Part shown: in pieces, positions 1-64,000 of the stretch
Numbering within the stretch: the stretch's first letter is position 1
Layout: every line of letters starts with the position of its first letter
From: a virus
Taxonomy: Duplodnaviria > Caudoviricetes
Reading direction: 5' to 3' (one strand)
Virus record (IMG/VR): IMGVR_UViG_3300005512_000001
Span: 277,435-341,434 of that record
Length of the DNA stretch: 64,000 nucleotides
Position numbers and translations under genes: made by a program
The notes under the pieces: model-generated
The model's database searches: none
What the model saw: only the letters and a program-made list of their open reading frames with translations
What the model was told of the DNA's origin: nothing

Positions 1-55
1 GGATGCGAAGCCAATGAGACTGATAGATTAACGCCAGACCATGCTGATTTGACCA

Positions 56-421
56 TCAAAAACGATGGGAGTATTGAAGATTTGAGAGCGCGATTAACAA
101 CACTACTATCCCAATTGCAATTGCAGAAATAATGAGTGCTTTGCGCCAATTTCTTGGATTTTCTGCCTCTGGTGTTTTTGCCTTGTTTATGTGCCGTCTG
201 AGAATCTCTAATTTTGATTCAATCTTCTTGAGTCGTCTGAACTCGATATAATCAATTTTTGTTAGTTCTTTGACCACTAGGCCGGTTCGTGACAATTCTA
301 ATATTGCCATCTCATACCGATCGCTTTCGATGGCCCCCTCATAATACTTATCTATACCGTCATCTTTGTATTTAATGTCAGAACCATAAGCTTTCCATTT
401 GAAGTAGGGCATAATCTTCAA
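56..421 (-). CDS. Membrane protein with PilC/GspF-like N-terminal motif
   Basis: MPYFKWKA..YEGAIES..AILELSRTGLVVKEL resembles the N-terminus of type IV pilus PilC/GspF proteins; C-terminal hydrophobic helix. Confidence 0.5.
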   Translation of the reverse strand: MKIMPYFKWKAYGSDIKYKDDGIDKYYEGAIESDRYEMAILELSRTGLVVKELTKIDYIEFRRLKKIESKLEILRRHINKAKTPEAENPRNWRKALIISAIAIGIVVLLIALSNLQYSHRF

Positions 422-429
422 ATACAGGA

Positions 430-957
430 GTGGAAATGCAAGAGCAAAAGATGCCTAGAAAATTGCTAGCACAGTATGACCAAGATATTGAATGGAGATT
501 GAGCTATGCGAAACTTGGTGATGTTGGTTTAGATTTACCGATTAGGGTTGCTGGGTCTGTAGTACAGCCTATCGAATTTAGTCACCTCATTAAACCTAAT
601 GGTGATGTTGATGACACCACACCATGGCTTGAGGTGCCGCCTGGTGGCTATGCCGAAATAGAGACTGGTGTGCGTGTAAAAGTTCCAGATGATGCGTGGG
701 CTTTGATTACGGGTAGGTCTTCGACGGCCTGGAGACAGCGATTGGTTGTGGTGCAAGGCGTTATTGACTCCGGTTATACTGGCTATCTCCGCACTCTTGT
801 TTATAACCCAAGTAATATTATCAAACGTGTACATGAGGGCGATAGATTGGCCCAATTAATCGTTCTGAAAAAATACGAGCTTGATTGTATTGAAGCGGTT
901 GATGAGCTGCCAGAAACTCAACGCGGAGACTCTGGTTTTGGTTCCACAGGAGCTTGA
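430..957 (+). CDS. dut: Trimeric dUTPase
   Basis: Motifs GLDL, GRSS, GVIDSGYTG, RLAQL, RGDSGFGSTG. Confidence 0.95.
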   Translation: MEMQEQKMPRKLLAQYDQDIEWRLSYAKLGDVGLDLPIRVAGSVVQPIEFSHLIKPNGDVDDTTPWLEVPPGGYAEIETGVRVKVPDDAWALITGRSSTAWRQRLVVVQGVIDSGYTGYLRTLVYNPSNIIKRVHEGDRLAQLIVLKKYELDCIEAVDELPETQRGDSGFGSTGA

Positions 958-958
958 T

Positions 959-1261
959 ATGCAAGAAAAGAAATATATAGTACTATATGCTCGGGTTGTT
1001 GACGATAAAGAGATGGGTGCTATAATGACCGGCATATTTCTCGGTGGTGTTCGTGACACTGAGGAAGAGGCAGATGAACTAGCTACCAAATGTGTATCGG
1101 AGACGCAAGGTGGTATAATCATACCCAAAGTTGTCCGCATGAATACAGATAACCTATTAGATATGATACATAATATCGAAGAACAGTTTGAGCAGATGGC
1201 CGATAGTATGTATGAGAACGAGAAGACCTATAATAATAGCAACAAAAAACACAGACTCTAG
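959..1261 (+). CDS. Hypothetical protein
   Basis: ATG immediately after dut stop; intact 100-aa ORF. Confidence 0.65.
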   Translation: MQEKKYIVLYARVVDDKEMGAIMTGIFLGGVRDTEEEADELATKCVSETQGGIIIPKVVRMNTDNLLDMIHNIEEQFEQMADSMYENEKTYNNSNKKHRL

Positions 1262-2766
1262 CTCAATTCTAACTGACCTTTTATAGCACATTTATGGCAT
1301 TTATATTTATTGTTTTTGGAAATATTATTCCGATAAGATTTTAATTTGATTTTGTTGTGAGTACCACACTCGCAGATTGCTTCTATTATTTTGTCCCAAT
1401 TGATATTAGAATTTGTTCTATTGTTATAAATTCCTTTATTCCAGCTCTCTTTAATACTACATGAATGACACATGTACCCGCCATGTTTATGTATTGCTCT
1501 TTGTAGGGCCTTATGGGACGCCTCAAATTCATTGCCGCATAATAGGCATTTAGTTTTAGGCGCAGTGGTTTTTACTTTTGGACGACATATTGGAGCATTT
1601 AACCAATATATAAATCGTTTTTTTGGCTCCGTATTTATTTTTGTTAAGCTATTTGCAATTGCATAATCAGATTCTTTGGACCCCATTTTTGTAGCATAAT
1701 CCCATATTGTCTTTTTATGGATTATGCATTTATTTCTATCGACATAATAATAAGACGGCCGCGTCTCTCCATCATATTCCCAATTAGAGGCTTTATAAAT
1801 ACTGCCAGAATACCCGAAGTGCGGGTCAGCAAACGAAACTAACAATGTAGCGTCACTTTCTTTTTTTAATAATTTGATTGTTTGGCTAATGGCCCAACTA
1901 GCTAGATTTTTAACGTGATATTTATCATGAATTGCAAACCTAGCTAGCTCCAGAATCTTAGATATGGGTTGCCCATGCTTCTTGCACACTGTGTTGTAGC
2001 TTGGGTGAGCATAGACTAATGATGCTATTAATAGGTTCGAATTATATACTCCATATATAAATTTTGAATTTTTTCTGAATTTAGGCAGATAATGGAAACG
2101 ATGGAAAAATTCATTAGCTATCTGTATTGGAATCGTTTTGCATTCTAAATTATGTATATTTATTGTTATTTGTTTTATGTTTTTATCTGTTATTTTCCTG
2201 AGAAATTTTTCTATGGCTCCTTTTTTTATGGTTTCTAAATCATCGATATAATACAATTTGAGGCTTTGATAATTGTTGGATATAAATGCCTGCTTAGCTA
2301 TGTCGCGAGATATGTTTTGGGGTTGAGAGTGCCAATATCTACCTTGTACTTCTAATAATATTTTATAGTCTGCAAGATAAAAATCGAATATATATGGGCC
2401 AAATTCACACTGTTTTTTGTATCTAATATCTAATGATTGCAATACTGATTCTACAGCCAATTCGGGTTTAGTGTCTGAGATTGGTATTAAAGATTGTGGC
2501 AATTCTTTGCGTTTGCGTTTTTCCCAAACTTTTTTGCCATTTTCAGATGCTCGTTGCTTGTGTAAATCAGATGAGAAGTAGGCTTTTCGTTTTTCGGCAG
2601 CTTGTTTAGTAAATAGTCCTCTCCCGCGATTGCGGGGCTTTTTAGCTGCCTCTATCATTTTATGGGATGGGTTTTCCCATCGTTTACGTAATGATTTGGA
2701 AAGTTTGCATCTGCTGCAATTTTGGTTTTCCCCCTTAATTGCACCACATATACAAATATCTGACAT
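1258..2766 (-). CDS. Vsr/DUF559-like endonuclease fused to Mom-like (GNAT) acetyltransferase domain and Zn ribbons
   Basis: TKPE..YIFDFY..LLEVQGRYWH (Vsr/DUF559); ELARF..NLASWAIS..LVSFADP..GSIYKASNWEYDGET (Mom-like); CxxC pairs. Confidence 0.7.
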   Translation of the reverse strand: MSDICICGAIKGENQNCSRCKLSKSLRKRWENPSHKMIEAAKKPRNRGRGLFTKQAAEKRKAYFSSDLHKQRASENGKKVWEKRKRKELPQSLIPISDTKPELAVESVLQSLDIRYKKQCEFGPYIFDFYLADYKILLEVQGRYWHSQPQNISRDIAKQAFISNNYQSLKLYYIDDLETIKKGAIEKFLRKITDKNIKQITINIHNLECKTIPIQIANEFFHRFHYLPKFRKNSKFIYGVYNSNLLIASLVYAHPSYNTVCKKHGQPISKILELARFAIHDKYHVKNLASWAISQTIKLLKKESDATLLVSFADPHFGYSGSIYKASNWEYDGETRPSYYYVDRNKCIIHKKTIWDYATKMGSKESDYAIANSLTKINTEPKKRFIYWLNAPICRPKVKTTAPKTKCLLCGNEFEASHKALQRAIHKHGGYMCHSCSIKESWNKGIYNNRTNSNINWDKIIEAICECGTHNKIKLKSYRNNISKNNKYKCHKCAIKGQLELS

Positions 2767-2797
2767 AATAGAATCCTCTTCTATTATGTACTTTTGA

Positions 2798-5173
2798 CTA
2801 AGATAGTTCGAGTTGACCGAGGGAGAATTCTGAGAACTGATGTAGCTTTGACCTCAGAATTACTCTGCGTACTTTAGAACCTGGCCATAACCTCAAACCG
2901 AATTTGCCATACTTGACCACATCTGTGATTGTATAATATGGGTTGCCTGTATCTGCTGGCAACAATAAGTTATTCCACCACATCCAGACCTGGCCCTCAT
3001 TCACCATGATTTTCAGAACGTTGTAATATTCTACTGTAGAAACAACTCCGCCATTTAAGATATAGAATCCGGATTCACTGGTGGTGATGCCTGATGTGGT
3101 TGTTTCAGCCTCACCGTTCTGCCAGTAAACTGAGCCATCTTCTGATGATGAAAAATCTTGTATAAAATTATCTGCAATATCAGTTGGGCTAGTTGATTCT
3201 AAGTTGTATTCGGTTCCCATATCGAGCGTACCAACTATTGGCTGCATTTCGATATCATGGCTGTTTATGTTGTGCCTAAACTGCAACCTAGCAGCAGTTG
3301 TGGTATATTCTTCATGGAGAATTTCTACGACTGTTCCGGCAGCTGGTAGCGGGTCATTTGTTGCCAGATAAATAGCAGCACCAGCACTACTTGGAAGTTT
3401 CGCGGCATATTGCACTGTCTGGCCATATGTAAATGAGCCATCAAACATCAGGACCTTGATTGCGCCCCTTGATGGTAGGTCATGCCAGTTCACACCCATC
3501 AATTGCACCCAGCTCATGCCGCTATATTGCCCGGTATTAAATGCACCTGTGTCTGTTATTGTTGCATATTTTGTGTCTACTGTCGAAATCGGTGCTCTAA
3601 ATAACACATCGACTGGTGGGAATAATACACCAGCGGTCGACTCAACCGGCCTGGAAAAATGGACCTCCATCAAGGCATTACGCAGACTTGCTCGGTGCCA
3701 TATGAAAATTGGCCTTTGAATGTTAGACCCGTTATCGTCATCTACCACTTCTAAGTGCCTGCGGTCCGGGGTTGTACCAGCACCAACAGTGTTGACGATG
3801 GAAAAAGTATAATTCGCTTGCCCAGAAGCTGGTATCACACTATCTGGTTCGGTTCCGACGCCATCTGATACAAACACCAACATCGGGTCGTCCATATTAG
3901 TGACGCCCCATTCATTCGGGTCTATTAATGATATATCATTGACGCTATCGCTTGGCTCTGTTGGGGCAGAATCATCCTCTGGTCTGAGTTCGATTGTATT
4001 CCCAAATTCGACTGCACCTAGTGTTGCCCACAATCCATTTACGTTGATGGTTGTCTCTTTGCAGTAATAGCAAGTAGTCGACCCACAATTTATAGACCAC
4101 ACATCAATGAATTGTCCTAGTGGCAATACAGTGCCAAGAGCGGAATCCAATATTAGCGTATCGTCATCTAAGTCCCATTGGAGTACATTGGTTACAGTGA
4201 ACTCATCACCTTTCACCGCCTGGCCTGTTATATCCCATAGCTTCGCTTTATATTGGTTTGTGGATAGAACACTTGAGGTGTAACCAGTGATCACACCCAT
4301 CTGCTTTGTGATTGAGCTGCCTTTATATAGCAGGGCACCTAGCAGGCCAGGCTCAGAATCTCCACTTAACTTGAAGTCTATCCTATTGCCATCGTCATCG
4401 GTTCCGACGTACCACACGCATTCTGGAGTGCCAGTGGCACCTGGTGTGAATGCCCAACCAACGACACCGACACCATTTTCATTGCGTTTTAGAACCACAT
4501 CAACTTCTGCTTCATTTGCGCTAGTCATACCATCATCGTAGCGTTTGAAGATAAATGTTGGGTAGTCGCCTTTATTACCAAGCGTACTATATGTCGAATT
4601 TGGATTTATAACTGTAGATTCTGGGAATAGATATACTTTCAGCTCACCATATGAATTTATATTAGGAAGCTTGCCGCCACATGATGGCGGCCTTAATGCG
4701 TTGGCTTCAGTTTCATCTTGTATCCAATAGACTTGGAAACATTCCTCAGCAGCACAAGTGAAAGGTGCTGGGACATCAACAATAAATCGGATTACATTGC
4801 CGACGCGTTCTAGGCTTATGAATTCACTACCAGCTGCTAGTACAATATCGCCTTGCAACCATCCACCATCGTCGGGGAATCCAGCCCCTTGGAATCCCAA
4901 GACGCCTAAGCGTGTGCCGACAATTTCATCTAACTTACATTTGTCGTTTGCCGACATTAATCCGGGAGTATTGCATGAAGCATCTGGAACCGGGTCTTGG
5001 CTTACGTGCGTTGCGCCATGAGTGTTGCTGGCGGTTATCAGGCTCTCTCTGATGTAGAACATCCGTTGCTGACTATCATATTGATATGTCAGATTGGTAT
5101 TGTCTGGCCCCAGTATTTGAACCAGCTGGCCATCAATATAGGTGCTATATGGCTGAAGTTTGTTATCTACCAT
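2798..5173 (-). CDS. Virion structural/tail protein
   Basis: 791 aa, acidic, G/T/S-rich; GLMSANDKCKLD motif typical of tail-fibre proteins. Confidence 0.6.
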   Translation of the reverse strand: MVDNKLQPYSTYIDGQLVQILGPDNTNLTYQYDSQQRMFYIRESLITASNTHGATHVSQDPVPDASCNTPGLMSANDKCKLDEIVGTRLGVLGFQGAGFPDDGGWLQGDIVLAAGSEFISLERVGNVIRFIVDVPAPFTCAAEECFQVYWIQDETEANALRPPSCGGKLPNINSYGELKVYLFPESTVINPNSTYSTLGNKGDYPTFIFKRYDDGMTSANEAEVDVVLKRNENGVGVVGWAFTPGATGTPECVWYVGTDDDGNRIDFKLSGDSEPGLLGALLYKGSSITKQMGVITGYTSSVLSTNQYKAKLWDITGQAVKGDEFTVTNVLQWDLDDDTLILDSALGTVLPLGQFIDVWSINCGSTTCYYCKETTINVNGLWATLGAVEFGNTIELRPEDDSAPTEPSDSVNDISLIDPNEWGVTNMDDPMLVFVSDGVGTEPDSVIPASGQANYTFSIVNTVGAGTTPDRRHLEVVDDDNGSNIQRPIFIWHRASLRNALMEVHFSRPVESTAGVLFPPVDVLFRAPISTVDTKYATITDTGAFNTGQYSGMSWVQLMGVNWHDLPSRGAIKVLMFDGSFTYGQTVQYAAKLPSSAGAAIYLATNDPLPAAGTVVEILHEEYTTTAARLQFRHNINSHDIEMQPIVGTLDMGTEYNLESTSPTDIADNFIQDFSSSEDGSVYWQNGEAETTTSGITTSESGFYILNGGVVSTVEYYNVLKIMVNEGQVWMWWNNLLLPADTGNPYYTITDVVKYGKFGLRLWPGSKVRRVILRSKLHQFSEFSLGQLELS

Positions 5174-5212
5174 CAGTTATCTCCAAATTCCTATAATATT
5201 TTTGCAGAACTG

Positions 5213-6322
5213 CTATCCCAGATATATAAATAAATACTCTAACTTACGGTCTGACCGAATTGGCAATATTTTAATTTTGATTGCTTTAGTGGGTTTGAGT
5301 ACACTTGATAGCTGTTTGTGTTGTGTAGTTGGTACAAACACCAACATATCTTTGCATATGCTACGAAGATACTTAATTCTGTCTATCTGCAACTCTTTGA
5401 AATTGTTATCTACTACCAATAAATCGTGTGGTTTGGTAGATTTCACTACCTCTACGCCTATCCGATTTATTAATTCTATTGGTGGTCTGGTGCCATTTAG
5501 AGTGGCATACTTGCACCCTAGCATCCACGAAGACAATATTTTCTCATGTAAATTTGGTGATGCGTCGACCAACACTCTGTGACGGTCGATATTGAATAGT
5601 TGTTTTATGACAATACCAAATATTGATGGGTCGTGCCATTTTGGGCCGTAGCCAGACCCGTATAACATTGAATGAATTGTGGTTATATTAAAATCCCATT
5701 TCTTTTTGCATAATAATTTTTGCAATGCCGAGAACAATATCTTGCTGTTTGAAAATGCGTTAGATAATGTTTTGCGTTCGTCATCTCTATACATATGTGA
5801 GATATCGTAGTATTTTTCAATGATGGGCCTGCCAGGTCTGGGGTGTTTGCGGACTGCTGCATATAAATCGACTATATTATGGAAATAAATATGATTTACG
5901 TTTGCCAGCCATTTTAATTCAGCATCTATCATGGACTCTGTAATATGCGGTTTTATGTAATCGCCGGAGATCAATATCTCTATAAGGTGTTGAATCAGCA
6001 GCTCTTTTTCTATATAACTTAAATCATTAATTCGGTTTCGTGGTATGTGGAAATATTTGGATAATTTTGATTCCTCGCCACTAAATGGACCCCATGTGAA
6101 TTCATAGTCTAATTTTACTGGCCAATTGCATCGTTTATCGTCTTTCGAAATCTGGCTAGACCAAATGCGGCGTTTTACATAATTGTATATATAACTCCTT
6201 TTAAACCCAGTATTATATTGGACCCTTATCCGGTCATTGTATAGATGCGCATATTTCACCGGACTTGCTTCTTGTAATTCACGGGCTAGTCTTCTAACCC
6301 AATATGGAAAGTTATAACTCAT
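5213..6322 (-). CDS. Hypothetical protein; probable degenerate paralog of the methyltransferase domain of 18241-20118
   Basis: VLVDASPNLHEKILSSWMLGCKY aligns by eye with VFDPCGGWGGRLIGAYIDGVNY. Confidence 0.45.
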   Translation of the reverse strand: MSYNFPYWVRRLARELQEASPVKYAHLYNDRIRVQYNTGFKRSYIYNYVKRRIWSSQISKDDKRCNWPVKLDYEFTWGPFSGEESKLSKYFHIPRNRINDLSYIEKELLIQHLIEILISGDYIKPHITESMIDAELKWLANVNHIYFHNIVDLYAAVRKHPRPGRPIIEKYYDISHMYRDDERKTLSNAFSNSKILFSALQKLLCKKKWDFNITTIHSMLYGSGYGPKWHDPSIFGIVIKQLFNIDRHRVLVDASPNLHEKILSSWMLGCKYATLNGTRPPIELINRIGVEVVKSTKPHDLLVVDNNFKELQIDRIKYLRSICKDMLVFVPTTQHKQLSSVLKPTKAIKIKILPIRSDRKLEYLFIYLG

Positions 6323-6770
6323 TCAAGAGGTCTACTATTGATTGAGGAATAGGCGGTTCTTTTGTTTTATTTATTAGACGCCCGATTTTATGTCTTGAAC
6401 AATTTAGCAATTTGCTCAATTGCCGCTTGCTGATTCCAAGCTCTTCATTGCATTTTAACAACCATTCTGGCTTCGTGTCCCAGTCATCTGGGATGTTAAT
6501 ATTTGGTAATGGTTTGCTGTCCGGTATATATAATGGCCTTCTTCTGGTGCTAGTGATGATACTGCCATCTATCTCTGTTATAATTATTGGATTGACTCTA
6601 GCTTTGCGTATCCATTTTTTGATAGTGGCTTTTGTGCGGCCAGCTATCTGGCAATGCTCGTGCAATGTTAATTCTGGATACTCTTCAAACCATTGTCTTA
6701 ATTTTAATGGGTCTGAAGTATCTACAGAATCAAAAATTTTTTGAAATTCTATTAATTCGTCGTGATCCAT
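6312..6770 (-). CDS. Helix-turn-helix protein
   Basis: Two HTH-like segments (LHEHCQIAGRTKATIKKW; SKRQLSKLLNCSRHKIGRL); start placed at MDHDEL. Confidence 0.55.
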   Translation of the reverse strand: MDHDELIEFQKIFDSVDTSDPLKLRQWFEEYPELTLHEHCQIAGRTKATIKKWIRKARVNPIIITEIDGSIITSTRRRPLYIPDSKPLPNINIPDDWDTKPEWLLKCNEELGISKRQLSKLLNCSRHKIGRLINKTKEPPIPQSIVDLLNEL

Positions 6771-6983
6771 TGTTATATATATATATATACAAGAAGCGTT
6801 AGTTCTAATTAGATTTGTGAATATAAAATTAACCACAATAATAATTTAGGAATATTAATCAAAGATACGATATATTGTGTGATTGTGTAAATTAGGGTAG
6901 ATAAAAAGAGCTGCTGCTAAGGCTTAGCGATATTTTAATAAGGACTCCTAATAATTAATCATAAATATGATGAGGTAAACTAA

Positions 6984-7457
6984 ATGGCCACTCATAAATC
7001 TAAGAATTATATTTTTATAGACCCTCTATGTGAATCTGATGATGTGTTTGAAGAATGTAATTTAATGCAGTTAGAATCAGGCACTGCGATTTGCAAAGGT
7101 AAGACTGGATTAATATTTAGAGAATGTAATCTAACAAATGCTGTAGTTCCTGAAGGTTCTACTGTTATAGGATGTAAGGTCAGTGACGCCGAATTTTGCT
7201 CCCACAAGCATCCAAAATGGGTTGATAAATTTGGGCTTACACGATGTAATATTCTTTGCGACCATCGGCAAGGCGATGAAAAGCAGTGGGTTGATGTTCC
7301 AAGGAAGCGATTCCGCATTTCGAAGAACCAAATAGATGGGCCAGTAACTCGCATAGTTCAAGAAACTGATGCTGACGGTGTTGTAGAGCAGGTCTTCCAG
7401 GCCAGGTTGTGGGTTTACGAAGATACGCGCATTCGCAGGAAGGATGCTACTAAATGA
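6984..7457 (+). CDS. Hypothetical protein
   Basis: RBS GAGG upstream; first gene of a coupled three-gene operon. Confidence 0.65.
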   Translation: MATHKSKNYIFIDPLCESDDVFEECNLMQLESGTAICKGKTGLIFRECNLTNAVVPEGSTVIGCKVSDAEFCSHKHPKWVDKFGLTRCNILCDHRQGDEKQWVDVPRKRFRISKNQIDGPVTRIVQETDADGVVEQVFQARLWVYEDTRIRRKDATK

Positions 7458-8716
7458 CCACTTATTTTTGTGATTTAGGACAAAATTCGTTTGTTGATTC
7501 CACAGGCGACCCGGATGGAGATGGTAGCGCCAACTATTATACCGGGCCAGGTGGTTTTTTGCAGTCGCTTACAGGATTCGGCAATGGCACTCAACTTGCT
7601 GCAGGAGATATCCTATACATCAAAGGAACTGGTTACATCGCCAGATTAGTAAAGATTGTAACTGGAAGCAGCCATGCCACTTGGGCGGCTGGAGATACAG
7701 TTCATGATACGCCATCGACGCCGGATTGGCAAGGCGATATTATTTGGGCGGAAAGCGACACAACGTTTTGGGTGTGGCTTGATGGGGCGTACTTGTGGAA
7801 TGACATTGATGACGCCGATGGCATAACCAATGACGATAGAGGTGCCGACCCTACTGATGCTGTAATGACTTCGACATGCTACGGCATTGAATTTCCAACT
7901 CTCTCCGGCGATACGACTGATGGGTGGATAAAATTTGTAGGTGTGAATAGTAGTTGGGCAGATGATGGAACTTATGCTGTGTTGGATGGTGAAGATGAGG
8001 CAGACCACTGCTTACATATGGAATCTGGCGTTACAAACGATATGTTGTGGTTTGAGAACATACGCACTACCCGCGCCGGTACTGGTTGGTATTTCCGTGG
8101 TTCTGCTAATTCCAATAATATAGTTATGCATTGCAAGTCTGATTTATGTTTTTATGGCACCGACTTTTACCGAGCCGCTGAACTAACGTGTTTGAATTTT
8201 GTCTGTACGGGGAGTACATCGGATGGTATGAGTGAAGGAATTTATGGGTATGATTCAATCTATGCTTTTTGTAAATCACACAATAATGGTGGCGTAGGGA
8301 TTGGTGGGAGTTCTTCCCGATTGGCGTTTTATGGTTGCTTGTGTTATGAGAATGTCGATAATTACGAATGTGATAATGGCTTATTCCTTAATTGTGTAGC
8401 TGATGGCGCAACATCAGATGGTATTGACCAACAAGGCGCAGATGTGCTTAGAACAATAGGTTGTAGAATAACAAACAGTACTGCGTGGGGAGTTGAATTT
8501 GCGACTACAGCCTCCATGCTCATCTCTGCATATAGCTATTTCGGCGGCAATAATGGAGTTGGAGACGATATAGATGGGATGTATGCTGATGTAGTTGGCA
8601 ACACATTCGATGGGTCTGAAACCGACCACGGGTATGTTGATTCAGCTAGTGATGATTACAACCTTGATAGCGATGAAGCTGCGGGTTACGCAGTGGCAAT
8701 TGATTTGGATGCATAA
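7454..8716 (+). CDS. Right-handed beta-helix (pectin-lyase-like) virion protein
   Basis: Acidic; repeating Cys/Asn-ladder motifs (CKSHNNGGVGI, NCVADG, GCRITNS); C-terminal DDYNL. Confidence 0.55.
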   Translation: MTTYFCDLGQNSFVDSTGDPDGDGSANYYTGPGGFLQSLTGFGNGTQLAAGDILYIKGTGYIARLVKIVTGSSHATWAAGDTVHDTPSTPDWQGDIIWAESDTTFWVWLDGAYLWNDIDDADGITNDDRGADPTDAVMTSTCYGIEFPTLSGDTTDGWIKFVGVNSSWADDGTYAVLDGEDEADHCLHMESGVTNDMLWFENIRTTRAGTGWYFRGSANSNNIVMHCKSDLCFYGTDFYRAAELTCLNFVCTGSTSDGMSEGIYGYDSIYAFCKSHNNGGVGIGGSSSRLAFYGCLCYENVDNYECDNGLFLNCVADGATSDGIDQQGADVLRTIGCRITNSTAWGVEFATTASMLISAYSYFGGNNGVGDDIDGMYADVVGNTFDGSETDHGYVDSASDDYNLDSDEAAGYAVAIDLDA

Positions 8717-10875
8717 TGGCAAATGAATTCCATATTTCATTAGGATTGCCTGTAGCGAAATCTCTGGGCCAAAGTCCTGGTGGGGTTAATACATTTTATG
8801 AATCGTCTGGGTTACTGCCTCCTATATTAACTGCTGGTTTGTCGTCGTCTTCGTCGTCTACGTCATTTATTAGTAGCTCCTCTAGTTCGTCTGTGAGTTC
8901 TAGTTCGTCTGTGAGTTCTAGTTCTAGTGTGAGTAGTTCCTCTAGTTCTGTAGTGTCACCGCCGTATAGTAGCAGTTCTAGTTCGTCTGTGAGCTCTAGT
9001 TCGTCTGTGAGTTCTAGTTCGTCTGTGAGTTCTAGTTCGTCTGTGAGTTCTAGTTCGTCTGTGAGTTCTAGTTCGTCTGTGAGCTCCTCTAGTTCGTCTG
9101 TGAGCTCCTCTAGTTCGTCTGTGAGCTCCTCTAGTTCGTCTGTGAGTTCTAGTTCGTCTGTGAGTTCTAGTTCTAGTGTGAGTAGTTCCTCTAGCTCTGT
9201 AGTGTCACCGCCGTATAGTAGCAGTTCTAGTTCTAGTGTAAGTTCCTCTAGCTCTAGTGTAAGTTCCTCTAGCTCTAGTGTGAGCAGTTCTAGTTCTAGT
9301 GTGAGCAGTTCTAGTTCTAGTGTGAGCAGTTCTAGTTCATCTACAAGCTCTAGCTCATATGAAAGCAGCCCATATATGCAGGATATAATAGATAATAGAG
9401 GTATCCCAGGCATTGGGCATAATCCACATAACTTTATAGAGCGATATGGCGGAGAAATGGTGCCGGTATTTAATTATGAGCCCGACCCGCAGACCACTAG
9501 GGGTGATTATTATTATAATGCGAGAATCAACCAATTATTTAAAAAGATATGCAAAGAGGGAGAAGTAAAATATTATTATTGGAGATGTGCTATTACCAAT
9601 GCGGAGCCTAGACCTGGATATGACGCAGGAGACGTAGAACTTGGAGACCCAGGTTATCCGGTTAATCCTGACGGTGGCGGTGGCGGTGGTGGGGGCGAAG
9701 ATGACAGTCCTGAGACGGTAAAAGCAATCCATACTGCGATTTATCCAACATGGGGCGATGTGCCTGAACGCAATGATGTTTTTGTTGAGTATGGATTTAA
9801 TACTGTAATTATGCACAATCTTATCTCTGATTCCACTGATTATTCTGGGTCTCCAGATGCAGCTATTGGATGGAGCCTTATCCGGGATTATACTTCTTGG
9901 GCAGATAGCCGTAATATGGCTTTCCATCCAGTTATGTCTTTTGCTTATAATGTTGATACATACGGCAGAGGATTTGAAAAAGGCGTAGGTGAGGATGGTG
10001 TTGAGACTCCTTTTGTAAGTCCATGGGATGTAGATTATTGGGATTATCTTGGGGATATTCTTGTTAGCTTAGCAAGATTTGTTAGAGATTCCGATGACCA
10101 TCGCGCTGATGGGTTCTTCTTTGACCTTGAAATATATGGTCATTACTACAAAGGCAAGAAACAGCCGTATCTTGATCGGATTAGTTGGGGGTATGCTGAC
10201 AATATTTGGGAATCATATTTAGCTTCGATTGGTAGTGGTGCATCTGTACCAATTCGCTCTCAAAGAAAATCATGGCTTATAGCTAACTCGTCTCTGGATG
10301 AATATTACCTGTACCTTGAAGATAATATCGCTGCTTTGGCGAAGAATTTAAAGGATAGGATTCATGCTGTTAACCCTGATTTTATGATTGGGGTTTACCA
10401 ATCTCCTAATCGGAATTATTATGATGCGGCTATTGCTAGCGGCTTGAGCGAACCAAACGACCCGATTACCGTTTGGGGAACTGAAATGTACATTCCTTGG
10501 AAAATTGTAGATGGTGAACTTGTAGTTGGTGTTGACTTATTGCCTACTTTGGTCCCTTATAGTACTTACTATAATTTGACTAGTCTTTATGGCAAGGAGA
10601 TTTACGGGTTTTATGTTGGTGGTTTTGTTTTACGCGCATATGATGATTTTGAAGAGCTGCCATATCATTTATTTGAGGTAGGGGATAGGTCTTCTGGCTA
10701 TTGGGTTTATACTGGCCTCTCATTTAGCCAGAGCTACACTTTCTTGCTATCGCATCTGGGCTATGGATATATGGTTGAGTGTGATGGTGGCCATCTTTGT
10801 TTGGATGAGGCTTCGTATGATGCTAGGGTCGCACAATATCGAGCGATGTTTATAGATGTTAATACGAGGCTCTGA
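8716..10875 (+). CDS. Ser-rich linker protein with C-terminal glycoside-hydrolase-like TIM barrel
   Basis: ~170-aa poly-Ser tract, poly-Gly linker, then EYGFNTVI..PWDVDYW..DGFFFDLEIY..IHAVNPDFMIGVY. Confidence 0.55.
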   Translation: MANEFHISLGLPVAKSLGQSPGGVNTFYESSGLLPPILTAGLSSSSSSTSFISSSSSSSVSSSSSVSSSSSVSSSSSSVVSPPYSSSSSSSVSSSSSVSSSSSVSSSSSVSSSSSVSSSSSVSSSSSSVSSSSSSVSSSSSSVSSSSSVSSSSSVSSSSSSVVSPPYSSSSSSSVSSSSSSVSSSSSSVSSSSSSVSSSSSSVSSSSSSTSSSSYESSPYMQDIIDNRGIPGIGHNPHNFIERYGGEMVPVFNYEPDPQTTRGDYYYNARINQLFKKICKEGEVKYYYWRCAITNAEPRPGYDAGDVELGDPGYPVNPDGGGGGGGGEDDSPETVKAIHTAIYPTWGDVPERNDVFVEYGFNTVIMHNLISDSTDYSGSPDAAIGWSLIRDYTSWADSRNMAFHPVMSFAYNVDTYGRGFEKGVGEDGVETPFVSPWDVDYWDYLGDILVSLARFVRDSDDHRADGFFFDLEIYGHYYKGKKQPYLDRISWGYADNIWESYLASIGSGASVPIRSQRKSWLIANSSLDEYYLYLEDNIAALAKNLKDRIHAVNPDFMIGVYQSPNRNYYDAAIASGLSEPNDPITVWGTEMYIPWKIVDGELVVGVDLLPTLVPYSTYYNLTSLYGKEIYGFYVGGFVLRAYDDFEELPYHLFEVGDRSSGYWVYTGLSFSQSYTFLLSHLGYGYMVECDGGHLCLDEASYDARVAQYRAMFIDVNTRL
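8840..9357 (+). repeat. Coding tandem repeats (18/21-bp units, AGTTCTAGTTCGTCTGTG) encoding SSSSSV
   Basis: Directly visible; includes duplicated VVSPPY block. Confidence 0.95.
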
Positions 10876-12051
10876 TTATTGAGAATCGGCTACTTCTTGA
10901 ATCACATTCCATAATTGGTGTTTCTTAATCCGCTCTTCGAAGATATTTCTGCCATTAGGTGTGTCGTACTCTATAGATAGTGTTTGGTCTAGTACGATTC
11001 TAATAGTATTACGCCAATCCCACCCGGACTCTGCTAGCATTTCTACTGGTTGGTCGACTAAATCGACGATGAGTGTGTCTTCTAATATATTGTATATGGC
11101 GACTAGTTTTGTGCCTGTAGTATAATCAATTACTCGGCCACGTAATCCTGGTTGATGTTCAAAGAATTTCTCAGGTGTATGCCAATGGATGTAATTTTGA
11201 TATGAATGCCATTGCAAAGCTCTTGGTTTTATAATGGATTCTATGACAACATCTAATTTGTTAGCGAATGACTCTGTTTGCTCCTCTTCCGTCTTTTTCA
11301 ATTCATCGGCTTCTTCTGCGGCTTTTTCGCGTTCTATTTGTTCGAGGTCTTCTGCCTCTGCGTCTACTTCCGCCTCATGTTCTCGCTCGATATTTTCTGC
11401 ATCATCAGCACGTTGTTTGGATTGCTCCTTCTTGCGGTTTTTGAACAATTTGGTTTTTATTAAGTTAGCGATTCGTTTGAGAGTATCTTTAGTTAGCCGT
11501 GTTAACGACCGTTTCTTTGAAGGTTCTTTTGGAGGCTCCTCTTGTTGTTGTGCCTCTATTTCCTTTAGCTTCTGTATTTGGTTTGCAACATCTGGTGCAA
11601 CTTTTGGTTCTCCAGGATGCTCTGGCGTCTCGTAATCCTGAGTTGCGGGCAATATGTCGGCCGAGCCTACGCTATGGATAAATCGTTCATCATATTGCCT
11701 ATATGCTTTAACCCATATCTGTGGTAGGATGCTATAACCAGTCCACCATCTAACTTTCAAGCTATCTGGTTTCATGATTTTTGGCAGGTATGTATTTAGT
11801 TGTTCTAGCTCCTCTTGGCTCAAATAATTAAGGTTGATGGCGGCTACTAGTTTGTTACCAGTACGCGGATGCAACCACCTGCCAAGAACTAATGCGCGTG
11901 GACGCGGGTCATTTTTCGCACGCTCATAATTAAAACGTAATATTCTTGCGGTCGCTTCTAATAATGGGGTATAATCCTCGTTGTGCTTGAACACTTTGCC
12001 AGCAATAGCAGCATCATCGCATTCGATATTTAATAGTTGTTCTAATAACAT
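10876..12051 (-). CDS. Hypothetical protein, N-terminus resembling T4 gp2-like DNA end protector
   Basis: PRALVLG..AAINLNYL..KAYRQY pattern; acidic coiled middle. Confidence 0.35.
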   Translation of the reverse strand: MLLEQLLNIECDDAAIAGKVFKHNEDYTPLLEATARILRFNYERAKNDPRPRALVLGRWLHPRTGNKLVAAINLNYLSQEELEQLNTYLPKIMKPDSLKVRWWTGYSILPQIWVKAYRQYDERFIHSVGSADILPATQDYETPEHPGEPKVAPDVANQIQKLKEIEAQQQEEPPKEPSKKRSLTRLTKDTLKRIANLIKTKLFKNRKKEQSKQRADDAENIEREHEAEVDAEAEDLEQIEREKAAEEADELKKTEEEQTESFANKLDVVIESIIKPRALQWHSYQNYIHWHTPEKFFEHQPGLRGRVIDYTTGTKLVAIYNILEDTLIVDLVDQPVEMLAESGWDWRNTIRIVLDQTLSIEYDTPNGRNIFEERIKKHQLWNVIQEVADSQ

Positions 12052-12359
12052 TATTTATAATCTGAATAATCCAAATCTTCAACTACATGGTCACCAGCAT
12101 CATGCCTTTTTAATGGCTCGGGTTCTAAAACACCACCAACAATTGGTTCAGCAACATCTATACTACCAACTGGCAGTCGTTTCTTGGTTTTTGGTTTTGG
12201 TTGTATGGTTTTTGGTGATTCCATCACTTGCACTGGCTGCGATGGTTGCACTAACTCTATTGGTGCATTTTGTGGGATTCTTTGAAATTTAGATGGTATA
12301 GGTAATTTAGGAAATGGTGTTCTTGATGTCACTTCCTTGTTACGCCGTTTTGTATTCAT
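12051..12359 (-). CDS. Hypothetical protein
   Basis: Coupled ORF overlapping neighbours. Confidence 0.55.
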   Translation of the reverse strand: MNTKRRNKEVTSRTPFPKLPIPSKFQRIPQNAPIELVQPSQPVQVMESPKTIQPKPKTKKRLPVGSIDVAEPIVGGVLEPEPLKRHDAGDHVVEDLDYSDYK

Positions 12360-13942
12360 ACAATATAACCTAATATAGCTATATCCTCATTTGTAGCGGC
12401 TCCAGCAGCTATATGCTCTAATAAAGATTGGAACCCATATTCCAGGACCAGTTCTATGCTTTCAATCACATCCTCTATTTTTCGTTCTGTGTCTTTTAAC
12501 CCGCCGCTTGTTCGTAATGCTTCAATCTTCTTATGCAGATTCTTAATTTGACCCCCTGCAAATTGTTTCGACTTTTGTACTGGAGGTATGTCTGCTATGT
12601 TCTTTTGGAGCATCGCCATTAGTTGTTCTAATTTGTCGCCAGCTACTGCTGATGTGAGTGGCGCAATTTGCAATGATGCTGGTAGTTTTGGATTAAATGG
12701 TTTGTGTGGGATATTGCCGAATGCCGCGTCCCATATTCTTTGGAACTCTTCTGTTTTCCCTTGTTTTTCAGCTTCAACCCAAATACCTGTGTCTTCTTTA
12801 TCCTGCTTTACTAATTCTGGTGGCATCTGCCTATGAATAGCATCCGCGTAAGACAATACATTACTAATTGCCGTCGGCATTCTTTCAATTCGGGTATCAA
12901 CTAGATTCGGGTCGAACAATCCTTCGAGTCCATATTGAAGTAGCAATATTTCTGTTTGCCTTTCAGAAAGGTTGGCTGCTGAGGTTATATGCGATATAGC
13001 TATTTTAAGCTTCTTTGTCTTCTCATTCTCTTGAGCTTCTTCCTCGGGTGTTGCTGCCGCCCGTGGGTCGGGAACGTTAATTGTGCCCTGGCCTTTGCAT
13101 ACATCACACCTGAGTTTTTCACCAGTCTCTGGGTCAATGATTTTACCATCTTCGCATGCTGGGCAATCGATTTTAACAGCTACACCCGCGCTGCTTGGGA
13201 TGGTTCCGGCCATCGATAAGCTTGGGTCTAATGATGATGGTTTATCTAATGATGCGGTTGAATCTGTAAAACCTCGTTTTCTGGTTGGCGTTCTTATCAA
13301 GCCAGCGCCTTTTGCGCCCTTGGTTATAGAGAACATAATCTCTCTTGCAGCATATAATCCGAATGGTGCATTGCCCATGTCGTTTCTTAACGCTTTTAGA
13401 ACGCCGTCCTGACCATCTGATATTGCATCATCTACTTGGTACCCGGCCCTCATTCCGCTGTATTGAAATGCGAATCGCTTAATGACCGGCATCATAGCAC
13501 CAATAATCTCATCGATGGTCCATGGTTCTTGGGGAGGTGTTGCTTGGTCTAAAATTAGTGGCATCCATACTTTAGTAAGACCTTTATAGGTTTTTTCGCC
13601 TTTACTTTCGTCTTTGATTATAGGCGTAAAACCTTTTTCTATAGCCTCCTTGTATTTCTCCAGTGATAATTTTCGCAGATTTTCTGCGTTTAATTTGGTT
13701 GGCACCTTCTTCTGTGTGTTTAATTCCCTTTCCCGGTCCCTCTTAGTCTTTTTGGGTTGTGGCGGCTTATAATCTAGATCGATAGCCCCAGAAATAGCTA
13801 GCTGTTTGATGATATTTTCTATGGTTGAGGTATGGATCGGTTCCTCTGTCGTATTTTTTACATAGTATCCTATAGCTTCTGGGTCGTTACCGTATTTGTC
13901 GAATCCAGCTTTAATAATGGATATTATATTGGGGTTGGGCAT
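12356..13942 (-). CDS. Large sigma-70-like factor with DnaJ-type Zn finger insertion
   Basis: Region 2-like PVIKRFAFQY..DDAISDGQDGVLKAL..FGLYAAREI; ASLDKP; CPACEDG..CDVCKGQG; region 4-like LSERQTEILLLQYGL. Confidence 0.6.
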   Translation of the reverse strand: MPNPNIISIIKAGFDKYGNDPEAIGYYVKNTTEEPIHTSTIENIIKQLAISGAIDLDYKPPQPKKTKRDRERELNTQKKVPTKLNAENLRKLSLEKYKEAIEKGFTPIIKDESKGEKTYKGLTKVWMPLILDQATPPQEPWTIDEIIGAMMPVIKRFAFQYSGMRAGYQVDDAISDGQDGVLKALRNDMGNAPFGLYAAREIMFSITKGAKGAGLIRTPTRKRGFTDSTASLDKPSSLDPSLSMAGTIPSSAGVAVKIDCPACEDGKIIDPETGEKLRCDVCKGQGTINVPDPRAAATPEEEAQENEKTKKLKIAISHITSAANLSERQTEILLLQYGLEGLFDPNLVDTRIERMPTAISNVLSYADAIHRQMPPELVKQDKEDTGIWVEAEKQGKTEEFQRIWDAAFGNIPHKPFNPKLPASLQIAPLTSAVAGDKLEQLMAMLQKNIADIPPVQKSKQFAGGQIKNLHKKIEALRTSGGLKDTERKIEDVIESIELVLEYGFQSLLEHIAAGAATNEDIAILGYIV

Positions 13943-13989
13943 ATGTAATCTCCTAGACTATTTACAATAGATTTGACCCGCCAACATAA

Positions 13990-14946
13990 TTATATAACTT
14001 TATGGTGTGCGGCGGCACAAGCATTGGCCATAATCTTGGAGGCTTGATGCTCGTTGATAAGCCCGTTAGACAATGCTAGGTCGAATTCATCATCTATTGT
14101 GCATGAGAATTGTACTGGGTCATCAGTATTTATTGTGACAATGCAATTATGTTGCAACATTCTTTTGATGGGATGGCTACTGAGATTTGTCCAAGCACCA
14201 GTGATTAAATTGCTATGCAATGCCAAGTCGAAACAAATATTTAAATCTGCAGCTAATTTTAATATATCATTAGTGGCTTGGATGCCATGAGCAATGCGGT
14301 TAACCTTCAGTTTCTTTATAGCATCTTTTATGTTGTGTGATTTGCCTGGCATTTCGCCTACATGCGCACGCATTATCTTATTGTAATATCGCCATTTATC
14401 GAATATTGGAACATAAAATTCTGCGTCAAAATAATCTTCATCACCTATTAGGTCTAGGCCGCAAACGGCATCTTGGACCTCTGGGTGTTTTATGAGGTCT
14501 GCATAGGCCAATTGCTTATTGCGTGGTTTGTGGTACTGTATAGACAGTAATAACCCTATTTGGATGCCAGTGCTAAATGTGTGTTTTTGGAATAATTCGC
14601 TTATAAATTGGATGGCATATAATGGGTCCCATTTATTAGAATTAACATATTTGTCAATAGAGAAGCTTATTTCAGAATAATCAATACCTTCTGATGCTAA
14701 ATCATCACATATTTGCTTTATAGATAAATCAATAGCCCACGCTGGCCACTGGATTTCATCTAATATTGTGAATTTGTCTAGAAATGCGGCGAAACCGATA
14801 TTGCTTTCGCTACATTTCATACGTTTTGAAATTGCATCGACATGCGCAGTATTGCCATTGCAGCCCATTATTTCAGCAACTGTATGGGCGGAAATCGAGC
14901 CGCCCATATGCCTATGGAGGTCGCACTTACTTCTGTTCCATCGCAT
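13990..14946 (-). CDS. add: Adenosine deaminase family protein
   Basis: DLHRHMGGS, GLDLIGDE, HVGE, RIAHG, NTDDP. Confidence 0.9.
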   Translation of the reverse strand: MRWNRSKCDLHRHMGGSISAHTVAEIMGCNGNTAHVDAISKRMKCSESNIGFAAFLDKFTILDEIQWPAWAIDLSIKQICDDLASEGIDYSEISFSIDKYVNSNKWDPLYAIQFISELFQKHTFSTGIQIGLLLSIQYHKPRNKQLAYADLIKHPEVQDAVCGLDLIGDEDYFDAEFYVPIFDKWRYYNKIMRAHVGEMPGKSHNIKDAIKKLKVNRIAHGIQATNDILKLAADLNICFDLALHSNLITGAWTNLSSHPIKRMLQHNCIVTINTDDPVQFSCTIDDEFDLALSNGLINEHQASKIMANACAAAHHKVI

Positions 14947-15254
14947 TATATTACTTCTGTGATTGGGATATTTAATGATTTTATGATGATTTCTAAAATT
15001 TTGCGCGAGGTTTCACTGTCGACTTGACAACTATTTGATGCCACCATAACTTCTGAAATAGTTATATTAGCTATCGGTTTACATAAATCATAATGCTGAT
15101 TTATTAAGTTAGCATTTCTAAGTGATGCTACTACTTTGGCAATATATGATTCTGAACCACCAATATCATCTGCAATATGCGATATTGACCCGGAACCTTT
15201 ATTGCAAGAGTCTAAAATCTTTATCGCATAATCCAGCCATTTCTCTTTAATCAT
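14946..15254 (-). CDS. Rrf2-family winged-HTH regulator
   Basis: IADDIGGSESYIAKVVASLRNANLI..YDLCKPIANITISEV. Confidence 0.7.
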   Translation of the reverse strand: MIKEKWLDYAIKILDSCNKGSGSISHIADDIGGSESYIAKVVASLRNANLINQHYDLCKPIANITISEVMVASNSCQVDSETSRKILEIIIKSLNIPITEVI

Positions 15255-15256
15255 TA

Positions 15257-15781
15257 TTAATCCTGCATGTCTTTAATCATGTGCATAATTTCTTGTTCAG
15301 TTATTGTAATTATGCGGTCGATTCCTTCATCGATGTGGGGCTCTTCATATTGCTTTTTATGAGCTTCAGCAATCTTTAACCATTCATCATACCCCCACCC
15401 CCTGCCATCGGAATTCGCTCTGCGTGCAGCATGTGCCTCTAGGGCTGATTCTGGAAATTTAATTACGTGCACTACGGCGTCCATTGATTTAGCTATTCCA
15501 ATATACCGCCTTCGCATTGCCCTTGAATAATTGGGCCTGTCAATAATCACGTTGCGTCTTAACAACAATGCCATCTGCAAAATCGTATTTTCTACGGATT
15601 TATATAGTGGCTTTAAATGCTCATCATATAATTTATAATTATCGCAATGTAATGCGTTAACAATAGCATCATCATTTATTATAATGCTACCGTATTTTGA
15701 AAACTGACGTGAATAAGTGCTTTTGCCACTAGCAATAGGGCCAACAAGAATTCTAACTATCGGACTCTGCAATTGTGTCAT
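15257..15781 (-). CDS. P-loop kinase (polynucleotide-kinase/AAA_33-like)
   Basis: GPIASGKST, NDD, VIIDRPN, YEEP..DEG. Confidence 0.85.
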   Translation of the reverse strand: MTQLQSPIVRILVGPIASGKSTYSRQFSKYGSIIINDDAIVNALHCDNYKLYDEHLKPLYKSVENTILQMALLLRRNVIIDRPNYSRAMRRRYIGIAKSMDAVVHVIKFPESALEAHAARRANSDGRGWGYDEWLKIAEAHKKQYEEPHIDEGIDRIITITEQEIMHMIKDMQD

Positions 15782-16373
15782 TATTTATGCTTCCTACTGT
15801 CTTTTTGTGGATTTCTGGGTTGAAAAATCCAGCCAGTGTAGGTTTAAATACTTCGAACCTTTCGCCGCTTGTTTCAGATGTAGGAATTAAGATACAATGG
15901 TCAGAGTTTGACACTGCTATGATATAATTGCCCTCTGGTACTCTTATAGCGTCAGATACCATAGTATTGACATTGATAATCATGCCTTCTTGCAGAGTGT
16001 TGTGGTCTTGGTCTATGCTCTCTAGTGCAGTATTTATTTTTTGCTCAAATTTGTGCATGGCTGTTTCTGGTTTCCGCTTTGGGTGGATGCTATTATTATA
16101 TATGTGGTTATAGTCACGCACGCTGGGTTTGTACCAATACCCGCCAGTGAATATCCATAAGTCATCGGCAAAATATAATTCATTGCCATTTTCTAATAAT
16201 AATTCTGTTTTATTTAACGGGTCATTACGATTTTCTGATGTGGCGGCATCAATTGTGGTGCGAAATGATGGCCCTGTATAAATATAAAACGGGCCAACTG
16301 GAATATGAAGCCATTGGTCCCAACATGTGCCTTCTGCATCATGTAGCATGTCAATATCCTTGTTGCAATACAC
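15753..16373 (-). CDS. Hypothetical protein
   Basis: 206-aa ORF in minus-strand operon. Confidence 0.6.
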   Translation of the reverse strand: MYCNKDIDMLHDAEGTCWDQWLHIPVGPFYIYTGPSFRTTIDAATSENRNDPLNKTELLLENGNELYFADDLWIFTGGYWYKPSVRDYNHIYNNSIHPKRKPETAMHKFEQKINTALESIDQDHNTLQEGMIINVNTMVSDAIRVPEGNYIIAVSNSDHCILIPTSETSGERFEVFKPTLAGFFNPEIHKKTVGSINNDTIAESDS

Positions 16374-16462
16374 TTTTATTTATTTTTTATCTCAAATCAA
16401 AAATGTTGTATAGCATAGAAATGGTATATATTTAGTCAAAGTTATTGAAAACGGAGCTATCT

Positions 16463-18172
16463 ATGGCGACGATTAACCCAGATTTGGTACCAACAATTAA
16501 TCCTGGCGACTTATTTGATAGGTTCACTGAGGACAGTGCATTAAATATCCGGTGGCTTGTTGCTACAGACCCAGTATATTATGCAGTTCTCAACCGACCT
16601 ATAGCTGATACGACTGTTAGGCAGCTTATATTGGCTAAGGCTATTGACGACCTCAATACGTCTCTTGGGTATCAGGCTATTTTTCCATTTATTGTGCCGC
16701 CGCAAGTCAGTGATGGCACTGCTATTGTCGATATTCCTGTCAGAATATTCTGGGATTGCCACACGTCTGTTCCTGTTAAATGGACGGACCTAAGGCTGGC
16801 TAGGATTGATAGATTAGATGGCACTAATGGCAGCGCATATGCTGGGACTTTAAGATTTATTGTTTCGGCACAACAAGAAGGCGGCACATCATCTGCCGAA
16901 ATCGCATTATTCTATGCTGATTATGAGATAGATAGCACACTGACATATCAGCGTGTTCGGATTACACCAGCTACAGCGGCAGCAGTTCCTGGGTTCACAG
17001 TTATTAGCAGCAGTGAGGCCGCAACTATAGATGGCGAGATTATATTTAGGACGCTAGACCAAACTACATCAGAAGCACAGACATTCTATGATTTATTGGC
17101 TCCTGGTAGTAGTGCCCAATATGAAATTGTAGATTCATCCGGTGATGGCAGCGACCCTGATTTCGACCCAAGTCCGATAAGCCATGGCACTGGCATGCTG
17201 ACGAGTAGTGCATTTAATCTGATTACGCCTGTTGATGCGGACCCAATCACGTGGCTAGAGTCATTTAATTATCCATTCGATATGGACGTCACACGTACTG
17301 CGTCTGATACTAGCGGTGTTACTATTCCAGACGCAATATTCCGAGAATTTAATATAATGGCACCTGCTGGCGATGAGCCTACGGGTGACACTACTGGGGC
17401 ATTTTTCCCGGTTTGGGTCAGCAAGATTGAGCGAGATGGGTCAGAATCGACACCTACATTGACGGTTTATTTTGCAACTTATGGCATTAGCCCTACTGAC
17501 CCAACGGATGTTATAGAATTTGGAACGTTAACTCTAACGGATGATATGTTAGAAGGCCAAGTTGTTGGCATAGTGCCTAGTGACCATCTATTCCCTGATG
17601 AATCAGGGTCAACGTGGCACCAAGAATTTGGGCGCGGTCATGTGGTGTTGTCTAGCAAATGGGGCCTTACTGGCGGCGAAATAGATGATTTCTTTAGCAA
17701 TTTCCCGCTGCTGGTTGGTGCGACATCTAGTGTAACATTTAGTCAGACAACTACTAGGATAGGGTCATTTGGAGTTACTAGAGTTCCAAAATACACTCCA
17801 ACTGCAGGGCAGTCAGCGGCATTGGCCGGAACTTCATCGGAACGAAGCACATCATTAGACCCAGCAGCAACCAACAGGTATGTTACTGAATTAGATGAGG
17901 GTTTGGGCGACACTATTGATTTGGATTCGCAAACCGGTATTACCTCAAATGCTGCTATAAGCAGGTATGGGAATATGGCGACCAGATCGCATAAATTGTT
18001 TAAACTAGTTGTTGACCCAGAACAAGCATCGGCTGATGATGACCCGACATTCTATGCTGATGATGTTCTGCCTAGGATTAGGATTCTATTGGGGCGTGAC
18101 CCTATTTTCGGCGATGTGTGGTATAATGGTAATAGGTTCATGAGATATAATGGGGATTCTTGGCTCGGGTAG
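16463..18172 (+). CDS. Virion structural protein
   Basis: RBS GGAG before ATG; acidic, S/T/G-rich, ends YNGDSWLG; followed by terminator. Confidence 0.6.
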   Translation: MATINPDLVPTINPGDLFDRFTEDSALNIRWLVATDPVYYAVLNRPIADTTVRQLILAKAIDDLNTSLGYQAIFPFIVPPQVSDGTAIVDIPVRIFWDCHTSVPVKWTDLRLARIDRLDGTNGSAYAGTLRFIVSAQQEGGTSSAEIALFYADYEIDSTLTYQRVRITPATAAAVPGFTVISSSEAATIDGEIIFRTLDQTTSEAQTFYDLLAPGSSAQYEIVDSSGDGSDPDFDPSPISHGTGMLTSSAFNLITPVDADPITWLESFNYPFDMDVTRTASDTSGVTIPDAIFREFNIMAPAGDEPTGDTTGAFFPVWVSKIERDGSESTPTLTVYFATYGISPTDPTDVIEFGTLTLTDDMLEGQVVGIVPSDHLFPDESGSTWHQEFGRGHVVLSSKWGLTGGEIDDFFSNFPLLVGATSSVTFSQTTTRIGSFGVTRVPKYTPTAGQSAALAGTSSERSTSLDPAATNRYVTELDEGLGDTIDLDSQTGITSNAAISRYGNMATRSHKLFKLVVDPEQASADDDPTFYADDVLPRIRILLGRDPIFGDVWYNGNRFMRYNGDSWLG

Positions 18173-18184
18173 ATGTATTTAAAT

Positions 18185-18215
18185 AAAGCGGGCATTAATG
18201 CCCGCTTTTCTTTTT
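18185..18215 (+). terminator. Rho-independent terminator
   Basis: AAAGCGGGCA-TTAA-TGCCCGCTTT hairpin plus T-tract. Confidence 0.8.
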
Positions 18216-18240
18216 ATTGTTTGTGACCCAGTATTAGAGG

Positions 18241-20118
18241 ATGGCTGGTTATATGGAATTAAATATGATTACTAATAAAAGCAGAATAGAGTGGGATACC
18301 AAAGCCGAGCGTGATAAGTATGTTGCGTTGTTGTCTAAAAAGTTTAATGCCCCTACCATAGCTAATATATTGCGTATAGGGAAGAGAACAGTTTATAGAA
18401 TCCAAGAAGCATTGGATATACAAACATCTCATAGGCCAGCATATTATAGTTTGGATTATAAATCAGAATTACAAATCATAGAATTATATAATAATAAAAT
18501 AGCAACATGCCAAATTGCAGACCAATTTAATATTACACCAGATACTGTACTTAATATAGTTAGGCGTCACGGCAGCATAACTAGAAATTCACGTGAGAGT
18601 TTAAGGCTGGCATTACAATCTGATAAACATAACGATTTCGAATATATTGATAGTGAACAAAAGAGTTATATTGTGGGGCTTATTTGTGCCGATGGTAACA
18701 TAACCGGCAATGTTGTGACTATAGGATTAAAGGATTCTGATTCTAAACTACTTTATGACATACAAAGATTTTTAAATATAGGGTCTGTTAATGTTGTAAA
18801 TAATTCTGGGTTTAAATTAGCTAGATTTAGAATGTGCAAATCGAAAATCGTCGAAGATTTGAAGAATATTGGCATTATCGACTTTAAATCAGATCGCCCT
18901 AACCTAATTAATTCGTTGGATGATAATCTATTTAGAGCTTTTCTACTTGGGTTTTTTGATGGTGATGGTATTCTGTGCAGGAGCCAATCACAATGCGGCT
19001 TTGTTGGCACTAAAAATGTGATGGAATCTATCAATAATAAGATTAATAGCGTACTAGGGATATCATTTAATCTTTTTGAACATGGGTCTATCTATAAATT
19101 AATAACTGGCAATAAACAATATATGTTGAAATTTTTAAAGTGGCTATACCAGGCCGACATCTTCTGTCTAAAGCGAAAAGAGAAATTAGCAAAAGCTTGG
19201 ATTAATAGGTTGTCATATGACTTAAAATGGTTTAATGGCAACAGGTTTTCTGCTGGGAATTTTTCCGTCAGGCCGCCAAGTTTGAGGATTAAGCTGATAA
19301 AAGAAGTTGTTGAGAAGGTAAGTAGCAGATGGATACCACCATCATATACGGCAAATGAGTTGAGAAGCGACCTCAATAAATGTATTGGTGAAAATGTTGA
19401 TGTGCTTAAAAAAGCTAGGCGATATGGCCGTAAATTGATGATTAATTACAACCCACATTTCTGGGATGTTAAGGTGAGGAAGACACCAACTATCCCAGAA
19501 GTATGGACGAAGGCCAGTATCAGAAAATGTATGAATATATTGTCGAACAACAATGGATCGGTTACATTTGAGAGATTGATTCGCGAAATCCAATTCCAGT
19601 TAAAATGCAATGTAGCGTCATTATTTCATCCTGGTTTTACTAGATCGATTTTTAGAAGATTTAACATATCTAAACACATGACAGTATTCGACCCATGTGG
19701 TGGATGGGGCGGTAGGCTGATTGGCGCATATATTGATGGTGTCAATTATATAAGCACCGAGGTTGACAACAACACATATAATGGCCTGGTTGGGATTAAA
19801 AGATTCTTGGGTTCTAACTGCACCATACACAATAAATCATGCTTTGATATTGTGTGGCCAAAATATGATGTTGTATTAACTTCTCCGCCATTCTTCAATA
19901 GTGAAGATTATAGTCAATGGCAATGCCATAAAGATTGGGTTGAGAGATTTGTCAAGCCTTTTTTAGATAGGGTCAATGCGAGATGCATATTGCATCTAAA
20001 TAAAACAACTATGCAAGACTTTGCTAGTATTAGGCAACCGGACGATGTTGTCGAGATTAAAACAAGACCTAATCCAAGAGCTAGCTGGAGTCATGAATAT
20101 TTAGTTGTGTTCAACTGA
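18241..20118 (+). CDS. HTH + LAGLIDADG homing endonuclease fused to amino-DNA methyltransferase
   Basis: YIVGLICADGNI and FLLGFFDGDG; FDPCGGWGGRL (SAM motif I); TSPPFF (motif IV). Confidence 0.85.
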   Translation: MAGYMELNMITNKSRIEWDTKAERDKYVALLSKKFNAPTIANILRIGKRTVYRIQEALDIQTSHRPAYYSLDYKSELQIIELYNNKIATCQIADQFNITPDTVLNIVRRHGSITRNSRESLRLALQSDKHNDFEYIDSEQKSYIVGLICADGNITGNVVTIGLKDSDSKLLYDIQRFLNIGSVNVVNNSGFKLARFRMCKSKIVEDLKNIGIIDFKSDRPNLINSLDDNLFRAFLLGFFDGDGILCRSQSQCGFVGTKNVMESINNKINSVLGISFNLFEHGSIYKLITGNKQYMLKFLKWLYQADIFCLKRKEKLAKAWINRLSYDLKWFNGNRFSAGNFSVRPPSLRIKLIKEVVEKVSSRWIPPSYTANELRSDLNKCIGENVDVLKKARRYGRKLMINYNPHFWDVKVRKTPTIPEVWTKASIRKCMNILSNNNGSVTFERLIREIQFQLKCNVASLFHPGFTRSIFRRFNISKHMTVFDPCGGWGGRLIGAYIDGVNYISTEVDNNTYNGLVGIKRFLGSNCTIHNKSCFDIVWPKYDVVLTSPPFFNSEDYSQWQCHKDWVERFVKPFLDRVNARCILHLNKTTMQDFASIRQPDDVVEIKTRPNPRASWSHEYLVVFN

Positions 20119-20784
20119 ATAATAATATGCATATTTGGGGTCATTCTTTATAGCCTCTTCACCCTCAGGCCATCTTCCCCTAATAATATCACGGGCATAG
20201 CGATATGCATATTCAGGGTCACTCTTTATAGCCTCTTCACCCTCAGGCCATCTTCCTCCAATAACATAATGGGCATAGCGATATACATATTCAGGGTTAT
20301 TCTTTATAGCCTCTTCACCCTCGGCCCATCTTCCCTTAATAATATCATAGGCATAACGATATGTCCATTTAGGGTCATTCTTTATAGCCTCTTCACCCTC
20401 AAGCCATCTTCCTCTAATAATATCACGGGCATAGAAATATGCATATTTAGGGTCACTCTTTATAGCTTCTTCGCCCTCAGGCCATCTTCCTCTAATAACA
20501 TCACAGGCATAATAATATGCATATTCAGGGTCATTCTTTATGGCCTCTTCACCCTCAGGCCATCTTCCCTTAATAATATTACGAGTATAATAATATGCCC
20601 ATCCAGGGTCATTCTTTATAACCTCTTCACCCTCAGGCCATCTTCCCTTAATAATATTACGAGTATAATAATATGCTTGCTCTGCATTGAAGATGCGTAT
20701 TTCCTCTGAGCCGTCGTCATAGCCCACAATGTCTTTAAAATCGGGGTCCTCTAGTCTATCGGGATGTGGCGTTATGATAATCAT
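20101..20784 (-). CDS. 26-aa helical repeat protein, copy B (7 GRW repeats)
   Basis: GRWPEGEEAIKxDPxxAYxYAxDVIx repeats; 78-bp period. Confidence 0.85.
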   Translation of the reverse strand: MIIITPHPDRLEDPDFKDIVGYDDGSEEIRIFNAEQAYYYTRNIIKGRWPEGEEVIKNDPGWAYYYTRNIIKGRWPEGEEAIKNDPEYAYYYACDVIRGRWPEGEEAIKSDPKYAYFYARDIIRGRWLEGEEAIKNDPKWTYRYAYDIIKGRWAEGEEAIKNNPEYVYRYAHYVIGGRWPEGEEAIKSDPEYAYRYARDIIRGRWPEGEEAIKNDPKYAYYYSVEHN

Positions 20785-21551
20785 CGCACCGTCTTGTGTC
20801 TTCCCTCATAGTGATATGCATATTCAGGGCTACTCTTTATAACCTCTTCACCCTCAGGCCATCTTCCTCTAATAATGTCACGGGCATAATAATATGCCCA
20901 TTTAGGGTCACTCTTTATAGCCTCTTCACCCTCAAGCCATCTTCCCTTAATAACATTACAGGCATAACAATATGTATATTCAGGGTCACTCTTTATAGCC
21001 TCTTCACCCTCAAGCCATCTTCCCTTAATAACATCGCAAGCATAATAATATGCATATTCAGGGTCATTCTTTATGGCCTCTTCACCCTCAGGCCATCTTC
21101 CCTTAATAACATCACAGGCATAGTAATGTGCCCATTTAGGGTCATTCTTTATGGCCTCTTCACCTTCAGGCCATCTTCCCTTAATAACATCACAGGCATA
21201 GAAATATGCATATTTAGGGTCACTCTTTATAGCCTCTTCGCCCTCAGGCCATCTTCCCTTAATAACATTACAGGCATAAGAATATGCCCATCCAGGGTCA
21301 CTCTTTATAGCCTCTTCACCCTCAGGCCATCTTCCCCTAATAACATCACGGGCATAGCGATATGCCCATCCAGGGTCATTCTTTATGGCCTCTTCACCCT
21401 CGGCCCATCTTCCTCTAATAACATAATGGGCATAGCAATATGCTTGCTTTACATTGAAGATACGTATTTCCTCTGAGCCGTCGTCATAGCCCACAATGTC
21501 TTTAAAATCGGGGTCCTCTAGTCTATCGGGATGTGGCGTTATGATAATCAT
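20781..21551 (-). CDS. 26-aa helical repeat protein, copy A (8 GRW repeats)
   Basis: Same repeat; first 33 aa identical to copy B. Confidence 0.85.
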   Translation of the reverse strand: MIIITPHPDRLEDPDFKDIVGYDDGSEEIRIFNVKQAYCYAHYVIRGRWAEGEEAIKNDPGWAYRYARDVIRGRWPEGEEAIKSDPGWAYSYACNVIKGRWPEGEEAIKSDPKYAYFYACDVIKGRWPEGEEAIKNDPKWAHYYACDVIKGRWPEGEEAIKNDPEYAYYYACDVIKGRWLEGEEAIKSDPEYTYCYACNVIKGRWLEGEEAIKSDPKWAYYYARDIIRGRWPEGEEVIKSSPEYAYHYEGRHKTVR

Positions 21552-21565
21552 AAGCGGCGTAGCTT

Positions 21566-21976
21566 TTAGGCTCTTTTATTCCATTTTCTTCTTACCCAAT
21601 GCGGATTTGCTGCACTGACCGACATCTCAATATTGCATTTTATGTTTGGGCAGCGGCTCACAGCACGTCTAGTATCATGCCATTCATAACCACGAGCCAA
21701 TTTGTATTCACACCAGAAATGTATAATTATGCCTTTGTGCCCACAGAATGGACAAAATGACATATTGTGGTTTTGTTTTGCTAAGGCATTCCAGGCTTTT
21801 CGCACTAAAGGTGCATGCGTATTGGCAACGCCACGCGACATGATGCATTCTGTGTTTGGGCAATGGCCCCTGAATCTATCATAATTGCCTTTATTATGGC
21901 ACAAACTTATGACAGCCCAACACCCACAAATAGGGCAGTTATCCATAAGTTTGGTTTCTCTCTCTAGGCTTGTCAT
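21566..21976 (-). CDS. Tandem Lar-like (restriction alleviation) Zn-finger protein
   Basis: Two CPxCG...CPNxxC...WN units. Confidence 0.55.
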   Translation of the reverse strand: MTSLERETKLMDNCPICGCWAVISLCHNKGNYDRFRGHCPNTECIMSRGVANTHAPLVRKAWNALAKQNHNMSFCPFCGHKGIIIHFWCEYKLARGYEWHDTRRAVSRCPNIKCNIEMSVSAANPHWVRRKWNKRA

Positions 21977-22551
21977 ACTACACGCACAATTTGTTTTGGC
22001 GATATGTTCATCCCAGTATCCCTGCCATCTACGACAATAATGTAATTATTAATATTGCATTTTTTGATGGTGGCCCTATGTATGGTATTGCCGAGCTGGA
22101 GTTCAATCCTGCAGCCGGGCCATAATTTCGGGTATTTTGGCAGAGTTGTGAAGTTGCTTAATTTCATGCGGAGGGCGTTGATGATGGTGCTGATTTGGTC
22201 GTCCGATAATTCAGCTTCTTCTATAGAATCAAGAATCCTAGTGTGTGCACCGAATTCAAGCATATTGATGGGTAAGACTTGTCGAGGCGGGCCAAAATCC
22301 GCACATATAACACACAAACCCTGCTCTCTACTTATCACGAGAACTCTACCATATGTCTGGTGAAATGCCCACCTATCATTTCTGTCAGTAGCGGTATCTA
22401 TTTCTATATTATCTTGTCGTTCCTGGCAATTATTGTAGTGGGCTTGCCTATCTCCTTCATGTATATAACCACAATAAGGACATTGCTCACCTGCGAGTGC
22501 ATCTTCTATGCTAAACGCACTGATCGGCGTAACTGACTGTTTCAACTGCAA
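21973..22551 (-). CDS. Hypothetical protein
   Basis: TTG start after AAGGAG; CPYCG; SH3-like C-terminus. Confidence 0.6.
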   Translation of the reverse strand: MQLKQSVTPISAFSIEDALAGEQCPYCGYIHEGDRQAHYNNCQERQDNIEIDTATDRNDRWAFHQTYGRVLVISREQGLCVICADFGPPRQVLPINMLEFGAHTRILDSIEEAELSDDQISTIINALRMKLSNFTTLPKYPKLWPGCRIELQLGNTIHRATIKKCNINNYIIVVDGRDTGMNISPKQIVRVV

Positions 22552-22567
22552 CTCCTTTATAAATTAT

Positions 22568-22607
22568 ATGCGGCTATGGTGCGGCTGGTGCGGTTATGGT
22601 GCGGCTA
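22568..22607. repeat. Four phased TGCGG(C/T)T repeats in divergent intergenic region
   Basis: atgcggctatggtgcggctggtgcggttatggtgcggct; 9-11-bp spacing. Confidence 0.7.
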
Positions 22608-22701
22608 TTAAATACTCGTCCGACGCGTTGTGTCGCGCAGCGACGGCAACAACAACTAATCTTTTTGCATTCCGGGCCAAAAATATAATGGAGAATTATA
22701 C

Positions 22702-23124
22702 ATGAGACAACGACTATTTAAAAAGGCCCTCGACGTAATTCTTGAAGACACTGAATTATTCATATCGGCTGCTGCGGCTTTGGACGAATTAGATGCGGCC
22801 AGACAGGCAGTTGATGACGCCGGGGTAAGGGTGAGTCATGAGGTCGACGCATTGAACGGCCAGCTTGCTGTACAAATACGTCGGAATAACCCATCGCTTG
22901 ATGTCAGCATGGGGCGTGCTGGCGATTGTGTGGTAAGGTACGGCAGACGCAATAAATGTCTTAGGTTGTGTGCTGACCCTCGTAATCAATGTTTTACATG
23001 CGGAGATTCGCCATTTGAAAGACGATTTAGGCGATACCATGGCCACAAACTTGATGCTGGTGTGGAATTGCTTGGGAAAGCAATTGCGGATTTCTTTAGA
23101 CAAAATTATAGGTCGATAAGATAA
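22702..23124 (+). CDS. Hypothetical protein
   Basis: RBS GGAG upstream. Confidence 0.65.
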   Translation: MRQRLFKKALDVILEDTELFISAAAALDELDAARQAVDDAGVRVSHEVDALNGQLAVQIRRNNPSLDVSMGRAGDCVVRYGRRNKCLRLCADPRNQCFTCGDSPFERRFRRYHGHKLDAGVELLGKAIADFFRQNYRSIR

Positions 23125-23161
23125 GAGGTGTATTATTAACGCAGAAGCTATCATAACAGCG

Positions 23162-23788
23162 TTGTTGGCTAACCTTGGTGACCCGAGGGAATTTATGGCT
23201 GCATCCGAAAATGTGAAGACCCCTAATATATCCCAGCGGGCTGCAGCGGCATTTAAAAAGAAATTTGGACTTCTTGGCAAGGCCAATGCACACCAAAATA
23301 TTATAAAATTCCTAAATAGATTGTCGAAAGCAATAGAACTAGAAAAAGAAAAGAATGCAGCTGCTTCCGCTGCTAAGTCAGATGTTGCCACCGAGAGCCA
23401 ATACCACGCTGCAACTGGCTCGCATTTGCGGAATCAAACCGCTTGGCCTGCAAGCATAACGCCAAGTAAATCGTTTGGCGGTGTGAGAGACACCGGCGGC
23501 GGCAAAAAGAAAAAGAACGCGCGTAAGCGTATGCGCGAGAATATTTCTCACCGATTAGATTCAATATTTAGCGTACTCGGCGAAGAGGTTGCTGTTAGAA
23601 ATAATGAGGCTGCTCTAGCTGCTGAAAGAGGGCAATTTATAGTTGATGGTGAAGTAGCTATAGGTAATCATGCAGATATTCTGAAAATATTAGTTATGTG
23701 GCTTGCGGAGAACAGGCCGGAAGTAGCAAAATCAGCAGTAGATAGTATAGCAGATATGGTGCGTAGTGGCACTGTCTTCCGAGGATAA
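23162..23788 (+). CDS. Hypothetical protein (start uncertain, possibly ATT at 23135)
   Basis: Long ORF in operon; GAGGTG RBS at 23125. Confidence 0.6.
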   Translation: MLANLGDPREFMAASENVKTPNISQRAAAAFKKKFGLLGKANAHQNIIKFLNRLSKAIELEKEKNAAASAAKSDVATESQYHAATGSHLRNQTAWPASITPSKSFGGVRDTGGGKKKKNARKRMRENISHRLDSIFSVLGEEVAVRNNEAALAAERGQFIVDGEVAIGNHADILKILVMWLAENRPEVAKSAVDSIADMVRSGTVFRG

Positions 23789-23799
23789 TTGGAGTTAAA

Positions 23800-24864
23800 A
23801 TGAATAACACGGTAAGTATACCAGAATCATATGCGACCTTTAAGGGTGAGATTGAGATTGAAGTACGCGATCGCACTGGCAACGTTATTGACAGGCGTCG
23901 TGAACCTAACCTCATCAAAATCTTTGCGAAAGAGATGTTGGCGCATACGCTCCCATATTCAATGATATGGGACCCAACGGCCGGAACAGGTGCTGGGGCG
24001 TGGGTTAACAGCAATATCGACCCGTTAGAAGAATTTGCTGCTAAGTATATCTTATTTGGTGCCTCGTTTGATGACAATGGCCTGCCGCTGAGCGATGCTG
24101 ACCCTAGGTATTACCAAACAGACCCTGTTACTGGTGGCTCTGTTGCTATTACTCCAGATGTTGGTGCTGATAATTTTGGTGACCTAATAAATCCTGTTCC
24201 TATTTCGGAACCAGACCGGCCACTTAAGCGAATTGAGAATATTTATTTTGAACCATCATATCAACCAGCCGATAGTCCGTTGCTAAATGCTGATGTTCGC
24301 GCAATCAATAATGTGCTTGTGCTTGAAACGACACTTCGGCAGAATGAATACAATGGGTTTGGCACTAGCGATAGCGACTTCTTTACGATTACAGAAGTCG
24401 CACTAGCTGGCGGTGCTCCATTTAATGCAGATATTGGTATGTGCGAATGCGAGCCACAGATATTGTTCTTAGAAGGGGTTGGCGGCGAGAAGGATGCACA
24501 AATTATAGCGACCATGAACGCTAGTTCTACGGTCACTATTGACCCAACCGTTGCTGCAGCAGATGTCAATCGAATAGTAGAGGGCGACCAAATCTTATTG
24601 GTTGCTAGGTCATCTGGTTCTGCAGATTCGTATGACACAATGGACCAGACAAATCCCTATTATCTTGTGACATCAAAGACCGTTGGTGGGCGAGACATGG
24701 TATTAGACCGAACCCCTGTTGACAGCGATGGGACCGCATTGACTGGCAATGCTGGTGTTTATCGCTCGACATTAAGGTTGTTCTCACAACGCATACTATC
24801 AATACCATTTAGGAAGTCACAGGACTTCGAAATCCTGTGTCGATGGAGAATTGCAATGAATTAG
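23800..24864 (+). CDS. Tail/baseplate-associated structural protein
   Basis: FKGEIEIEVRD..NLI N-terminus, ITEVAL, FRKSQDFEILCRWRI C-terminus typical of tail-fibre/baseplate proteins. Confidence 0.55.
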   Translation: MNNTVSIPESYATFKGEIEIEVRDRTGNVIDRRREPNLIKIFAKEMLAHTLPYSMIWDPTAGTGAGAWVNSNIDPLEEFAAKYILFGASFDDNGLPLSDADPRYYQTDPVTGGSVAITPDVGADNFGDLINPVPISEPDRPLKRIENIYFEPSYQPADSPLLNADVRAINNVLVLETTLRQNEYNGFGTSDSDFFTITEVALAGGAPFNADIGMCECEPQILFLEGVGGEKDAQIIATMNASSTVTIDPTVAAADVNRIVEGDQILLVARSSGSADSYDTMDQTNPYYLVTSKTVGGRDMVLDRTPVDSDGTALTGNAGVYRSTLRLFSQRILSIPFRKSQDFEILCRWRIAMN

Positions 24865-24903
24865 AGGAATCGAAAGATTAATTGTAGATACTTAAGGTGA
24901 CCA

Positions 24904-25527
24904 ATGAAACTCTACGGCTTACATCTTTTTGAAGAAGCTGATGCCCCAGGCGGCCAATCTAATACTGTTGCGAAGATTGTGGCCGCCGCGTTAAAGGGAA
25001 TAGGCCGCGCCATATTGGCTCTTAGCTCTGTTATTGTGCATGGATTGCTTGGCCAGGCAGTCGCTGATGGTAAGGTAAAACCATCTGATGCTGTAGACGC
25101 TGTGAGAGTCGATAGGCGTAAGAAGCTTCGAGATATATTCAAAAAAGACGGTAAAGACCCCGACAGCTTAGACCCAACTGACCCTGTTAGTGCTGATGTA
25201 GAATCCAACTCCAAAAAATACCAAGAAGTGCGTGGTATGATAGCTGAATTAGAGGAATTGTGGAAAGAGGCTGCCGATAAGGCATCAATAGCTCTAGCAG
25301 AATGGTCTGCTTCAGACAATTTCTTTAAAATTGCACGTACCAAGAGCCTTGAAGGTGCTCTAGAATATGAAGCAAGTATTTTAAAGAAGGTATATGAGTT
25401 TGTACATAAGCATTTAGAAATTGCTAAAAAACGCAAAAATCAAGATGCAGAGCACACAGAGCAAGATGCAGAACAAGAACCTACTCAAGATGAAATTGAT
25501 TTACAAACCGCCTCATCGCCAGAATAA
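24904..25527 (+). CDS. Hypothetical protein
   Basis: RBS AAGGTG; helical. Confidence 0.6.
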   Translation: MKLYGLHLFEEADAPGGQSNTVAKIVAAALKGIGRAILALSSVIVHGLLGQAVADGKVKPSDAVDAVRVDRRKKLRDIFKKDGKDPDSLDPTDPVSADVESNSKKYQEVRGMIAELEELWKEAADKASIALAEWSASDNFFKIARTKSLEGALEYEASILKKVYEFVHKHLEIAKKRKNQDAEHTEQDAEQEPTQDEIDLQTASSPE

Positions 25528-25624
25528 CCTACGTCCCCTATCTAACGTCACTCATATCTCGGAATTGTTGTATCTTATGTAGCTGACATATAAAGATATA
25601 GGGGACATAAAAAAGGATAAGTGC

Positions 25625-26899
25625 ATGGCCATAAAGGTAGATGTGAAAGACCTAAAAGCAGCAGTCGCTGCGATGAAGAAATTTGGAAGTCCAACTACTG
25701 CTGCGAAATATCTCAATATTTCACGCAGCACACTTTACACACGTCTAGATATTGCCAAGCGGCAAGGTATTGTTGGTGCAGATGAAGACCCGAGCGATTT
25801 AAAAGTAATTTCTTTAGAGCGAGATATTACTATATTAAAGGATAGAATTAGTACTCTAAATACGAGGCTAAAACATCATCACAGAGAGCATGGCGTATAT
25901 GAAGCATTATGTGATGAACTACATAAAGTTGTGACCCCATTAGAACCGCTCCCACCGTTGCCGATTGAAATAGAAAAGCGAGAACATACAGAATCGCTTG
26001 TTATGCATATTAGTGATGAACATGCTGACCAAATCGTAGAGCCGCATAGGGTTGGCGGGATGGAAGAATATAATTACAAAGTTGCGCTTGCACGTGCTGA
26101 GCGTTTTGTTGACAAGGTGATTTCTATTAGCTGCAATACGTTGTCTAATTACCATTTTAATGAACTATGGATTTTGGCGTATGGTGACCATGTTAACGGC
26201 GAGATTCACGACAGCACAAACCATTCTGAATATAGGAACGCTTTTGATAATGCTTTGGCCGTTGGCCAGATGCACGCATTGATGATTCGCGACTTAGCAC
26301 CATACTTCCCATCGATTAAGGTTTTATATTTATCTGGCAATCATGGCCGTAGGTCTGCTAAAAAAGATTATAAATCTCCCAAGAACAATTGGGATTATCT
26401 TGTTGGTAGGACGGCCGAAATGTTGTGTATGAATATTGAGAATGCGGAATTCTTGATACCAGATAGTTTTAGTTTTACATTCGAAATTAATGGTTGGAAC
26501 TTTTGCGCATTCCATGGCGATGATATTAGGTCATGGAACAACATCCCGCATTATGGCATAGAACGTAAAACCCGCCGATTAACGGCAATCCATGCGGCGC
26601 AGGGCAGGCAAGTTCATTATTTCGTGATGGGACATTTCCATAGTAGGTCCGAATTTGAACACCCTAGCGGCGAGGTTATAATGAATGGTGCATGGATTGC
26701 TGCCGATGAATATTCATATGAGGCATTGGGGTTGATAACTAAGCCAAGTCAGATGTTGCATGGTGTGGGCCAGAGATATGGTGTGTCGTTTAGATTCCCG
26801 ATTTACCTGAAATTCGATGGTGACACCAAAGGACCGCAGAGATATACTGCGCCGCTTCAGACGCTTGGACATTTGCAGAATTTCCCGAAATTTAAATAA
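25625..26899 (+). CDS. HTH + calcineurin-like metallophosphoesterase
   Basis: AAKYLNISRSTLY; SDEH, GDHVNGEIH, GNHGR, HGD, GHFH. Confidence 0.85.
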   Translation: MAIKVDVKDLKAAVAAMKKFGSPTTAAKYLNISRSTLYTRLDIAKRQGIVGADEDPSDLKVISLERDITILKDRISTLNTRLKHHHREHGVYEALCDELHKVVTPLEPLPPLPIEIEKREHTESLVMHISDEHADQIVEPHRVGGMEEYNYKVALARAERFVDKVISISCNTLSNYHFNELWILAYGDHVNGEIHDSTNHSEYRNAFDNALAVGQMHALMIRDLAPYFPSIKVLYLSGNHGRRSAKKDYKSPKNNWDYLVGRTAEMLCMNIENAEFLIPDSFSFTFEINGWNFCAFHGDDIRSWNNIPHYGIERKTRRLTAIHAAQGRQVHYFVMGHFHSRSEFEHPSGEVIMNGAWIAADEYSYEALGLITKPSQMLHGVGQRYGVSFRFPIYLKFDGDTKGPQRYTAPLQTLGHLQNFPKFK

Positions 26900-27422
26900 T
26901 CTTCCAGTAAGGCACATCAAGGTAGAAACCAACATTGTCCTCTATTTTGATGTGCCCATATACGCCGTTGACTAATACAGCCCTATAATCTACTATTGCG
27001 ACTTGCATATTTATATCATGATATGCTATGAAGTTTCTAGGTACATTGCAGTATATATAACTTCTATTTAACCAATCAATAGCCCGTGCTCCGACGAATA
27101 AGCCAGGAATGCCTAATTTGCTTATGCTTTGCAACGTTCCTTGTTGTGTAGATTTTATCTCCACACAAACATTATTGCCCCAAGAATCAATTGGGAGGCA
27201 ATCGATAAAAGCATCTTTATGTAATGGATTAGTAAATAGGTTTTGTCCTTTGGGGTGGTATATCTTTTCTAATGGGACCCCAAGGTAATTTGACACAATT
27301 TGAATCGCATCAAATTCTTGTTTTACTAATTCTTCATTTGGAAATTTTGTAAACCTCCATGATGGCTCAGCACCGACATCATCTACCATCATACTTAATA
27401 ATTTTTTCTGTGATTCGTTCAT
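26892..27422 (-). CDS. Putative PD-(D/E)xK nuclease
   Basis: FIDC..VCVEIKS. Confidence 0.45.
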   Translation of the reverse strand: MNESQKKLLSMMVDDVGAEPSWRFTKFPNEELVKQEFDAIQIVSNYLGVPLEKIYHPKGQNLFTNPLHKDAFIDCLPIDSWGNNVCVEIKSTQQGTLQSISKLGIPGLFVGARAIDWLNRSYIYCNVPRNFIAYHDINMQVAIVDYRAVLVNGVYGHIKIEDNVGFYLDVPYWKII

Positions 27423-27526
27423 GTTATTTAAATACTATCACAGAAGTATGATTTAACTGGCTTCTGTGTGTTTTTTGATGTGAGCTATGTAATTTCTTGT
27501 GTGACTAACGCGGGCCACTCAAAGCT

Positions 27527-27871
27527 ATGAGAATGTGGATGATTCAACCTATATTGATGTGCCGGAAACATTTATTGGGCGAGCATGGAGAAATCCATAA
27601 ACATCGCCACAATTTTGTGAAGCATCATTCAATAACTAAACGAGTCAAGCTTGGCCAGATTGCGCCTGCTGCTATGCAGAATCGACATGATGCCCTTGTT
27701 GTTGAGATGCTGAACCGTGGGTATAAACACAATAGCCCATATGAGCAGCCAGATATTAGTTATTTGCCGATAGAGTATCAGCTATCGACGGTAAATGCAG
27801 AACAATCTTTATTAGAATTAGTAAAACGATGCCCACAATGTGCAGAGAGGGTTGCTAGAGGAAGTATGTAG
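27527..27871 (+). CDS. Pyrimidine-dimer DNA glycosylase (DenV-like)
   Basis: MRMWM..MCRKHLLGEHGEIH..RHDALVVEMLNRGYKHNSP. Confidence 0.8.
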   Translation: MRMWMIQPILMCRKHLLGEHGEIHKHRHNFVKHHSITKRVKLGQIAPAAMQNRHDALVVEMLNRGYKHNSPYEQPDISYLPIEYQLSTVNAEQSLLELVKRCPQCAERVARGSM

Positions 27872-27905
27872 TTTCTGCACGGTGTGCTGTGCGTCATAAT
27901 AACAC

Positions 27906-28082
27906 ATGGATGAGACAAAAAGAGAAATAGTGGATGATATCGAGGATATGATTTATGATTTGTGCCCGCCTAAGTCTAAAAATCTCACGGCAACCACACT
28001 AAAAGAAAAGTTGGACGCCGCCAAAACTGATGTATTAAACGTTTTGTTGGGTAAAATTGCCGCGAAATATCCGCAAGAGTAG
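27906..28082 (+). CDS. Small hypothetical protein (58 aa)
   Basis: MDETKREIVDDIEDMIYDLC..KYPQE*; below ORF-track cutoff. Confidence 0.5.
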   Translation: MDETKREIVDDIEDMIYDLCPPKSKNLTATTLKEKLDAAKTDVLNVLLGKIAAKYPQE

Positions 28083-28415
28083 ATAAAAGCGAGACGATTT
28101 CGTGCAAAAATAATTGCGACGTATTTGAGCTTGTGGCCATTTGGCCAGGAGTTGGAACGATGGAAACCATGCGAACCACAACAAGACGCATATCAAACCT
28201 CGGCAAACGCCATTTGCGCCTGCACGTTGGTTGTGGTTCGTTATTTAGTAATTATAAGCAAACAACGTGCGGGCGAATTTGCCTGCGGTCCTGAACCCCG
28301 ACGCTGACGTAACAAGGAAGCGTGTCCGAGTGGTTGAAGGATTGAGGGTATAAATACCCCATTCTAGGATATGCTCCTAATTTATTTGGAGATAGATAAA
28401 GAATGATTGGTACTC

Positions 28416-28500
28416 AGAAGGGTGTCCGAGCGGTTTATGGAGCTGAGCTTGAACCTCAGTAGGCCGAGAGGTCACGTGGGTTCGAATCCCACCCCTTCTG
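28416..28500 (+). tRNA. tRNA-Ser(TGA)
   Basis: Cloverleaf, long variable arm, loop CT-TGA-AC. Confidence 0.9.
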
Positions 28501-28608
28501 TTAAGAAATATGGTTCGCTAGGAACTGTATTAGATTTTTGAAAATTAATAGTTTTTTGCCCATTGTTCGTGCACCACGAGACGACGAGCGATCGTTGTCT
28601 CGTGGAAC

Positions 28609-28682
28609 GGAGATGTAGCTGAGACGGTTTAGCGGTTGGTTGAAGCCCAGCGACTACGCAGGTTCGATTCCTGTCATCTCCA
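28609..28682 (+). tRNA. tRNA-Phe(GAA)
   Basis: Cloverleaf, loop TT-GAA-GC. Confidence 0.85.
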
Positions 28683-28684
28683 TT

Positions 28685-28885
28685 ATGGAAAATAGAAACA
28701 TGCAATACGAACGGTGGCTAGCGGAGCTAGACCAAGAATGCAGGAAGCACACGGGATACCCATGGAATGCAATCTGCCATGATGCTAGTTTAGCCCGCGA
28801 AGCTTATTTGAAAGGTGAAACGACATCTAAGTTTATAGATGTTTTTATGGCGGAACATAAGCCATGTCTTGATTGGCACTTTTAG
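28685..28885 (+). CDS. Small hypothetical protein
   Basis: Fills gap between two tRNAs. Confidence 0.5.
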   Translation: MENRNMQYERWLAELDQECRKHTGYPWNAICHDASLAREAYLKGETTSKFIDVFMAEHKPCLDWHF

Positions 28886-28973
28886 GATGGGTGGCAGAGT
28901 GGGCGATTGCGACAGATTGCTAATCTGTTAGGCCCCGCAAAGGGTCTCGCGGGTTCGAATCCCGCCTCATCCG
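28885..28973 (+). tRNA. tRNA-Ser(GCT)
   Basis: Cloverleaf, long variable arm, loop TT-GCT-AA. Confidence 0.9.
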
Positions 28974-29017
28974 TGTAAATGGTAAATGGTCAGTGAATAA
29001 ATATAGGTATTAGCACC

Positions 29018-29485
29018 ATGGATGTTAGCACTAAAAAGCTTAAAATCAGCTGGACTGTAGCCCACGATGAGTTATTGCATGTACGCAGAATGTACAAATT
29101 TCTGAGAACTCCATATGATTTCGAAGAAGGGCTATTGTCTTGTGAAATGGTAAACGACTGTGGGCTTGCATCACTTATTGAAGTAGATGATATGTTGGTT
29201 GCAAGCGAAGATATAGCCGACCCCGACTGCGATAAAATTGTTGTCGTTGTACGGATAGATGGTTCGGTTATCGCTACTAATGGCGATCAATATTGGATCA
29301 AGCCATATTCTAAACCATTAAGATTGACAACTGAAGACCAATCGTATATTAATTCGCATATTGGAAGTCTTAGTGTGGCGAATATAAATGATTTATTCGT
29401 TGAGGACTTGATTCTAAGTATTAATAACGAATTGAAGATGGAGATTGACCGCCAGGTTGTTGCTCCCCCTTTGGGCTTGTTGTGA
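29018..29485 (+). CDS. Hypothetical protein
   Basis: 155-aa ORF. Confidence 0.6.
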   Translation: MDVSTKKLKISWTVAHDELLHVRRMYKFLRTPYDFEEGLLSCEMVNDCGLASLIEVDDMLVASEDIADPDCDKIVVVVRIDGSVIATNGDQYWIKPYSKPLRLTTEDQSYINSHIGSLSVANINDLFVEDLILSINNELKMEIDRQVVAPPLGLL

Positions 29486-29698
29486 GAAGGAATCAGATGA
29501 ATCTCTTGACTAAATATAAGTGGCTATATGGCTTCGGTTGGGCAATCAAGGTTTTTATGCTTGCTTGGGGCTTTGCTTGGATTGGTCAACTGTGTGGTCC
29601 TGGTTAGTGGCAGTTCTTGGTCTTATTGCTTATGTGCTCATATCAACCATAATTTGTGAAATATGTAATAGAATACACGACCTTAGTTAGGCCCAAGG

Positions 29699-29929
29699 AT
29701 GATTGAAACATTCGTAGAACAATATCTTAAGGGGCAAATTGGCCTATCACAGATTGATGATTTTGTCGATCAGTGGCATGATAGCGATGATGATAGGCCA
29801 ATTGAGGAATTTCTTGGTTTGACGCTGGAAGAATACGCCGCATGGGTTGAAGACCCGCAAAGCCTAGGCCGACTACTGCCAAGTCCGTCTAAAACCGAGA
29901 ATGAGATGAACCGGCATCGAAGGCAATGA
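29699..29929 (+). CDS. Hypothetical protein
   Basis: IDDFVDQWH..EFLGLTLEEYAAW; looks like a conserved small phage protein. Confidence 0.6.
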   Translation: MIETFVEQYLKGQIGLSQIDDFVDQWHDSDDDRPIEEFLGLTLEEYAAWVEDPQSLGRLLPSPSKTENEMNRHRRQ

Positions 29930-29974
29930 GTGCTGATAGTCCAGACCGGTTTTGCTAGGTCTGCAAGAACATAG

Positions 29975-30061
29975 GGAGGGTTGGCAGAGTCAGGTTTATT
30001 GCACCCGTTTCGAATACGGGAAGGCCGCAAGGTCTCGTGGGTTCGAATCCTTCACCCTCCG
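29975..30061 (+). tRNA. tRNA-Ser(CGA)
   Basis: Cloverleaf, long variable arm; T-stem mismatches. Confidence 0.8.
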
Positions 30062-30081
30062 TTTAACCTGACCACAAAAAT

Positions 30082-30155
30082 GGGAGTGTAACTCAATTTG
30101 GTAGAGTAACCGCCTTTTAAGCGGTAAGTTCTGGGTTCGAGTCCCAGCACTCCCA
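30082..30155 (+). tRNA. tRNA-Lys(TTT)
   Basis: Cloverleaf, loop CT-TTT-AA. Confidence 0.92.
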
Positions 30156-30164
30156 TTAATCCTT

Positions 30165-30206
30165 TGGAAACACAATTATGACATGTGGAAACACAATTAT
30201 GACATG
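30165..30206 (+). repeat. 21-bp perfect tandem duplication spanning a start codon
   Basis: TGGAAACACAATTATGACATG x2. Confidence 0.85.
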
Positions 30207-30603
30207 CCTCGCGATTTATATTGTTGTGTTCGTGGTTTTTGGGATATATGCATTTATACAAACTCGGAGAATTGATAATCACTTTGACAAGCAAAATGCG
30301 GAATTGTGTGAGAAAGAGTTTGAAAATCCTGTGGTTGTAGGCTTTGTGCGAATTGTTGGCGATAAGATATTACACGACGTTAGCGACCCAAGCAACAAAA
30401 ATGTTGCGATATTGGTAGATTCAGGGGCCACGCCTGCTTTTCTTTCGTGGAAATTTGCAATAAGTAAACACCGCGTTTATCGCATGTCTTTAATAGATAG
30501 TGATATGATATTGCACTATCACAAAAGAACTAAATGGCACGATAAAGTTTTCTCCCCTGTTATTAAGAATTTTGTAGAACACCAATGCTTACGCGGCATA
30601 TAA
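30178..30603 (+). CDS. Hypothetical membrane-anchored protein
   Basis: N-terminal hydrophobic helix. Confidence 0.55.
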   Translation: MTCGNTIMTCLAIYIVVFVVFGIYAFIQTRRIDNHFDKQNAELCEKEFENPVVVGFVRIVGDKILHDVSDPSNKNVAILVDSGATPAFLSWKFAISKHRVYRMSLIDSDMILHYHKRTKWHDKVFSPVIKNFVEHQCLRGI

Positions 30604-30605
30604 TA

Positions 30606-30950
30606 ATGGGATTGCATCGTTGGTCGCCTCCTTATTTTGTGCCAGGATGCGATGACCCTGATGCAGAGCAAGTGTTCATAATACTATCGGTGACTGCACC
30701 AAAAAATGTTCGTAACTTAGAATCCACTCGCGTCGTCAGATATGTTGCTACTGATGGCGATGAATTCTATGAGGCCGAACCGGTTTATTTTCCGCATGTC
30801 TATGGCGAGGTTCATTTTAAGACTTATTATAGACTAAAATATGATGTTTCGCTCTATTATCATCCGCCATTTATGGTATATGGTCGCAAGCTCGATAGTG
30901 GTGAAGTTCATTATATCAAAGAGATGGTTGCAGAATGGTTAGACCAATGA
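30606..30950 (+). CDS. Hypothetical protein
   Basis: ORF following upstream stop. Confidence 0.5.
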   Translation: MGLHRWSPPYFVPGCDDPDAEQVFIILSVTAPKNVRNLESTRVVRYVATDGDEFYEAEPVYFPHVYGEVHFKTYYRLKYDVSLYYHPPFMVYGRKLDSGEVHYIKEMVAEWLDQ

Positions 30951-30996
30951 AAGCCCACAGAAACTACAAAATAAAGAAATAATAAAAGAAGAACAA

Positions 30997-31070
30997 GCCT
31001 CGGTAGCTCAGCGGATAGCAGCATCTGTCTTCTAAACAGAAGGTCCCAAGTTCGAATCTTGGTCGAGGTA
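30997..31070 (+). tRNA. tRNA-Arg(TCT)
   Basis: Cloverleaf, loop CT-TCT-AA. Confidence 0.85.
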
Positions 31071-31202
31071 TTCGAGTGAATTCAATCATGGCAAGAATAG
31101 AGTCGCTGTGATTTGATGTGCTGCATTTGTCATAGGCCCGAACATATTAATCGCGATTTATGGGAACCACTCAAAGATATTCTAAAATTATAGGAATGTC
31201 TT

Positions 31203-32021
31203 ATGAAACCAGAAGGTCCATTACGTGTTTTAATCGAGATGCTGCTCGCAGAGGATGAGATAACGCATACATCACCAAAAGATGGTGGTTATATTGCGGT
31301 CAGAGCCGAGAATGAGTTTGACTTAGAAATTGATTATTATATGGATGCTGACACAAAGGGCCGGTGGCACGACACGGATGCTGGTAGGCCAGCGGCACCA
31401 GAGATGCAGAGCAAACTTGATACTTTGGTCGCAGCCGATCCAAACACATCGACACTTCTTAAAAGAATGAAGATGGATGCCGCCGGAATGAGTCTAGACC
31501 CAACTCATCTTCCTAACCCAGATGTTGAGGGAACCGAAGAGTGGTGGCCTACATATGCCAATAAAATTTTCGATTGGCATGAGTCGGCCAGGCTGCAAAA
31601 TCTTCCTCAACCTTTGCGAGGAATTTTTAAAGGCAAGTGGGCTGTGCTAGACATGGACCGCGATTTTGTTGTCATACTGCCACTACATAACGAAGTGAGA
31701 GGGCGATCACAATACAAAGGTGTGTATATTTTTAGGACAAATGCACACCAAAGTTTCCCACGATATGGGATTACGGAGGGTGAGAATTTTATCTCATACG
31801 TCCCGAAACTATCGGTATCTGATGACGAACTAGAAAAAGAAGGCTTGCTGTTGGTAAGAAAGACTGCCGTTAGCCTTGACCTGGGCCGGATGTTGAGGCG
31901 TGATTATCACATCGGGAATATTACCCAGAACTTGGAAGAGTTCGATAATTATGCTAAGCTTAGAGGGCATGTTGATGAAATCCCTGAATCAATCAAGCGT
32001 AGCGATATGCTCTCGGACTAA
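31203..32021 (+). CDS. Hypothetical protein
   Basis: 272 aa; preceded by TCAAAGATAT motif. Confidence 0.7.
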   Translation: MKPEGPLRVLIEMLLAEDEITHTSPKDGGYIAVRAENEFDLEIDYYMDADTKGRWHDTDAGRPAAPEMQSKLDTLVAADPNTSTLLKRMKMDAAGMSLDPTHLPNPDVEGTEEWWPTYANKIFDWHESARLQNLPQPLRGIFKGKWAVLDMDRDFVVILPLHNEVRGRSQYKGVYIFRTNAHQSFPRYGITEGENFISYVPKLSVSDDELEKEGLLLVRKTAVSLDLGRMLRRDYHIGNITQNLEEFDNYAKLRGHVDEIPESIKRSDMLSD

Positions 32022-32465
32022 TTCGAACATCCGACTACAAAAGGCAGTATTTTTGCACAACGATAAGTCAAATCTGGCATGATCTAATTTATCTCTATGC
32101 ATCGCATAAACCATACCATCATAGATGCAAGTGGTGTGTCGTTTAGTATAATAATGACCTCTTGTTGTCGTAAGTATTACTGGGACGACGATATAATTAG
32201 GATTGTCGATGCATTGTGTGGCATGAAGTAAAGTTTTCGTTGCTAGTCTGGCTGATATGCCATCGATATGTTTGAAGGCGACCAGAATTACCCTGTCGTA
32301 GACCATGCTGCGTAGTGATAGCGAGCTGTTTCGACAGCAATTTTTTAGGAGAAACTTATGACGGACTATTATGTATTGTTGTTAGGAGGTTGGACACGTA
32401 TTCCAACTCTCAGAGATGTTGCATTGCTGTTTACTCACGGCAAAACGGTCATACTTGGCCCAACC

Positions 32466-32549
32466 GTGTCGGTTGAGCAATTGGTAGCTCCCCAGGCTGT
32501 AAACCTGGTGTCCTAACGGACTATGTAGGTTCGAGTCCTACTCGACACA
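32466..32549 (+). tRNA. tRNA-Tyr(GTA)
   Basis: Cloverleaf, long variable arm. Confidence 0.9.
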
Positions 32550-32648
32550 TTCACCTACCCCTTGTGCGGAAAAATATGACCCGTAAGGGCAGATGGTCCG
32601 CAAGGATACGGCCGCTAGGGTACTGCTGCATTTGGGAGTGGGTGATTT

Positions 32649-32731
32649 GCGAGAGTGGCGGAATGGCAGACGCGCAGGTCTCAGGCACCTGTGTCCATTG
32701 GGACGTGGGAGTTCGACTCTCCCCTCTCGTA
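32649..32731 (+). tRNA. tRNA-Leu(CAG)
   Basis: Cloverleaf, long variable arm. Confidence 0.9.
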
Positions 32732-32735
32732 TTGT

Positions 32736-32807
32736 GCGTCTATAATTCAATGGTAGAATACCTGCTTGCCAAGTAGGACGTTGTGAGTTCGAGTCTCGCT
32801 AGACGCT
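32736..32807 (+). tRNA. tRNA-Gly(GCC)
   Basis: Cloverleaf, loop TT-GCC-AA. Confidence 0.9.
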
Positions 32808-32914
32808 TAATACTGAGTGATATCGTGGCACGCATATAAAAGGTTATGTAGCCTAGCATCTGTTGTGGCAGCTACAATAAGCGGGGGTCAAATATATGAC
32901 GAGAGGACCATAAC

Positions 32915-33211
32915 ATGACGATTACAATAATCAGTTTGTATTCTGGCCATAGCGCTGATCATTTTGTTGGTGCTGTATTAGGGTCGTTGACCGATGAGCA
33001 AAAGCAGGCTATTGTTAGTAAGCATTTGCAAAATATTGGGCGTGGTGAAGTCGGAGAAGATGTGGATGAGATCGGATTCGCAGAAGTAGAAGTGGGTCCT
33101 GAGATTCCGCGCGAGCTAGCGGTCTGGACGCAAGACGGTTTTGAATCTGGCGATATGTCGGGGGATGTCGAGGCTTTTGGGCCAGAAGATATAGCTGGGA
33201 ATATGGATTAG
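32915..33211 (+). CDS. Acidic hypothetical protein
   Basis: RBS GAGG; preceded by TCAAATATAT. Confidence 0.6.
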   Translation: MTITIISLYSGHSADHFVGAVLGSLTDEQKQAIVSKHLQNIGRGEVGEDVDEIGFAEVEVGPEIPRELAVWTQDGFESGDMSGDVEAFGPEDIAGNMD

Positions 33212-33362
33212 AATGGACTGGCAAAAGCGATACAAGCTGTAAACTTGATGGCAGTGTTATATTGATGCATTTGCATCTGTGGCAAGTTGGAGCAATACCA
33301 GCCATACTGAACAGCTGTAAGAGCTGGATATTCTGGGGTTGCCGTCAGAGCAACCCTTCTCT

Positions 33363-33434
33363 GGGCCGTTAGCTCAATGGTCGAGCATCGCCCCGATAAG
33401 GCGAAGGTTAGTGGTTCAAGCCCACTACGGCTCA
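33363..33434 (+). tRNA. tRNA-Ile(GAT), C33 variant
   Basis: Cloverleaf, loop CC-GAT-AA. Confidence 0.85.
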
Positions 33435-33523
33435 TTGTAACCTGAGAGGGTGTGGGGGTAGTGCGTTATGCTTGCGTTGGTTAGGTCTGGCTCTGCAGAG
33501 AGAGCGTGTATCAGGTTACAAAA

Positions 33524-33596
33524 GGCAACGTAGCTCAATTGGTAGAGTACCCGTTTCATGTGCGGGTTGTTGCAGGTTCGAATCCTGTCGTTGCTA
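33524..33596 (+). tRNA. tRNA-Met(CAT)
   Basis: Cloverleaf, atypical loop TT-CAT-GT. Confidence 0.8.
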
Positions 33597-33601
33597 GTTT
33601 C

Positions 33602-33674
33602 GCCTCCGTAGCTCAATGGTAGTAGCAGATGCCTCTTAAGCATAAGGTTGCAGGTTCAAGTCCTGCCGGGGGTA
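33602..33674 (+). tRNA. tRNA-Lys(CTT)
   Basis: Cloverleaf, loop CT-CTT-AA. Confidence 0.85.
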
Positions 33675-33754
33675 GTTGTCTTCGAACAACGAGCGTCGCA
33701 TAATGTGGCGACGATTGCGTTGTATTTAATTTTCCCCTTTGAGAAAGGTGGTGT

Positions 33755-35065
33755 GTGATGAGGACGAATGTAAAGAACAAGTACGCCGAGAAGACGCACG
33801 AGGGTGCACCTGCTGCAAGGTTGAACGCCGAACAGGAATTGCGAAGGTCTGTTATGTCGTGCCTTTTGTGGGAGAGAACCTTCTACGAGAATGGCGTGGG
33901 CATCGCAGAGCGGATCGCTGATTTAGTGCCGCACGTAGCACCAGAAAAGGTCGCTGCGATGGCAATCGAGGCACGTAGCGATATGAACTTGCGACACGCC
34001 CCGTTGTGGTTGGTCCGTTCGATGGCGGCTACCAAGACGCACAGGAGTTTGGTCGCTGATACGCTGGAAGCAGTAATTCAGCGTCCAGACGAACTGACTG
34101 AGTTCTTGTCTCTGTACTGGAATGGCAAGAAGACACCGCTTGCGGCTCAGGTCAAGAAGGGATTAGCAAGAGCATTCCGTAAGTTCGACGCTTATCGGTT
34201 GGCGAAGTACAATAGGGACAATGCCATCAAGCTTCGCGATGTCCTGTTCCTGACTCACGCCAAGCCAAAGGATGCCGAGCAGGCTGCAGTTTGGAAGAAG
34301 CTGGTCGATGGCACCTTGGAAGCCCCAGATACTTGGGAAGTTGCACTTTCGAGTGGTGCGGATAAGCAAGGTTCTTGGACCAGATTGCTTGAGGAAGGGA
34401 AGCTTGGTGCCTTTGCGTTGCTGAGGAACTTACGCAATATGCAGAAAGCAGATGTCGATGAGGACTTAATCAAAGACGCATTGGCCAAGGCTGATGTTTC
34501 CAGGATTTTGCCATTCCGATTCATCGCAGCTGCTCGTTATGCACCAGATTTTGAACCTGCTCTTGAGAAGGCGTTATTCAGGAGCTTGGAATCTCAGAAG
34601 CTTGTTGGTAAGACCATCGTATTGGTCGATGTTTCTGGTTCTATGAACTGGGAGCTTAGTTCGAAGTCCGATATGTTACGGATGGACGCGGCCTGCGGTC
34701 TTGCGATGGTATTGAGGGAATTGTGCGACGATATTAAAGTGTTCAGTTTCTCAACCCGCACTGCCAAGGTACCGGCCCGCAGAGGTTTTGCGCTACGTGA
34801 TGCAATCGTAAGGTCGCAGCGGCATAGCGGAACTTATCTTGGTGGGGCAGTTGACACCGCCAATAAAGAGAAGTACGACCGATTGGTGGTAATCACGGAT
34901 GAGCAGTCGCACGATGTTGTGCCATCGCCAAAGAGCCGTGGATACATGATTAATGTTTCGTCGGACAAAAATGGAGTTGGATACGGTGATTGGACTCGCA
35001 TTACCGGATGGAGCGAAGCGGTTGTGCGATATGTAATGGAACTTGAAAACGCCAAGTTCGTGTAG
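33755..35065 (+). CDS. rsr: Ro60/Rsr RNA-binding protein (TROVE + vWA domains)
   Basis: THEGAPA, LLWERTFYE, QRPDELTE, FDAYRLAKYNR, LRDVLFLTH, TWEVALS, ALLRNLRN, LPFRF; MIDAS DVSGSM; ITDEQ; ITGWSE. Confidence 0.95.
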   Translation: MMRTNVKNKYAEKTHEGAPAARLNAEQELRRSVMSCLLWERTFYENGVGIAERIADLVPHVAPEKVAAMAIEARSDMNLRHAPLWLVRSMAATKTHRSLVADTLEAVIQRPDELTEFLSLYWNGKKTPLAAQVKKGLARAFRKFDAYRLAKYNRDNAIKLRDVLFLTHAKPKDAEQAAVWKKLVDGTLEAPDTWEVALSSGADKQGSWTRLLEEGKLGAFALLRNLRNMQKADVDEDLIKDALAKADVSRILPFRFIAAARYAPDFEPALEKALFRSLESQKLVGKTIVLVDVSGSMNWELSSKSDMLRMDAACGLAMVLRELCDDIKVFSFSTRTAKVPARRGFALRDAIVRSQRHSGTYLGGAVDTANKEKYDRLVVITDEQSHDVVPSPKSRGYMINVSSDKNGVGYGDWTRITGWSEAVVRYVMELENAKFV

Positions 35066-35070
35066 TATTT

Positions 35071-35331
35071 GACAATTAGTAGAGGCGACCGACGCTTAAG
35101 TCGGTAGGACGTGCTGTGAGGCAGCGACAGGTAGGTACGCCTGTTACACTACCTCCGACTCCATCAACGCAGATGGTTTAGGGAGGGAGCGAAAAGACCC
35201 GTAAAGGGAGACACAGCCAGGTCTGTCAGTCAGGGATGGGTGAGTATGACACCCACACAGTACCTTATGGCTTAGACAGTAGGGAATGCGTTACCCGAGA
35301 TCCCGATAAAGCTGCCCATCTATTAGTTGTC
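35071..35331 (+). ncRNA. Unclassified ~260-nt structured RNA candidate
   Basis: 13-bp closing stem GACAATTAGTAGA/TCTATTAGTTGTC; multiple hairpins; complementary loops AACGCA/TGCGTT. Confidence 0.65.
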
Positions 35332-35349
35332 GCTAAATGGAGAGTTGTC

Positions 35350-35543
35350 ATGAACAAAGACGAGTTTCACAAAAGACAGCAGGGTTATCGCTTCTGGTTA
35401 GTATTGGGCGGTATGGCGGCTTCAATTTTGGGCTTGGAAGATATGGAGTTCGGCTTGTGCTAGGTTGGATTTCGATTTTCCTGGCCACTGTTGATTTGGA
35501 CTACGTATTGAGTTTGTCTACGAAGCAAAACGCAGAACAATGA
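35350..35543 (+). pseudogene. Frameshifted small membrane protein
   Basis: RBS + MNKDEF..ILGL continues as GRYGVRLVLGW.. in a shifted frame near 35435. Confidence 0.4.
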
Positions 35544-35547
35544 TATT

Positions 35548-35684
35548 CCAACGATGGTGTAGGTGACAGTTACTTCGATTTAGGATCGAGTGGTTGTGGG
35601 TTCGAATCCCACCCGCCCTTAATCGGGGCGGTAGCTCAATTGGCAGAGCGCTAAAACTTTCTGTTGCCGCCTGTTCCTCGTTGG
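35548..35684 (+). ncRNA. Y RNA-like unit 1: permuted tRNA with TAG anticodon loop
   Basis: CCAACGA/TCGTTGG and GGTGACAG/CTGTTGCC stems; anticodon arm, T arm, loop-closed acceptor, D arm. Confidence 0.85.
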
Positions 35685-35697
35685 TACTTTTGAGATT

Positions 35698-35764
35698 AAC
35701 CGATGGTGAAGAATACGGCTACTTCTATTTAAGAACCAAACCCGTGTTCGCTTGTTCCTCGGTT
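35698..35764 (+). ncRNA. Y RNA-like unit 2: minimal, Ro-binding stem only
   Basis: AACCGA/TCGGTT and GAATACGG/CCGTGTTC stems with conserved GGTGAAG / GCTTGTTCC loop. Confidence 0.8.
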
Positions 35765-35776
35765 TTTCATAAAGTT

Positions 35777-35863
35777 GGTTGATGGTGTAGGAATCGGTTA
35801 CTTCTACCAAAACCGGCCTCAAAAGCTGGTACTTGAAAAACCGATTTCGCATGTTCCTCAACC
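35777..35863 (+). ncRNA. Y RNA-like unit 3: lone anticodon-like hairpin (CAA)
   Basis: GGTTGA/TCAACC and GGAATCGGTT/AACCGATTTC stems; ACCGGC-CTCAAAA-GCTGGT. Confidence 0.8.
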
Positions 35864-35870
35864 TACAATC

Positions 35871-36011
35871 ATAGCTGATGGTGTAGGATACGGTTACTTC
35901 GACTTGTAATCGAGAGGTTGCGGGTTCGAATCCCGTCCATTTGTCGAGAGACATTTGGTAGCTCAACTGGTAGAGCGCTAAAATTTCCGTTTCCGCTTGT
36001 TCCTCGGCTAT
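35871..36011 (+). ncRNA. Y RNA-like unit 4: permuted tRNA with TGT anticodon loop
   Basis: ATAGCTGA/TCGGCTAT stem; TTCGA-CTTGTAA-TCGAG; T arm; GAGA-capped acceptor; D arm. Confidence 0.85.
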
Positions 36012-36018
36012 TCATTAT

Positions 36019-36162
36019 TTAGTTGATGGTGTAGAGAACAGTTACTTCTATAAAACGGTAGGTTACAGGTTTCGAGCCCTGTCCGCCTCAATGAGGCGGT
36101 AGCTCAACTGGAAGAGCAATCGTGGCATAAGCCAAGTCTGTTTTCGCCTGTTCCTCAACTAA
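36019..36162 (+). ncRNA. Y RNA-like unit 5: T/acceptor/D tRNA-like module
   Basis: TTAGTTGA/TCAACTAA and GAGAACAG/CTGTTTTC stems; CCGCCTC-AAT-GAGGCGG acceptor; D arm. Confidence 0.85.
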
Positions 36163-36169
36163 TTATTTT

Positions 36170-36291
36170 GCTGCGTTAGCTCAATAGGTAGAGTGCTGGG
36201 ACCTTTATCCCAGGTATGAGGAGTCGCAACTTCGTTGGTCCTAGGCACCGGGTGTTGTTGTTGGCTTAAGGTTCGAATCCCTCACGCAGCA
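36170..36291 (+). ncRNA. tRNA-like RNA with 8-nt anticodon loop and ~50-nt variable region
   Basis: GCTGCGT/ACGCAGC acceptor, D arm, CTGGG-ACCTTTAT-CCCAG, GGTTCGAATCC. Confidence 0.7.
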
Positions 36292-36293
36292 TT

Positions 36294-36629
36294 ATGAACA
36301 AAATACCAATGACAAAATGGGAGACTGTTGCTTTTGTATTGTGGGTCCCTAGCGGCTTATCGGTGATTGGTGCGCCTATAATTTTTGGTATTTATTTTGG
36401 TGTAATACCTGCTGCAATTTCATTTGTTATCGCGATGTCTATTAGCCACTGGAGTTTTTATATGGGGGGCAGGTATGGCGATCGTTGTGAGAAGTTAAAG
36501 CGTGAACAGAAATTGCCCGAACCAAGACTTATACGAGAATACAACGATGATGGCGAATTTTACCATATGGTGCCAAATCCAAAATATAAGCCTAAACCAA
36601 AAGTCGAATCGCGAATATTAGAACTTTAA
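36294..36629 (+). CDS. Membrane protein
   Basis: Two hydrophobic helices. Confidence 0.6.
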   Translation: MNKIPMTKWETVAFVLWVPSGLSVIGAPIIFGIYFGVIPAAISFVIAMSISHWSFYMGGRYGDRCEKLKREQKLPEPRLIREYNDDGEFYHMVPNPKYKPKPKVESRILEL

Positions 36630-36665
36630 TCAGTCTATAATTGAATAAACCCGATTATAGGCTTT

Positions 36666-36738
36666 GTGGCCGTAGCTTAATTGGTAAAGCACAGCACTGT
36701 GAATGCTGGGAGTGTCGGTTCAAACCCGATCGGCCACC
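36666..36738 (+). tRNA. tRNA-His(GTG), no encoded G-1
   Basis: Cloverleaf, C73; base -1 is T. Confidence 0.9.
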
Positions 36739-36916
36739 TTATGACTGACCCGAACAAATACGCTGATACATGCCGCCCGATATTACTTGGAGATATAGCA
36801 TATCCCAGATAGCTGTTAGTGTGCTTATTAAAAAGGTTGGCGATGGTTATGTGCGGTGGTCACGCCCGCACGCTAGTAATTAACTGCTAAAGATGCGATT
36901 AGACAGGAGTCTCGAC

Positions 36917-37108
36917 ATGGAGTTGATGTTCAGTGATGGCAAACTCTTTTTGACGGCGGAAAACGCCGAGGAAGAGGGTCAGATTAATGCAATGCACCGT
37001 ATGATCACCGAGAGTTATAAAGACCAAGGTTCTGCTCTCGGAACTACAACAGATATTGATAGTGGTCGGCCCCGGCTGATTGTTTGGGCCGGATGTTATT
37101 GTGAATAA
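36917..37108 (+). CDS. Small hypothetical protein
   Basis: RBS AGGAG. Confidence 0.55.
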   Translation: MELMFSDGKLFLTAENAEEEGQINAMHRMITESYKDQGSALGTTTDIDSGRPRLIVWAGCYCE

Positions 37109-37191
37109 GCCCCTGTGATGGAATGGCAGACATGCCAGTTTCAAACACTGGTGTCCATTAGGACGTGTGGGTTCGACTCCCACCGGGGGTA
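37109..37191 (+). tRNA. tRNA-Leu(CAA)
   Basis: Cloverleaf, long variable arm. Confidence 0.9.
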
Positions 37192-37327
37192 GTTTTTGTG
37201 CTAGACACGCCGTGGCACAACCCTTATGAGGGCCGCATAGGTTCACTACCATAAGGAAATAACGATGCCCACGATACCTCAGAAATATACTGGTAAAGCG
37301 CAATGTATTGAGCCCGAACATGTAGCA

Positions 37328-37717
37328 ATGAATATTGGTATCGACATTGACTACACGATCACAGAGATACCGTGGTTCTTCGCGATCTTGTCTAATGCGA
37401 TGCGAGTGGCCGGTCATAAAATCTTCGTTGTATCTTATCGTGAGGAAGAAGATAGAGCGGAGACCGAACAGCTACTAAAAACTCTCGGCATAGAATATGA
37501 TAGCCTACATCTCGGCGTCGGCCAAGAAACATTATCTAAGTTCAAAGGCCGAATGGCGAAGGAATTAGATATTGATGTCTTCTTCGACGATATGCCAGAA
37601 GCTTTTGTTGATATGCCTGATAAAGTTAAGCGAATGTGGTTGTGTAGTCCATCAGTCTATAATCTCAAAGCTGTAGTCAGTAAACTCATTGAGGTTATAG
37701 ATTTTGGCGGCGATTGA
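37328..37717 (+). CDS. HAD-superfamily phosphatase
   Basis: IGIDIDYT, VVSYR, K, FFDD. Confidence 0.75.
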   Translation: MNIGIDIDYTITEIPWFFAILSNAMRVAGHKIFVVSYREEEDRAETEQLLKTLGIEYDSLHLGVGQETLSKFKGRMAKELDIDVFFDDMPEAFVDMPDKVKRMWLCSPSVYNLKAVVSKLIEVIDFGGD

Positions 37718-38485
37718 TTCTACTACACCATAAGCAGGTACTAATCCTCTAGTAGTAGAGACCCCTAGGTCAAACAAGACATAATTACCATCCCGGTCTT
37801 TGCCAAGATTATCTGGTTGAACGTCGTAGAATCTTATTCCTGCTTCGTAATATAGGCGAAGTACGGCTTTGATGATGTCTCTGGCAATCATTAGAGCGGC
37901 TTTAGATTCTCCAAAACCGGCAACCTCTTTAAGTGCTATCTTAGCTAGTTGTGTGGATAACCGGTCTAAGTTATTTTCGGTGTATGGGGTCTTATCCATA
38001 ATAGCGATTAGACCTATACCTCGTCTATGTGCGGGGCTCTCTTCCCTATGATAGTAATCAATTAGGAATTCACCTATTATATTAGCGATGGCTCTTTCCT
38101 CATGTGTGAGGTTGGTACCTTGTAGTTCTTGGATTATGACGTATAATTGGGAGTCAAAGCCTTCGAATTGGCCTAGTTTAACGAGCTTTCCGAATTTACC
38201 GACATGGATAATTGGATTTACACCTTGCACCGCACGTTCCATAAGACGCATAGATGCTTTTGCTTCGGCGTCGTCCTCTGTGAATTTCACTACTACTTTG
38301 CCGTCGCTATAAGCAGCACCCTGTGTTCCGGCTCCAAGTAGATATAATTTATCAATATTAACGCCAAACCGCTTGAGGTAATCCCCTAAACCAGGAAATT
38401 CCTGGCGTAATACTTCAAGTAAATTGTCGGTTTTGCTGGTAGCTTCAAGAATGATATCGATGCGTTTTGAGAATAATGTGCCCAT
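37652..38485 (-). CDS. Protein-kinase-like enzyme
   Basis: LGAGTQGAAY, VVKFT, DVQPDNLG, VLFDLG. Confidence 0.75.
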   Translation of the reverse strand: MGTLFSKRIDIILEATSKTDNLLEVLRQEFPGLGDYLKRFGVNIDKLYLLGAGTQGAAYSDGKVVVKFTEDDAEAKASMRLMERAVQGVNPIIHVGKFGKLVKLGQFEGFDSQLYVIIQELQGTNLTHEERAIANIIGEFLIDYYHREESPAHRRGIGLIAIMDKTPYTENNLDRLSTQLAKIALKEVAGFGESKAALMIARDIIKAVLRLYYEAGIRFYDVQPDNLGKDRDGNYVLFDLGVSTTRGLVPAYGVVESIAAKIYNLNEFTDYSFEIID

Positions 38486-38505
38486 GATATTATATATTTG
38501 TATAA

Positions 38506-38587
38506 GCCCCTGTGGCGGAATGGCAGACGCACGGCCCTTAAAAGGCCGGGTCCATAGGACGTGTGGGTTCGACTCCCACCGGGGGTA
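38506..38587 (+). tRNA. tRNA-Leu(TAA)
   Basis: Cloverleaf, long variable arm. Confidence 0.9.
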
Positions 38588-38603
38588 GTAGATGTATTTT
38601 ACC

Positions 38604-38676
38604 GCTAACGTAGCTCAACTGGTAGAGCACGGATTTCGTAAATCCGAGGTTGTGGGTTCGAATCCCACTGTTAGCT
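38604..38676 (+). tRNA. tRNA-Thr(CGT)
   Basis: Cloverleaf. Confidence 0.9.
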
Positions 38677-38679
38677 TTT

Positions 38680-38779
38680 GCCGCCATAGTTCCAATGGTA
38701 GAATGCGCCCATTAAGCAAGCCTAACAAGAAGTGGCGATAGTCGGGGTGAGGTTGCGGGTTCGAATCCCGCTGGTGGCT
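38680..38779 (+). ncRNA. tRNA-like RNA with 34-nt anticodon loop
   Basis: Intact acceptor, D, T arms and CGCCC/GGGTG stem enclosing 38711-38744. Confidence 0.75.
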
Positions 38780-38799
38780 TAGAGAAAATATAAATTATT

Positions 38800-38871
38800 G
38801 CCGATGTAACTCAGTGGTAGAGTGCGTTCTTGGTAAGAACGAAGCCATGGGTTCAAATCCCATCATCGGCT
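38800..38871 (+). tRNA. tRNA-Thr(GGT)
   Basis: Cloverleaf. Confidence 0.9.
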
Positions 38872-38872
38872 T

Positions 38873-38946
38873 GGGCCTTTAGCTCAGTTGGTCAGAGCAG
38901 CGCACTCATAATGCGTCGGTCGTAGGTTCAAGTCCTACAAGGCCCA
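38873..38946 (+). tRNA. tRNA-Ile2(CAT), probable lysidine type
   Basis: Cloverleaf, CT-CAT-AA, Ile-like GGGCCTT acceptor. Confidence 0.8.
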
Positions 38947-38951
38947 TTTTT

Positions 38952-39025
38952 AGACCTGTAGCTCAATTGGTCAGAGCATACCCCTTATAAGGGTAAGGTT
39001 GGCGGTTCGAATCCGCCTAGGTCTA
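38952..39025 (+). tRNA. tRNA-Ile(TAT)
   Basis: Cloverleaf, loop CT-TAT-AA. Confidence 0.85.
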
Positions 39026-39050
39026 TTTGCCAGCATAGCTCAATGGTAAC

Positions 39051-39135
39051 GCCGGGATCGCATAGTGGCCGATTGCACTGGTTTTGTAAACCAGAGGGCG
39101 TGTGCCCCGCGTGGGTTCGAATCCCACTCTCGGCT
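39051..39135 (+). tRNA. tRNA-Thr(TGT) with long variable arm
   Basis: Loop TT-TGT-AA; GGGC-GTGT-GCCC variable stem. Confidence 0.8.
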
Positions 39136-39184
39136 TTCATAAGATAATGACCTGAATTGAATGCTGGAAGAATGAGGTCAAATA

Positions 39185-39415
39185 ATGGTACTCCCAAAAT
39201 TTACAGGTACGAACATCATAACTTGGAATTCCACTACTGCTAGTAGCACGGGTGCAACCTCGGCAGGATATGAAATTCATATAGATGCTGCTTCGGGTAC
39301 AGATACAGGGGTATTGATTGTGTATTATAGTAATGAAGTGGAACCTACAGAATCTACGGAACCTACGGAACCTATAGAATCAATCAAACGCGAGCGACGA
39401 ATATTGGAGATATGA
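39185..39415 (+). CDS. Hypothetical protein
   Basis: RBS GAGG; EPT repeats. Confidence 0.5.
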   Translation: MVLPKFTGTNIITWNSTTASSTGATSAGYEIHIDAASGTDTGVLIVYYSNEVEPTESTEPTEPIESIKRERRILEI

Positions 39416-39918
39416 TGCAGAAAACGTTTGTGATGATTAAGCCTGATGCAGTGCAACGTGGTTTGGTTGGTGAGATAATCACAAGGTTTGAAAATAAAGG
39501 TCTAAAGCTGGTCGGACTTAAATTAATGCTGGTTGACACCGATGCTGCAAAACGATTGTATAAATACCATAAAGGCCGATCATATTACGACGACCTTATA
39601 GCCTTCACAACATCGTCGCCAGTGGTGGTAATTGTCTTAGAGGGAAACGATGTGGTACGAGTCGTTAGGCGGATGCTCGGAGATACTAGTGGCGTCGATG
39701 CCTCTGCTGGCACTATTCGTGGCGACTATAGTGTTAGCCGCACTAATAGAAATTTAGTACACGCATCAGATAGTGTTAAATGTGCTAAATTCGAATTTGA
39801 AATATTCTTTGACGATTTATTAGAATACACAAAATGTAATGAGCAGTGGTTGTATTCTGATAAAGATAAAGGTGTTTTAGAGTTAGGCCAGAAGCCTGTC
39901 GAGCCGGTGCAGGAATAA
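39412..39918 (+). CDS. ndk: Nucleoside diphosphate kinase
   Basis: TFVMIKPDAVQRGLVGEII, GTIRGD, NLVHASDS. Confidence 0.95.
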   Translation: MMQKTFVMIKPDAVQRGLVGEIITRFENKGLKLVGLKLMLVDTDAAKRLYKYHKGRSYYDDLIAFTTSSPVVVIVLEGNDVVRVVRRMLGDTSGVDASAGTIRGDYSVSRTNRNLVHASDSVKCAKFEFEIFFDDLLEYTKCNEQWLYSDKDKGVLELGQKPVEPVQE

Positions 39919-40017
39919 ATAACGCCACAGGTCGGAATTCGTTTCGATCGCAAGTTGATATCCTCTTTAGGATGAAGATTAGGCACAGACTGCGGTCTGG
40001 TGGCAACCGGCTAACTT

Positions 40018-40115
40018 TCCACTATAGTGAAAGGGTATCACGCTTAGCTGTTAACTAAGTAAGCTGTTAACTTTGTGGGTATTACCCTTCGTAGGTTCGA
40101 TTCCTACCCCTAGTG
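40018..40115 (+). pseudogene. Chimeric tRNA-Asn with two tandem GTT anticodon arms
   Basis: CTTAG-CTGTTAA-CTAAG then AAG-CTGTTAA-CTT, variable stem, T arm. Confidence 0.7.
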
Positions 40116-40163
40116 TTTGGGTGTTAGTGGCAAATATAGGTTAACAACCCTAGGAGACCTAAT

Positions 40164-40514
40164 ATGCCGCATAAGACCCCAGAAGCACGTAAAGCCTACA
40201 TGGATAAGTATAACAAACGACGTTATGCAGATCCAGAGTGGTCACATAAGCAATATTTGAGAGTTAAAAACCGCAAAGAGAAAGTAAACAGATGGTATAA
40301 AGCGAAGAAGGAACAACTAAAGTGTAAATGTGGTGAAGATCATATTTCATGCATTGAATTTCATCACCGCAACCCAGGCGAGAAGGAGATTAATTTAAGT
40401 TATGCTGTATGGAGAGGCTGGAGTATTCAACGTATTGAACGCGAAATAGCGAAATGCGATGTGATGTGCTCCAACTGCCATAAAAAGTTGCATTTTAAAC
40501 TCAAGGAGATATAA
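40164..40514 (+). CDS. HNH-type endonuclease
   Basis: CKCGE..CIEFHH..KCDVMCSNCH. Confidence 0.8.
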   Translation: MPHKTPEARKAYMDKYNKRRYADPEWSHKQYLRVKNRKEKVNRWYKAKKEQLKCKCGEDHISCIEFHHRNPGEKEINLSYAVWRGWSIQRIEREIAKCDVMCSNCHKKLHFKLKEI

Positions 40515-40781
40515 GTGGCGAATTTTAAAATCAATATGGATGATGAAAACCGCAAAAATCTTGCTGCTGCTATTAAAGAAGAAGCAGCAAGAATCGCGGT
40601 TCCTGAAGAATGTAAAAACGCGGCCGACCGGCTGGGCTTGGACCCATCTAAATTAGATATAAAGATTATTAGTTGTGATGGCAAAGATGTAGAATTTTCT
40701 ATGGCTGGTGCTACAACTAAAGAATTACAACAAATATCGGAAAATATGCGGCCTATAAGAATAGACATAAGTATAAAATAA
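40515..40781 (+). CDS. Hypothetical protein
   Basis: RBS AAGGAG, GTG start. Confidence 0.55.
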   Translation: MANFKINMDDENRKNLAAAIKEEAARIAVPEECKNAADRLGLDPSKLDIKIISCDGKDVEFSMAGATTKELQQISENMRPIRIDISIK

Positions 40782-40790
40782 ATAAAATAA

Positions 40791-40864
40791 TCTCCCGTAG
40801 CTCAATTGGTAGAGCGCGCGGCTGTTAACCGCGAAGTTGTAAGGTTCGAGTCCTACCGGGAGAG
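40791..40864 (+). tRNA. tRNA-Asn(GTT)
   Basis: Cloverleaf. Confidence 0.88.
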
Positions 40865-40883
40865 TTTCAAATAAGGAGCGAGC

Positions 40884-41072
40884 ATGTACAAGGTGAATGT
40901 TAACTGCTCTAATTGTGGATTTTCTGGAGAAGCTAGTTTCAGGAAAGGAAATCCTATCTCATCCGAAGAATGTCCCGTTTGTGGGTGTGTTAGACTATCT
41001 CTACCCCCGAAGCCAAAACGTATTGCCTGTGAGGGTGATCTCGACCGTATTGCCATAGAAAATGGGATGTAA
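40884..41072 (+). CDS. Zn-ribbon protein
   Basis: CSNCG..CPVCG; RBS AAGGAG. Confidence 0.6.
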   Translation: MYKVNVNCSNCGFSGEASFRKGNPISSEECPVCGCVRLSLPPKPKRIACEGDLDRIAIENGM

Positions 41073-41290
41073 TGGCTGCAGTAAGATGCAACAACCCAGA
41101 ATGTTTGGGCATCTTCATAATGATTGATGGGCCGGATTTTAACGACTCGGATGGTGCAGAAATCGCGATCATCCCCAAGGCTTGTCCTTATTGTGCTCAG
41201 AGCAATAATTTTAGTATCCGAACTGGTGTGGTGGACTTGGAAAATGCAATATTGATATTCGGCGAGGAAGAAAGAGAAGAAAGTCAATGA
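41072..41290 (+). CDS. Zn-ribbon protein
   Basis: CNNPEC..CPYC. Confidence 0.55.
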   Translation: MAAVRCNNPECLGIFIMIDGPDFNDSDGAEIAIIPKACPYCAQSNNFSIRTGVVDLENAILIFGEEEREESQ

Positions 41291-41649
41291 ACCTTATGAA
41301 CTATCAATCATCTATGCCAATACAGATAGAGATTCTACACAAACTGCAAGGATGGATAGATAAGCACCCAGATGAGACTATGATTGTGCCTAATCATATT
41401 GCCCACGAAATAGATGTTTCTGCACTAGAGTTGGTGCATGTGATGCATAGGTTGATAATGCACGGTGTGGTTCGCGGGTCTTATCGAATCCGCCATGGTG
41501 AAACTCTTCTAGATACAGATTATGATTCTATACGAGAGATTCCCGACGAATTTTGCGATGAAACCGGCCAGAAGTTCAGCTTAGATGGCCCGAATATTGG
41601 GATTATTCCTGTCTACCACCTAAAGAACGACAGAAATAGTGATAAATAG
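41287..41649 (+). CDS. Hypothetical protein
   Basis: ATGA-coupled ORF. Confidence 0.55.
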   Translation: MNLMNYQSSMPIQIEILHKLQGWIDKHPDETMIVPNHIAHEIDVSALELVHVMHRLIMHGVVRGSYRIRHGETLLDTDYDSIREIPDEFCDETGQKFSLDGPNIGIIPVYHLKNDRNSDK

Positions 41650-41654
41650 AACAA

Positions 41655-41725
41655 TACCTGGTAGTATAATAGCAACACAGGAGATTCTGGTTCTCCTATT
41701 CCAGATTCGAGTCCTGGTCGGGTAA
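41655..41725 (+). tRNA. tRNA-Gln(CTG), degenerate
   Basis: Loop TT-CTG-GT; D-loop GG lost. Confidence 0.6.
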
Positions 41726-41736
41726 CAAGGTGAATA

Positions 41737-42090
41737 ATGAACGATCGATGCGAAGAATGCGGGGCAGAGCTTGTCTTCGCAAGTCCGGATAACCATTTTC
41801 AAGCTGAGCAATATGAATGTCCGTTATGTAAAGCTAATGATGAAATTAAGCGGTTACGAGCACTCCATGTGAGTGCTCGGGAAAGTATAATCAAACAAGT
41901 GGTTGATGTGCTTATAGAACAAGGCCAGTTGATGGGGTCGGAACCAAAGAAAACCTGCAAACCAATCCACGGGAACTGCTGCACATGCCAGGAATGTGGC
42001 ATGGCCCATGATGACTGTGTTTGTGAGCATAACGAGTTGCTTCGCGCAATACTCGATCTAACCAAAAACGCGCCGCGAAGTGCGAAGTGA
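41737..42090 (+). CDS. Cys-rich hypothetical protein
   Basis: CEECG, CPLC, CCTCQEC. Confidence 0.55.
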   Translation: MNDRCEECGAELVFASPDNHFQAEQYECPLCKANDEIKRLRALHVSARESIIKQVVDVLIEQGQLMGSEPKKTCKPIHGNCCTCQECGMAHDDCVCEHNELLRAILDLTKNAPRSAK

Positions 42091-42530
42091 GAAGAGAAGG
42101 AAGCACAAATGCTAAGCAATCTATGTGAAACTTGTGTAAATGGTAGAGATTTATATGAAGGACAGAGATGTAACTGTTGTGGTAGGACTAAGATAAACTA
42201 CCCACAAACCAAAGAAGACGAAACACGATACTATCCCAATAACCAAAATTGTGGAGTGATACTTCAGTGGTCAAGCCAACTCCAACAGCCGCTGTTTTGT
42301 ATTTAGGGCCGTGCATCCCAGGTCACGACGTATGTGCATTACAAAATTTTGGGTGTGCGCCTGAGCCTACCGGCAGATGGAGTGTTGATAATAGATATGA
42401 TCTTCTGCTCCGCACACCAAAAGGAGTAATAGAATTTGGCATTGGGTGGTGGGTGGTAAAATATTCTGATGGCGAATTCTATCCGTGTAAGCCGAACGTA
42501 GTGCCTTGTATTGTGCCTGGAGATTAACAA

Positions 42531-42602
42531 GCGGGAGTAACTCAATTGGCAGAGTACCTGCCTTCCAAGCAGGAAGCGAGGGTTCAAATCCCTTCTCCCG
42601 TA
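42531..42602 (+). tRNA. tRNA-Gly(TCC)
   Basis: Cloverleaf. Confidence 0.88.
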
Positions 42603-42604
42603 TT

Positions 42605-43123
42605 ATGGCTATACCTATAATAACATCAAGTTCTTGGTTTGGTTACAGCTCGCCAAAATTCGAAATATATAGCAAACACACTAATCTTGAACCATATCGG
42701 CCCCATAAAATTTTCCGGGGTGGGGGGCCGGATTTCGATTCTGATCGCGTTATTTCGGCAGATAATCTTACTTATCTTATGGTACATACGTGGTTCAAGC
42801 GAGCTATTTGGAATTTCGTCGTAGATAGAATAGTCGCTATCAAAGATGATGGTGCAATTATTGACGCATGTAATCCAGAATCTGATATGATTTGGTTTAT
42901 GTTTAAATCGCAATCGCACGTATCAGAGAGGATTTGTTTCAACAAATACATCCCAAATATATGCAATGAATTTGTTTATAACGGCGGAGATATTGTGCCA
43001 TGCATAGCCTCCACCGGCCTGTCAGAGCACCACGTCAATGTGCACTCGATTTTATGTAAACCGGATAATGCCATGCACGAAGGTTTATATAGGAAAATTC
43101 GAGAATATTTAACGCGGATGTAG
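42605..43123 (+). CDS. Hypothetical protein
   Basis: ATG just after tRNA-Gly. Confidence 0.55.
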   Translation: MAIPIITSSSWFGYSSPKFEIYSKHTNLEPYRPHKIFRGGGPDFDSDRVISADNLTYLMVHTWFKRAIWNFVVDRIVAIKDDGAIIDACNPESDMIWFMFKSQSHVSERICFNKYIPNICNEFVYNGGDIVPCIASTGLSEHHVNVHSILCKPDNAMHEGLYRKIREYLTRM

Positions 43124-43178
43124 GCGGGCCGTAACTCGAATCTCCCTCAGCCGTATTACAGAAAAGATAGAATAGAAT

Positions 43179-44192
43179 ATGGTCAAGGAAAATGGATTCA
43201 CGCTAGTTGAAATGCTGGTTATAATAGTAATTATTGCACTGTTGTTGATGATTATTTTACCAGCAATGCATACAGCTAAAGAGCATACATACAATGCGAC
43301 ATGTCAATCGAACCTTCATCATTTATTTGAAATATTACACGCACCTTCAGAACCCGGTAAAATCCCAAATATGCCAAATTATAGAGGATGGATTCCAAAG
43401 GTCACCAATGTCGGCCCGGCCGGATTATTAATTTGCCCTAAAGATGATGTTGAGGACAGTGCTGCTGCTGTTGGGATAGATGGGGTTACAATTATAAGCC
43501 CTCCGCCATCGGTCGTTTTCAACAAATATGAAAGCAATACCATTATCCATGGTTTTATTGAACAAGATGGCTATGAATTACCATCTGCTGTTGCAGTAAA
43601 TATCTCCCAACCTGGACTATACACTTCTGGTTATGATTCTACTAGAACTACTATTCCAGCTGGCACGGTTGTTGATTCATATTTTGTGTTTTTTGACCCA
43701 GTTGGTAGCCAATATTCAACTTCAAGCGGCACTGTGACTTTGGCAGCGGATGTTTTAGGGCTGATTGTAAAATCTGGAGATTTGGACGCTAGCGATTCAA
43801 TCTTGGGCAGCCCTAACGTATTGTATCCAACCGGGCAAGGAGCAAGAGGTTTTGAGAGCGGGGCGGAGAGAGTGGAACTCGAAAATGACATGCGAACAAT
43901 AAAAATTCATCATTTTCAATCCACATTTCCTGGCGAAAATATGCGCATATTAACGATGCGTGGCGGCGTAGCTAGTTATGGGATGAATAAGCTTATGATG
44001 CCATCCGACACTCGACCCGGCCAGATATTACTAGTGGAATATGAATCAACAGTTGTCGACCCGCGTAGCGTAAACCACAAAAAGTCGATGCAGGCACGCC
44101 ACTTTGGTCGTGTTAATACTTTATATATCAGTGGCGATATCGAGAGCCTAGAGATAGATAGCATACAAGAGAAGGACTGGTTAGCAAGATAA
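43179..44192 (+). CDS. Prepilin-type N-methylation domain protein with H-X9-DG-like C-terminus (DUF1559-like)
   Basis: GFTLVEMLVIIVIIALLLMIILPA..CQSNL..SYGMN..RHFGRVNTLYISGDIE. Confidence 0.85.
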   Translation: MVKENGFTLVEMLVIIVIIALLLMIILPAMHTAKEHTYNATCQSNLHHLFEILHAPSEPGKIPNMPNYRGWIPKVTNVGPAGLLICPKDDVEDSAAAVGIDGVTIISPPPSVVFNKYESNTIIHGFIEQDGYELPSAVAVNISQPGLYTSGYDSTRTTIPAGTVVDSYFVFFDPVGSQYSTSSGTVTLAADVLGLIVKSGDLDASDSILGSPNVLYPTGQGARGFESGAERVELENDMRTIKIHHFQSTFPGENMRILTMRGGVASYGMNKLMMPSDTRPGQILLVEYESTVVDPRSVNHKKSMQARHFGRVNTLYISGDIESLEIDSIQEKDWLAR

Positions 44193-44196
44193 ATAT

Positions 44197-44269
44197 AACC
44201 CTGTAGCTCAATTGGCAGAGCGACTGGCTTTGACCCAGTAGGTCGCAGGTTCAAATCCTGCCAGGGTTG
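44197..44269 (+). tRNA. tRNA-Gln(TTG)
   Basis: Cloverleaf. Confidence 0.88.
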
Positions 44270-44317
44270 TTGCAGTATTGGTATCAAGAGCGACATGAAA
44301 GGCGGGTTGAAGCACCA

Positions 44318-44725
44318 ATGGCGAAGAAGATAGAAGCCTACCAATGCTCAGAATGCAACAAAACCTTCATCACAGAAGTTGATGCGGATTTCTGTCTGCT
44401 TAAACACGTTCGTGAAAGATGTATACGCCACCGTTGGGAAGCAGGGTGGGCATTGGGATTGATGGATTATACATTCGGATTCCATTGGAAGTTGACATCA
44501 AAACAACGAGATGTGCATAAAGACAATTGTTTTATAATTCCGTATTTACAGTGTTGTGACAAACCCGCTTATAGAATAAGACGTATTATGCCTGATGGCC
44601 AGATAGAGGTAGGCGGAATAGGAAGTTGGACAGGTTACTACACGTCTGTCGTGCGTATTGGGTGCCTGGAAGACCCAAGGCCGATAGAAGAACTTTATAA
44701 AGATGCACGTGCACTATCACATTAA
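44318..44725 (+). CDS. Hypothetical protein with C2H2-like N-terminus
   Basis: YQCSECNKTF..C..KH. Confidence 0.55.
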   Translation: MAKKIEAYQCSECNKTFITEVDADFCLLKHVRERCIRHRWEAGWALGLMDYTFGFHWKLTSKQRDVHKDNCFIIPYLQCCDKPAYRIRRIMPDGQIEVGGIGSWTGYYTSVVRIGCLEDPRPIEELYKDARALSH

Positions 44726-44729
44726 ATCT

Positions 44730-44804
44730 AGCGGTATGGCGAAGTGGAATTAACGCGGCGGATTGCAAATCCGTTATTCGTGGGTTCAAATCCCACTACC
44801 GCTT
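44730..44804 (+). tRNA. tRNA-Cys(GCA)
   Basis: Cloverleaf. Confidence 0.9.
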
Positions 44805-44829
44805 TTAACTTTACCACGAGGAGATTGCA

Positions 44830-45015
44830 TTGATTGGGATGGTCAACAAAACCAGGGCGCGACAATATATTATGGACCAAATTAAGAGGCAAGGACGCGA
44901 AGGTGTGATTACTCTTGTGGCAAAAGAGTTTTACGAAGAATTGGAAGGTGTGGTGAGGAGTCATATTAGGAAGAAGATACAATCTCATCCATCTGGATTT
45001 AAGAAATTACAATAA
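44830..45015 (+). CDS. Putative histone-fold small protein
   Basis: RBS GAGGAG; helix-loop-VAKEFYEELEGVVRSHI-HPSGFKKL pattern. Confidence 0.4.
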   Translation: MIGMVNKTRARQYIMDQIKRQGREGVITLVAKEFYEELEGVVRSHIRKKIQSHPSGFKKLQ

Positions 45016-45020
45016 TGCAA

Positions 45021-45094
45021 AGACCTGTAGCTCAATTGGTAGAGCATGCGGCTCTGAACCGCAAGGTTTGTAGGTTCGAACCCTACCAGGTCTT
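45021..45094 (+). tRNA. tRNA with CTG anticodon (Gln)
   Basis: Cloverleaf; 5' 20 nt identical to tRNA-Ile(TAT). Confidence 0.8.
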
Positions 45095-45408
45095 TTACGT
45101 CCAGTCTAAGACCCGGCATCTCGAATCTGGAAGGAGGTCCAATGACCGCCCACAACATCAACGAGCTGGCTGACATCAGCCTATAGACGCCATGCGGGTG
45201 ATGCAAGCGGGCTTGGACGGCACCGGCCCCGGATATGGCAGCGGCCAGAAAGATGCTGAACGCCTGCGGGCCGAGGCTTTCATCTTCTTCCGGATTGTCC
45301 ACCGCATGACCCTGGCCAAAGCGTTGCGACTGGCCCGCCTGATGCACCCACCCGAGGAGAAGCAAACATAGAATCTGGCTCAGCGGCAGAACCGGGCAGA
45401 CGGCAAAA

Positions 45409-45483
45409 GCCCCTATAGCTCAATTGGAGAGAGCGCATCTTTCCTAAAGATGAGGTTTGCAGGTTCGAGCCCTGCTAGGGGTA
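45409..45483 (+). tRNA. tRNA-Arg(CCT)
   Basis: Cloverleaf. Confidence 0.88.
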
Positions 45484-45592
45484 TTTAGATTGGAGATAAA
45501 ATGCCCAGTTCGTTTTGAAGCAAGATGCCAACGTTGCGACACAATATTCGGCAAGAAATTGGAACGTATGATTGAAAGGATAGAGAAAACAG

Positions 45593-45811
45593 GTGCCTTC
45601 TAAAGAAACATACACACAATGCCAATTGGTACGCGAATCGAAGATTGATGTTGCGTGGATTCCAAGTAAATTTGCAGAAGTTGGAAAATATTTGGAAATC
45701 TCGGGACAAGATGGCTGGTTAGTAACTGCTGTTGGTAGTATCAAACCAGCACAAGCAGTAAGAGATTTTGAACGTGAGCATCTTAAAACTCGTAAAAGAA
45801 CGGACAAATAA
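45593..45811 (+). CDS. Hypothetical protein
   Basis: YTQCQL..AWIPSKFAEVGK. Confidence 0.55.
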   Translation: MPSKETYTQCQLVRESKIDVAWIPSKFAEVGKYLEISGQDGWLVTAVGSIKPAQAVRDFEREHLKTRKRTDK

Positions 45812-45885
45812 GCCCTCGTAGCTCAGTGGATTAGAGTATCTGTCTACGGAACAGAAAGTCGTAGGTTCGAATCCTACCGGGGGTA
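45812..45885 (+). tRNA. tRNA-Arg(ACG)
   Basis: Cloverleaf. Confidence 0.9.
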
Positions 45886-45928
45886 TTATCGGGCGTGGCA
45901 GCTTCACCATTTAGCATAAGGAGAGAAG

Positions 45929-46324
45929 ATGGCGGACAAGAGAAACACAATTGCTGTTGACTTTGATGGTGTCCTACATGGTTACAATAAAGGCTGGCAA
46001 GATGGAACTATCTATGATGGCCCTGTAGATGGTGCGGCACAGGCGATGGCTGCATTACAGGCATTTGGGTATTATATTGTAATTTACAGTACGCGTTGCC
46101 ACGATCGCACAGTCAACGGTGAATTGCAACACAACCAAGCTGCTGAAGTTGAAGCTTGGTTAAAAAAGCATGAAATTCCGTTTGATGAAATTTGGACCGA
46201 GCCAGGCAAACCACTTTGTAAGTTGTTTGTTGATGATAATGCTTATAGGTTCGACCCCCAATCTGGCTGGCGACGTACGTGCGTATACGATATTGATAAG
46301 TTAATCAGAGACAAACACAAATAA
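45929..46324 (+). CDS. HAD-superfamily phosphatase
   Basis: AVDFDGVL, YSTR, GKP, FVDD. Confidence 0.85.
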   Translation: MADKRNTIAVDFDGVLHGYNKGWQDGTIYDGPVDGAAQAMAALQAFGYYIVIYSTRCHDRTVNGELQHNQAAEVEAWLKKHEIPFDEIWTEPGKPLCKLFVDDNAYRFDPQSGWRRTCVYDIDKLIRDKHK

Positions 46325-46397
46325 GCCCTCGTAGCTCAGCGGACAGAGCTTTGGTCTTCGGAACCGAGAGTCGTAGGTTCGAATCCTACCGGGGGTA
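46325..46397 (+). tRNA. tRNA-Arg(TCG)
   Basis: Cloverleaf. Confidence 0.9.
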
Positions 46398-46518
46398 TTG
46401 GATGATAATTATGGATTAAAGTGAAATCGTGTCATCATGCTAACTGCCCCTGGTGGGTAACCACCTCGTCTAGTCGTGCCAAGATTAAAGCTGTGTCTAA
46501 TATAGCAGGTGTTGAAAT

Positions 46519-46770
46519 ATGAAATGGGTCTTGAGGTTGAGAAGGAAACGCTCTGATAAACCAGAGTATTTCTCTTGTAACGATAGTATGGGTGGTATTG
46601 GAGTCCATAGTTCCCCATCTACTGTATTTGAAACTAGAGAAAAAGCTCGGCGTAAGAGGATGGAATTGTTATATGCATACTTCCGCAATGCCGACAATGT
46701 GCTAGACCCCAGCCATATTCAGGTTATTCCTTTGGAACGGGCTCTAGAAGAATGTGCAAAAAACTATTAA
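46519..46770 (+). CDS. Hypothetical protein
   Basis: 83-aa ORF. Confidence 0.5.
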   Translation: MKWVLRLRRKRSDKPEYFSCNDSMGGIGVHSSPSTVFETREKARRKRMELLYAYFRNADNVLDPSHIQVIPLERALEECAKNY

Positions 46771-46773
46771 TAG

Positions 46774-46856
46774 GCGGGTGTGGCGGAATGGCAGACGCGC
46801 AAGACTAAGAATCTTGTGTCCTTTGGGACGTGGGAGTTCGACTCTCCCCACCCGCA
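46774..46856 (+). tRNA. tRNA-Leu(AAG)
   Basis: Cloverleaf, long variable arm, loop CT-AAG-AA. Confidence 0.9.
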
Positions 46857-46934
46857 TTTGTAACGCAATGTTGATTTGGAAAATTGGTAAATATTACGGA
46901 GTAGTAGCTTCAAAGATTATGTAGAGGTACAAAT

Positions 46935-47543
46935 ATGACTGCATTAAATAGTTCAGTTTTAGTTTTAAATAAGCACTACGCGGCTGATGGTGAAACCGAT
47001 GTAAAGCGTGCGCTATGCCTAGTTTTTAGAGGCGTGGCTGAAATTATAGATGTTGATGGCGGCAAATTCAATAATTATGATTTCGAGTCATGGCAGGAAT
47101 TAAGCGAATTCAAAGCTGAATTTGAAAAAGATAACCATAATTGGATTAGATGTGTTGCTAGTGTATTAGCAATCCCAACTATAATTAGGCTTGTAAGTTA
47201 CGGCAAATTCAGACGTAGAGAAGCTAAGCTCAATAGACGCAATTTGTTTGCCAGAGATAAGAATACATGCCAGTTCTGCGGCAAGAAAATGAAGACATCT
47301 GAGCTTAGCTTAGACCATGTTGTTCCAAAAAGCAGAGGTGGTAAGCTGGAATGGACGAACGTGGTATGTGCATGTATCAAGTGCAATGTTAAGAAGGCTA
47401 ATAGGACTCCTAGTGAAGCGCATATGAAGTTGATTCGCAAGCCGTTCCAGCCGAAGCATCAATTAAATGTCCCAAAAATAAAGTATCGCTCTTGGGCACA
47501 CTTTGTTGATGCAGCTTATTGGGGTGCTGAATTAAAGGAGTGA
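46935..47543 (+). CDS. HNH endonuclease (McrA-like)
   Basis: VLVLN, RDKNTCQFCG, LDHVVPKSRGG, NVVCACIKCNVKK. Confidence 0.92.
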   Translation: MTALNSSVLVLNKHYAADGETDVKRALCLVFRGVAEIIDVDGGKFNNYDFESWQELSEFKAEFEKDNHNWIRCVASVLAIPTIIRLVSYGKFRRREAKLNRRNLFARDKNTCQFCGKKMKTSELSLDHVVPKSRGGKLEWTNVVCACIKCNVKKANRTPSEAHMKLIRKPFQPKHQLNVPKIKYRSWAHFVDAAYWGAELKE

Positions 47544-47621
47544 TTATGGACTGCTTCTTAGATGCGATGATAAAATTAGCAATATTAATATTGCTGGTAA
47601 TAATTATCATTTTGCTGATGT

Positions 47622-47659
47622 GATGGATTCAAGGTGTCTTTAGGTGCCTTGAATCCATC
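47622..47659. terminator. Long hairpin between convergent genes
   Basis: GATGGATTCAAGG/CCTTGAATCCATC inverted repeat. Confidence 0.6.
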
Positions 47660-47747
47660 TCTTGCTATAATCAAATCTCTTTTCAGTTTGATGTAAGCTT
47701 CGTTGATTCTTTTGGACATATTTTTTAATTCTATCCGGTCTTCATCA

Positions 47748-48176
47748 TCAGAATGGGGCATTTGGCATTCCTTCGCAAGCTGGTATAGTCACAGCTATCA
47801 TTTCTGCGTACGTCATAAACTCACAATTATGAGCCACACCAGCAGGTATGTATATCGACCCACCTGTATTTGCTATTTCATATGATTCATCGTCAAATGA
47901 GCATTTAACCGTACCTTCGCATATAATCCAATATTCGGCGGACTCTTTGTGAATATGTTCCTGGATGATTGTGCCAGCTTGGGCTGTGTAAAACCCAGCA
48001 GCTACTGCTGGCCGATTTATTAGCCCCCAACCTTCGCATACGCCGCCGGTAGCTTTTATAGTCTGGTGATATTCGTCCGGTTGGTCATTGCTGATTATGT
48101 CTTTTAACGTTTTCTTAATCTTATCATATTCAGCATTGATATGTGATAGTAGTTCATTGCTGTTAGCGAGGTTCAT
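47748..48176 (-). CDS. Cupin-domain protein
   Basis: EHIH..EYWIICEG; IPAGVAH. Confidence 0.8.
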   Translation of the reverse strand: MNLANSNELLSHINAEYDKIKKTLKDIISNDQPDEYHQTIKATGGVCEGWGLINRPAVAAGFYTAQAGTIIQEHIHKESAEYWIICEGTVKCSFDDESYEIANTGGSIYIPAGVAHNCEFMTYAEMIAVTIPACEGMPNAPF

Positions 48177-48246
48177 GATTCCAATGACTCCTAATTATTT
48201 TATATTTGATGGTTTCCTGCGCGGCGGCTATGTAGCATAACGCTAT

Positions 48247-48756
48247 ATGAACAACAAAGACCGCACGGAATTTGGATTCCATCGTACAGTGTCGGCGAAT
48301 GCCGAAGATGTGCTGTGCTGTAAGTATATGCCAAGTTATCTAGTTCCATCCGACATTAGTAGATTGTGCGATAGGTTTGGGTGTAATCCATTGCAACTAG
48401 CCAAATCACATTTATTGGCTTCTCCGGGTGCTGAGATAAGCAAGGATGGCGTTAGACAGAGACTCCGCACGTTAGTACCAGACAGGAATAGTGTCGGTCA
48501 CTGTGAATTCCTTCATGATGGCAAATGTGCTATCCATGGTGATTCTCCGTATGGTTGTGCATTTTTCGATTCTGAAATGTCAGACCAAGAAGCATCCCTC
48601 CGCACTAGTGCAGGGCTGCAAGCTATATGGGATGCCTGGCAAGACGAAGATAGTGATTACGCCTTGCTATGGGATTTATTATTTCTGATGGGTAGACGCG
48701 CCCCGGACCCATATGAATGCAAAAGGAAGATTAGAGAGGAATTAAGGAAATTATGA
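48247..48756 (+). CDS. YkgJ/CxxCxxCC-like cysteine-cluster protein
   Basis: LCC..CEFLHDGKCAIH..PYGCAFF. Confidence 0.65.
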   Translation: MNNKDRTEFGFHRTVSANAEDVLCCKYMPSYLVPSDISRLCDRFGCNPLQLAKSHLLASPGAEISKDGVRQRLRTLVPDRNSVGHCEFLHDGKCAIHGDSPYGCAFFDSEMSDQEASLRTSAGLQAIWDAWQDEDSDYALLWDLLFLMGRRAPDPYECKRKIREELRKL

Positions 48757-49688
48757 AAGTTACGATTATAATGGGTGCTCCGGCGTCTGGGAAAAGTACG
48801 CTTGCTGAAAAGGTATTGACCGATGGGTGTGTCCATTTAAATAGAGACACAGAGGGTGGTAGAACATTCGACCTACTGCCTAAGATGGCTGCTGCTTTGC
48901 GCGATGGCAGAGATGTTGTGACCGATAATTTATTTACAACTGCAAATACCCGAAAGCCATTTATAGAATTAGCTAAGAAGCATGGAGCAACAGTTATTGG
49001 TCAGCGAATGGACACTAGCATTGAGGACGCCCAAATCAACGCTTTACACCGCATGATTAAAAAACATGGTAGGCTATTTTTCACTGCTCAGGATACGAAA
49101 GGAATCGATGACCCTGGTGTATTTCCGGTTGCAGTGTTATTCAGATACCGGAAAGACCTTGAGAAGCCAGTCATAACGGAAGGTTTTGATGAACTTACGA
49201 CAGTAAAATTTGTTAGGGAACCGTCGCTATGCTCCAATAAAGCTGTATTGTTGGATTATGACGGCACCCTACGTGAATCCACCGGCGATTACCCATATCC
49301 TGTAAAGCCGGGAGATGTCAAGGTTATTCCTGGTGTGGCTGAGAAGCTGATGGATTACATACGGCAGGGCTATATGCTGCTTGGGATATCAAACCAATCT
49401 GGAATAGGCAAGGGGGTGCTTACTGACGATGAGGTGCAAGCTTGTTTTGAGGAGACACACAAGCAAATTGGGATTCAGATTTACACACAATATTGCCCGC
49501 ATAAAGTGCCACCTATCTCATGTTATTGTAGGAAGCCGCAGAGTGGCATGGGTGTTAATCTTATTGAACAATTCAAGTTGAACCCGGCGCAGTGTATAAT
49601 GGTTGGGGACCAAACCACTGACAAGACGTTTGCCAAGAGGTTAGGTTTCCAATTTGAGTTTGCCCACAAATTCTTTAAAAGACATTAG
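48753..49688 (+). CDS. Polynucleotide kinase/phosphatase-like bifunctional enzyme
   Basis: GAPASGKST, NRD; C-terminal HAD DYDGT, SNQSG, CRKP, MVGD. Confidence 0.85.
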   Translation: MKVTIIMGAPASGKSTLAEKVLTDGCVHLNRDTEGGRTFDLLPKMAAALRDGRDVVTDNLFTTANTRKPFIELAKKHGATVIGQRMDTSIEDAQINALHRMIKKHGRLFFTAQDTKGIDDPGVFPVAVLFRYRKDLEKPVITEGFDELTTVKFVREPSLCSNKAVLLDYDGTLRESTGDYPYPVKPGDVKVIPGVAEKLMDYIRQGYMLLGISNQSGIGKGVLTDDEVQACFEETHKQIGIQIYTQYCPHKVPPISCYCRKPQSGMGVNLIEQFKLNPAQCIMVGDQTTDKTFAKRLGFQFEFAHKFFKRH

Positions 49689-49700
49689 AGAGGACGAGCC

Positions 49701-50048
49701 ATGAATCGCCAAGTACTATGTGTTTCTCTGCTTTTTGTGTTGATGGTGGTTGGATGTGATGAGGCGAAGAGAGAAGCGAAGAGAGAAGCGAAGAGAGAAG
49801 CGAAGAAAGAGGCGTTACCTGAGGGTTGGGTTGAATATAAAGACTACCGTGGGCCTGGACATAAATTTGCAATCGGACAGCTTGTTCAGCATCGGGCAGA
49901 CAATATGATTTTGTTGATAAAGAAGATTTATGTAGTGCTATTAATGGCGCTATGGCATCGGTTATACCTACATTTGACCCTACAAAAAGCAAATGCTATC
50001 AAAAATCATTCGCAAGATTTGTATACCAGCGATTGCGTGATGAATTAG
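49701..50048 (+). CDS. Putative lipoprotein (3' end probably chimeric)
   Basis: RBS GAGG; signal peptide ..MVVGC; 12-bp repeat encoding EAKR x3. Confidence 0.5.
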   Translation: MNRQVLCVSLLFVLMVVGCDEAKREAKREAKREAKKEALPEGWVEYKDYRGPGHKFAIGQLVQHRADNMILLIKKIYVVLLMALWHRLYLHLTLQKANAIKNHSQDLYTSDCVMN

Positions 50049-50368
50049 CCAGAGATACCGTATTAAAACGCTGTAGTATTGATAACAAGCAGAAATATTA
50101 TAGGTCAAGAATACGCCAAGCCGCAGAAGACAAGCAATGGCATGGCCACACCCCAGAGCCTTGTGAGATATTGATACCCAAGGATATATGGAATGAAGCA
50201 ATGGCTATGTGTGATGTGGAAAATCAGCTACTACTTGAATTGTATTTCGGTGGCATCACTATGACGGATATTGCTGCCACTATAGGCATCACACGGCAAG
50301 GGGTTCTGTATAGACTAAGAAATCTTATGACGAGGCTAAAAGCACATTTCAACCGAGAGTATTTCTAG
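49952..50368 (+). CDS. Sigma-70/ECF-like protein, N-terminally truncated
   Basis: Upstream in-frame DKEDL..FDPTK..FARFVYQRLRDEL; C-terminal HTH GITMTDIAATIGITRQGV. Confidence 0.6.
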   Translation: MASVIPTFDPTKSKCYQKSFARFVYQRLRDELARDTVLKRCSIDNKQKYYRSRIRQAAEDKQWHGHTPEPCEILIPKDIWNEAMAMCDVENQLLLELYFGGITMTDIAATIGITRQGVLYRLRNLMTRLKAHFNREYF

Positions 50369-50672
50369 TTGGATATGCTGGTTTCTGCGGCCTCATCTGA
50401 CGTTTACGGCAGCAGTATAAATCTGTGCTGTAACATGCACCCAACACATCATCAATAGCAGAGAGGTCCACGATAGCTTGCTCTAGAATTGGCAAATCCC
50501 CGATGTTCAAATCTTCTGCGTCAGCTTGTGCCCAATAAAATAAATCATTGCAGTTGACCCAGATAGTTATTGGGGCATATTCTCCATCGCACCTCCACCA
50601 AATATGGTCATGCAAATTATGCTTGGCAATAAATGCTAGGACTTTTATGGCATCTTGTTCAGTCATTATCAT
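50349..50672 (-). CDS. Hypothetical protein
   Basis: VNCNDLFYW..DAE; RQMRPQ. Confidence 0.6.
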   Translation of the reverse strand: MIMTEQDAIKVLAFIAKHNLHDHIWWRCDGEYAPITIWVNCNDLFYWAQADAEDLNIGDLPILEQAIVDLSAIDDVLGACYSTDLYCCRKRQMRPQKPAYPTRNTLG

Positions 50673-50714
50673 TTTAATACTTAGCTCAAATATATAACAG
50701 ATTTGGAGGCTAAC

Positions 50715-51206
50715 ATGGCACGGTGCAATAGTATAGTAGGGAGCTTTTCTGGCGTTGTTGCGTATGTGAATGGGACCAATGGGGCATGGAACTGCCAGAT
50801 GGAGTGGAGTGACCTAAAAGATTTGAAGTGGAGCATCAATGCCGCAATCTCCCAAATCCATACTGCCAATATTGATGTAGCTAATAGCTCTGAGTATTTT
50901 GCTACATGGCAAAATATGATTAGTCAACTTCCATTTGTTACTGCGTTTTCGTGGGGTTCTACGCCTCCTGGGGCTACAACGAATATTAAAGATGTTGTCC
51001 ATCATTTGTATTTCATAATGACATTCGATGACGGTACCTCTTACCCAATATCGGTAACATATGAGAACGGGGCTAGGATTGACCATTTGACGGCACTTGG
51101 TGCGAGCGATTTGCTCACAGGTGCCGATAATGCGGCAGCTATTATTAGCTTAATCCAGGAAATGCTGGAGTTAGTGTCCGATATAGGGCAACCTGTGATG
51201 TCATAA
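50715..51206 (+). CDS. Hypothetical (possibly structural) protein
   Basis: RBS GGAGG; preceded by TCAAATATAT. Confidence 0.65.
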   Translation: MARCNSIVGSFSGVVAYVNGTNGAWNCQMEWSDLKDLKWSINAAISQIHTANIDVANSSEYFATWQNMISQLPFVTAFSWGSTPPGATTNIKDVVHHLYFIMTFDDGTSYPISVTYENGARIDHLTALGASDLLTGADNAAAIISLIQEMLELVSDIGQPVMS

Positions 51207-51281
51207 TCTGGGTGGGGGGATTCGAACCCGCGACCTCGGCGTCCCGAACGCCGCACTCTGACCAAACTGAGCTACACCCAG
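51207..51281 (-). tRNA. tRNA-Pro(CGG)
   Basis: Cloverleaf. Confidence 0.88.
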
Positions 51282-51832
51282 CTAAAAAACATGTGCCTCT
51301 TTGTTCTAAACATCACACTCACACCTAATGCTTCTACGGCTTCCACAGACTTAAATAGTTGTATGTGAGTAAAACAACGCATATTAAGCGGGACGCTGCC
51401 AACTATTGTTTTGGATTTCTTCTTGCATTTTTCCAATAGCAGTTTTGGGTCAGATAGATGCTCTAATACCTCAAATAGCATAATCAAATCCGCTTGACCC
51501 TCATATTTATCTATAAAGTCATATGCGTTGTCTACAACAAGCGTAACTGGTAAATCACCAATAGTTTGTTTGCCGCGTTCGACTCTAGCTTCTGAATAAT
51601 CAGCACCTATAACGTTGCATTCATATTGCGATGCGATTAATTTTGATACTCTGCCGTCTCCACATCCGATATCCAAGACATGGCTATTATTGTCTAATAC
51701 CACACCTGCTTTATTTAGGATGCGTATTAGCCGTTTTTTGCTACGGCGAGACATAGATGATTTATAACCAGGATGTGAATTATAAAACTTTAACCGTTTA
51801 CGCTCTTGCTTGAAAATATTGTCTAAATTCAT
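51272..51832 (-). CDS. Class I SAM-dependent methyltransferase
   Basis: VLDIGCGDG, GADYS, FEVLEHL; stop codon lies inside tRNA-Pro 5' end. Confidence 0.85.
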   Translation of the reverse strand: MNLDNIFKQERKRLKFYNSHPGYKSSMSRRSKKRLIRILNKAGVVLDNNSHVLDIGCGDGRVSKLIASQYECNVIGADYSEARVERGKQTIGDLPVTLVVDNAYDFIDKYEGQADLIMLFEVLEHLSDPKLLLEKCKKKSKTIVGSVPLNMRCFTHIQLFKSVEAVEALGVSVMFRTKRHMFFSWV

Positions 51833-52191
51833 ACCGTATTTTTATTTGATAGCATAATGGTTTCAGTGCCGATGATGACAGTTACCCTATATTGCCCCAT
51901 TTCGTGCAATAAAATATCGGCTAGCTCTATTGCTGTACTATGCATAGCTGTGGAGATTGTGGGGAATCTTGGGTAATTAATTAATCCGACGATAGCCCCT
52001 GCTTCTCTTCCATTTGTATAAATGAAATTTGTAGGGGTGACTGTTACGCAAAGACTTACTTCATCACAATATCTCTGGCAGATTTCTTCTATATCTGCGA
52101 GGCTTTTAACTTCGCCTGTGTCTTTGTTTTTTGTGCCGACAAAAATAGAAGCTTGGAAAGAAGGTACCGAGGTTGTATTTATGGCGTACAT
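51829..52191 (-). CDS. Hypothetical protein
   Basis: LCVTVTPT..YTNGRE..LINYPRFP. Confidence 0.65.
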   Translation of the reverse strand: MYAINTTSVPSFQASIFVGTKNKDTGEVKSLADIEEICQRYCDEVSLCVTVTPTNFIYTNGREAGAIVGLINYPRFPTISTAMHSTAIELADILLHEMGQYRVTVIIGTETIMLSNKNTV

Positions 52192-52211
52192 TATTTCTCC
52201 GGAATTGATAA

Positions 52212-52236
52212 TCGGGCAGACTGGATTCGAACCAGG
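52212..52236 (-). pseudogene. 3' fragment of tRNA-Pro
   Basis: CTGG-TTCGAAT-CCAGT-CTGCCCG-A only. Confidence 0.6.
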
Positions 52237-52245
52237 GTTGCCTAT

Positions 52246-52482
52246 TTAGAAGATTATCCGCTGCAGTATTCCCCAGCTTTTTGTAAATATCCAAAATCTT
52301 TGTCCAGTTCCGCAACAATACTTACAATCAATACAATTATAGCCAACTTCACTATACTCATCTAATTCTGGATTCATATAATAAGCTTCTGGAATAAAAC
52401 CATTTCCAAAACAAACAGGACATAAGATAATTTTGTCTTTTAGCGGCGTTTTGCTTATCTTTATATCAGCCCAATCAATCAT
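52246..52482 (-). CDS. DnaJ-type Zn-finger small protein
   Basis: CPVCFGNG..CKYCCGTG. Confidence 0.55.
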   Translation of the reverse strand: MIDWADIKISKTPLKDKIILCPVCFGNGFIPEAYYMNPELDEYSEVGYNCIDCKYCCGTGQRFWIFTKSWGILQRIIF

Positions 52483-52485
52483 AAA

Positions 52486-52560
52486 TCGGGGCGACTGGAT
52501 TCGAACCAGCGACTTCTGCGTCCCAAACGCAGCGCTCTAACCAAACTGAGCTACGCCCCG
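52486..52560 (-). tRNA. tRNA-Pro(TGG)
   Basis: Cloverleaf. Confidence 0.92.
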
Positions 52561-52565
52561 TCTAT

Positions 52566-52726
52566 TTGGTTTTGGTCGGGGTTCCCCGTTCCCGACTCCC
52601 GTCCCGTTTGCCTTTTTGTTTGGTGTGCACTTGCCCAAACGCCAAGGGACGTACAGTGCGACGTGGTGCCAGCGGTGCGTTATGGTGCTGACTCCCAACC
52701 ACTGCTTCTAGCCTCATCAAAACCAA
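52566..52726 (-). ncRNA. Structured ncRNA candidate between tRNA-Val and tRNA-Pro
   Basis: TTGGTTTTG/CAAAACCAA closing stem; internal stems CGTCCC/GGGACG, GTTTGG/CCAAAC. Confidence 0.5.
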
Positions 52727-52799
52727 TGGGCGTTACAGGATTTGAACCTGTGACCACCTCGGTGTAAACGAGGAACTCTAGCCGCTGAGTTAAACGCCC
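52727..52799 (-). tRNA. tRNA-Val(TAC)
   Basis: Cloverleaf. Confidence 0.92.
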
Positions 52800-52806
52800 G
52801 ACAATT

Positions 52807-53094
52807 TTAATCACCCAATTCTCTGCGAAAACGCATCAGAATCCCGTCTCTCAAACCTTTGTTTTCAGTATTGTCGCTAACTCTGATGTCATCATTTTCA
52901 GGATACCATTGCAACCGAATGTGGTAAACATCCATTTTAGCGGCCGGGCTGGTATCGACTCCAGCACCTATTTGTTCAGTTAAGAATGCATCGACAACTG
53001 TTTTCTGACCTTCCAGATTTAGGTTACCTGAGACTTCGAACCTATCTCCTTCAATGTCATATTTCAGGTCCAGAATTCCGATTTCTGTGCTCAT
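52807..53094 (-). CDS. Hypothetical protein
   Basis: Coupled to upstream gene. Confidence 0.6.
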   Translation of the reverse strand: MSTEIGILDLKYDIEGDRFEVSGNLNLEGQKTVVDAFLTEQIGAGVDTSPAAKMDVYHIRLQWYPENDDIRVSDNTENKGLRDGILMRFRRELGD

Positions 53095-53735
53095 TATTGA
53101 ACCTGCTCGGCTTCTCCCAGTTCGTTGCCACCAACATAATACTCAAAACTTATGGTATAAAGTTCTGAACTAGTATAATCTAATGGTGGCAATGTGACTG
53201 CGTGAAGCAGCCTTGTGTCATCTAATCCAGTAACAGTGAATTTATTTAGCCGAGCGCCACTAGACCCTATTTTTAATGGTTCTCCCGTTTCATCTAACAT
53301 TGTGATGATATAAGTACCAAAAGTAAATGAAACGATGCCAGACTTATCTAATTCTCGGCCTTCGGCAAATATTCTTTCGCGTGCCTCTATGGCTGCTGCT
53401 TTGTGGTCGAAATTTTCTAGTTCCTTAGGCTGCTTAATCTTGCCTTCGCGGACACCTTGGCGGTATTTTTCATCTGCGTCATCCTCATCATAATAGGTGA
53501 CTTTGACAATCGCTTCATCGTCTGCACCGTAATCAAATTTTGGAAATTCGACGGATTTCAACAACAGTGGGCAGACATCACATGATTCTGGCAAACGGTG
53601 AACTAGCCATCTGTGGTTGCGTAAAACTTCATCTTTGTGTTTAGCGGCATCAAAAATCTCACTGCTACTACTAGTAAAATGAAACCCAATATCTGCTGCA
53701 TTTATTTCAACAGTATGTGTTTTTACGTCTGGCAT
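53094..53735 (-). CDS. Hypothetical protein
   Basis: Start moved to MPDVK (RBS AAGGA) since the longer ORF overlaps tRNA-Trp. Confidence 0.6.
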   Translation of the reverse strand: MPDVKTHTVEINAADIGFHFTSSSSEIFDAAKHKDEVLRNHRWLVHRLPESCDVCPLLLKSVEFPKFDYGADDEAIVKVTYYDEDDADEKYRQGVREGKIKQPKELENFDHKAAAIEARERIFAEGRELDKSGIVSFTFGTYIITMLDETGEPLKIGSSGARLNKFTVTGLDDTRLLHAVTLPPLDYTSSELYTISFEYYVGGNELGEAEQVQ

Positions 53736-53755
53736 ATTTATCCTTTCAACTTCAA

Positions 53756-53825
53756 CACGCCCGCGAGGATTCGAACCCCGTCCACTCGCTTTGGAGACGA
53801 GGCCCTCTCCCAGGAGGACGGACGT
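53756..53825 (-). tRNA. tRNA-Trp(CCA), short D arm
   Basis: Loop CT-CCA-AA, T arm, ACGTCCG/CGGGCGT acceptor. Confidence 0.75.
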
Positions 53826-53878
53826 ATAAGAGGAGAGCATATATCGGCAAGCCGACCCTACTCTCCTATGCGAGGTCA

Positions 53879-54100
53879 TTACTCCTCGACTTTTGGTATC
53901 TCAACCGTTTGCCAAGTGCCGGGTTTATTCACACAGCACTTCTTAAATTTCTTTCCACTACCACACGGACAATCTGCATTGCGACCAATTTTGACATGTG
54001 GTATTGCCATTGTTGCAGGAGCCTGGTATGAAAGAGCATTCTTATATAAATTATTGTATGCTCTTTCACGTTCCTCTTTGCTTGTCTTTGGTTTGCTCAT
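53879..54100 (-). CDS. SEC-C motif protein
   Basis: [20 protein letters not shown]. Confidence 0.9.
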
Positions 54101-54793
54101 TTATATCTCAATGATTGTTGGTTTGCCCGTCATCTTATAACTTTCATTTAATACACTCACGTTGTGGCATATAGTTGTGTTCCCGTCAGTGTATGCTATT
54201 TTGCTAAGTGCATCTGGCGATGGCGGAGTCTGTCCTGTATGAATATGCCCGTATAAATGCCGCTTTGGTCGGATTTTCATAATCTTCGCCAGTAATTTTT
54301 TGCACCCCGCACGATATACTAACTTATTACGCTCGTGGCGTTGCCAAACAGAATCGCCATGTCCATACCCCGGCCCGTGTGTTATGAGTATATCTGTGCC
54401 ATCTGGGATGGCACTCCAGTGTCTTTCGGCATAGGTTCCATCGTCGTCTTCTGGGAAGTTGAATGCCCAGTTGCAAAAGAATGGAGACCAAGGGCTTCCC
54501 CAGAATTTGACGCCCTCTATCTCAATTCCAGATTCTTCTAGGTAGTGGCAAGGTAATTTTGGCAGCATGTTTTTGGCATCGTAGAATATCCAATCGTGGT
54601 TCCCAGCAATGACGATTTTATGCTTCGCCGGGATGTTTCGCAGCCATAAGTTGAAATATCCGGCCAGCCAGTTGGCTTGGAACGCTCTCGTATGGTTGGT
54701 TGTAGGGCAGATATCACCTGCATGTATGAAGACATCGCATGCCGGAATATCCGGCAACGCCCCATGGGTGTCTGATATAGCTACGATTTTCAT
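54101..54793 (-). CDS. Metallophosphoesterase
   Basis: SDTH, HAGD, AGNHD, THGP, GHIH. Confidence 0.9.
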   Translation of the reverse strand: MKIVAISDTHGALPDIPACDVFIHAGDICPTTNHTRAFQANWLAGYFNLWLRNIPAKHKIVIAGNHDWIFYDAKNMLPKLPCHYLEESGIEIEGVKFWGSPWSPFFCNWAFNFPEDDDGTYAERHWSAIPDGTDILITHGPGYGHGDSVWQRHERNKLVYRAGCKKLLAKIMKIRPKRHLYGHIHTGQTPPSPDALSKIAYTDGNTTICHNVSVLNESYKMTGKPTIIEI

Positions 54794-54993
54794 GTTAAAC
54801 TCTTTATTGCTTTAAGGCATTCTTGATAGACCTCGGGATGCTCAATTAATTCGCCATTGTCGAACCTATAAAACCCATTTGGTTCCATATGGGCCTTAAA
54901 CCATATTGTGTCGGCTTCATCGAATACCACTAAGACAAAAGATGGTTGTCGTCTGGTGGTCTTATGTCTAACGGTGTGATGATTAAACAGCAT
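54790..54993 (-). CDS. Small hypothetical protein
   Basis: ATGA-coupled. Confidence 0.5.
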   Translation of the reverse strand: MLFNHHTVRHKTTRRQPSFVLVVFDEADTIWFKAHMEPNGFYRFDNGELIEHPEVYQECLKAIKSLT

Positions 54994-55125
54994 TTATACT
55001 TGCGTATTGGCACCCACTTCCCGCCAACATAAATATAACCGCGCCAAATTATATTATCGCCCCAGTGATGTAGGAAATAATCCAAGGACTTTGCTATTGG
55101 CGACGTAAACATAAGGTCTTTCTAA

Positions 55126-55196
55126 CGCCCCTACGGAGAGTCGAACTCCGGCTACTAGGTCGACAGCCTAGTGTGCTACCATAACACTTTAGGAGC
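55126..55196 (-). tRNA. tRNA-Asp(GTC)
   Basis: Cloverleaf, loop CT-GTC-GA. Confidence 0.85.
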
Positions 55197-55414
55197 TAAA
55201 GATTAACTTGGGCCACATCCCTCAGGCATGATGGGCCGTAAGGCGTTGCGTCTTGAAACTTGTCTTTCTAACTTTTCAACTCGTTTTAATAACTCATCTA
55301 TGACCCATAACATGTCGTCTTCTATGCCATTGATCGGGTTTTCTCTTATTTCTTTAATCGCCGCTCTTAGATTATCCACTATCGATATCCTCTCTAATAT
55401 AGGACGGTAAATAA

Positions 55415-55487
55415 TGGAGCTGGAGGGATTCAAACCCTCGACCTCTCGGGTGCAAACCGAGTGTTCTCTCAACTGAACTACAGCCCC
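55415..55487 (-). tRNA. tRNA-Ala(TGC)
   Basis: Cloverleaf with G3:U70; T-loop TTTGAAT variant. Confidence 0.85.
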
Positions 55488-55684
55488 AGGTATTCTTGCA
55501 AGCAAACTGATTGCACAATAGCAACTGGTTCGCGATCTTGTACGACAACCAACTTTTTAGTCACTGTTGCGTGGCATGTTGGGCATAATATTATCAAATT
55601 TGTTATGTTGTTATTGGAACGATCGCTATCAATGTGGTGCACCTCTAATATCTCTACGAAGTTACTACCACACCATGATGTTTC
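55478..55684 (-). pseudogene. HNH endonuclease remnant without start codon
   Basis: Reads ..ILEVHHIDSDRSNNNITNLIILCPTCH..; in-frame stop just upstream. Confidence 0.7.
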
Positions 55685-55688
55685 CTAA

Positions 55689-55775
55689 CGGAGAGAGTGG
55701 GATTCGAACCCACGGGACCTTTCGGCCCACCACCTTTCCAAGATGGCGCACTAAACCTGACTATGCGACCTCTCC
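55689..55775 (-). tRNA. tRNA-Ser(GGA)
   Basis: Cloverleaf, long variable arm. Confidence 0.9.
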
Positions 55776-55777
55776 AA

Positions 55778-56053
55778 CTAAAATGGTATATCGTCGGGCC
55801 AACCATACCCGTCATCATTGGGTTTTTCATCTGAGACAAGCTGTTCGGCGAATCGCTTTATTGCTTCTTTTGCTAATATAAAGTGCCCTAGTGGCATATT
55901 AGATGGAGTACATTTAATGGTAAAAGCATATTCAACGTTACCGAGCCACACTGTCTCGATTTCATGGCTATAACCATATTGATGCTTTCGTGGCTCGACG
56001 ATGTAGCAATCATCGTCCGAATTTATAATAATCCACGCGGGCATACCTTGCAA
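55778..56053 (-). CDS. Hypothetical protein
   Basis: Ends in SSB-like acidic tip DDIPF. Confidence 0.5.
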   Translation of the reverse strand: MQGMPAWIIINSDDDCYIVEPRKHQYGYSHEIETVWLGNVEYAFTIKCTPSNMPLGHFILAKEAIKRFAEQLVSDEKPNDDGYGWPDDIPF

Positions 56054-56220
56054 AAATAAACATCTTTATGCTCAGGGTTGTCCATATCGCGACACGATAG
56101 TTGGAACTCTATGCCTTGGTCTGTTCCTCTGCTGACAATCCTTACTATGCCGATTGCTGCAGCTTCCGAACTAAGGTCATTGGAAATTTCAGTCTTGGGA
56201 ATATTGATTGTTTTCTTCAT
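56023..56220 (-). CDS. Small hypothetical protein
   Basis: RBS GGAG. Confidence 0.5.
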   Translation of the reverse strand: MKKTINIPKTEISNDLSSEAAAIGIVRIVSRGTDQGIEFQLSCRDMDNPEHKDVYFCKVCPRGLL

Positions 56221-56423
56221 CTTCTGCTCCGACCCATGATGTTACTATGATTTTCTGCAGCCCATTTTACCATCGCTGCAATGGCATAGAATCCAATTTC
56301 TATAGATACTATCCCAGCACAATACACGCAATCCGATGTATTCTTAACTCGTAATGGGTCGACTTTTATGGTCTTTTCCATATCTTGTTTGTTTCAATAC
56401 ATTGAGGCCAGCAAATATATAAT

Positions 56424-56831
56424 ATGTTAAGAGCAGTCAGAATGAGTGTCACTAATAGCTGTGTTTACAGCAACGTCAGGATATTTATTGGTGCTGAAGT
56501 TGATATGCCCCAAATATTTAAGGGCAAAAGAGGTACTGGTTCAGTAAATCAGATTTATTTTGAGTGTCTTGATGGTAAATTTTTGTGTGATGCGGAAGAC
56601 ATCACTATTATCCAGCTTAACAATCACTCAATTGTGCCGCGCAATGCCATCGGACAGCGGATTACACGACTATCGTTAGAAGGCGATGTGGTGTATGATA
56701 ACGTGTTCTTGATTTCTGATTTATCTGGTTTGAATATCCCAGACATTTTTGGTGATGGCCAAATTGCTTTTGTTGCTAATGATGGTCTTTATATCACTAC
56801 TGATTATAAAGTCATTTTAATTCAGCTTTAA
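56424..56831 (+). CDS. Hypothetical protein
   Basis: Preceded by GCAAATATAT motif. Confidence 0.6.
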   Translation: MLRAVRMSVTNSCVYSNVRIFIGAEVDMPQIFKGKRGTGSVNQIYFECLDGKFLCDAEDITIIQLNNHSIVPRNAIGQRITRLSLEGDVVYDNVFLISDLSGLNIPDIFGDGQIAFVANDGLYITTDYKVILIQL

Positions 56832-57117
56832 TCTTAAGGTCGTAGTGGTATTTGAGATGGCAATTGCAACATAACACCGTGCATTTCTTCATTTCTCGTA
56901 TGATTGCCTCTTTACTGAATCCCTTGGCTACGGCGATTGCTATATTGAATCGTTTGGTTTTGGGATTCCGGTGATGAAATGTCAGGCATGCTGGATGGCT
57001 TTCACCACATTCTTCACAAGATAGTCTGCGTTTGTAATCGGCTAACCACTTTCTGATTGTCTTGACATCTTTTTTAGACCGTTTCTTGCTTGTGCATGGG
57101 GCATAATGCTCAATCAT
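56812..57117 (-). CDS. HNH-type endonuclease, paralog of 40164-40514
   Basis: CEECGE..CLTFHH..KCTVLCCNCH. Confidence 0.8.
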   Translation of the reverse strand: MIEHYAPCTSKKRSKKDVKTIRKWLADYKRRLSCEECGESHPACLTFHHRNPKTKRFNIAIAVAKGFSKEAIIREMKKCTVLCCNCHLKYHYDLKIKAELK

Positions 57118-57178
57118 ATCTTATATTCAATTATCATTTCGCCCTATGTCGTTTGGATATCTGTAATCCATAATGCTA

Positions 57179-57252
57179 CGTGGTCTGTTGGAATCGAACC
57201 AACCACATCGAGTTTTGGGGACTCAATCGCCTGCCTTGGAACATGAGGCCAC
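57179..57252 (-). tRNA. tRNA-Trp(CCA), C33 variant
   Basis: TTGAGT-CCCCAAA-ACTCGA, T arm, G73. Confidence 0.7.
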
Positions 57253-57254
57253 AC

Positions 57255-57328
57255 TACCCCGTACCGGATTCGAACCGGTGTCGCTGGCTTGAAGGGCCAG
57301 TATCCTAACCAGACTAGAAGAACGGGGC
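57255..57328 (-). tRNA. tRNA-Glu(TTC), C33 variant
   Basis: CTGGC-CCTTCAA-GCCAG. Confidence 0.85.
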
Positions 57329-57337
57329 GTAGAACAA

Positions 57338-57414
57338 TACCCCGGACGGGCCTCGAACCCGCAAAAATTCCGCTGTGAGAGAGCGGCGACTTTCCCTGCT
57401 TTGTCTACCGGGGC
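57338..57414 (-). tRNA. tRNA-Glu(CTC)
   Basis: Loop CT-CTC-AC; T arm. Confidence 0.8.
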
Positions 57415-57418
57415 ATGT

Positions 57419-57452
57419 GTCCTAGTGACTTTACCAATTTGTCTACTAGGAC
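57419..57452 (-). pseudogene. Mini-tRNA: acceptor stem + D arm only
   Basis: GTCCTAG-TA-GAC-AAATTGGTAAA-GTC-A-CTAGGAC. Confidence 0.6.
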
Positions 57453-57456
57453 AAGA

Positions 57457-57659
57457 CCTCTCTAACTTTTCAAAAGGAAAACTCGCTCCTAGCGAGCTGC
57501 GATTTCTCGTGTTTTCCTGCTTTCATGCTTTTGCACATCTACAAATTGAGCCTTCTGGCTCTCGCCAGAATCATATCTAGATATCTGGGAGGAGAGCCTA
57601 TACGGATGGTTCGGAATCAGCCCACTTAGGGGCCACGGTCGCGACTGCGACTGGAGAGG
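57457..57659 (-). ncRNA. Structured ncRNA candidate downstream of initiator tRNA
   Basis: CCTCTC/GAGAGG closing stem; hairpins TTCTGGC-GAGA-GCCAGAA, CTCGCT/AGCGAG within AGGAAAA/TTTTCCT. Confidence 0.5.
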
Positions 57660-57701
57660 AAGGACCAAATTGTGTTACGTTGTTCAGCATGTTCTTACCA
57701 A

Positions 57702-57775
57702 TGGCGGGAGCTGGAATCGAACCAGCGACCTCAGGGTTATGAACCCTACGAGCTACCTAACTGCTCTATCCCGCA
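57702..57775 (-). tRNA. Initiator tRNA-fMet(CAT)
   Basis: Three G-C pairs in anticodon stem; 1:72 mismatch. Confidence 0.9.
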
Positions 57776-57867
57776 ATGTTTCGTTATCTATCTTTGCTTA
57801 AATACTTAACGCTTCGATACTATTATTGCTGCACCGATATTATCACTGCACCCTGGAAACTACCTAT

Positions 57868-58302
57868 CTAAATTGGGCGATAGTTGCCGTCGTCTTGATC
57901 GTTGGATTCTACCCATTTTGAATTATAAAGAACCCACCATTGTCCATCATATCGTTTGCGATAAGCTGCCTTCATGCCTGATGGTATATGTATATAATCT
58001 ACATCTATCCCGTCGATGCGTTGTGGCTGTTGCCACCATTTTGCGAATTCTGGGTGCATATGTGAATCGACAAAGTACTCGCCGAGAGAAGATGCTGCCC
58101 ATTCGCTCTCAATGTCGTCTTTGGAGTCGGCAGTACCAGCGTCCTCATGGCTTTCATAATTGATGTATCGAGTGCCATCCGGGCGTTCCATAAGTTCATA
58201 TGAATGCCCATTTGGTGCTCCGCCGTTTATGGCTCCATCTTCGATGAGTCTGTCCTTGCCCATTCCGTTCGCAACGTCTTCTGGTCCTTGTGGGTATGGC
58301 AT
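57868..58302 (-). CDS. Hypothetical protein
   Basis: RBS AGGAG. Confidence 0.65.
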   Translation of the reverse strand: MPYPQGPEDVANGMGKDRLIEDGAINGGAPNGHSYELMERPDGTRYINYESHEDAGTADSKDDIESEWAASSLGEYFVDSHMHPEFAKWWQQPQRIDGIDVDYIHIPSGMKAAYRKRYDGQWWVLYNSKWVESNDQDDGNYRPI

Positions 58303-58311
58303 TTGTAACTC

Positions 58312-58596
58312 CTATTTCTTCTTGTGTTTTGGCCTGAATTTTTTATTTGCAGCGGCTAGTAGTGCTTCGTACGTTTCTTTCCCTAATACGTGTTTAATCT
58401 TAATCAACGTCTTGAGACTAGGCCATCTTTTGCGGCTGTTCCATCCGTTTTGCCCCAGCTTCTTGTAGCGAGAAAGTACGGAATTACGTACGCCGACCTT
58501 TTGGGCGGCCTTGCTTTGAAGACCTCCAAACTTTTTGTCTACAGACTTATTTATAGCGGTCTTAACCTGGCATTCATGAAGCATATGGATATCCAT
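58312..58596 (-). CDS. Basic hypothetical protein
   Basis: Start set at MDIHML to avoid overlap with 58634 gene. Confidence 0.55.
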   Translation of the reverse strand: MDIHMLHECQVKTAINKSVDKKFGGLQSKAAQKVGVRNSVLSRYKKLGQNGWNSRKRWPSLKTLIKIKHVLGKETYEALLAAANKKFRPKHKKK

Positions 58597-58633
58597 AATT
58601 GTATCTTTGAGCTTGAAGTAAATATAAAATAAG

Positions 58634-61600
58634 ATGGCAGAACTAACAGAAATTAACTTCCCGTCGTTTTTTATGTTTCCATACCATACAGACCGTACGG
58701 CATGGCGTCCGTTCGGCCTCCCTATGATATTGGTAGTTCCACATATGAGGGATATATCTGGAGCCCCGTTTGGCAATGCGGGCGTAAAAAGTGTGAGGAT
58801 ATCGATAGTAGATGCAGGCAAATCCCCGGTCGCGGGCCATGACCATGTTGGCATCTTTAACCCGAGCTATGAAGTTTTTGGCACTACACTTAACCAGGCC
58901 GCACTAAATAATAGAATTATAAATCTAGATAGTGTAGAATACCTGGATAGTTCTGGTGCGTCAACAACTACCAGGAATGCCGAGGATATAAAATTTACAT
59001 GTCGCGCCGGTATTATTGGTGAGGTTAAATATATTTCGCACGCCGATTATATTGATATCTCCGATGTGCAGCTTGAAGTTGAGCAGCTACCGAATGGCAG
59101 ATACTTCTTATCATATGAGGCGACTTATTATGAGAGGTCAATATCTGATAATGATGAATTGCTGTGTATCAGTGATAATGAGACTACCGCATCCTCTAGG
59201 ATGTTGATAAAACACCCAGGCGAGGCACTTCAAATGATGTTTGAGGTGACTCCTAATTTATATTTTACAAGCGATAAAAAATCAACTGACACAACTATAG
59301 AATTTTATCGGCCATTCTCGGATATCTTGCAAGATATACACGACGAGCAAGAGCTGCAGCAGCGCGTTAATTGGGTATATGATGTGTCGCCAGAGAATAT
59401 ACCATATTTAGGATTCTTGTTGGGATGGGAATTACCATATTTCCCGCAATCAGTTGACGCTCTTCGCAGAACAGTTTTACGTAACATTGTTAAATTGCAA
59501 AAACTAAAAGGTTCAAAGCGAGCAGTCCGAGAATTATTTGACTTATTTGGGTTTGCTGTTGATGTTGAGAACATATGGTGGACCCCAGATGGGGAGCAAT
59601 ATGTTGCCCCAGGCGAGGAATTAGCGACCGGCCAAGAATATGAAATCGGGTCTAGTCGCATGGTTACCACTGAGCCATTATTATTAGAATTTACCGAAGA
59701 TGGATTCGCCCAAACATCAGTGCCTATAATTCACCGTGTTGTTGGTCGGTCTATGACTGTCAGGGCATACGTTGCGGAGCGCGGGTCTAGTGCTCATACT
59801 TATCTTAGTCAAGTTGGTGTTGAATTATCAACTGACTTCGATGCATTAGATTATTCAGCACCAAATACTTGGCTAATGCTGCCAAGTACTGTTAGCCAAG
59901 TAGAGGCTGAAGATGGCCTTATTGGGTCTACTACTGCGTTAATAGGTACGGATGGTTATGTGTCTGATATAACGACCTCTGGTGACGCCCCTATTATGCA
60001 ACATGGGTTGAAGCAAGACTTCGTTGCAAATGTTTTGGACCTTAGTCTTAGCAAATACCATGATTTTACTGAAGATGAGACTGTTCTGTACATCTTTGCG
60101 ACATATGTATATGATAAAATCACTATCCCTTCTGATATGGGTGATTTGCAATCAAATAGATTTGATATTATCATCGTGGAGAAGGATGGCGAACAGGTAG
60201 ACCCGAATGTAATTACATTCCTGGTTGATTTTCTATTCAACATCAAAGCATTCCACTCGTTGTTAAGAAAAGTAATGATTACGATGTTGGCGAGTGACAC
60301 ATATCAAGTCACTGATTTTTGTGTTGGTGGTAAAGTACAACAGAGTTTGGCTAGTGATGCTGGCAAACAACAAACGCCACCAGAAGCTATTATACCAACA
60401 TCGCCAGGAGATTGTCCGCATTATACGCCCGAAGAATATGGTTTTAGAAGATGGGATATAGATTATAGAGACAGGGTGTTGGGTGACCTTGCGGCTGAAT
60501 TCAATGCTTGGGCTGCACTAGAAGCTAATTGCACCGCAAATGAAGATGGCCAAGACCGTACTAGCATCGCTAGAACACAACAAACTGAGTTAGAAGATGC
60601 TATTAGGACTGACGACGATGCGACACGGGCCACGCTGTGCGAATTAGATGGCAGCGACTATTGTTATGAGGGACGCCCCAAAGACCAGATTAGCTATCGC
60701 ATGGATTTGTCGTGCGATGAATTATGGCGGTTTAAACCGTGCGAACTTGGAATGGGTGCAGGTGTTTATTACACATACCCGTCGCCTGGTTTCTTGGGGA
60801 ATTCAATATTAAATGGCTATATTGGAATTAACGATTCTAATCCGGCTTTAATGAATTTGCTTGGGCACAAATATCGTGCATACAGTCGCACTGACCCTAA
60901 TAGCCTGCACTATTCTAATAATATCAGTTTAGATGATAGCGATGTAGAATTTAATTGGTTGGCTATTAGGCGAATATCATTAGATATCCAAAAAGACAAT
61001 TTGAACTTCCCAGGACACAGATTGCCAACTCTGGGCGCACTAGAGGCAGATTTTGTTAGCCCCACATGGCAGTTAAAACCATGGGATATTCCACTTGATT
61101 GTGACTGTCACGCGCCTAGATATGCCAATCCGTTAAATGCTAGTTTAGAATTAGACAGTACCGGCGAAGTTTTAGTCTTTGATTACCAACCATATGAATT
61201 AGATGCTAATGGGCTGACACCAGATATTTCAAGTTTATGCGAGCACGAAGTTGGTAGCGGCACTAATATTGTGTCTGAAGATGAAGTTACACATGCAATC
61301 TATATGGATATATTAGGTGGCCACCCAGCTATCACATTAGATGGTGCGGTGCAATCAACTGGTATTATCGACGTTGATAGTGTTAGGACATTTAGGTCTG
61401 CAACTGATTGTGGTAGTGGTGTAGTTGATGTCTCTGATGGCTATCCAGCATCTACAGGGTTTTTGTCTGATAGTGAAGTTGTTGATGTTATCGATTACTT
61501 CCCGTCATCATCCGATTCGGCTGCGTTAGCAAATGGGTTGGATATTCCTGCTGTCGCTACAGATTGTCGTTTACTCTTTACACTGATATCGCAAATTGCA

Positions 61601-62500
61601 GTAGACCCGGCCAGTTTTACCTATGACCTCTATAGGCATAATAGATTGGATTGTGGTTGCTTGCATATTATTTGCGGTGCTGATTCGGCCACGGTTGTTC
61701 CGCTAGACTTACTCAACCTCGAATTAGATGAATTATTTGATATGAGTTTGGATGACCTATTTGCATTAGAGATATCGCCACCCACCGTTATGGCCTGTAC
61801 AGCTGAAGAATTCTTGCAAGAATATGGCACTACAGACAATGACCAGGTTGAATATGACCAGACGATGATACTGCCGGAATTGATTGACACACCATTAGAA
61901 GGGGTAGACGACCAGAATTCGTCGTTGTTTAATCTTAGGCAGACGCTAGACGATGGCTCATGGGTGCTTGATGTGAACGGTGCAGAAGGTCCAGCACCAT
62001 GGCCAGATGAAGGGTCTTTCTCATTTAAAGACGATTATGGCGTTATCTATGAAACATATTGGGAAACAATCAGCAGTTATCTGGATATAATTACGATTAA
62101 GAAGGAGCCGAGAGTATGGGGTGTGTCTGAAAATGCTGGGCGGCTAGTAAATAGAGAAGTTTATAGGACTGGTATTATCACTACTGCTCGCCAAATCTTT
62201 ATAAATATCCAAGATGTTTGGCAATTGGCCGCTGAAGTTTCTGAACAGAAAATCGGCGAATTCAAGTCTACATATCTGTGCAATCCGCCATTTACTGACC
62301 CATTTATATTGCACCTTAATCATAATTTGCAAGACCTGGTAGGTTGGGCAGTGACATGTGGCTCACACTGGACTGACCCATCGGAAGATTCATCAGAAAA
62401 TGTCGTCTGGACTGGTATATCGGGTCCGGGTGGAGCCGCACAACCACTCATATGGATTGATATTTTTGGTGACCACGATTTGACTGCAGTTTGTGGTTGA
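58634..62500 (+). CDS. Large baseplate/tail protein with P2 gpI-like domain
   Basis: ENIPYLGFLLGWEL..RRTVLRNIVKLQKLKGSKRAVRELFDLFG; acidic, Cys-rich C-terminal half. Confidence 0.7.
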   Translation: MAELTEINFPSFFMFPYHTDRTAWRPFGLPMILVVPHMRDISGAPFGNAGVKSVRISIVDAGKSPVAGHDHVGIFNPSYEVFGTTLNQAALNNRIINLDSVEYLDSSGASTTTRNAEDIKFTCRAGIIGEVKYISHADYIDISDVQLEVEQLPNGRYFLSYEATYYERSISDNDELLCISDNETTASSRMLIKHPGEALQMMFEVTPNLYFTSDKKSTDTTIEFYRPFSDILQDIHDEQELQQRVNWVYDVSPENIPYLGFLLGWELPYFPQSVDALRRTVLRNIVKLQKLKGSKRAVRELFDLFGFAVDVENIWWTPDGEQYVAPGEELATGQEYEIGSSRMVTTEPLLLEFTEDGFAQTSVPIIHRVVGRSMTVRAYVAERGSSAHTYLSQVGVELSTDFDALDYSAPNTWLMLPSTVSQVEAEDGLIGSTTALIGTDGYVSDITTSGDAPIMQHGLKQDFVANVLDLSLSKYHDFTEDETVLYIFATYVYDKITIPSDMGDLQSNRFDIIIVEKDGEQVDPNVITFLVDFLFNIKAFHSLLRKVMITMLASDTYQVTDFCVGGKVQQSLASDAGKQQTPPEAIIPTSPGDCPHYTPEEYGFRRWDIDYRDRVLGDLAAEFNAWAALEANCTANEDGQDRTSIARTQQTELEDAIRTDDDATRATLCELDGSDYCYEGRPKDQISYRMDLSCDELWRFKPCELGMGAGVYYTYPSPGFLGNSILNGYIGINDSNPALMNLLGHKYRAYSRTDPNSLHYSNNISLDDSDVEFNWLAIRRISLDIQKDNLNFPGHRLPTLGALEADFVSPTWQLKPWDIPLDCDCHAPRYANPLNASLELDSTGEVLVFDYQPYELDANGLTPDISSLCEHEVGSGTNIVSEDEVTHAIYMDILGGHPAITLDGAVQSTGIIDVDSVRTFRSATDCGSGVVDVSDGYPASTGFLSDSEVVDVIDYFPSSSDSAALANGLDIPAVATDCRLLFTLISQIAVDPASFTYDLYRHNRLDCGCLHIICGADSATVVPLDLLNLELDELFDMSLDDLFALEISPPTVMACTAEEFLQEYGTTDNDQVEYDQTMILPELIDTPLEGVDDQNSSLFNLRQTLDDGSWVLDVNGAEGPAPWPDEGSFSFKDDYGVIYETYWETISSYLDIITIKKEPRVWGVSENAGRLVNREVYRTGIITTARQIFINIQDVWQLAAEVSEQKIGEFKSTYLCNPPFTDPFILHLNHNLQDLVGWAVTCGSHWTDPSEDSSENVVWTGISGPGGAAQPLIWIDIFGDHDLTAVCG

Positions 62501-64000
62501 GGTAGGAATTACGGCTGATTTATCAAACAATCCGGTCGATGGGCAAATCATTATAGATTTCAGTGGTACGCGGTTTCAATATTCTGCTGAATTCAATGAG
62601 TGGATTAATATCGGCGGCACAATCGATAGCCAGATTGTAGGCTACAAACAAGATGGCTTAATAACACCAGATATGGCCGGATTGTTAGATGATGGTCGGG
62701 CCGCTGAGATAACAGATTTTAAATTTGTTGATAATACTAATGCGTATTATTATATGTTGAACGCCACAAATGGTTTATTTCGATTTACAGTTGAGAACAA
62801 TACTGTTCGTGCCGAGATTAACCGCAATCGGTTGACCAGGCTCTTGCATGCCAGCCAGTGTGTTGGTCCACAGGGGTTGGATGGTCCGCCAGGAGCACCT
62901 GGTGCTGATGGTCTTCCTGGTCCCAATGAAAAAATTATTATCCCACAGATAGATGGCAATCGCCTATACTTTAGTACTGTTGTCCAAACTCCTATTGACT
63001 CCCCAATATCTGTCAGGCTAATTTTAGATAATACTCAATTATTGGAGATATTATTCTTAGATGGCAGCATTATTTCCATAGACGGTGATGATTTTCCATA
63101 CACTATTATATCTAGTGATGTGTCATATGTAGATGAATTGCTGGATGTGGAGCTGATAATAGATGAGCAATGGGGGAGCGATTGGTTTGCTAAAGCTCGC
63201 CAAGTAGGCCCAACTGGCGCAGGCGGCGAGGATGGCGAACCATTCCTAGAAGTTAATAGGGTTTCCTTGCAAGACCCTATTGTAGTATCAAACAAAGCTA
63301 TCTCATCGCTTAGGGCAGAAAATTCTGACTTATTTTATGCGACACAATATGATATTGAATTATGGCCAACAGCTCATCTAAGGCCCTTTGGTGTTGATAG
63401 CATAAAATTTGAGTCGCCTGCGACCGGGGTGTCGGTTAAATACTCCGCGATTGAACCTACTGTCTCTAATTCGAAAAGTATTTGGCGGTGGCAGTTTGCA
63501 TCATCTAGCACTGCTGTTAGTACCTTATTATTGCCGCAATGGGACCCCGACCCAGCATGTTTGAGGCCGAGTGCAGATGAGGTAATACCAGGCGGAGTCG
63601 AATTTGACTGGTGGAACGCCTATAATATACCGATAAATAATATAAGAGAAGCTGAACAATTAGAAGCTATGTGTTGCCAAGAAGATTTTTTCTTATGCCC
63701 GAACCTCGGCGACTGCCCGATAGTGCCAGTAGTGCCACCACCGGGGCCGCCGCCTGTTCGTAGGTCTTCTAGTTCTAGTGCAGTTAGTAGTTCCAGTAGT
63801 AGTATTGGCTCCTCTAGTTCCAGTTCTGGTATTGCTAGCTCCTCTAGTTCCAGTAGTAGCTCCAGTAGCTCCAGCAGTAGTTCATCGGTCAGTAGTTCTA
63901 GTTCATCGGTCAGTAGTTCTAGTTCATCGGTCAGTAGTTCTAGTTCATCGGTCAGTAGTTCTAGTTCATCGGTCAGTAGTTCTAGTTCATCGGTCAGTAG
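62493..64000 (+). CDS. Tail-fibre-like protein with collagen-like and Ser-rich segments (partial, runs off window)
   Basis: Open frame ..ADLSNNPVDGQII..; GPQGLDGPPGAPGADGLPGP; start GTG 62493 or ATT 62508. Confidence 0.7.
   Translation, partial: MVEVGITADLSNNPVDGQIIIDFSGTRFQYSAEFNEWINIGGTIDSQIVGYKQDGLITPDMAGLLDDGRAAEITDFKFVDNTNAYYYMLNATNGLFRFTVENNTVRAEINRNRLTRLLHASQCVGPQGLDGPPGAPGADGLPGPNEKIIIPQIDGNRLYFSTVVQTPIDSPISVRLILDNTQLLEILFLDGSIISIDGDDFPYTIISSDVSYVDELLDVELIIDEQWGSDWFAKARQVGPTGAGGEDGEPFLEVNRVSLQDPIVVSNKAISSLRAENSDLFYATQYDIELWPTAHLRPFGVDSIKFESPATGVSVKYSAIEPTVSNSKSIWRWQFASSSTAVSTLLLPQWDPDPACLRPSADEVIPGGVEFDWWNAYNIPINNIREAEQLEAMCCQEDFFLCPNLGDCPIVPVVPPPGPPPVRRSSSSSAVSSSSSSIGSSSSSSGIASSSSSSSSSSSSSSSSSVSSSSSSVSSSSSSVSSSSSSVSSSSSSVSSSSSSVS
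63765..64000 (+). repeat. Coding poly-Ser tandem repeat (21-bp TCATCGGTCAGTAGTTCTAGT)
   Basis: Directly visible. Confidence 0.95.

What the first reader, a model, noticed from the sequence alone, without database searches (positions are those of the whole stretch)
33755..36162. Phage Ro60 with a tandem array of five modular Y RNAs: constant Ro-binding stem, swappable tRNA-mimic payloads
Seen: after an intact Ro60 gene lie five units (35548-35684, 35698-35764, 35777-35863, 35871-36011, 36019-36162). Each has the conserved 5' GATGGTG(T/A)AG..TACTTC and 3' CGCnTGTTCCTC. The flanking stems differ in sequence yet still pair (outer CCAAC/GTTGG, AACC/GGTT, GGTT/AACC, ATAGCT/GGCTAT, TTAGTT/AACTAA; inner GGTGACAG/CTGTTGCC, GAATACGG/CCGTGTTC, GGAATCGG/CCGATTTC, GGATACGG/CCGTTTCC, GAGAACAG/CTGTTTTC), i.e. 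within-locus covariation. Established: bacterial Rsr/Ro60 genes neighbour Y RNAs (YrlA) with a GNCGAAN(0-1)G-type Ro-binding helix and a tRNA-like effector domain, and a few phages encode Ro60 plus a Y RNA. Inference: this is an expanded repertoire in which one Ro60 protein is programmed by five different RNA adaptors, embedded in a tRNA island with RNA-repair enzymes; a candidate counter-defence or tRNA-surveillance system.
Basis: partly seen in the sequence, partly recalled or inferred. Interest (0 to 1): 0.92.

Follow-up and report, generated by a model that had tools for sequence, protein, structure and literature searches.

The report
Phage Ro60 gene with five Y RNAs
A 341-kb uncultured phage encodes the RNA-binding ring protein Ro60 followed by five small partner RNAs that share one conserved handle but carry different inner parts (three are sealed tRNA look-alikes); this is a real example of a known protein-RNA partnership, and the same arrays sit, mostly unannotated, beside related Ro60 genes in over a hundred phage and bacterial sequences.

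Summary
A TROVE/Ro60 gene (33755-35065) is followed by exactly five units that share a 5' GAUGGUG(U/A)AG...UACUUC and a 3' CGCNUGUUCCUC. There are no other copies in the 341-kb genome.

A covariance model built from 11 short units finds 174 matches in 67 related viral loci and 162 in 61 bacterial or MAG loci. Every match is on the Ro60 strand and lies within about 2.5 kb of the gene. Both scaffold helices covary strongly: 94-95% of cells pair, against 40-52% in slid controls.

Units 1, 4 and 5 carry the T arm, closed acceptor stem and D arm of YrlA-type Y RNAs. Rfam YrlA scores them at 32-43 bits, below its 69-bit cut-off. Units 2 and 3 are short, YrlB-like.

Five units is not exceptional:
- Caulobacter phage CcrColossus has 8.
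- Xanthomonas phage 10KY502B has 5.
- Several bacterial loci have 5.

Phage Ro60 with Y RNAs is already published (Chen 2014; Thermus phage phiLo 2025).

The less expected point is that many tRNA-like units, including units 1 and 4, keep a complete anticodon-arm mimic with varied "anticodons" (U33 85%, R37 96%). This explains why they are misannotated as tRNAs.

The "RNA-repair island" context is only partly supported. This scan has noted similar arrays beside Ro60-like genes on other DNA. No expression data were obtainable.

The parts
33755..35065 (+). Ro60 (TROVE + vWA/MIDAS) protein gene, 436 aa. The probable real start is the ATG at 33758.
   Evidence: Pfam TROVE E 5.5e-18, 65.8 bits against a cut-off of 23. 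vWA_Ro60 scores 24.8 bits, just under its cut-off. PHROG 850 'RNA-binding protein' E 1.6e-50 over the full length. The closest solved structure is Thermus phage phiLo Ro60, 9KOP/9L5Y, E 1.2e-32. The MIDAS residues D292, S294 and S296 are invariant among relatives.
35548..35684 (+). Y RNA unit 1 (137 nt). Scaffold plus a complete permuted tRNA mimic: anticodon-like arm (loop UUUAGGA), 5-nt variable loop, T arm, 7-bp closed acceptor stem, D arm.
   Evidence: R1 44.9 bits, E 1.8e-8. Rfam YrlA 42.9 bits, E 7.8e-8, below the gathering score of 69. Fold z -3.82. Anticodon-like arm found.
35698..35764 (+). Y RNA unit 2 (67 nt). Scaffold plus a short UUCU/AGAA hairpin; no tRNA-like domain (YrlB-like).
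   Evidence: R1 71.3 bits, E 2.4e-15. Fold z -3.29. No Rfam match.
35777..35863 (+). Y RNA unit 3 (87 nt). Scaffold plus a small internal hairpin; no tRNA-like domain.
   Evidence: R1 68.3 bits, E 1.5e-14. Fold z -3.54. No Rfam match.
35871..36011 (+). Y RNA unit 4 (141 nt). Scaffold plus a complete permuted tRNA mimic: anticodon-like arm (loop CUUGUAA), variable loop AGGUU, T arm, acceptor stem with two U-U mismatches, D arm. Its 5' two-thirds is miscalled as tRNA-Thr(UGU).
   Evidence: R1 53.8 bits. Rfam YrlA 33.1 bits. ARAGORN calls tRNA-Thr at 35872-35945 and Rfam tRNA scores 30.8 bits. Fold z -3.55.
36019..36162 (+). Y RNA unit 5 (144 nt). Scaffold plus T arm (8-nt loop), 7-bp closed acceptor stem, D arm and an extra hairpin after the D arm. 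It has no anticodon-like arm.
   Evidence: R1 49.5 bits. Rfam YrlA 31.6 bits. Fold z -3.38. Its nearest payload relative is the L070 unit.

Best explanation
The locus encodes a phage Ro60 ribonucleoprotein system: one Ro60 ring protein and five Y RNA genes.

Each RNA has a constant "handle":
- a variable outer helix ending in G-N/N-C;
- a bulged U, then GG/CC;
- an asymmetric internal loop, 5' YGNA against 3' G(C/A)NUGUU;
- a 7-8-bp covarying second helix;
- an invariant UACUUC.

The 5' strand GGYGWAG corresponds to the published Ro60-binding motif GNCGAAN0-1G. By homology, the handle is the site Ro60 binds.

The interior of each RNA is the variable effector module. Units 1, 4 and 5 display a sealed tRNA mimic, and units 2 and 3 a small hairpin.

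By analogy with Deinococcus, Salmonella, Mycobacterium and Thermus phage phiLo, the RNAs are probably cut out of a polycistronic transcript shared with neighbouring tRNAs. They would then tether or gate Ro60 towards different partners, such as host PNPase or other exoribonucleases and tRNA-binding enzymes. Units with a 7-bp acceptor stem may be opened by RNase P.

Shown here: the genes, the conserved covarying structure, and the strict linkage to Ro60. Inferred: Ro60 binding, processing, the partners, and the role in infection.
For: Ro60 identity:
- Pfam, PHROG and the closest solved structure agree.

The five units:
- There are five and only five in the genome.

Linkage to Ro60:
- Model R1 finds 174 matches in viral loci and 162 in bacterial or MAG loci. 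All are on the Ro60 strand and next to the gene, and none is on the opposite strand across about 816 kb.

Covariation:
- On the model-fitted alignment, 16 of 16 pairs show compensatory changes. 94.7% of cells pair against at most 52% in slid controls, with 662 double-change cells against at most 169.
- On an independent MAFFT alignment of 30 tRNA-like units, 27 of 31 pairs show compensatory changes and 94.0% of cells pair against at most 50%.

Link to YrlA:
- Rfam YrlA hits units 1, 4 and 5 at E 8e-8 to 1e-4.
- The family consensus GGYGWAG includes exact GGCGAAG.

Age of the units:
- Unit 1 is closer to a unit in another contig (75%) than to its paralogue unit 4 (69%), so the unit types are old.

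Literature:
- Y RNAs are encoded within 4 kb of Ro60 on the same strand. Bacteria have at least two, one tRNA-like and one hairpin-like, processed from precursors with tRNAs (PMC4201824).
- Phage phiLo Ro60 binds two upstream Yrl RNAs and host PNPase (PMC12135203).
Against: - No expression, processing or binding data could be obtained.
- No unit reaches the Rfam YrlA gathering score.
- The window's motif differs from GNCGAAN0-1G at one or two positions.
- In units 1 and 4 the Ro-binding stem does not replace the anticodon stem as it does in the crystallised Salmonella YrlA.
- The effector(s) are unknown.
- No PNPase gene or RNA ligase was found nearby.
Confidence: 0.85

Rival explanations
1. 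The tRNA-like units act mainly as decoys, competitive inhibitors or baits for enzymes that read anticodon loops, such as host anticodon nucleases used in anti-phage defence or tRNA-modifying enzymes. Ro60 would serve only as a stabilising or recruiting handle. The array would then be a repertoire of different anticodon-arm mimics.
For: - Units 1 and 4 carry canonical 5-bp, 7-nt anticodon-like arms followed by a 5-nt variable loop.
- Across 52 distinct units the loop keeps U33 (85%), R37 (96%), A38 (73%) and Y32 (75%), while the middle triplet takes 33 different values.
- The locus sits in a 41-tRNA island. Relatives L041, L054 and L070 do too.
- Hughes et al. 2020 (PMC7790460) proposed that YrlA could competitively inhibit an anticodon nuclease.
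Against: - Units 2, 3 and 5, and about half of all tRNA-like units elsewhere, lack such an arm.
- The same arrays occur in bacterial chromosomes, so the general function is not phage counter-defence.
- No nuclease target is identified.
- The loop signature could simply reflect descent from tRNAs together with recognition by tRNA-modifying enzymes.
Confidence: 0.1
2. The units are cis-acting parts of the Ro60 transcript, meaning leader or trailer structures through which Ro60 autoregulates its own mRNA. They would not be independent trans-acting RNAs.
For: In about 110 related loci the array lies directly upstream of Ro60, often ending within 20-100 nt of the start codon and on the same strand.
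Against: - In this window the array is downstream of Ro60 and 480 nt away. L059 and L099 also have downstream arrays.
- M. smegmatis YrlA and YrlB, which lie upstream of rsr, are processed into discrete Rsr-bound RNAs (PMC4201824).
- The payload diversity is hard to explain for a leader.
Confidence: 0.04
3. Units 1, 4 and 5 are permuted or split tRNA genes that mature into aminoacylatable, decoding tRNAs through RNase P cleavage in the acceptor loop and CCA addition. Alternatively, the whole array is decaying tRNA-derived debris.
For: - ARAGORN, Rfam and GenBank annotators call parts of such units as tRNAs.
- The 7-bp acceptor stems covary.
- M. smegmatis YrlA is cut by RNase P and receives CCA (PMC4201824).
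- The genome has a CCA-adding enzyme.
Against: - Unit 4's acceptor stem has two U-U mismatches. Unit 1 has a UAG (Leu-type) loop but no long variable arm.
- A large helix is attached at position 26/27.
- Units 2 and 3 have no tRNA body.
- The strict non-tRNA scaffold, with covariation and Ro60 linkage, argues against debris.
- Matches to the phage's own tRNAs extend only about 17-22 nt, over generic T and D arms.
Confidence: 0.02

Closest known systems
YrlA / YrlB Y RNAs with bacterial Rsr (Ro60): Salmonella Typhimurium, Mycobacterium smegmatis (Chen et al. 2014, PMC4201824; Rfam RF02553)
   Same: - Encoded within 4 kb of Ro60 on the same strand.
- Long terminal stem with a conserved purine-rich 5' motif (GNCGAAN0-1G against GGYGWAG here).
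- One class has T arm, closed acceptor stem and D arm in that permuted order. A second class is a simple hairpin.
- Conserved UA after the second helix.
- Co-location with tRNA genes.
   Different: - Scores are only 32-43 bits against a 69-bit gathering score.
- There are five genes here rather than two.
- The 3' strand motif UGUUCC and the invariant UACUUC are specific to this subfamily.
- In units 1 and 4 an anticodon-arm mimic is retained and the Ro stem joins at position 26/27 through single-stranded linkers. In crystallised Salmonella YrlA the Ro stem continues the anticodon stem and there is no anticodon loop (bioRxiv 10.1101/312249).
Thermus phage phiLo Ro60 with Yrl1 and Yrl2 (NAR 2025, PMC12135203; PDB 9KOP, 9L5Y)
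   Same: - Phage-encoded Ro60, and the closest solved structure to this protein (E 1.2e-32).
- Several Y-like RNAs are encoded beside the gene.
- Stem-bulge-stem RNAs with a CGAA-type motif.
- Binding to Ro60 and to host PNPase has been shown experimentally.
   Different: - phiLo has two RNAs, upstream of the gene, and no tRNA-like domain is described for them. Here there are five, downstream, and three are tRNA-like.
- I could not compare the phiLo RNA sequences directly.
Ro60 loci of Caulobacter phage CcrColossus (JX100810) and Xanthomonas phage 10KY502B (OQ622092)
   Same: - Ro60 is 53-55% identical.
- The same scaffold is found by R1: 8 units in CcrColossus and 5 in 10KY502B, on the Ro60 strand, mixing short and tRNA-like units.
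- According to PMC12135203, Chen 2014 reported Y-RNA-like RNAs in CcrColossus.
   Different: - The arrays lie upstream of Ro60.
- The GenBank records annotate none as Y RNAs. One unit in each record is annotated as tRNA-Gln or tRNA-Thr.
Metazoan Y RNAs (Y1, Y3, Y4, Y5) with Ro60
   Same: - One Ro60 protein is served by several clustered Y RNAs.
- These share a bulged Ro-binding helix and differ in the loop that recruits other proteins.
- The modular "constant handle, variable effector domain" logic is the same.
   Different: There is no tRNA-like domain. They are Pol III genes, and there is no detectable sequence relationship.

Membership tests
Ro60 / Rsr (TROVE) protein | TROVE (HEAT-repeat ring) domain | tested here: met
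   PF05731 E 5.5e-18, 65.8 bits against a cut-off of 23. PHROG 850 over the full length. Matches phiLo Ro60 in the PDB at E 1.2e-32.
Ro60 / Rsr (TROVE) protein | C-terminal vWA domain with MIDAS DxSxS | tested here: met
   vWA_Ro60 scores 24.8 bits (cut-off 27.7) and VWA_2 19.8 bits, both over residues 287-385. D292, S294 and S296 are invariant in 6 relatives. The domain score is slightly below the Pfam cut-off.
YrlA (Rfam RF02553) | Score at or above the family gathering threshold (69 bits) | tested here: not met
   Unit 1 scores 42.9 bits, unit 4 33.1 and unit 5 31.6. Units 2 and 3 have no match.
YrlA (Chen et al. 2014 definition) | Within 4 kb of the Ro60 gene and on the same strand | tested here: met
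   The units lie 483-1097 nt downstream of the Ro60 stop, on the + strand. The same linkage holds for 336 matches in 128 other loci.
YrlA (Chen et al. 2014 definition) | GNCGAAN0-1G motif near the 5' end | tested here: inconclusive
   The window units read GGUGUAG (four units) or GGUGAAG (unit 2), one or two mismatches from the motif. The family consensus GGYGWAG (Y = C in 45%, W = A in 45%) includes exact GGCGAAG in relatives.
YrlA (Chen et al. 2014 definition) | tRNA-like domain: T arm, closed acceptor-like stem, D arm, in that order | tested here: met
   Present in units 1, 4 and 5. The helices covary in 30 relatives, including a 7-bp acceptor stem. Absent from units 2 and 3, which resemble YrlB-type hairpin Y RNAs.
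YrlA (crystal structure, S. Typhimurium) | The Ro-binding stem is the continuation of the anticodon stem, with no anticodon loop | tested here: not met
   Units 1 and 4 have their own 5-bp, 7-nt anticodon-like hairpin and 5-nt variable loop. The scaffold joins through 4-nt and roughly 9-nt linkers. Unit 5 has a short closing helix instead.
Y RNA (functional class) | Bound by Ro60 in vivo and dependent on it for stability | not testable with these tools
   Needs RIP, EMSA or Northern blots.

The most novel reading that the evidence does not exclude
In this Ro60 clade the tRNA-like Y RNAs are complete, circularly permuted tRNAs whose anticodon arm is kept under tRNA-like constraint (Y32, U33, R37, A38) while the "anticodon" varies freely. 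An array would then be a set of different anticodon-arm baits held on a Ro60 handle. The baits would capture, inhibit or report on enzymes that act on anticodon loops. In phages this would include host tRNA-cleaving defence nucleases, making the array a programmable counter-defence linked to the phage's tRNA island.
Probability: 0.1. Interest if true: 0.85.

Novelty: new variant of a known kind. Interest (0 to 1): 0.5.

Why it matters
Ro60-Y RNA particles are conserved from bacteria to humans, yet their partners and purpose in microbes are still largely unknown.

This locus and its roughly 130 relatives offer three things:
- A covariance model that also detects the short, non-tRNA-like Y RNAs that earlier searches could not find.
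- Evidence that multi-member arrays (1-8 units) are the rule in this clade, in small phages, jumbo phages and bacterial chromosomes alike.
- Culturable systems in which the function of individual Y RNAs can be tested genetically: CcrColossus on Caulobacter and the Xanthomonas phages.

The work also flags a practical annotation error: such units are being deposited as tRNA genes. The retained anticodon-arm mimic gives a concrete, testable handle on what the tRNA-like domain recruits.

Tried and rejected
- **Rfam at gathering thresholds:** no YrlA hit. Only tRNAs were found, plus a spurious tRNA call inside unit 4.
- **Sub-threshold YrlA hits elsewhere in the genome:** these fall on tandem tRNA pairs (for example window 30007-30130). 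That is the false-positive type Chen et al. warned about.
- **Alternative pairing of the conserved GNAG with NUAC (a D-arm-like fold of the 5' half):** no covariation across A2 and A4 by inspection. I treat it as a relic, not a structure.
- **Fixed-column test of a third helix (UUC with GAA) in the short units:** the register differs between sequences, so it was not scored.
- **ORFs overlapping the array (115 aa on the minus strand, 62 aa on the plus strand):** no Pfam family.
- **RtcB, Rnl2 and Rnl1 searches of the genome:** none found. The Rnl1 control rang nowhere, so that search is uninformative.
- **R1 on the Ro60 loci of Ralstonia phage RsoM2USA, crAss001 and Rhizobium phage RHph_TM61:** no match at E <= 1. 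Those phages must use other RNAs or none.
- **blastn of the 482-nt spacer after Ro60 and of the 122-nt tRNA-like gene against all related loci:** no match.
- **Promoters:** a sigma-70 scan gave nothing above shuffled expectation. A regex for the phage's reported CACnA-type promoter gave only a relaxed match at 35514, at a chance-level frequency.
- **Tools and papers that were unavailable:** The supplement tables of Chen 2014 and the two Sim & Wolin reviews were not held. I therefore could not check how many YrlAs per phage were already listed.
- **The genome search 'relatives':** not available for a virus record.
Full report
**What is there**

The window is the last 64 kb of a 341,434-bp IMG/VR virus record with direct terminal repeats, that is, a jumbo phage. 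It contains a dense tRNA island: ARAGORN tRNAs and Rfam gives 42 matches.

ORF 33755-35065 (+) encodes a 436-aa protein.
- It has a TROVE domain (E 5.5e-18) and a vWA domain.
- It matches PHROG 850 over its full length.
- Its closest solved relative is the Ro60 of Thermus phage phiLo, PDB 9KOP/9L5Y, E 1.2e-32.
- The first codon, GTG, is followed in frame by ATG at 33758. That ATG is the more likely start.

**Is the repeat real?**

The 5' pattern GATGGTGNAG-N7-9-YTACTTC occurs five times in the entire genome. All five are here, none is on the other strand, and there are none for the reversed control. The 3' pattern GCNTGTTCCTC matches exactly five times in the window.

The ORFs that overlap the array match no protein family.

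**Relatives and covariation**

The Ro60 protein found 7, and then (with an alignment as query) 67, related loci in viral contigs. It found 61 in bacterial genomes and MAGs at 52-64% identity.

Reading the flanks showed the same units directly upstream of Ro60 in most loci. I aligned 11 short units (A2). RNAalifold returned the two-helix scaffold, with compensatory changes at 10 of 16 pairs. I then built covariance model R1.

R1 gave these results:

| Sequence searched | Matches | Strand |
|---|---|---|
| 449 kb of viral loci | 174 | all on the Ro60 strand |
| 367 kb of bacterial and MAG loci | 162 | all on the Ro60 strand |

All matches lie next to the Ro60 gene.

On the 150 best viral matches:
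- 94.7% of cells form pairs, against 40-52% when the 3' partners are slid.
- All 16 pairs show double changes.
- There are 662 double-change cells, against at most 169 in the controls.

That alignment is fitted to the model. I therefore repeated the count on a plain MAFFT alignment of 30 tRNA-like units (A4). There, 94.0% of cells pair against at most 50% in slid controls, and 27 of 31 pairs show double changes. This covers the T arm, a 7-bp acceptor-like stem and the D arm as well.

The structure is therefore real and maintained by selection.

**Anatomy**

The consensus over 135 distinct units, from the outside in:
- A variable outer helix ending G(80%)-R.
- A bulged U (94%), then GG paired with CC.
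- An internal loop: 5' Y-G(100%)-W-A(98%) opposite 3' G(97%)-(C/A)-N-U-G-U-U.
- A 7-8-bp helix that starts with a near-invariant G-C pair.
- UACUUC at 91-100% conservation.

The 5' strand GGYGWAG is a variant of the GNCGAAN0-1G motif that Chen et al. proposed as the Rsr contact (PMC4201824). Exact GGCGAAG occurs in relatives. The window's own units read GGUGUAG or GGUGAAG.

The interior differs between units:
- **Units 1, 4 and 5** have a T arm, a closed acceptor stem and a D arm, which is the YrlA order. Rfam YrlA detects them at E 8e-8 to 1e-4, but at 32-43 bits, well under its 69-bit threshold.
- **Units 2 and 3** are short hairpins. They resemble the second, non-tRNA Y RNA found in each characterised bacterium (PMC4201824).

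**Five is not special**

Most of the 67 viral loci, 58 of them, carry 1-8 units, most often 2 or 3. Counts in cultured phages and bacterial loci:

| Source | Units |
|---|---|
| Caulobacter phage CcrColossus | 8 |
| 308-kb contig L051 (same length as Caulobacter phage CcrPW) | 8 |
| Xanthomonas phage 10KY502B (43 kb) | 5 |
| Brevundimonas phage Kabachok | at least 3 |
| Several bacterial loci | 5 |

The GenBank records do not annotate these units as Y RNAs. One CcrColossus unit is labelled tRNA-Gln and one 10KY502B unit tRNA-Thr. ARAGORN makes the same mistake for window unit 4 and for six units elsewhere.

The array lies downstream of Ro60 only here, in L059 and in L099, a contig from a Pirellulales MAG.

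Unit 1 is 75% identical to a unit in contig L050 but only 69% identical to its neighbour, unit 4. The unit types are therefore older than the phage lineages and are not recent tandem copies.

**An unexpected detail**

In units 1 and 4 the stretch between UAC and the T arm is a 5-bp stem with a 7-nt loop (UUUAGGA in unit 1, CUUGUAA in unit 4). It is followed by a 5-nt variable loop. Together with the other arms, this makes a complete tRNA permuted at position 26/27, with its acceptor end sealed.

A pattern scan over all loci found 52 distinct sequences with this layout; a few of these are genuine tRNAs or chance matches rather than Y RNA units. Across the 52:

| Loop position | Residue | Frequency |
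|---|---|---|
| 1 (tRNA position 32) | pyrimidine | 75% |
| 2 (position 33) | U | 85% |
| 3-5 ("anticodon") | 33 different triplets | variable |
| 6 (position 37) | purine | 96% |
| 7 (position 38) | A | 73% |

This is the signature of a genuine anticodon loop. The crystallised Salmonella YrlA "lacks the anticodon loop" and uses the anticodon stem as the connector to the Ro module (bioRxiv 10.1101/312249). This subfamily is therefore built differently.

The layout fits the published idea that YrlA arose from dimeric tRNA transcripts (same source). It also explains the tRNA misannotations.

Matches between the payloads and the phage's own tRNAs extend only 17-22 nt, over T and D arms. The payloads are therefore not recent copies of resident tRNA genes.

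**Context**

The claim of an island "with RNA-repair enzymes" is only partly true.
- A T4 Pnkp-like kinase/phosphatase lies at 48753-49688.
- A CCA-adding-type enzyme lies far away in the genome.
- Neither RtcB nor Rnl2 was found, and the Rnl1 search was uninformative.

Several relatives also place Ro60 and its array inside tRNA clusters. This agrees with co-transcription with tRNAs, as in Deinococcus (PMC4201824).

**Mechanism**

The best-supported reading is the standard Y RNA model. One Ro60 ring binds the shared handle. The different interiors tether or gate it towards different partners.

The phiLo work shows that a phage Ro60 binds its neighbouring Yrl RNAs and assembles with host PNPase (PMC12135203). 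Units with a 7-bp acceptor stem (units 1 and 5) are plausible RNase P substrates, as M. smegmatis YrlA is (PMC4201824).

Binding, processing and partners are inferred here, not shown. I could get no transcript data.

The decoy or competitive-inhibitor idea for anticodon nucleases has been raised for YrlA (PMC7790460), and the anticodon-arm mimics fit it. Against it:
- Half of the units lack such an arm.
- The arrays also live in bacterial chromosomes.

I rate it at about 10%.

**Novelty**

Already published:
- Ro60 with several Y RNAs.
- The modular handle-plus-effector logic.
- Phage examples, including Y-RNA-like RNAs reported in CcrColossus (cited by PMC12135203 from Chen 2014).

New here:
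- A further member in a jumbo phage.
- A model that captures the short units.
- The extent of the arrays across phages and bacteria.
- The retained anticodon-arm mimic.

I could not see Chen's supplementary tables, so some of these units may already be listed there.

This scan has also reported comparable handle-plus-cargo arrays beside Ro60-like genes in other genomes.

I class the finding as a variant of a known kind, of moderate interest.

Noticed in passing
window 35066-35349: The 284-nt stretch right after the Ro60 stop folds into a long closed structure at -95.7 kcal/mol (z = -3.0). It has no Rfam match and no blastn match in any related Ro60 locus. It may be a separate structured RNA or a 3' UTR element.
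   Followed up: partly
window 35350-35463: A small ORF of 37 aa (begins MNKDEFHK) with a GGAGAG ribosome-binding site 6 nt upstream and a hydrophobic middle. It lies between Ro60 and the array and has no PHROG family.
   Followed up: partly
window 36170-36291: A 122-nt tRNA-like gene starts 7 nt after unit 5. It scores 35.8 bits on Rfam tRNA and has a normal acceptor stem, D arm and T arm. It carries a roughly 50-nt insert in the variable region and an odd anticodon loop, and ARAGORN does not call it. No relative was found in other loci.
   Followed up: partly
L087 (JX100810 109217-109284) and L088 (OQ622092 20624-20691): GenBank 'tRNA-Gln' in Caulobacter phage CcrColossus and 'tRNA-Thr' in Xanthomonas phage 10KY502B lie inside R1 Y RNA units upstream of Ro60. 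They are probably misannotations. ARAGORN makes the same call in L041, L054, L059, L066, L076 and L088.
   Followed up: yes
window 20157-21401 (- strand): GAGGGTGAAG recurs with a 78-bp period at least 13 times. This suggests a tandem 26-residue repeat inside a gene.
   Followed up: no
window 48753-49688: A 311-aa protein with an N-terminal P-loop kinase domain (AAA_33) and a C-terminal PNK3P/HAD phosphatase domain, the layout of T4 Pnkp. No RtcB or Rnl2 ligase was found in the genome.
   Followed up: partly
L099 (Pirellulales MAG contig CAZDQP010000001.1) and window 43179-44192: The only bacterial-collection locus with the array downstream of Ro60, as in this window, comes from a Pirellulales MAG (Ro60 62% identical). 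The window also encodes a protein with a prepilin N-methylation motif (PF07963). Together these are a weak clue to a Planctomycetota host.
   Followed up: partly
window 35514-35541: TTGTCT-N13-GCAGAACAA sits just upstream of unit 1. It resembles the TTG / GC..CAC.A promoter class that other notes report for this phage. However, the relaxed pattern occurs at a chance-level frequency in the window (12 forward, 13 reverse).
   Followed up: partly
window 46935-47543 and 40164-40514: Two HNH endonuclease genes are interspersed among the tRNA genes of the island.
   Followed up: no

What the first reader, a model, noticed from the sequence alone, without database searches (positions are those of the whole stretch)
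35071..35331. Unclassified ~260-nt kissing-loop RNA directly after the Ro60 stop codon
Seen: starts 6 nt after the stop. A 13-bp closing helix (GACAATTAGTAGA/TCTATTAGTTGTC) encloses hairpins ACCGAC/GTCGGT, GACAGG/CCTGTT, CCATC/GATGG, CCC-GTAAA-GGG and GGGTG/CACCC, plus possible long-range GCTGTG/CACAGC and CTGTC/GACAG pairs. Hairpin loop AACGCA (35166-71) is exactly complementary to loop TGCGTT (35287-92). I see no RNase P, SRP, tmRNA or 6S signature. Inference: a tertiary-folded ncRNA or ribozyme, possibly a further Ro60 partner.
Basis: partly seen in the sequence, partly recalled or inferred. Interest (0 to 1): 0.75.

Follow-up and report, generated by a model that had tools for sequence, protein, structure and literature searches.

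The report
Uncatalogued structured RNA beside phage Ro60
The gap right after the Ro60 gene of an uncultivated giant phage encodes a real, evolutionarily conserved, about 262-base folded RNA that matches no catalogued RNA family, is not a Y RNA, and has an unknown function.

Summary
Window 35070-35332 (+) folds into a unit closed by a 14-bp terminal helix. The fold has z about -3.7 to -4.7, and only when the window is exactly in register; the minus strand is weaker. Rfam 15 gives nothing, even at E<=10.

The decisive result is a homolog. It lies directly after an 83%-identical Ro60 gene on three metagenome contigs (L093, L094, L095; one sequence). The single-sequence covariance model scores it at 176 bits.

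Neutral (4-fold) sites of Ro60 differ by 51% between the two phages, but the RNA differs by only 26%. It has invariant runs of 20 and 29 nt. Five to eleven base pairs, depending on the structure used, changed on both sides and still pair.

Two hexaloops, AGGUAC and AACGCA, are each exactly complementary to an invariant stretch of the 3' domain. No covariation tests these contacts.

It is not a Y RNA. It has no tRNA-like module, its terminal-stem sequence is not conserved, and it is twice the size. The next-closest Ro60 locus (76%) lacks it.

A conserved small hydrophobic ORF starts 5-18 nt after it. Function is open: an ncRNA of the Ro60/Y-RNA operon (my pick), or a leader for the small ORF. 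The family has only two distinct members so far. The scan noted this stretch before only on this same genome, not on other DNA.

The parts
33755..35065 (+). Ro60 gene (TROVE + vWA), 436 aa; stop TAG 35063-65, 4-5 nt before the RNA
   Evidence: Pfam TROVE 5.5e-18 and vWA_Ro60. It is 52-55% identical to jumbo-phage and Xanthomonas-phage Ro60, and 83% and 76% identical to metagenome relatives.
35070..35083 (+). P1, 5' strand of the terminal helix (pairs with 35319-35332)
   Evidence: Pair probability 0.96. 11 bp (35071-81 with 35321-31) are kept in the homolog, with U35077-A35325 changed to C-G and four wobble-compatible single changes.
35088..35105 (+). P2 hairpin, 6 bp, loop GCUUAA
   Evidence: Pair probability 0.99. 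Two compensatory changes: C35090-G35103 to U-A and A35092-U35101 to G-C.
35107..35118 (+). P3 5' strand (pairs with 35212-35224); inside a 20-nt invariant run 35104-35123
   Evidence: Predicted independently in both sequences, with probability 0.4-0.98. It is invariant, so there is no covariation evidence.
35120..35125 (+). GGCAGC, candidate long-range (pseudoknot-type) helix with GCUGCC 35311-35316. The alternative is GGCG 35084-87 with UGCC 35313-16.
   Evidence: RNAalifold consensus; G35124-C35312 changes to A-U in the homolog. It crosses P3. The nested consensus structure that contains it is 14-21 kcal/mol above the MFE even after refolding under that constraint.
35126..35145 (+). P4 hairpin, 7 bp, invariant hexaloop AGGUAC 35133-35138
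   Evidence: Pair probability 0.94. A35129-U35142 changes to G-C. The loop is exactly complementary to 35260-35265.
35152..35186 (+). P5 (35152-56 with 35182-86) enclosing P5a hairpin (35161-65 with 35172-76), with invariant hexaloop AACGCA 35166-35171
   Evidence: Pair probability 0.99-1.0. C35162-G35175 changes to U-A. P5 is kept with a register shift in the homolog. The loop is 100% unpaired in the ensemble.
35198..35208 (+). P6 hairpin CCC-GUAAA-GGG
   Evidence: Pair probability 0.92. The homolog has UCCU/AGGA, with one compensatory pair in the consensus.
35212..35224 (+). P3 3' strand
35223..35279 (+). 3' domain.
   Evidence: Consensus helix with A35228-U35272 changed to G-C. P8 is about 14 nt longer in the homolog. 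The nested fold of this domain is poorly defined (probabilities 0.07-0.6).
35282..35304 (+). GGGA/UCCC-closed hairpin whose loop carries UGCGUU 35287-35292, the complement of the P5a loop. It lies in a 29-nt invariant run 35273-35301.
   Evidence: One wobble-compatible change (G-C to G.U) in the closing stem.
35319..35332 (+). P1, 3' strand
35337..35543 (+). Small conserved hydrophobic ORF (68 aa from ATG 35337). An alternative start, ATG 35350, has the SD GGAGAG 35338-43 but is in another frame.
   Evidence: The core is 38/43 identical to the 64-aa ORF of L095, with 15 synonymous codon differences. Only one homolog exists in 5.8 billion proteins, and there is no Pfam or PHROG hit.
35548..36162 (+). 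Array of five Y-RNA-like units with a shared scaffold (context, not part of the element)
   Evidence: Exact GATGGTGWAG and GCNTGTTCCTC occur five times each. YrlA hit of 42.9 bits at 35589-35652. The array is syntenic in L094.

Best explanation
Window 35070-35332 encodes a genuine, selectively maintained structured RNA of a family that is in no catalogue I could search. Only two distinct members are known, both in related uncultivated jumbo phages.

Shown: a terminal helix P1 closes a well-defined 5' domain (P2, P3, P4, P5/P5a, P6) and a less determined 3' domain with one variable-length hairpin. Stems vary and compensate. Loops and junctions are invariant.

Inferred: the two invariant hexaloops of P4 and P5a dock on two invariant single-stranded stretches of the 3' domain (35260-65 and 35287-92), either within one molecule or between molecules. 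This would give a compact tertiary fold.

Inferred: it is transcribed with Ro60, the small ORF and the five Y-like RNAs as one + strand unit. It acts as a stable non-coding RNA of this RNA-surveillance module, most likely as a protein-binding or scaffold RNA. It does not use the Y-RNA mode of Ro60 binding.

I put about 0.9 on 'real conserved structured RNA' and about 0.4-0.45 on the operon-ncRNA function given here.
For: - Fold: z -3.7 to -4.7 and sharply in register; + strand better than - strand; the G.U pairs of P1 work only on the + strand.
- Homolog: found by the single-sequence CM at 176 bits, E 3e-52, starting at the stop codon of an 83%-identical Ro60 on L093. The identical sequence is on L094 and L095, from three different samples.
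- Unbiased covariation: with the structure taken from the window alone, the homolog keeps about 82% of pairs (slid controls keep about 40%) and shows 6 double compensatory changes.
- Independent folds: helices predicted independently in both sequences carry 5 compensatory and 8 wobble-compatible changes and none that disrupt.
- Consensus fold: 70 pairs, 11 compensatory, 0 broken.
- Selection: Ro60 4-fold sites differ 50.6%, the RNA 26%. Invariant runs of 20 and 29 nt cover both hexaloops and both complements.
- Loop complements: two hexaloops with exact 6-nt complements occur in 2.9% of shuffles.
- Synteny: Ro60, element, small ORF, five Y-like units and a tRNA-like gene are kept in order at about 75% nucleotide identity.
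- Not coding: no ORF of 30 aa or more in 35066-35235 on either strand.
- No known family: nothing in Rfam.
Against: - Only two distinct sequences exist, so covariation is counted, not statistically tested, and the consensus structure was derived from the same two sequences.
- No covariation bears on either loop contact; all four segments are invariant.
- The 3' domain fold is ambiguous, with competing helices for 35233-35, 35263-65 and 35311-16. The consensus structure with the covarying long-range helices is 14-21 kcal/mol above the nested MFE.
- The link to Ro60 is adjacency only. The Y-type scaffold is absent.
- The RNA is absent beside the 76%-identical Ro60 and beside about 70 other Ro60 genes.
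- Tight spacing to the small ORF fits a cis-acting role equally well.
Confidence: 0.45

Rival explanations
1. It is a cis-acting leader (riboswitch-like sensor or translational operator) for the small hydrophobic protein gene that starts 5-18 nt after P1. The conserved core would bind a ligand or protein, and P1 formation would set access to the start region.
For: - The RNA fills the whole gap between the Ro60 stop and the small ORF in both phages. The ORF is under purifying selection: 38/43 core identity with 15 synonymous differences.
- Element and ORF are present together, and both are absent in L091.
- The architecture is typical of aptamers: a P1-closed multi-helix core, invariant junctions and variable peripheral stems.
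- The 7-mer AGUUGUC of the P1 3' strand (35325-31) recurs between the SD and ATG 35350 (35343-49). The P1 5' strand could therefore pair with either copy. Both copies read UUGUU in the homolog.
Against: - P1 does not cover the SD or a start codon. The alternative helix is only 7-8 bp, against 14.
- Folding with flanks gives no conserved sequestering structure.
- No riboswitch family matches.
- At 262 nt with nine or more helices it is at the top of the riboswitch size range.
- Joint absence in L091 can be explained by one deletion.
- The neighbourhood is otherwise made of RNA genes.
Confidence: 0.3
2. It is an RNA-processing or stability element of the polycistronic transcript. One form is a structured 3' end that protects Ro60 mRNA. 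Another is a nuclease or self-cleavage site that separates the Ro60 mRNA from the small ORF and the Y-like RNAs.
For: It starts 4-5 nt after the Ro60 stop and lies upstream of RNAs that must be cut out of a longer transcript. The long terminal helix is a plausible double-strand nuclease substrate.
Against: A protective or nuclease-target hairpin does not need 29-nt invariant single-stranded runs or two conserved loop complements. No self-cleaving ribozyme family matches at E<=10. There is no terminator-like U tract after P1.
Confidence: 0.1
3. It is an oversized Y RNA: a sixth member of the locus's Y-like set, which Ro60 binds on its terminal stem as it binds Y RNAs.
For: It is on the same strand as Ro60 and adjacent to it, with a 5'/3' terminal stem enclosing a large 'cargo'. 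Near-matches to the scaffold words exist inside it: GAUGGUUUAG at 35172-81 and GCCUGUUACAC at 35139-49.
Against: - The two near-matches are in the wrong order and place, and the first is not conserved in the homolog.
- The P1 sequence covaries rather than being conserved, whereas the five Y-like units keep their scaffold words in both phages.
- There is no tRNA-like module and no YrlA hit.
- Its length is twice the 80-130 nt of characterised Y RNAs (PMC4201824).
- It is absent from L091 and from all other Ro60 loci searched.
Confidence: 0.07
4. It is a chance fold or a non-functional remnant; the apparent structure has no role.
For: The closing helix alone is only marginally unusual (p about 0.065). 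A single loop complement is common in shuffles (21%). Only one lineage carries it.
Against: Divergence is half the neutral rate, with 20- and 29-nt invariant runs. There are compensatory changes in at least five helices and none that disrupt the shared helices. The z-score peak is in exact register.
Confidence: 0.03

Closest known systems
Bacterial and phage Y RNAs (YrlA/YrlB, Yrn1; Rfam RF02553; Chen et al. 2014, PMC4201824; Thermus phage phiLo Yrl1/Yrl2, PMC12135203)
   Same: Encoded next to Ro60 on the same strand. The 5' and 3' ends pair in a terminal stem around a larger internal module. It lies in one locus with bona fide Y-like RNAs.
   Different: About 262 nt against 80-130 nt. It has no tRNA-like domain and no conserved Ro-binding sequence in the stem; the stem covaries instead. 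It is not found beside other Ro60 genes, including the 76% relative. Ro60 binding is untested.
Large orphan structured RNAs of phages and bacteria (ROOL, GOLLD, raiA, OLE; PMC5737381; cryo-EM preprint 10.1101/2024.12.08.627333)
   Same: A complex multi-helix RNA of unknown function. It is phage-borne and sits in a tRNA-rich region, as ROOL and GOLLD often do. Its conserved loops could make RNA-RNA contacts.
   Different: No Rfam match to any of them. It is much smaller (262 nt against roughly 580-800 nt, from my own knowledge). It has only two known members. Multimerisation is untested.
phi29-type packaging RNA (pRNA), from my own knowledge
   Same: A terminal helix made by the 5' and 3' ends, plus two loops with complementary partners that could link molecules hand in hand.
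   Different: No Rfam hit. It lies in an RNA-metabolism locus, not near packaging genes. Here each loop pairs with an internal strand rather than with the other loop. This is analogy only.
Large riboswitch aptamers with a P1 helix and loop-loop contacts (lysine, cobalamin), from my own knowledge
   Same: A P1-closed multi-way junction, conserved core nucleotides, variable peripheral stems and a candidate loop contact. It sits directly upstream of an ORF.
   Different: No family match. No recognisable expression platform. The downstream gene is an unknown 64-68-aa hydrophobic protein.

Membership tests
Y RNA (YrlA type, RF02553) | tRNA-like module (T-arm and D-arm mimic) | tested here: not met
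   cmscan at E<=10 gives no YrlA or tRNA hit inside 35066-35336. The YrlA hit is at 35589-35652. The same holds for the homolog.
Y RNA (any type) | Terminal stem carrying a conserved Ro60-binding sequence. Here that means the locus's own scaffold GAUGGUGWAG ... GCNUGUUCCUC; in general, the GNCGAA-type motif of PMC4201824. | tested here: not met
   Exact scaffold words occur only in the five units at 35553-36156. P1 differs at 5 of 11 pairs between the two phages and covaries. Only imperfect GNCGAA-like words are present (read from the sequence).
Y RNA (any type) | Length 80-130 nt | tested here: not met
   263 nt from 35070 to 35332; 284 nt (CM match, with short flanks) in the homolog. The size range is from PMC4201824.
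Y RNA (any type) | Encoded adjacent to Ro60 on the same strand | tested here: met
   It starts 4-5 nt after the Ro60 stop in both phages.
Y RNA (any type) | Bound by Ro60 | not testable with these tools
   This needs EMSA or co-purification with the phage Ro60.
RNase P RNA, tmRNA, SRP RNA, 6S RNA, group I/II introns, self-cleaving ribozymes, known riboswitches, ROOL/GOLLD, pRNA | Match to the family's covariance model | tested here: not met
   There is no hit in the element at gathering score or at E<=10 on a 1-kb search space. The only hit overlapping it is a 15-bit, E 9.9 chance match to HIV-1_SD. The homolog gives nothing either.
Cis-regulatory leader or riboswitch (generic) | Directly upstream of, and co-oriented with, a conserved ORF | tested here: met
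   P1 ends at 35332. Candidate starts are ATG 35337 and ATG 35350 with SD 35338-43. The ORF is conserved.
Cis-regulatory leader or riboswitch (generic) | Conserved alternative pairing that hides the SD or start, or forms a terminator | tested here: inconclusive
   An 8-bp alternative (35070-77 with 35343-50) is possible in both phages but weak. Folds with flanks disagree between the two sequences. There is no terminator.

The most novel reading that the evidence does not exclude
The RNA is the founding member of a new class of compact, pseudoknotted functional RNA carried by giant phages. It could be a new ribozyme or ligand sensor. It could instead be an RNA that assembles hand in hand through its two invariant hexaloop-receptor pairs into a multimeric particle, as pRNA and ROOL/GOLLD do, and works with the phage Ro60/Y-RNA system during infection.
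Probability: 0.15. Interest if true: 0.85.

Novelty: categorically new. Interest (0 to 1): 0.6.

Why it matters
Ro60 and its Y RNAs are a conserved RNA-surveillance particle whose role in phages is only beginning to be studied (phiLo Ro60 with host PNPase, PMC12135203; a Ro60-like anti-defence gene in Bas63, PMC11482910).

Here a phage Ro60 operon carries, besides five Y-like RNAs, a second and much larger RNA. This RNA is under clear purifying selection, has a complex fold, and belongs to no known family. If it binds Ro60 or another factor, it widens the set of RNAs used by such particles. If it senses a ligand or catalyses a reaction, it is a new class of functional RNA.

It is short enough (about 262 nt) for direct probing, binding assays and cryo-EM. 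The caveat is rarity: only two distinct sequences are known, both from uncultivated phages, so any general importance is unproven.

Tried and rejected
**Known families.** Rfam 15 at gathering score on the whole window, and at E<=10 on 34900-35900 and on the homolog, gave nothing. By eye I compared the sequence with RNase P conserved regions, SRP helix 8, the 23S GTPase-centre word UGGCUUAGA and hammerhead/twister cores. I rejected all of them: no model hit, and the GGCUUA word is not conserved in the homolog.

**Sequence homologs.**
- blastn against phages, plasmids and E. coli genomes: none.
- nhmmer and blastn against 65 Ro60 loci: none.
- CM R1 against 65 loci, against 4 Acidobacteriota loci with filters off, and against 5 phage loci with filters off: only hairpin noise below 11 bits. 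One filters-off call failed.
- Whole records of CcrColossus, Bambus, RsoM2USA and one IMG/VR contig: none.
- Four Acidobacteriota genomes and 151 genomes of that phylum: none found in those searched.
- Two-sequence CM R2 against 71 loci: none.
- Four exact or gapped patterns in IMG/VR: none.

**Relatives of the phage.** Its DNA polymerase III alpha is at most 27% identical to anything in GenBank phages, and it gave no IMG/VR locus.

**Other checks.**
- Trans targets: no complementarity beyond chance 13-mers in the phage genome.
- A sigma-70 promoter at the TTGACA of 35069-74: no -10 element.
- DNA-level inverted repeat or MITE: rejected, because the arms keep G.U pairs and covary RNA-style.
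- A coding remnant of a longer Ro60: rejected, because relatives end at the same place and there is no ORF.
- The Ro60 downstream regions of Acidobacteriota hold a terminator and show no comparable fold (z -1.1).

Full report
**Setting.** The window is the last 64 kb of a 341,434-bp virus record with direct terminal repeats. It has 42% G+C and 41 tRNA genes in this window. Its DNA polymerase III alpha is at most 27% identical to anything in GenBank phages, so the phage has no close cultured relative. ORF 33755-35065 is a Ro60 protein with TROVE and vWA domains. It is 52-55% identical to the Ro60 of Caulobacter, Brevundimonas, Ralstonia and Xanthomonas phages and about 58% identical to Acidobacteriota chromosomal Ro60. 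Downstream, five Y-RNA-like units at 35548-36162 share exact scaffold words. One of them gives a sub-threshold YrlA hit. Earlier notes of this scan describe that array; it is context here, not the finding.

**The observation.**
- The terminal helix 35070-83 with 35319-32 has 14 pairs. Two are G.U, which pair only in a + strand RNA. Mean pair probability is 0.96.
- P2, P4, P5, P5a and P6 have probabilities of 0.92-1.0.
- The 3' domain (35229-35307) is poorly determined by nested folding.
- The 271-nt stretch folds at -95.7 kcal/mol, z -3.7, and no shuffle in 200 does as well. The reverse complement reaches only z -2.1.
- In a scan of 271-nt windows every 90 nt from the Ro60 gene to beyond the Y-like array, only the window in exact register with the element stands out (z -4.7). 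Its two neighbours score -1.2 and -0.8, and Ro60 coding windows score +0.8 to -1.8. The stability therefore needs both ends, as expected for a discrete unit.
- Single features are weaker. A terminal helix this stable turns up in 6.5% of shuffles when all positions are tried. One hairpin loop with a perfect 6-nt complement elsewhere occurs in 21% of shuffles.

**A second loop contact.** Besides AACGCA (35166-71) with UGCGUU (35287-92), the whole hexaloop of P4, AGGUAC (35133-38), is exactly complementary to GUACCU (35260-65). Two such loops occur in 2.9% of 1000 shuffles. Both partners lie in the 3' domain. Leaving the first pair of 6-mers unpaired costs 2.5 kcal/mol, against about -5.9 for the duplex. 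The two-sequence consensus instead closes that loop with GGGA 35282-85 and UCCC 35301-04.

**Homologs.** Nothing was found by sequence or by a single-sequence covariance model:
- in GenBank phages, plasmids or E. coli genomes;
- beside 65 Ro60 genes from IMG/VR and JGI metagenomes;
- in whole related jumbo-phage records;
- in Acidobacteriota genomes.

A protein search of the 5.8-billion-sequence collection then gave two closer Ro60 proteins, at 83% and 76% identity. The 83% protein lies on three contigs from three samples (L093, L094, L095). Model R1 matches each of them right after the stop codon (176 bits, E 3e-52, full length), and the three copies are identical. L094 shows the whole arrangement at about 75% nucleotide identity: Ro60, element, small ORF, five Y-like units, tRNA-like gene. 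The 76% locus (L091) has the 5' scaffold of a Y-like unit 13 nt after the stop, with no element and no small ORF.

**Conservation and covariation.** Four-fold degenerate sites of Ro60 differ at 81 of 160 positions (50.6%) between the two phages. The element differs at 26% of aligned positions. Its invariant runs include 20 nt (35104-23), 12 nt (35130-41), 10 nt (35163-72), 12 nt (35260-71), 29 nt (35273-35301) and 9 nt (35303-11). These runs contain both hexaloops and both complements.

I tested the structure in three ways:
- Using the structure predicted from the window sequence alone, the homolog keeps about 82% of the 80 pairs, against about 40% when partners are slid by 1-3 columns. Six pairs changed on both sides and still pair, in P1, P2 (two), P4, P5 and P5a.
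- Pairs predicted independently in both sequences (probability of at least 0.3 in each) number 46. They carry 5 compensatory and 8 wobble-compatible changes and no disruption.
- RNAalifold gives 70 pairs with 11 compensatory changes and none broken.

The RNAalifold structure adds two helices with one compensatory pair each. One is GGCAGC 35120-25 with GCUGCC 35311-16. The other is 35223-35 with 35263-79. Refolded under this constraint, the structure is still 14-21 kcal/mol worse than the MFE in both sequences (the bare consensus is about 26-36 kcal/mol worse), and its first added helix crosses P3. These helices are therefore candidates for pseudoknots or alternative states, not settled. P8 is a variable-length hairpin, about 14 nt longer in the homolog. 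With two sequences these are counts, not statistics, and the consensus was derived from the same data.

**What it is not.** No Rfam 15 family matches either sequence, even at E<=10. It fails four Y-RNA criteria:
- it has no tRNA-like module;
- its stem has no conserved Ro-binding sequence, and P1 covaries while the scaffold words of the five Y-like units are identical within the array and between phages;
- it is about twice the length of characterised Y RNAs (PMC4201824);
- it is absent beside every other Ro60 searched.

It is not coding. It is not a DNA-level inverted repeat, because it keeps G.U pairs and covaries RNA-style.

**The small ORF.** ORF 35337-35543 (68 aa) matches a 64-aa ORF in the relatives. 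Over the core, 38 of 43 residues are identical with 15 synonymous codon differences, so it is a real gene for a small hydrophobic protein. It has no known family and only this one homolog. The relatives' N-terminus matches the window's other frame from ATG 35350, which has a good SD. The window therefore carries a 1-nt frame difference near 35368-35380. This could be an assembly error, a frameshift, or a switch to ATG 35337. The RNA thus fills the whole space between the Ro60 stop and this ORF.

**Mechanism.**
- Shown: a conserved, P1-closed, multi-helix RNA with invariant loops and junctions and compensating stems.
- Inferred: co-transcription with Ro60, the small ORF and the Y-like RNAs. This rests on the shared strand, gaps of 4-5 nt, and the absence of a promoter or terminator.
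- Inferred: docking of the two hexaloops on the 3' domain.
- My preferred reading (about 0.4-0.45): a stable non-coding RNA of the Ro60/Y-RNA module that serves as a protein-binding or scaffold RNA but is not a Y RNA.
- Main rival (about 0.3): a leader that controls the small ORF. It is favoured by the spacing and by joint presence and absence, and weakened by the lack of a conserved sequestering structure.
- Less likely: a processing or stability element (0.1), an oversized Y RNA (0.07) and no function (0.03).

**Novelty and verdict.** I found no catalogue entry or paper describing it. As an RNA family it is new, but it has only two distinct members in uncultivated phages and no functional data. 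Earlier notes of this scan report other uncatalogued RNAs beside phage Ro60 genes on other genomes. I could not compare them with this one. This exact stretch had been noted before only on this same genome.

Noticed in passing
window 35337-35543 and 35350-35463: A conserved small hydrophobic ORF follows the element. Its conserved core is in the frame of ATG 35337. Its N-terminus, as seen in relatives (MDADKFHE), matches the frame of ATG 35350 (MNKDEFHK), which has the SD GGAGAG. The window therefore has a 1-nt frame difference near an A-run at about 35368-35380. This could be an assembly error, a frameshift or a start switch.
   Followed up: partly
L093 1891-2005; L094 about 1910-2050; L095 single copy: Two of the three relative contigs carry a 69-nt tandem duplication covering the 3' end of the element, the SD and the first 18 nt of the small ORF. 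The third contig has one copy.
   Followed up: partly
L091 6371-6440: The 76%-identical Ro60 is followed 13 nt after its stop by the 5' scaffold of a Y-like unit (GATGGTGTAG ... TTACTTCGA). There is no matching 3' scaffold word, no element and no small ORF. The locus looks rearranged there.
   Followed up: partly
window 35325-35331 and 35343-35349: The 7-mer AGUUGUC occurs twice, 18 nt apart: once as the end of the P1 3' strand and once between the SD and ATG 35350. In the relatives both copies read UUGUU. The P1 5' strand could pair with either copy.
   Followed up: partly
window 35166-35173 and 35529-35536: The 8-mer AACGCAGA, which contains the P5a loop, recurs just before the first Y-like unit, inside the 3' end of the small ORF.
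   Followed up: no
window 35548-36162; L094 2236-2905: The five Y-like units keep the exact words GATGGTGWAG and GCNTGTTCCTC in both phages. The stems between them differ. This array is the subject of other notes of the scan.
   Followed up: partly
L010 6789-7046 (Brevundimonas phage Bambus, ON529853.1): A permuted tmRNA (RF04321, 57.9 bits, above gathering score) lies 2.4 kb downstream of that phage's Ro60, next to a tRNA. It is not in the record's annotation table as shown.
   Followed up: no
L089 1287-1909; L090, L030, L033: Acidobacteriota and soil-metagenome Ro60 genes are preceded by arrays of up to four sub-threshold YrlA-like hits (32-43 bits). In this phage the Y-like array lies downstream of Ro60 instead.
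   Followed up: no
window 20157-21401, minus strand: The word GAGGGTGAAG recurs every 78 nt, about 15 times, across ORFs 20101-20784 and 20781-21551. This is a 26-codon tandem repeat.
   Followed up: no
window 33755-35336: Ro60 and the element have about 50-55% G+C, against 42% for the genome. This is consistent with acquisition from a higher-G+C source or with RNA-structure constraints.
   Followed up: no

What the first reader, a model, noticed from the sequence alone, without database searches (positions are those of the whole stretch)
35574..35978. Y RNA units keep real anticodon loops (TAG, CAA, TGT): complete circularly permuted tRNAs
Seen: units 1 and 4 read anticodon arm, variable loop, T arm (GGGTTCGAATCCC), loop-closed acceptor stem, D arm, i.e. 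a whole tRNA opened between D and anticodon arms. Loops are canonical 7-mers: TT-TAG-GA (35579-85) and CT-TGT-AA (35903-09). Unit 3 carries only ACCGGC-CT-CAA-AA-GCTGGT, and unit 2 has an unpaired TT-TAA-GA. Established: described YrlA RNAs mimic D, T and acceptor arms, with the Ro stem in place of the anticodon arm. Inference: these uncharged anticodon displays could be decoys or baits for anticodon nucleases, modification enzymes or synthetases. Three of four are Leu anticodons, and Leu(TAG) is absent from this window's tRNA set.
Basis: partly seen in the sequence, partly recalled or inferred. Interest (0 to 1): 0.85.

Follow-up and report, generated by a model that had tools for sequence, protein, structure and literature searches.

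The report
Phage Y RNAs carrying true anticodon arms
Two of five small partner RNAs encoded beside a giant phage's Ro60 gene are whole tRNAs in rearranged order with a sealed amino-acid end, and the hairpin that papers call their "variable arm" looks like a real anticodon arm in over 100 phage and bacterial relatives.

Summary
The window is the end of a complete 341-kb jumbo phage. A Ro60/TROVE gene (33755-35065) is followed by five Y RNA units, not four.

- **Units 1 and 4:** each reads Ro handle, 5-bp/7-nt hairpin, 5-nt variable loop, T arm, capped 7-bp acceptor stem, D arm, N26, Ro handle. This is a tRNA permuted at position 26/27.
- **Relatives:** I collected them with a pattern that says nothing about the hairpin. 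The hairpin is present in 65 of 111 phage units and 39 of 88 bacterial units.
- **Anticodon-loop signature (phage set):** U33 in 94%, purine 37 in 97%. U36 goes with A37 and G36 with G37. A34 is avoided. The two inner stem pairs covary.
- **Re-ordering test:** put back in normal order, 57 of 65 units are called as 74-78-nt tRNAs with the expected anticodon.

The hairpin itself is not new. Chen et al. 2014 described it as a less-conserved "V" (variable) stem-loop, and mycobacteriophage ET08, one of their sequences, has it. What I did not find in print is its reading as an anticodon arm.

Function is untested. A Ro60-tethered display for proteins that read anticodon loops (decoy or bait) is my best guess. 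The Leu emphasis fails: the genome has tRNA-Leu(UAG) with the same loop. Units 2 and 3 add little. This scan has noted phage Ro60/Y RNA arrays before on other DNA.

The parts
33755..35065 (+). Ro60-like protein gene (TROVE plus Ro60 vWA domains), the presumed protein partner of the RNAs
   Evidence: Pfam TROVE E=5.5e-18; vWA_Ro60 E=2.4e-05. 52-55% identical to Ro-like proteins of Xanthomonas, Brevundimonas and Caulobacter phages.
35550..35682 (+). Y RNA unit 1, a permuted whole tRNA on a Ro handle. Anticodon arm 35574-35590 (loop 35579-35585 UUUAGGA, anticodon UAG), variable loop 35591-35595, T arm 35596-35612, acceptor hairpin 35613-35631 (7 bp, loop UAAUC), U8-A9 35632-35633, D arm 35634-35649, G26 35650
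   Evidence: Sequence. The minimum-energy fold recovers the hairpin, T arm, acceptor stem and D arm. Rfam YrlA 42.9 bits, partial match, below the gathering score of 69. Re-ordered, it is called tRNA-Leu(tag), 76 nt.
35699..35763 (+). Y RNA unit 2, short (YrlB-like). Its apical hairpin UUCU-AUUUA-AGAA (35723-35735) is not anticodon-like
   Evidence: Fold. It shares the 5' and 3' handle motifs, and its outer stem covaries with the other units.
35777..35863 (+). Y RNA unit 3, short. Apical 6-bp stem with 7-nt loop CUCAAAA (35812-35830): an anticodon-like loop (CAA) without a tRNA body
   Evidence: Fold, z = -3.1. Short units as a class show no enrichment for such loops. A related example is in L009.
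35873..36009 (+). Y RNA unit 4, a permuted whole tRNA on a Ro handle. Anticodon arm 35898-35914 (loop 35903-35909 CUUGUAA, anticodon UGU), variable loop 35915-35919, T arm 35920-35936, acceptor hairpin 35937-35958 (two U.U mismatches, extended by 2 bp under a GAGA loop), D arm 35961-35976, G26 35977
   Evidence: Sequence. Rfam YrlA 33.1 bits. ARAGORN and Rfam miscall 35872-35945 as a weak tRNA-Thr(tgt), 30.8 bits. Re-ordered, it is called tRNA-Thr(tgt), 76 nt. The same hairpin sequence occurs in Xanthomonas phage 10KY502B.
36020..36163 (+). Y RNA unit 5, tRNA-like (T arm, 7-bp acceptor hairpin, D arm). Its hairpin at the same site has a 6-nt loop (AAAACG) and no U33. An extra 3' hairpin reads UGGC-AUAA-GCCA
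   Evidence: Rfam YrlA 31.6 bits, full-length alignment; fold.

Best explanation
**What it is (shown).** Units 1 and 4 are YrlA-class Y RNAs, presumably partners of the phage Ro60 encoded just upstream. Their non-handle part is a whole tRNA in circularly permuted order. The chain enters at position 27 (anticodon arm), runs through the variable loop and T arm, crosses a loop-capped 7-bp acceptor stem, passes the D arm, and leaves after position 26. The 5' and 3' ends form the conserved Ro-binding handle. The stem-loop that the literature labels the 'V' (variable) arm is, by every sequence criterion I could apply, an anticodon arm.

**What it is not (shown).** It is not a decoding tRNA. The acceptor end is closed, there is no discriminator preference, and the body is generic whatever the anticodon.

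**How it most likely works (inferred).** The Ro60 ring binds the handle. The tRNA module presents an uncharged, full L-shaped tRNA with a specific anticodon loop to proteins that read anticodon loops. These probably include tRNA modification enzymes: the G36-G37 and U36-A37 pairings match the known determinants of TrmD and the t6A machinery. They may also include anticodon nucleases of host defence systems, for which the RNA would act as a competitor or bait. Different units of one array display different anticodons.

My confidence is about 0.9 for the anatomy and about 0.35-0.4 for the decoy/bait mechanism.
For: **Anatomy**
- Sequence and folds.
- The pattern GTTACTTC-N(8-38)-GGTTCRANTCC says nothing about a hairpin. 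It gave 111 phage units with a D arm, of which 65 have a 5-bp stem (at least 4 pairs), a 7-nt loop and a 3-6-nt variable loop. Perfect 5-bp stems occur about 37 times with a 7-nt loop, against 5 or fewer for any other loop length.
- In 43 units chosen by spacing alone, the helix is 91% paired. Its two inner pairs covary (GC 29, CG 10, UA 1; AU 21, CG 17, UA 2, GC 1). No shuffle out of 500 reached this.
- The Levitt pair is G15:C48 in 36 units and A15:U48 in 16, with no mixed cases (p = 1e-13). N26 is G or A, and G26.A44 is the commonest 26/44 combination. So the 4-5 nt after the hairpin are positions 44-48, and the hairpin occupies 27-43.
- Re-ordered, 57 of 65 units are called by ARAGORN as 74-78-nt tRNAs with the expected anticodon.

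**Loop signature**
- U33 in 61 of 65, purine 37 in 63 of 65, A38 in 57 of 65. Real phage tRNAs from the same loci show 94% and 98% for the first two.
- U36 goes with A37 in 39 of 40 and G36 with G37 in 14 of 15 (p = 5e-12).
- A34 occurs in 3 of 104. The displayed triplet belongs to the 32 commonly used anticodons in 88 of 104, against 50% expected (p = 1.6e-13).

**Mechanism hints**
- L050 and L092 are 97% identical outside the loop but read UUU-A37 and UUG-G37.
- None of 6 arrays with two such units repeats an anticodon. Units 1 and 4 have identical stems but differ at 4 of 7 loop positions.
- Acceptor stems are capped by short loops such as UUCG, GCAA and GAAA.
- YrlA is modified by TruB and DusA in vivo (PMC4201824). 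A competitive-inhibitor role against an anticodon nuclease was proposed for YrlA (PMC7790460). The Ro60-like gp130 of phage Bas63 counters a defence system (PMC11482910).
- This phage also encodes a polynucleotide kinase/phosphatase inside its tRNA array and a CCA-adding enzyme.
Against: - No transcript, binding, modification or cleavage data exist for these RNAs.
- The feature is not phage-specific: 39 of 88 bacterial units have it. A purely anti-defence role therefore cannot be general.
- U33 and purine 37 also stabilise the U-turn loop, so part of the signature could be structural.
- Sequences are related. I did not correct the statistics for phylogeny, so p-values are inflated.
- 41% of phage units and 56% of bacterial units lack the anticodon-like form, including unit 5 here. 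The Salmonella YrlA crystal structure has no such hairpin. So the feature is dispensable for Y RNA function as such.
- A real tRNA with the same anticodon occurs in the same locus at chance level only (5 of 34).
- I found no RtcB or Rnl-type RNA ligase in the genome.
- Whether the hairpin or the Ro handle stacks under the D stem cannot be told from sequence.
Confidence: 0.55

Rival explanations
1. The hairpin is a retained or structural feature with no anticodon-directed function. YrlA arose from tRNA(s); Wang et al. 2018 proposed a dimeric pre-tRNA origin. On this view the anticodon arm survives because a complete tRNA fold, further stabilised by tRNA modification enzymes, protects the Y RNA from nucleases or keeps the L-shape rigid for some other effector such as PNPase. 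The identity of the anticodon would be irrelevant.
For: - The hairpin is missing or degenerate in many family members, including unit 5, the Streptomyces-type units and Salmonella YrlA (10.1101/312249).
- U36-type loops dominate (62% against 35% in real tRNAs) and GUU is by far the commonest. This could be inheritance from one ancestor.
- Chen et al. 2014 proposed nuclease protection as one role of the tRNA fold.
- The body does not match the amino-acid identity of the anticodon (12 observed against 9.9 expected, p = 0.27).
Against: - 32 different triplets are displayed and nearly all are real anticodons. A34 is avoided, which a purely structural constraint does not explain.
- Position 37 tracks position 36 across many stem backgrounds and within one near-identical pair.
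- Paralogues in one array never share an anticodon (0 of 6), even when their stems are identical.
Confidence: 0.3
2. The hairpin is the variable arm, as Chen et al. 2014 labelled it. The Ro handle, continued by the conserved YUAY internal loop, takes the place of the anticodon stem. The resemblance of the hairpin to an anticodon arm would be superficial.
For: - This is the published model.
- In Salmonella YrlA the stem formed by the 5' and 3' ends does occupy the anticodon-stem position (10.1101/312249).
- Sequence alone cannot fix the stacking at a five-way junction.
Against: - A type-II variable arm is not followed by a full 5-nt 44-48 segment whose last base covaries with position 15. Here it is (52 of 52).
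- N26 and N44 flank the base of the hairpin as in tRNA, with G26.A44 commonest.
- Stem length (5 bp), loop length (7 nt), U33, purine 37 and the 36/37 rule are anticodon-arm features, not variable-arm features.
- tRNA finders accept the re-ordered RNAs as tRNAs with a short variable loop.
Confidence: 0.1
3. These are genuine permuted tRNA genes, processed into working tRNAs. The acceptor loop would be opened by RNase P and a 3' nuclease, CCA added, and the handle removed or tolerated. The phage would gain extra tRNA-Leu(UAG) and tRNA-Thr(UGU).
For: - M. smegmatis YrlA is cut by RNase P and receives CCA (PMC4201824).
- The acceptor stems are 7 bp.
- The phage has a CCA-adding enzyme and a polynucleotide kinase.
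- Wang et al. 2018 raised processing as a possibility.
Against: - The acceptor stems are capped by short, stable loops.
- The base at the discriminator position is mostly U or C (36 of 54).
- Leu and Ser anticodons sit on bodies without the long variable arm.
- The body is generic.
- The genome already has tRNA-Leu(UAG) and tRNA-Thr(UGU).
- Unit 4's acceptor stem has two U.U mismatches.
- I found no RNA ligase, and no splicing endonuclease is known in bacteria.
- The conserved handle matches the Ro-binding motif, and the units sit beside Ro60.
Confidence: 0.05

Closest known systems
YrlA (Y RNA-like A; Rfam RF02553) of Salmonella, M. smegmatis and mycobacteriophages, with Ro60/Rsr (Chen et al. 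2014, PMC4201824; Wang et al. 2018, 10.1101/312249)
   Same: - Encoded next to Ro60 on the same strand.
- The 5' and 3' ends form the Ro handle, with a variant of the GNCGAAG motif and the conserved YUAY.
- T arm, loop-closed acceptor stem and D arm, with 15:48 covariation.
- Arrays that mix tRNA-like and short (YrlB-like) units.
- Many published YrlAs have a stem-loop at the same place ('V'). ET08's is CUC-AUUGAAA-GAG.
   Different: - The window units score below the Rfam gathering threshold: 31-43 bits against 69.
- The Rfam consensus and the solved Salmonella structure have no local hairpin. There the anticodon-stem position is taken by the stem formed by the 5' and 3' ends, and the papers state that YrlA lacks an anticodon loop.
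- Here, and in 104 relatives, the hairpin has full anticodon-arm geometry and sequence rules. The papers I could read do not report this.
D. radiodurans Yrn1
   Same: A Y RNA that Chen et al. 2014 modelled with a potential 'anticodon arm' having a 5-bp stem.
   Different: Its loop has 6 nt, it has no variable arm and no clear D arm, and the order of its arms differs. The authors consider it independently evolved.
Circularly permuted tRNA genes of Cyanidioschyzon merolae and some archaea (Soma et al. 2007; Chan et al. 2011; cited in 10.1101/312249)
   Same: The 3' part of the tRNA precedes the 5' part, the acceptor ends are joined by an intervening loop, and the outer ends pair with each other.
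   Different: - Those genes are processed by the splicing endonuclease and a ligase, through a circular intermediate, into working tRNAs.
- To my knowledge their break points lie in the anticodon, D or T loops. Here the break is at 26/27.
- Here the outer helix is a conserved Ro60 handle, and nothing suggests maturation.
Phage tRNAs with altered anticodon loops that evade tRNA-targeting defences (van den Berg et al. 2023, cited in PMC11482910)
   Same: Phage-encoded RNAs with anticodon loops, lying in tRNA clusters, and plausibly shaped by host anticodon nucleases.
   Different: Those are functional tRNAs that replace cleaved host tRNAs. The Y RNA units cannot be charged and would act, if at all, as competitors or baits.

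Membership tests
YrlA-class Y RNA (RF02553) | Encoded within about 4 kb of a Ro60/TROVE gene, on the same strand | tested here: met
   The Ro60-like ORF is at 33755-35065 (+). The units lie at 35550-36163 (+).
YrlA-class Y RNA (RF02553) | Reaches Rfam's gathering score (69 bits) | tested here: not met
   42.9 bits (unit 1, partial match), 33.1 (unit 4) and 31.6 (unit 5). ET08's published YrlA also scores only 37.4, so the model is narrow.
YrlA-class Y RNA (RF02553) | 5' Ro-binding motif GNCGAAN0-1G and a conserved YUAY before the tRNA-like part | tested here: inconclusive
   The window has GGUGUAG, which departs at two positions, followed by GUUAC. Relatives at the same place read GGCGAAG, GGUGAAG, AGCGAAA or GGUGUAG. 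This looks like one continuous family, but binding was not tested.
YrlA-class Y RNA (RF02553) | tRNA-like T arm, loop-closed acceptor stem and D arm, with 15:48 covariation | tested here: met
   G15:C48 in 36 units and A15:U48 in 16, none mixed.
YrlA-class Y RNA (RF02553) | Bound by Ro60/Rsr | not testable with these tools
   Needs co-immunoprecipitation or gel-shift assays with the phage Ro60.
Functional tRNA (RF00005) | Linear cloverleaf with a free 5' end and a 3' acceptor end | tested here: not met
   The acceptor stem is closed by a 5- or 8-nt loop. A cloverleaf is obtained only after re-ordering. The native-order calls (30.8 and 25.1 bits) misuse the Ro handle as acceptor and D arm.
Functional tRNA (RF00005) | Body consistent with the anticodon's amino acid (for example a long variable arm for Leu and Ser, and a discriminator base) | tested here: not met
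   Units with Leu or Ser anticodons have 4-5-nt variable loops. Body and anticodon agree no more than by chance (p = 0.27). The base at the position-73 equivalent is U 22, C 14, A 10, G 8.
Functional tRNA (RF00005) | Anticodon arm of 5 bp with a 7-nt loop, U33 and purine 37 | tested here: met
Permuted tRNA genes that mature into tRNAs | 3' half before 5' half, with the acceptor ends joined by an intervening sequence | tested here: met
Permuted tRNA genes that mature into tRNAs | Bulge-helix-bulge motif at the outer junction, plus a splicing endonuclease and ligase to circularise | not tested
   The outer helix is the conserved Ro handle. I made no formal search for a bulge-helix-bulge motif. 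No RtcB or Rnl profile matched in the genome.

The most novel reading that the evidence does not exclude
The 'V' stem-loop of many YrlA-type Y RNAs is a functional anticodon display that can be retargeted. Ro60-bound, uncharged whole-tRNA mimics would show chosen anticodon loops, probably carrying t6A37, m1G37 or Q34. They would soak up or bait anticodon nucleases or other anticodon readers. Phages would carry panels of them and switch anticodons as part of an arms race with tRNA-targeting defences.
Probability: 0.3. Interest if true: 0.85.

Novelty: new member of a known kind. Interest (0 to 1): 0.6.

Why it matters
What the tRNA-like half of bacterial and phage Y RNAs does has been open since 2014. 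No interactor is known, and the solved Salmonella example lacks an anticodon loop.

If the widespread 'V' hairpin is really an anticodon arm obeying the 36/37 rules, the list of candidate partners narrows to proteins that read anticodon loops. Direct tests follow:
- Look for t6A37, m1G37 or Q34 on the RNA.
- Test cleavage by, or competition with, nucleases specific for the displayed anticodon.
- Swap the anticodon in culturable phages such as Xanthomonas phage 10KY502B, Gordonia phage Boopy or mycobacteriophage ET08.

There is also a practical point. tRNA finders pick up these hairpins, so some Y RNAs are deposited as tRNA genes (tRNA-Thr in 10KY502B, tRNA-Leu in Boopy-type phages, tRNA-Asn in Microbacterium phage SM23). 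This inflates phage tRNA counts.

Tried and rejected
1. **Whole-tRNA identity mimicry.** I asked whether the D arm, variable loop and T arm of each unit resemble real tRNAs of the displayed anticodon's amino acid. They do not (12 observed against 9.9 expected, p = 0.27). The Glu-type D arm seen in L001 next to a CUC loop does not generalise.
2. **Complementing or duplicating the phage tRNA set.** A real tRNA with the same anticodon occurs in the same locus at chance level (5 of 34). The window's genome already has both cognate tRNAs.
3. **Anticodon-like loops in short (YrlB-like) units.** I found no enrichment: 12 of about 66 apical loops have 7 nt, and only 5 of those have both U33 and purine 37. 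Unit 3 and a unit in L009 are isolated cases.
4. **A sixth unit at 35486-35553**, holding UUUGU-CUACGAA-GCAAA. It does not fold better than shuffled sequence (z = +0.5) and aligns poorly to the handle. I treat it as chance or a decayed relic.
5. **Faster change in the loop than elsewhere among close pairs.** Only three pairs were at least 80% identical, and the pooled test is not significant (p = 0.30).
6. **RNA ligase or RtcB in the genome.** No profile hits. The T4 Rnl1 profile also found nothing in any control genome, so that one result is uninformative.
7. **Literature.** The reviews by Sim and Wolin (2018), Boccitto and Wolin (2019) and Sim et al. (2020), and Burroughs and Aravind (2016), are not held in the library. 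I cannot exclude that one of them already notes the anticodon-like nature of the V stem-loop.
8. **MAFFT alignment of all spacing classes together (A1).** It put gaps inside the loop, so I did not use it for pair counts. I used the gap-free class with 22-nt spacing (A2) instead.
Full report
**Setting.** The window is the last 64 kb of a complete 341,434-bp virus record with direct terminal repeats, 42% G+C. It holds 41 of the genome's 44 ARAGORN tRNA calls. One of these calls is false (see below). An ORF at 33755-35065 (+) is a Ro60-type protein: Pfam TROVE E = 5.5e-18 plus the Ro60 vWA domain. It is 52-55% identical to Ro-like proteins of Xanthomonas, Brevundimonas and Caulobacter phages.

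Downstream on the same strand lie five units, not four. Each begins with GAUGGUG(U/A)AG ... (G/C)UACUUC and ends with (C/U/A)UGUUCCUC. In each, the outermost bases pair and differ between units: AACGA/UCGUU, ACCGA/UCGGU, GGUUGA/UCAACC, AGCUGA/UCGGCU, UAGUUGA/UCAACUA. Rfam's YrlA model matches units 1, 4 and 5 at 42.9, 33.1 and 31.6 bits, below its gathering score of 69.

**The observation.**
- In unit 1, UUCGA (35574-35578) pairs with UCGAG (35586-35590) around UUUAGGA.
- In unit 4, the same stem (35898-35902 / 35910-35914) encloses CUUGUAA.
- Each hairpin is followed by five bases (UGGUU or AGGUU), a canonical T arm, and seven bases that pair with seven bases further on across a 5- or 8-nt loop. 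Then come UA, a 4-bp D arm and a G.
- The chain then returns to pair with the 5' end.

A hairpin of this description (5 pairs, 7-nt loop, U at loop position 2, purine at position 6) occurs at 0.22% of window positions. Here it sits at the same offset after GUUAC in two units.

ARAGORN and Rfam call 35872-35945 a weak tRNA-Thr(tgt) (30.8 bits). They do so by misusing the Ro handle as acceptor and D arm.

Unit 3 has a 6-bp/7-nt hairpin with loop CUCAAAA and no tRNA body. Unit 2's supposed TT-TAA-GA lies across a 4-bp/5-nt hairpin and is not a loop. Unit 5 has a hairpin at the same site with a 6-nt loop and no U33.

**Is it conserved?** Nucleotide searches found the same architecture in other phages.
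- Xanthomonas phages carry it, and 10KY502B has the identical UUCGA-CUUGUAA-UCGAG.
- Gordonia phages carry it next to an annotated Ro-like gene, with loop AUUGGGA.
- Caulobacter phage CcrColossus also matched.

I then scanned viral contigs with GTTACTTC-N(8-38)-GGTTCRANTCC. This fixes only the conserved motif before the hairpin and the T loop after it, so it is blind to what lies between.
- Of 179 distinct hits, 111 have a D arm downstream.
- Of those, 65 (59%) have a 5-bp stem (at least 4 pairs) starting at the conserved CUUC/UUC, a 7-nt loop and a 3-6-nt spacer before the T stem.
- Perfect 5-bp stems occur about 37 times with a 7-nt loop, and at most about 5 times with any other loop length from 3 to 12.
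- In the 43 units picked only because the spacing is 22 nt (alignment A2, no gaps), the proposed helix is paired in 91% of cells. Its two inner pairs show compensatory changes (GC 29, CG 10, UA 1; AU 21, CG 17, UA 2, GC 1). No shuffle out of 500 and no slid register comes close.

**Is it an anticodon arm or a variable arm?**
- In the 65 phage units, loop position 33 is U in 61, position 37 is a purine in 63 and position 38 is A in 57. In 587 real tRNAs called in the same loci, the first two figures are 94% and 98%.
- Position 37 follows position 36 as in tRNAs: U36 goes with A37 in 39 of 40 and G36 with G37 in 14 of 15 (Fisher p = 5e-12).
- With 39 bacterial units added, A34 occurs in 3 of 104 (25% expected if unconstrained). 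The displayed triplet belongs to the 32 anticodons common in real phage tRNAs in 88 of 104 (50% expected, p = 1.6e-13).
- The last base of the spacer after the hairpin covaries perfectly with the second D-loop base: G:C in 36, A:U in 16, none mixed. This is the 15:48 Levitt pair.
- The base after the D stem is G or A. G26 with A44 is the commonest 26/44 combination.

So positions 26 and 44-48 are all present and flank the hairpin exactly as they flank the anticodon arm in a tRNA. When the pieces are put in normal order in silico, ARAGORN of 65 as 74-78-nt tRNAs with the expected anticodon. These include unit 1 as tRNA-Leu(tag) and unit 4 as tRNA-Thr(tgt). Several of the eight failures show clear parsing errors of my script.

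I conclude that 'whole tRNA, permuted at 26/27, acceptor capped' is the right description.

**What is already known.** Chen et al. 2014 (PMC4201824) described YrlA as a Ro-binding stem plus D arm, T arm and a closed acceptor stem. [quoted passage not shown] They equated this with the variable arm, and said the conserved YUAY begins the V loop. That YUAY is the UUAC of GUUACUUC here.

Mycobacteriophage ET08, one of their aligned sequences, has GGUUACCUC-AUUGAAA-GAGAG-AGGUC before its T arm. This is the same hairpin with a 7-nt loop, U33 and A37.

Wang et al. 2018 (10.1101/312249) solved the Salmonella domain, which has no such hairpin. They state that YrlA 'lacks the anticodon loop' and resembles a circularly permuted tRNA with a closed acceptor stem.

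Its anticodon-arm character is not reported in any paper I could read. Four relevant reviews are not held, so priority is uncertain.

**Not phage-specific.** The same pattern in one genome per prokaryote species gave 88 units with a D arm. Of these, 39 have the anticodon-like form. They come from Actinomycetota, Acidobacteriota, Bacteroidota, Verrucomicrobiota and Bacillota. GUU (Asn) is the commonest display. Streptomyces-type units have a shorter hairpin without the signature.

**What it is not.** It is not a decoding tRNA.
- Acceptor stems are capped by short loops, often UUCG, GCAA or GAAA.
- The base at the discriminator position is mostly U or C.
- Leu and Ser anticodons sit on bodies with 4-5-nt variable loops.
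- The body does not resemble tRNAs of the displayed amino acid more than chance (p = 0.27).

The genome has its own tRNA-Leu(UAG), whose loop UUUAGGA is identical to unit 1's. It also has a tRNA-Thr(UGU) with loop UUUGUAA.

**How it probably works.**

*Shown.* These are Y RNA units next to Ro60 whose effector module is a complete, uncharged tRNA mimic with a specific, realistic anticodon loop.

*From the literature.*
- Y RNAs tether Ro60 to effectors such as PNPase.
- YrlA is modified by TruB and DusA (PMC4201824).
- A phage Ro60 with its Y-like RNAs binds host PNPase in vitro (PMC12135203).
- The Ro60-like gp130 of phage Bas63 counters a defence system (PMC11482910).
- YrlA was suggested to inhibit an anticodon nuclease competitively (PMC7790460).

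*Inferred.* The 36/37 coupling matches the substrate determinants of TrmD (G36-G37) and the t6A enzymes (U36-A37). The avoidance of A34 reflects decoding rules rather than loop stability. So the loops seem selected to be read as particular anticodon loops.

Hints of retargeting:
- L050 and L092 are 97% identical outside the loop but display UUU-A37 and UUG-G37.
- None of six arrays with two such units repeats an anticodon.
- Units 1 and 4 share identical stems but differ at 4 of 7 loop positions.

I therefore favour a Ro60-tethered display that engages anticodon-loop readers. These would be modification enzymes and, as decoy or bait, anticodon nucleases. I give this only about 0.35-0.4.

The main rival (0.3) is that the arm is kept for fold stability or by descent, and that the anticodon identity is irrelevant. 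In its favour, the feature occurs in bacteria and is often lost, and U36-type loops dominate (62% against 35% in real tRNAs, p = 7e-5).

**Caveats.**
- The D-arm filter is a crude regular expression.
- Sequences are related and the tests are not corrected for phylogeny.
- Stacking at the five-way junction cannot be read from sequence.
- Nothing here shows expression, Ro60 binding, modification or cleavage.

**Verdict.** The object is a new member of the known YrlA/Ro60 family. Earlier notes of this scan had already recorded phage Ro60/Y RNA arrays in other genomes and five units in this window. The part that may be new, and that makes the old question of the tRNA-like domain's function testable, is that the published 'V arm' behaves as a true anticodon arm.

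Noticed in passing
window 36170-36291 (+): A tRNA-like gene lies directly after unit 5. It has an 8-bp acceptor stem, a normal D arm and an anticodon stem whose loop is not 7 nt (6 or 8, depending on the fold). About 50 nt are inserted in the variable region, and the T arm is weak. Rfam tRNA scores 35.8 bits; ARAGORN does not call it.
   Followed up: partly
window 39051-39135 (+): ARAGORN calls an 85-nt tRNA-Thr(tgt) with a long variable arm, that is, a type-II-like body with a Thr anticodon. Its loop is UUUGUAA.
   Followed up: no
window 35872-35945 (+); L001 1504-1571; L002 1464-1552: tRNA finders and GenBank records annotate Y RNA units as tRNA genes, because the anticodon-like hairpin plus T arm scores as a tRNA. 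Examples are tRNA-Thr in Xanthomonas phage 10KY502B, tRNA-Leu in Gordonia phages Boopy, BlueNGold and Mareelih, and tRNA-Asn in Microbacterium phage SM23. In my loci, 17 ARAGORN calls overlapped Y units.
   Followed up: partly
window 48753-49688 (+); genome C1:92083-92451 (L234): A T4 Pnk-like polynucleotide kinase/3'-phosphatase (AAA_33 plus PNK3P/HAD) lies inside the tRNA array. A CCA-adding enzyme lies elsewhere in the genome. No RtcB or Rnl2 profile matched.
   Followed up: partly
L009 3880-3970: A short Y RNA upstream of a related Ro60 gene carries UCUGU-UUUGUAA-ACAGA. This is a perfect anticodon-like stem-loop (UGU) without a tRNA body, like window unit 3.
   Followed up: no
L355 28050-28400 (Mycobacterium phage ET08): Three Y RNA units lie upstream of Ro-like gp220: two short and one tRNA-like. 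None is annotated. The tRNA-like one scores only 37.4 bits against Rfam YrlA, although ET08 was in the 2014 alignment.
   Followed up: partly
window 35486-35553 (+): The spacer before unit 1 holds UUUGU-CUACGAA-GCAAA (an Arg ACG-type loop) and faint handle-like ends. This may be a decayed sixth unit. It folds no better than shuffled sequence.
   Followed up: yes
window 39412-39918, 46935-47543, 51272-51832 (-), 54101-54793 (-), 43179-44192, 18241-20118: Genes interspersed in or near the tRNA array: nucleoside diphosphate kinase, HNH endonuclease, a SAM methyltransferase, a metallophosphoesterase, a protein with a type-IV-pilin N-terminal methylation motif, and an HTH/LAGLIDADG protein.
   Followed up: no
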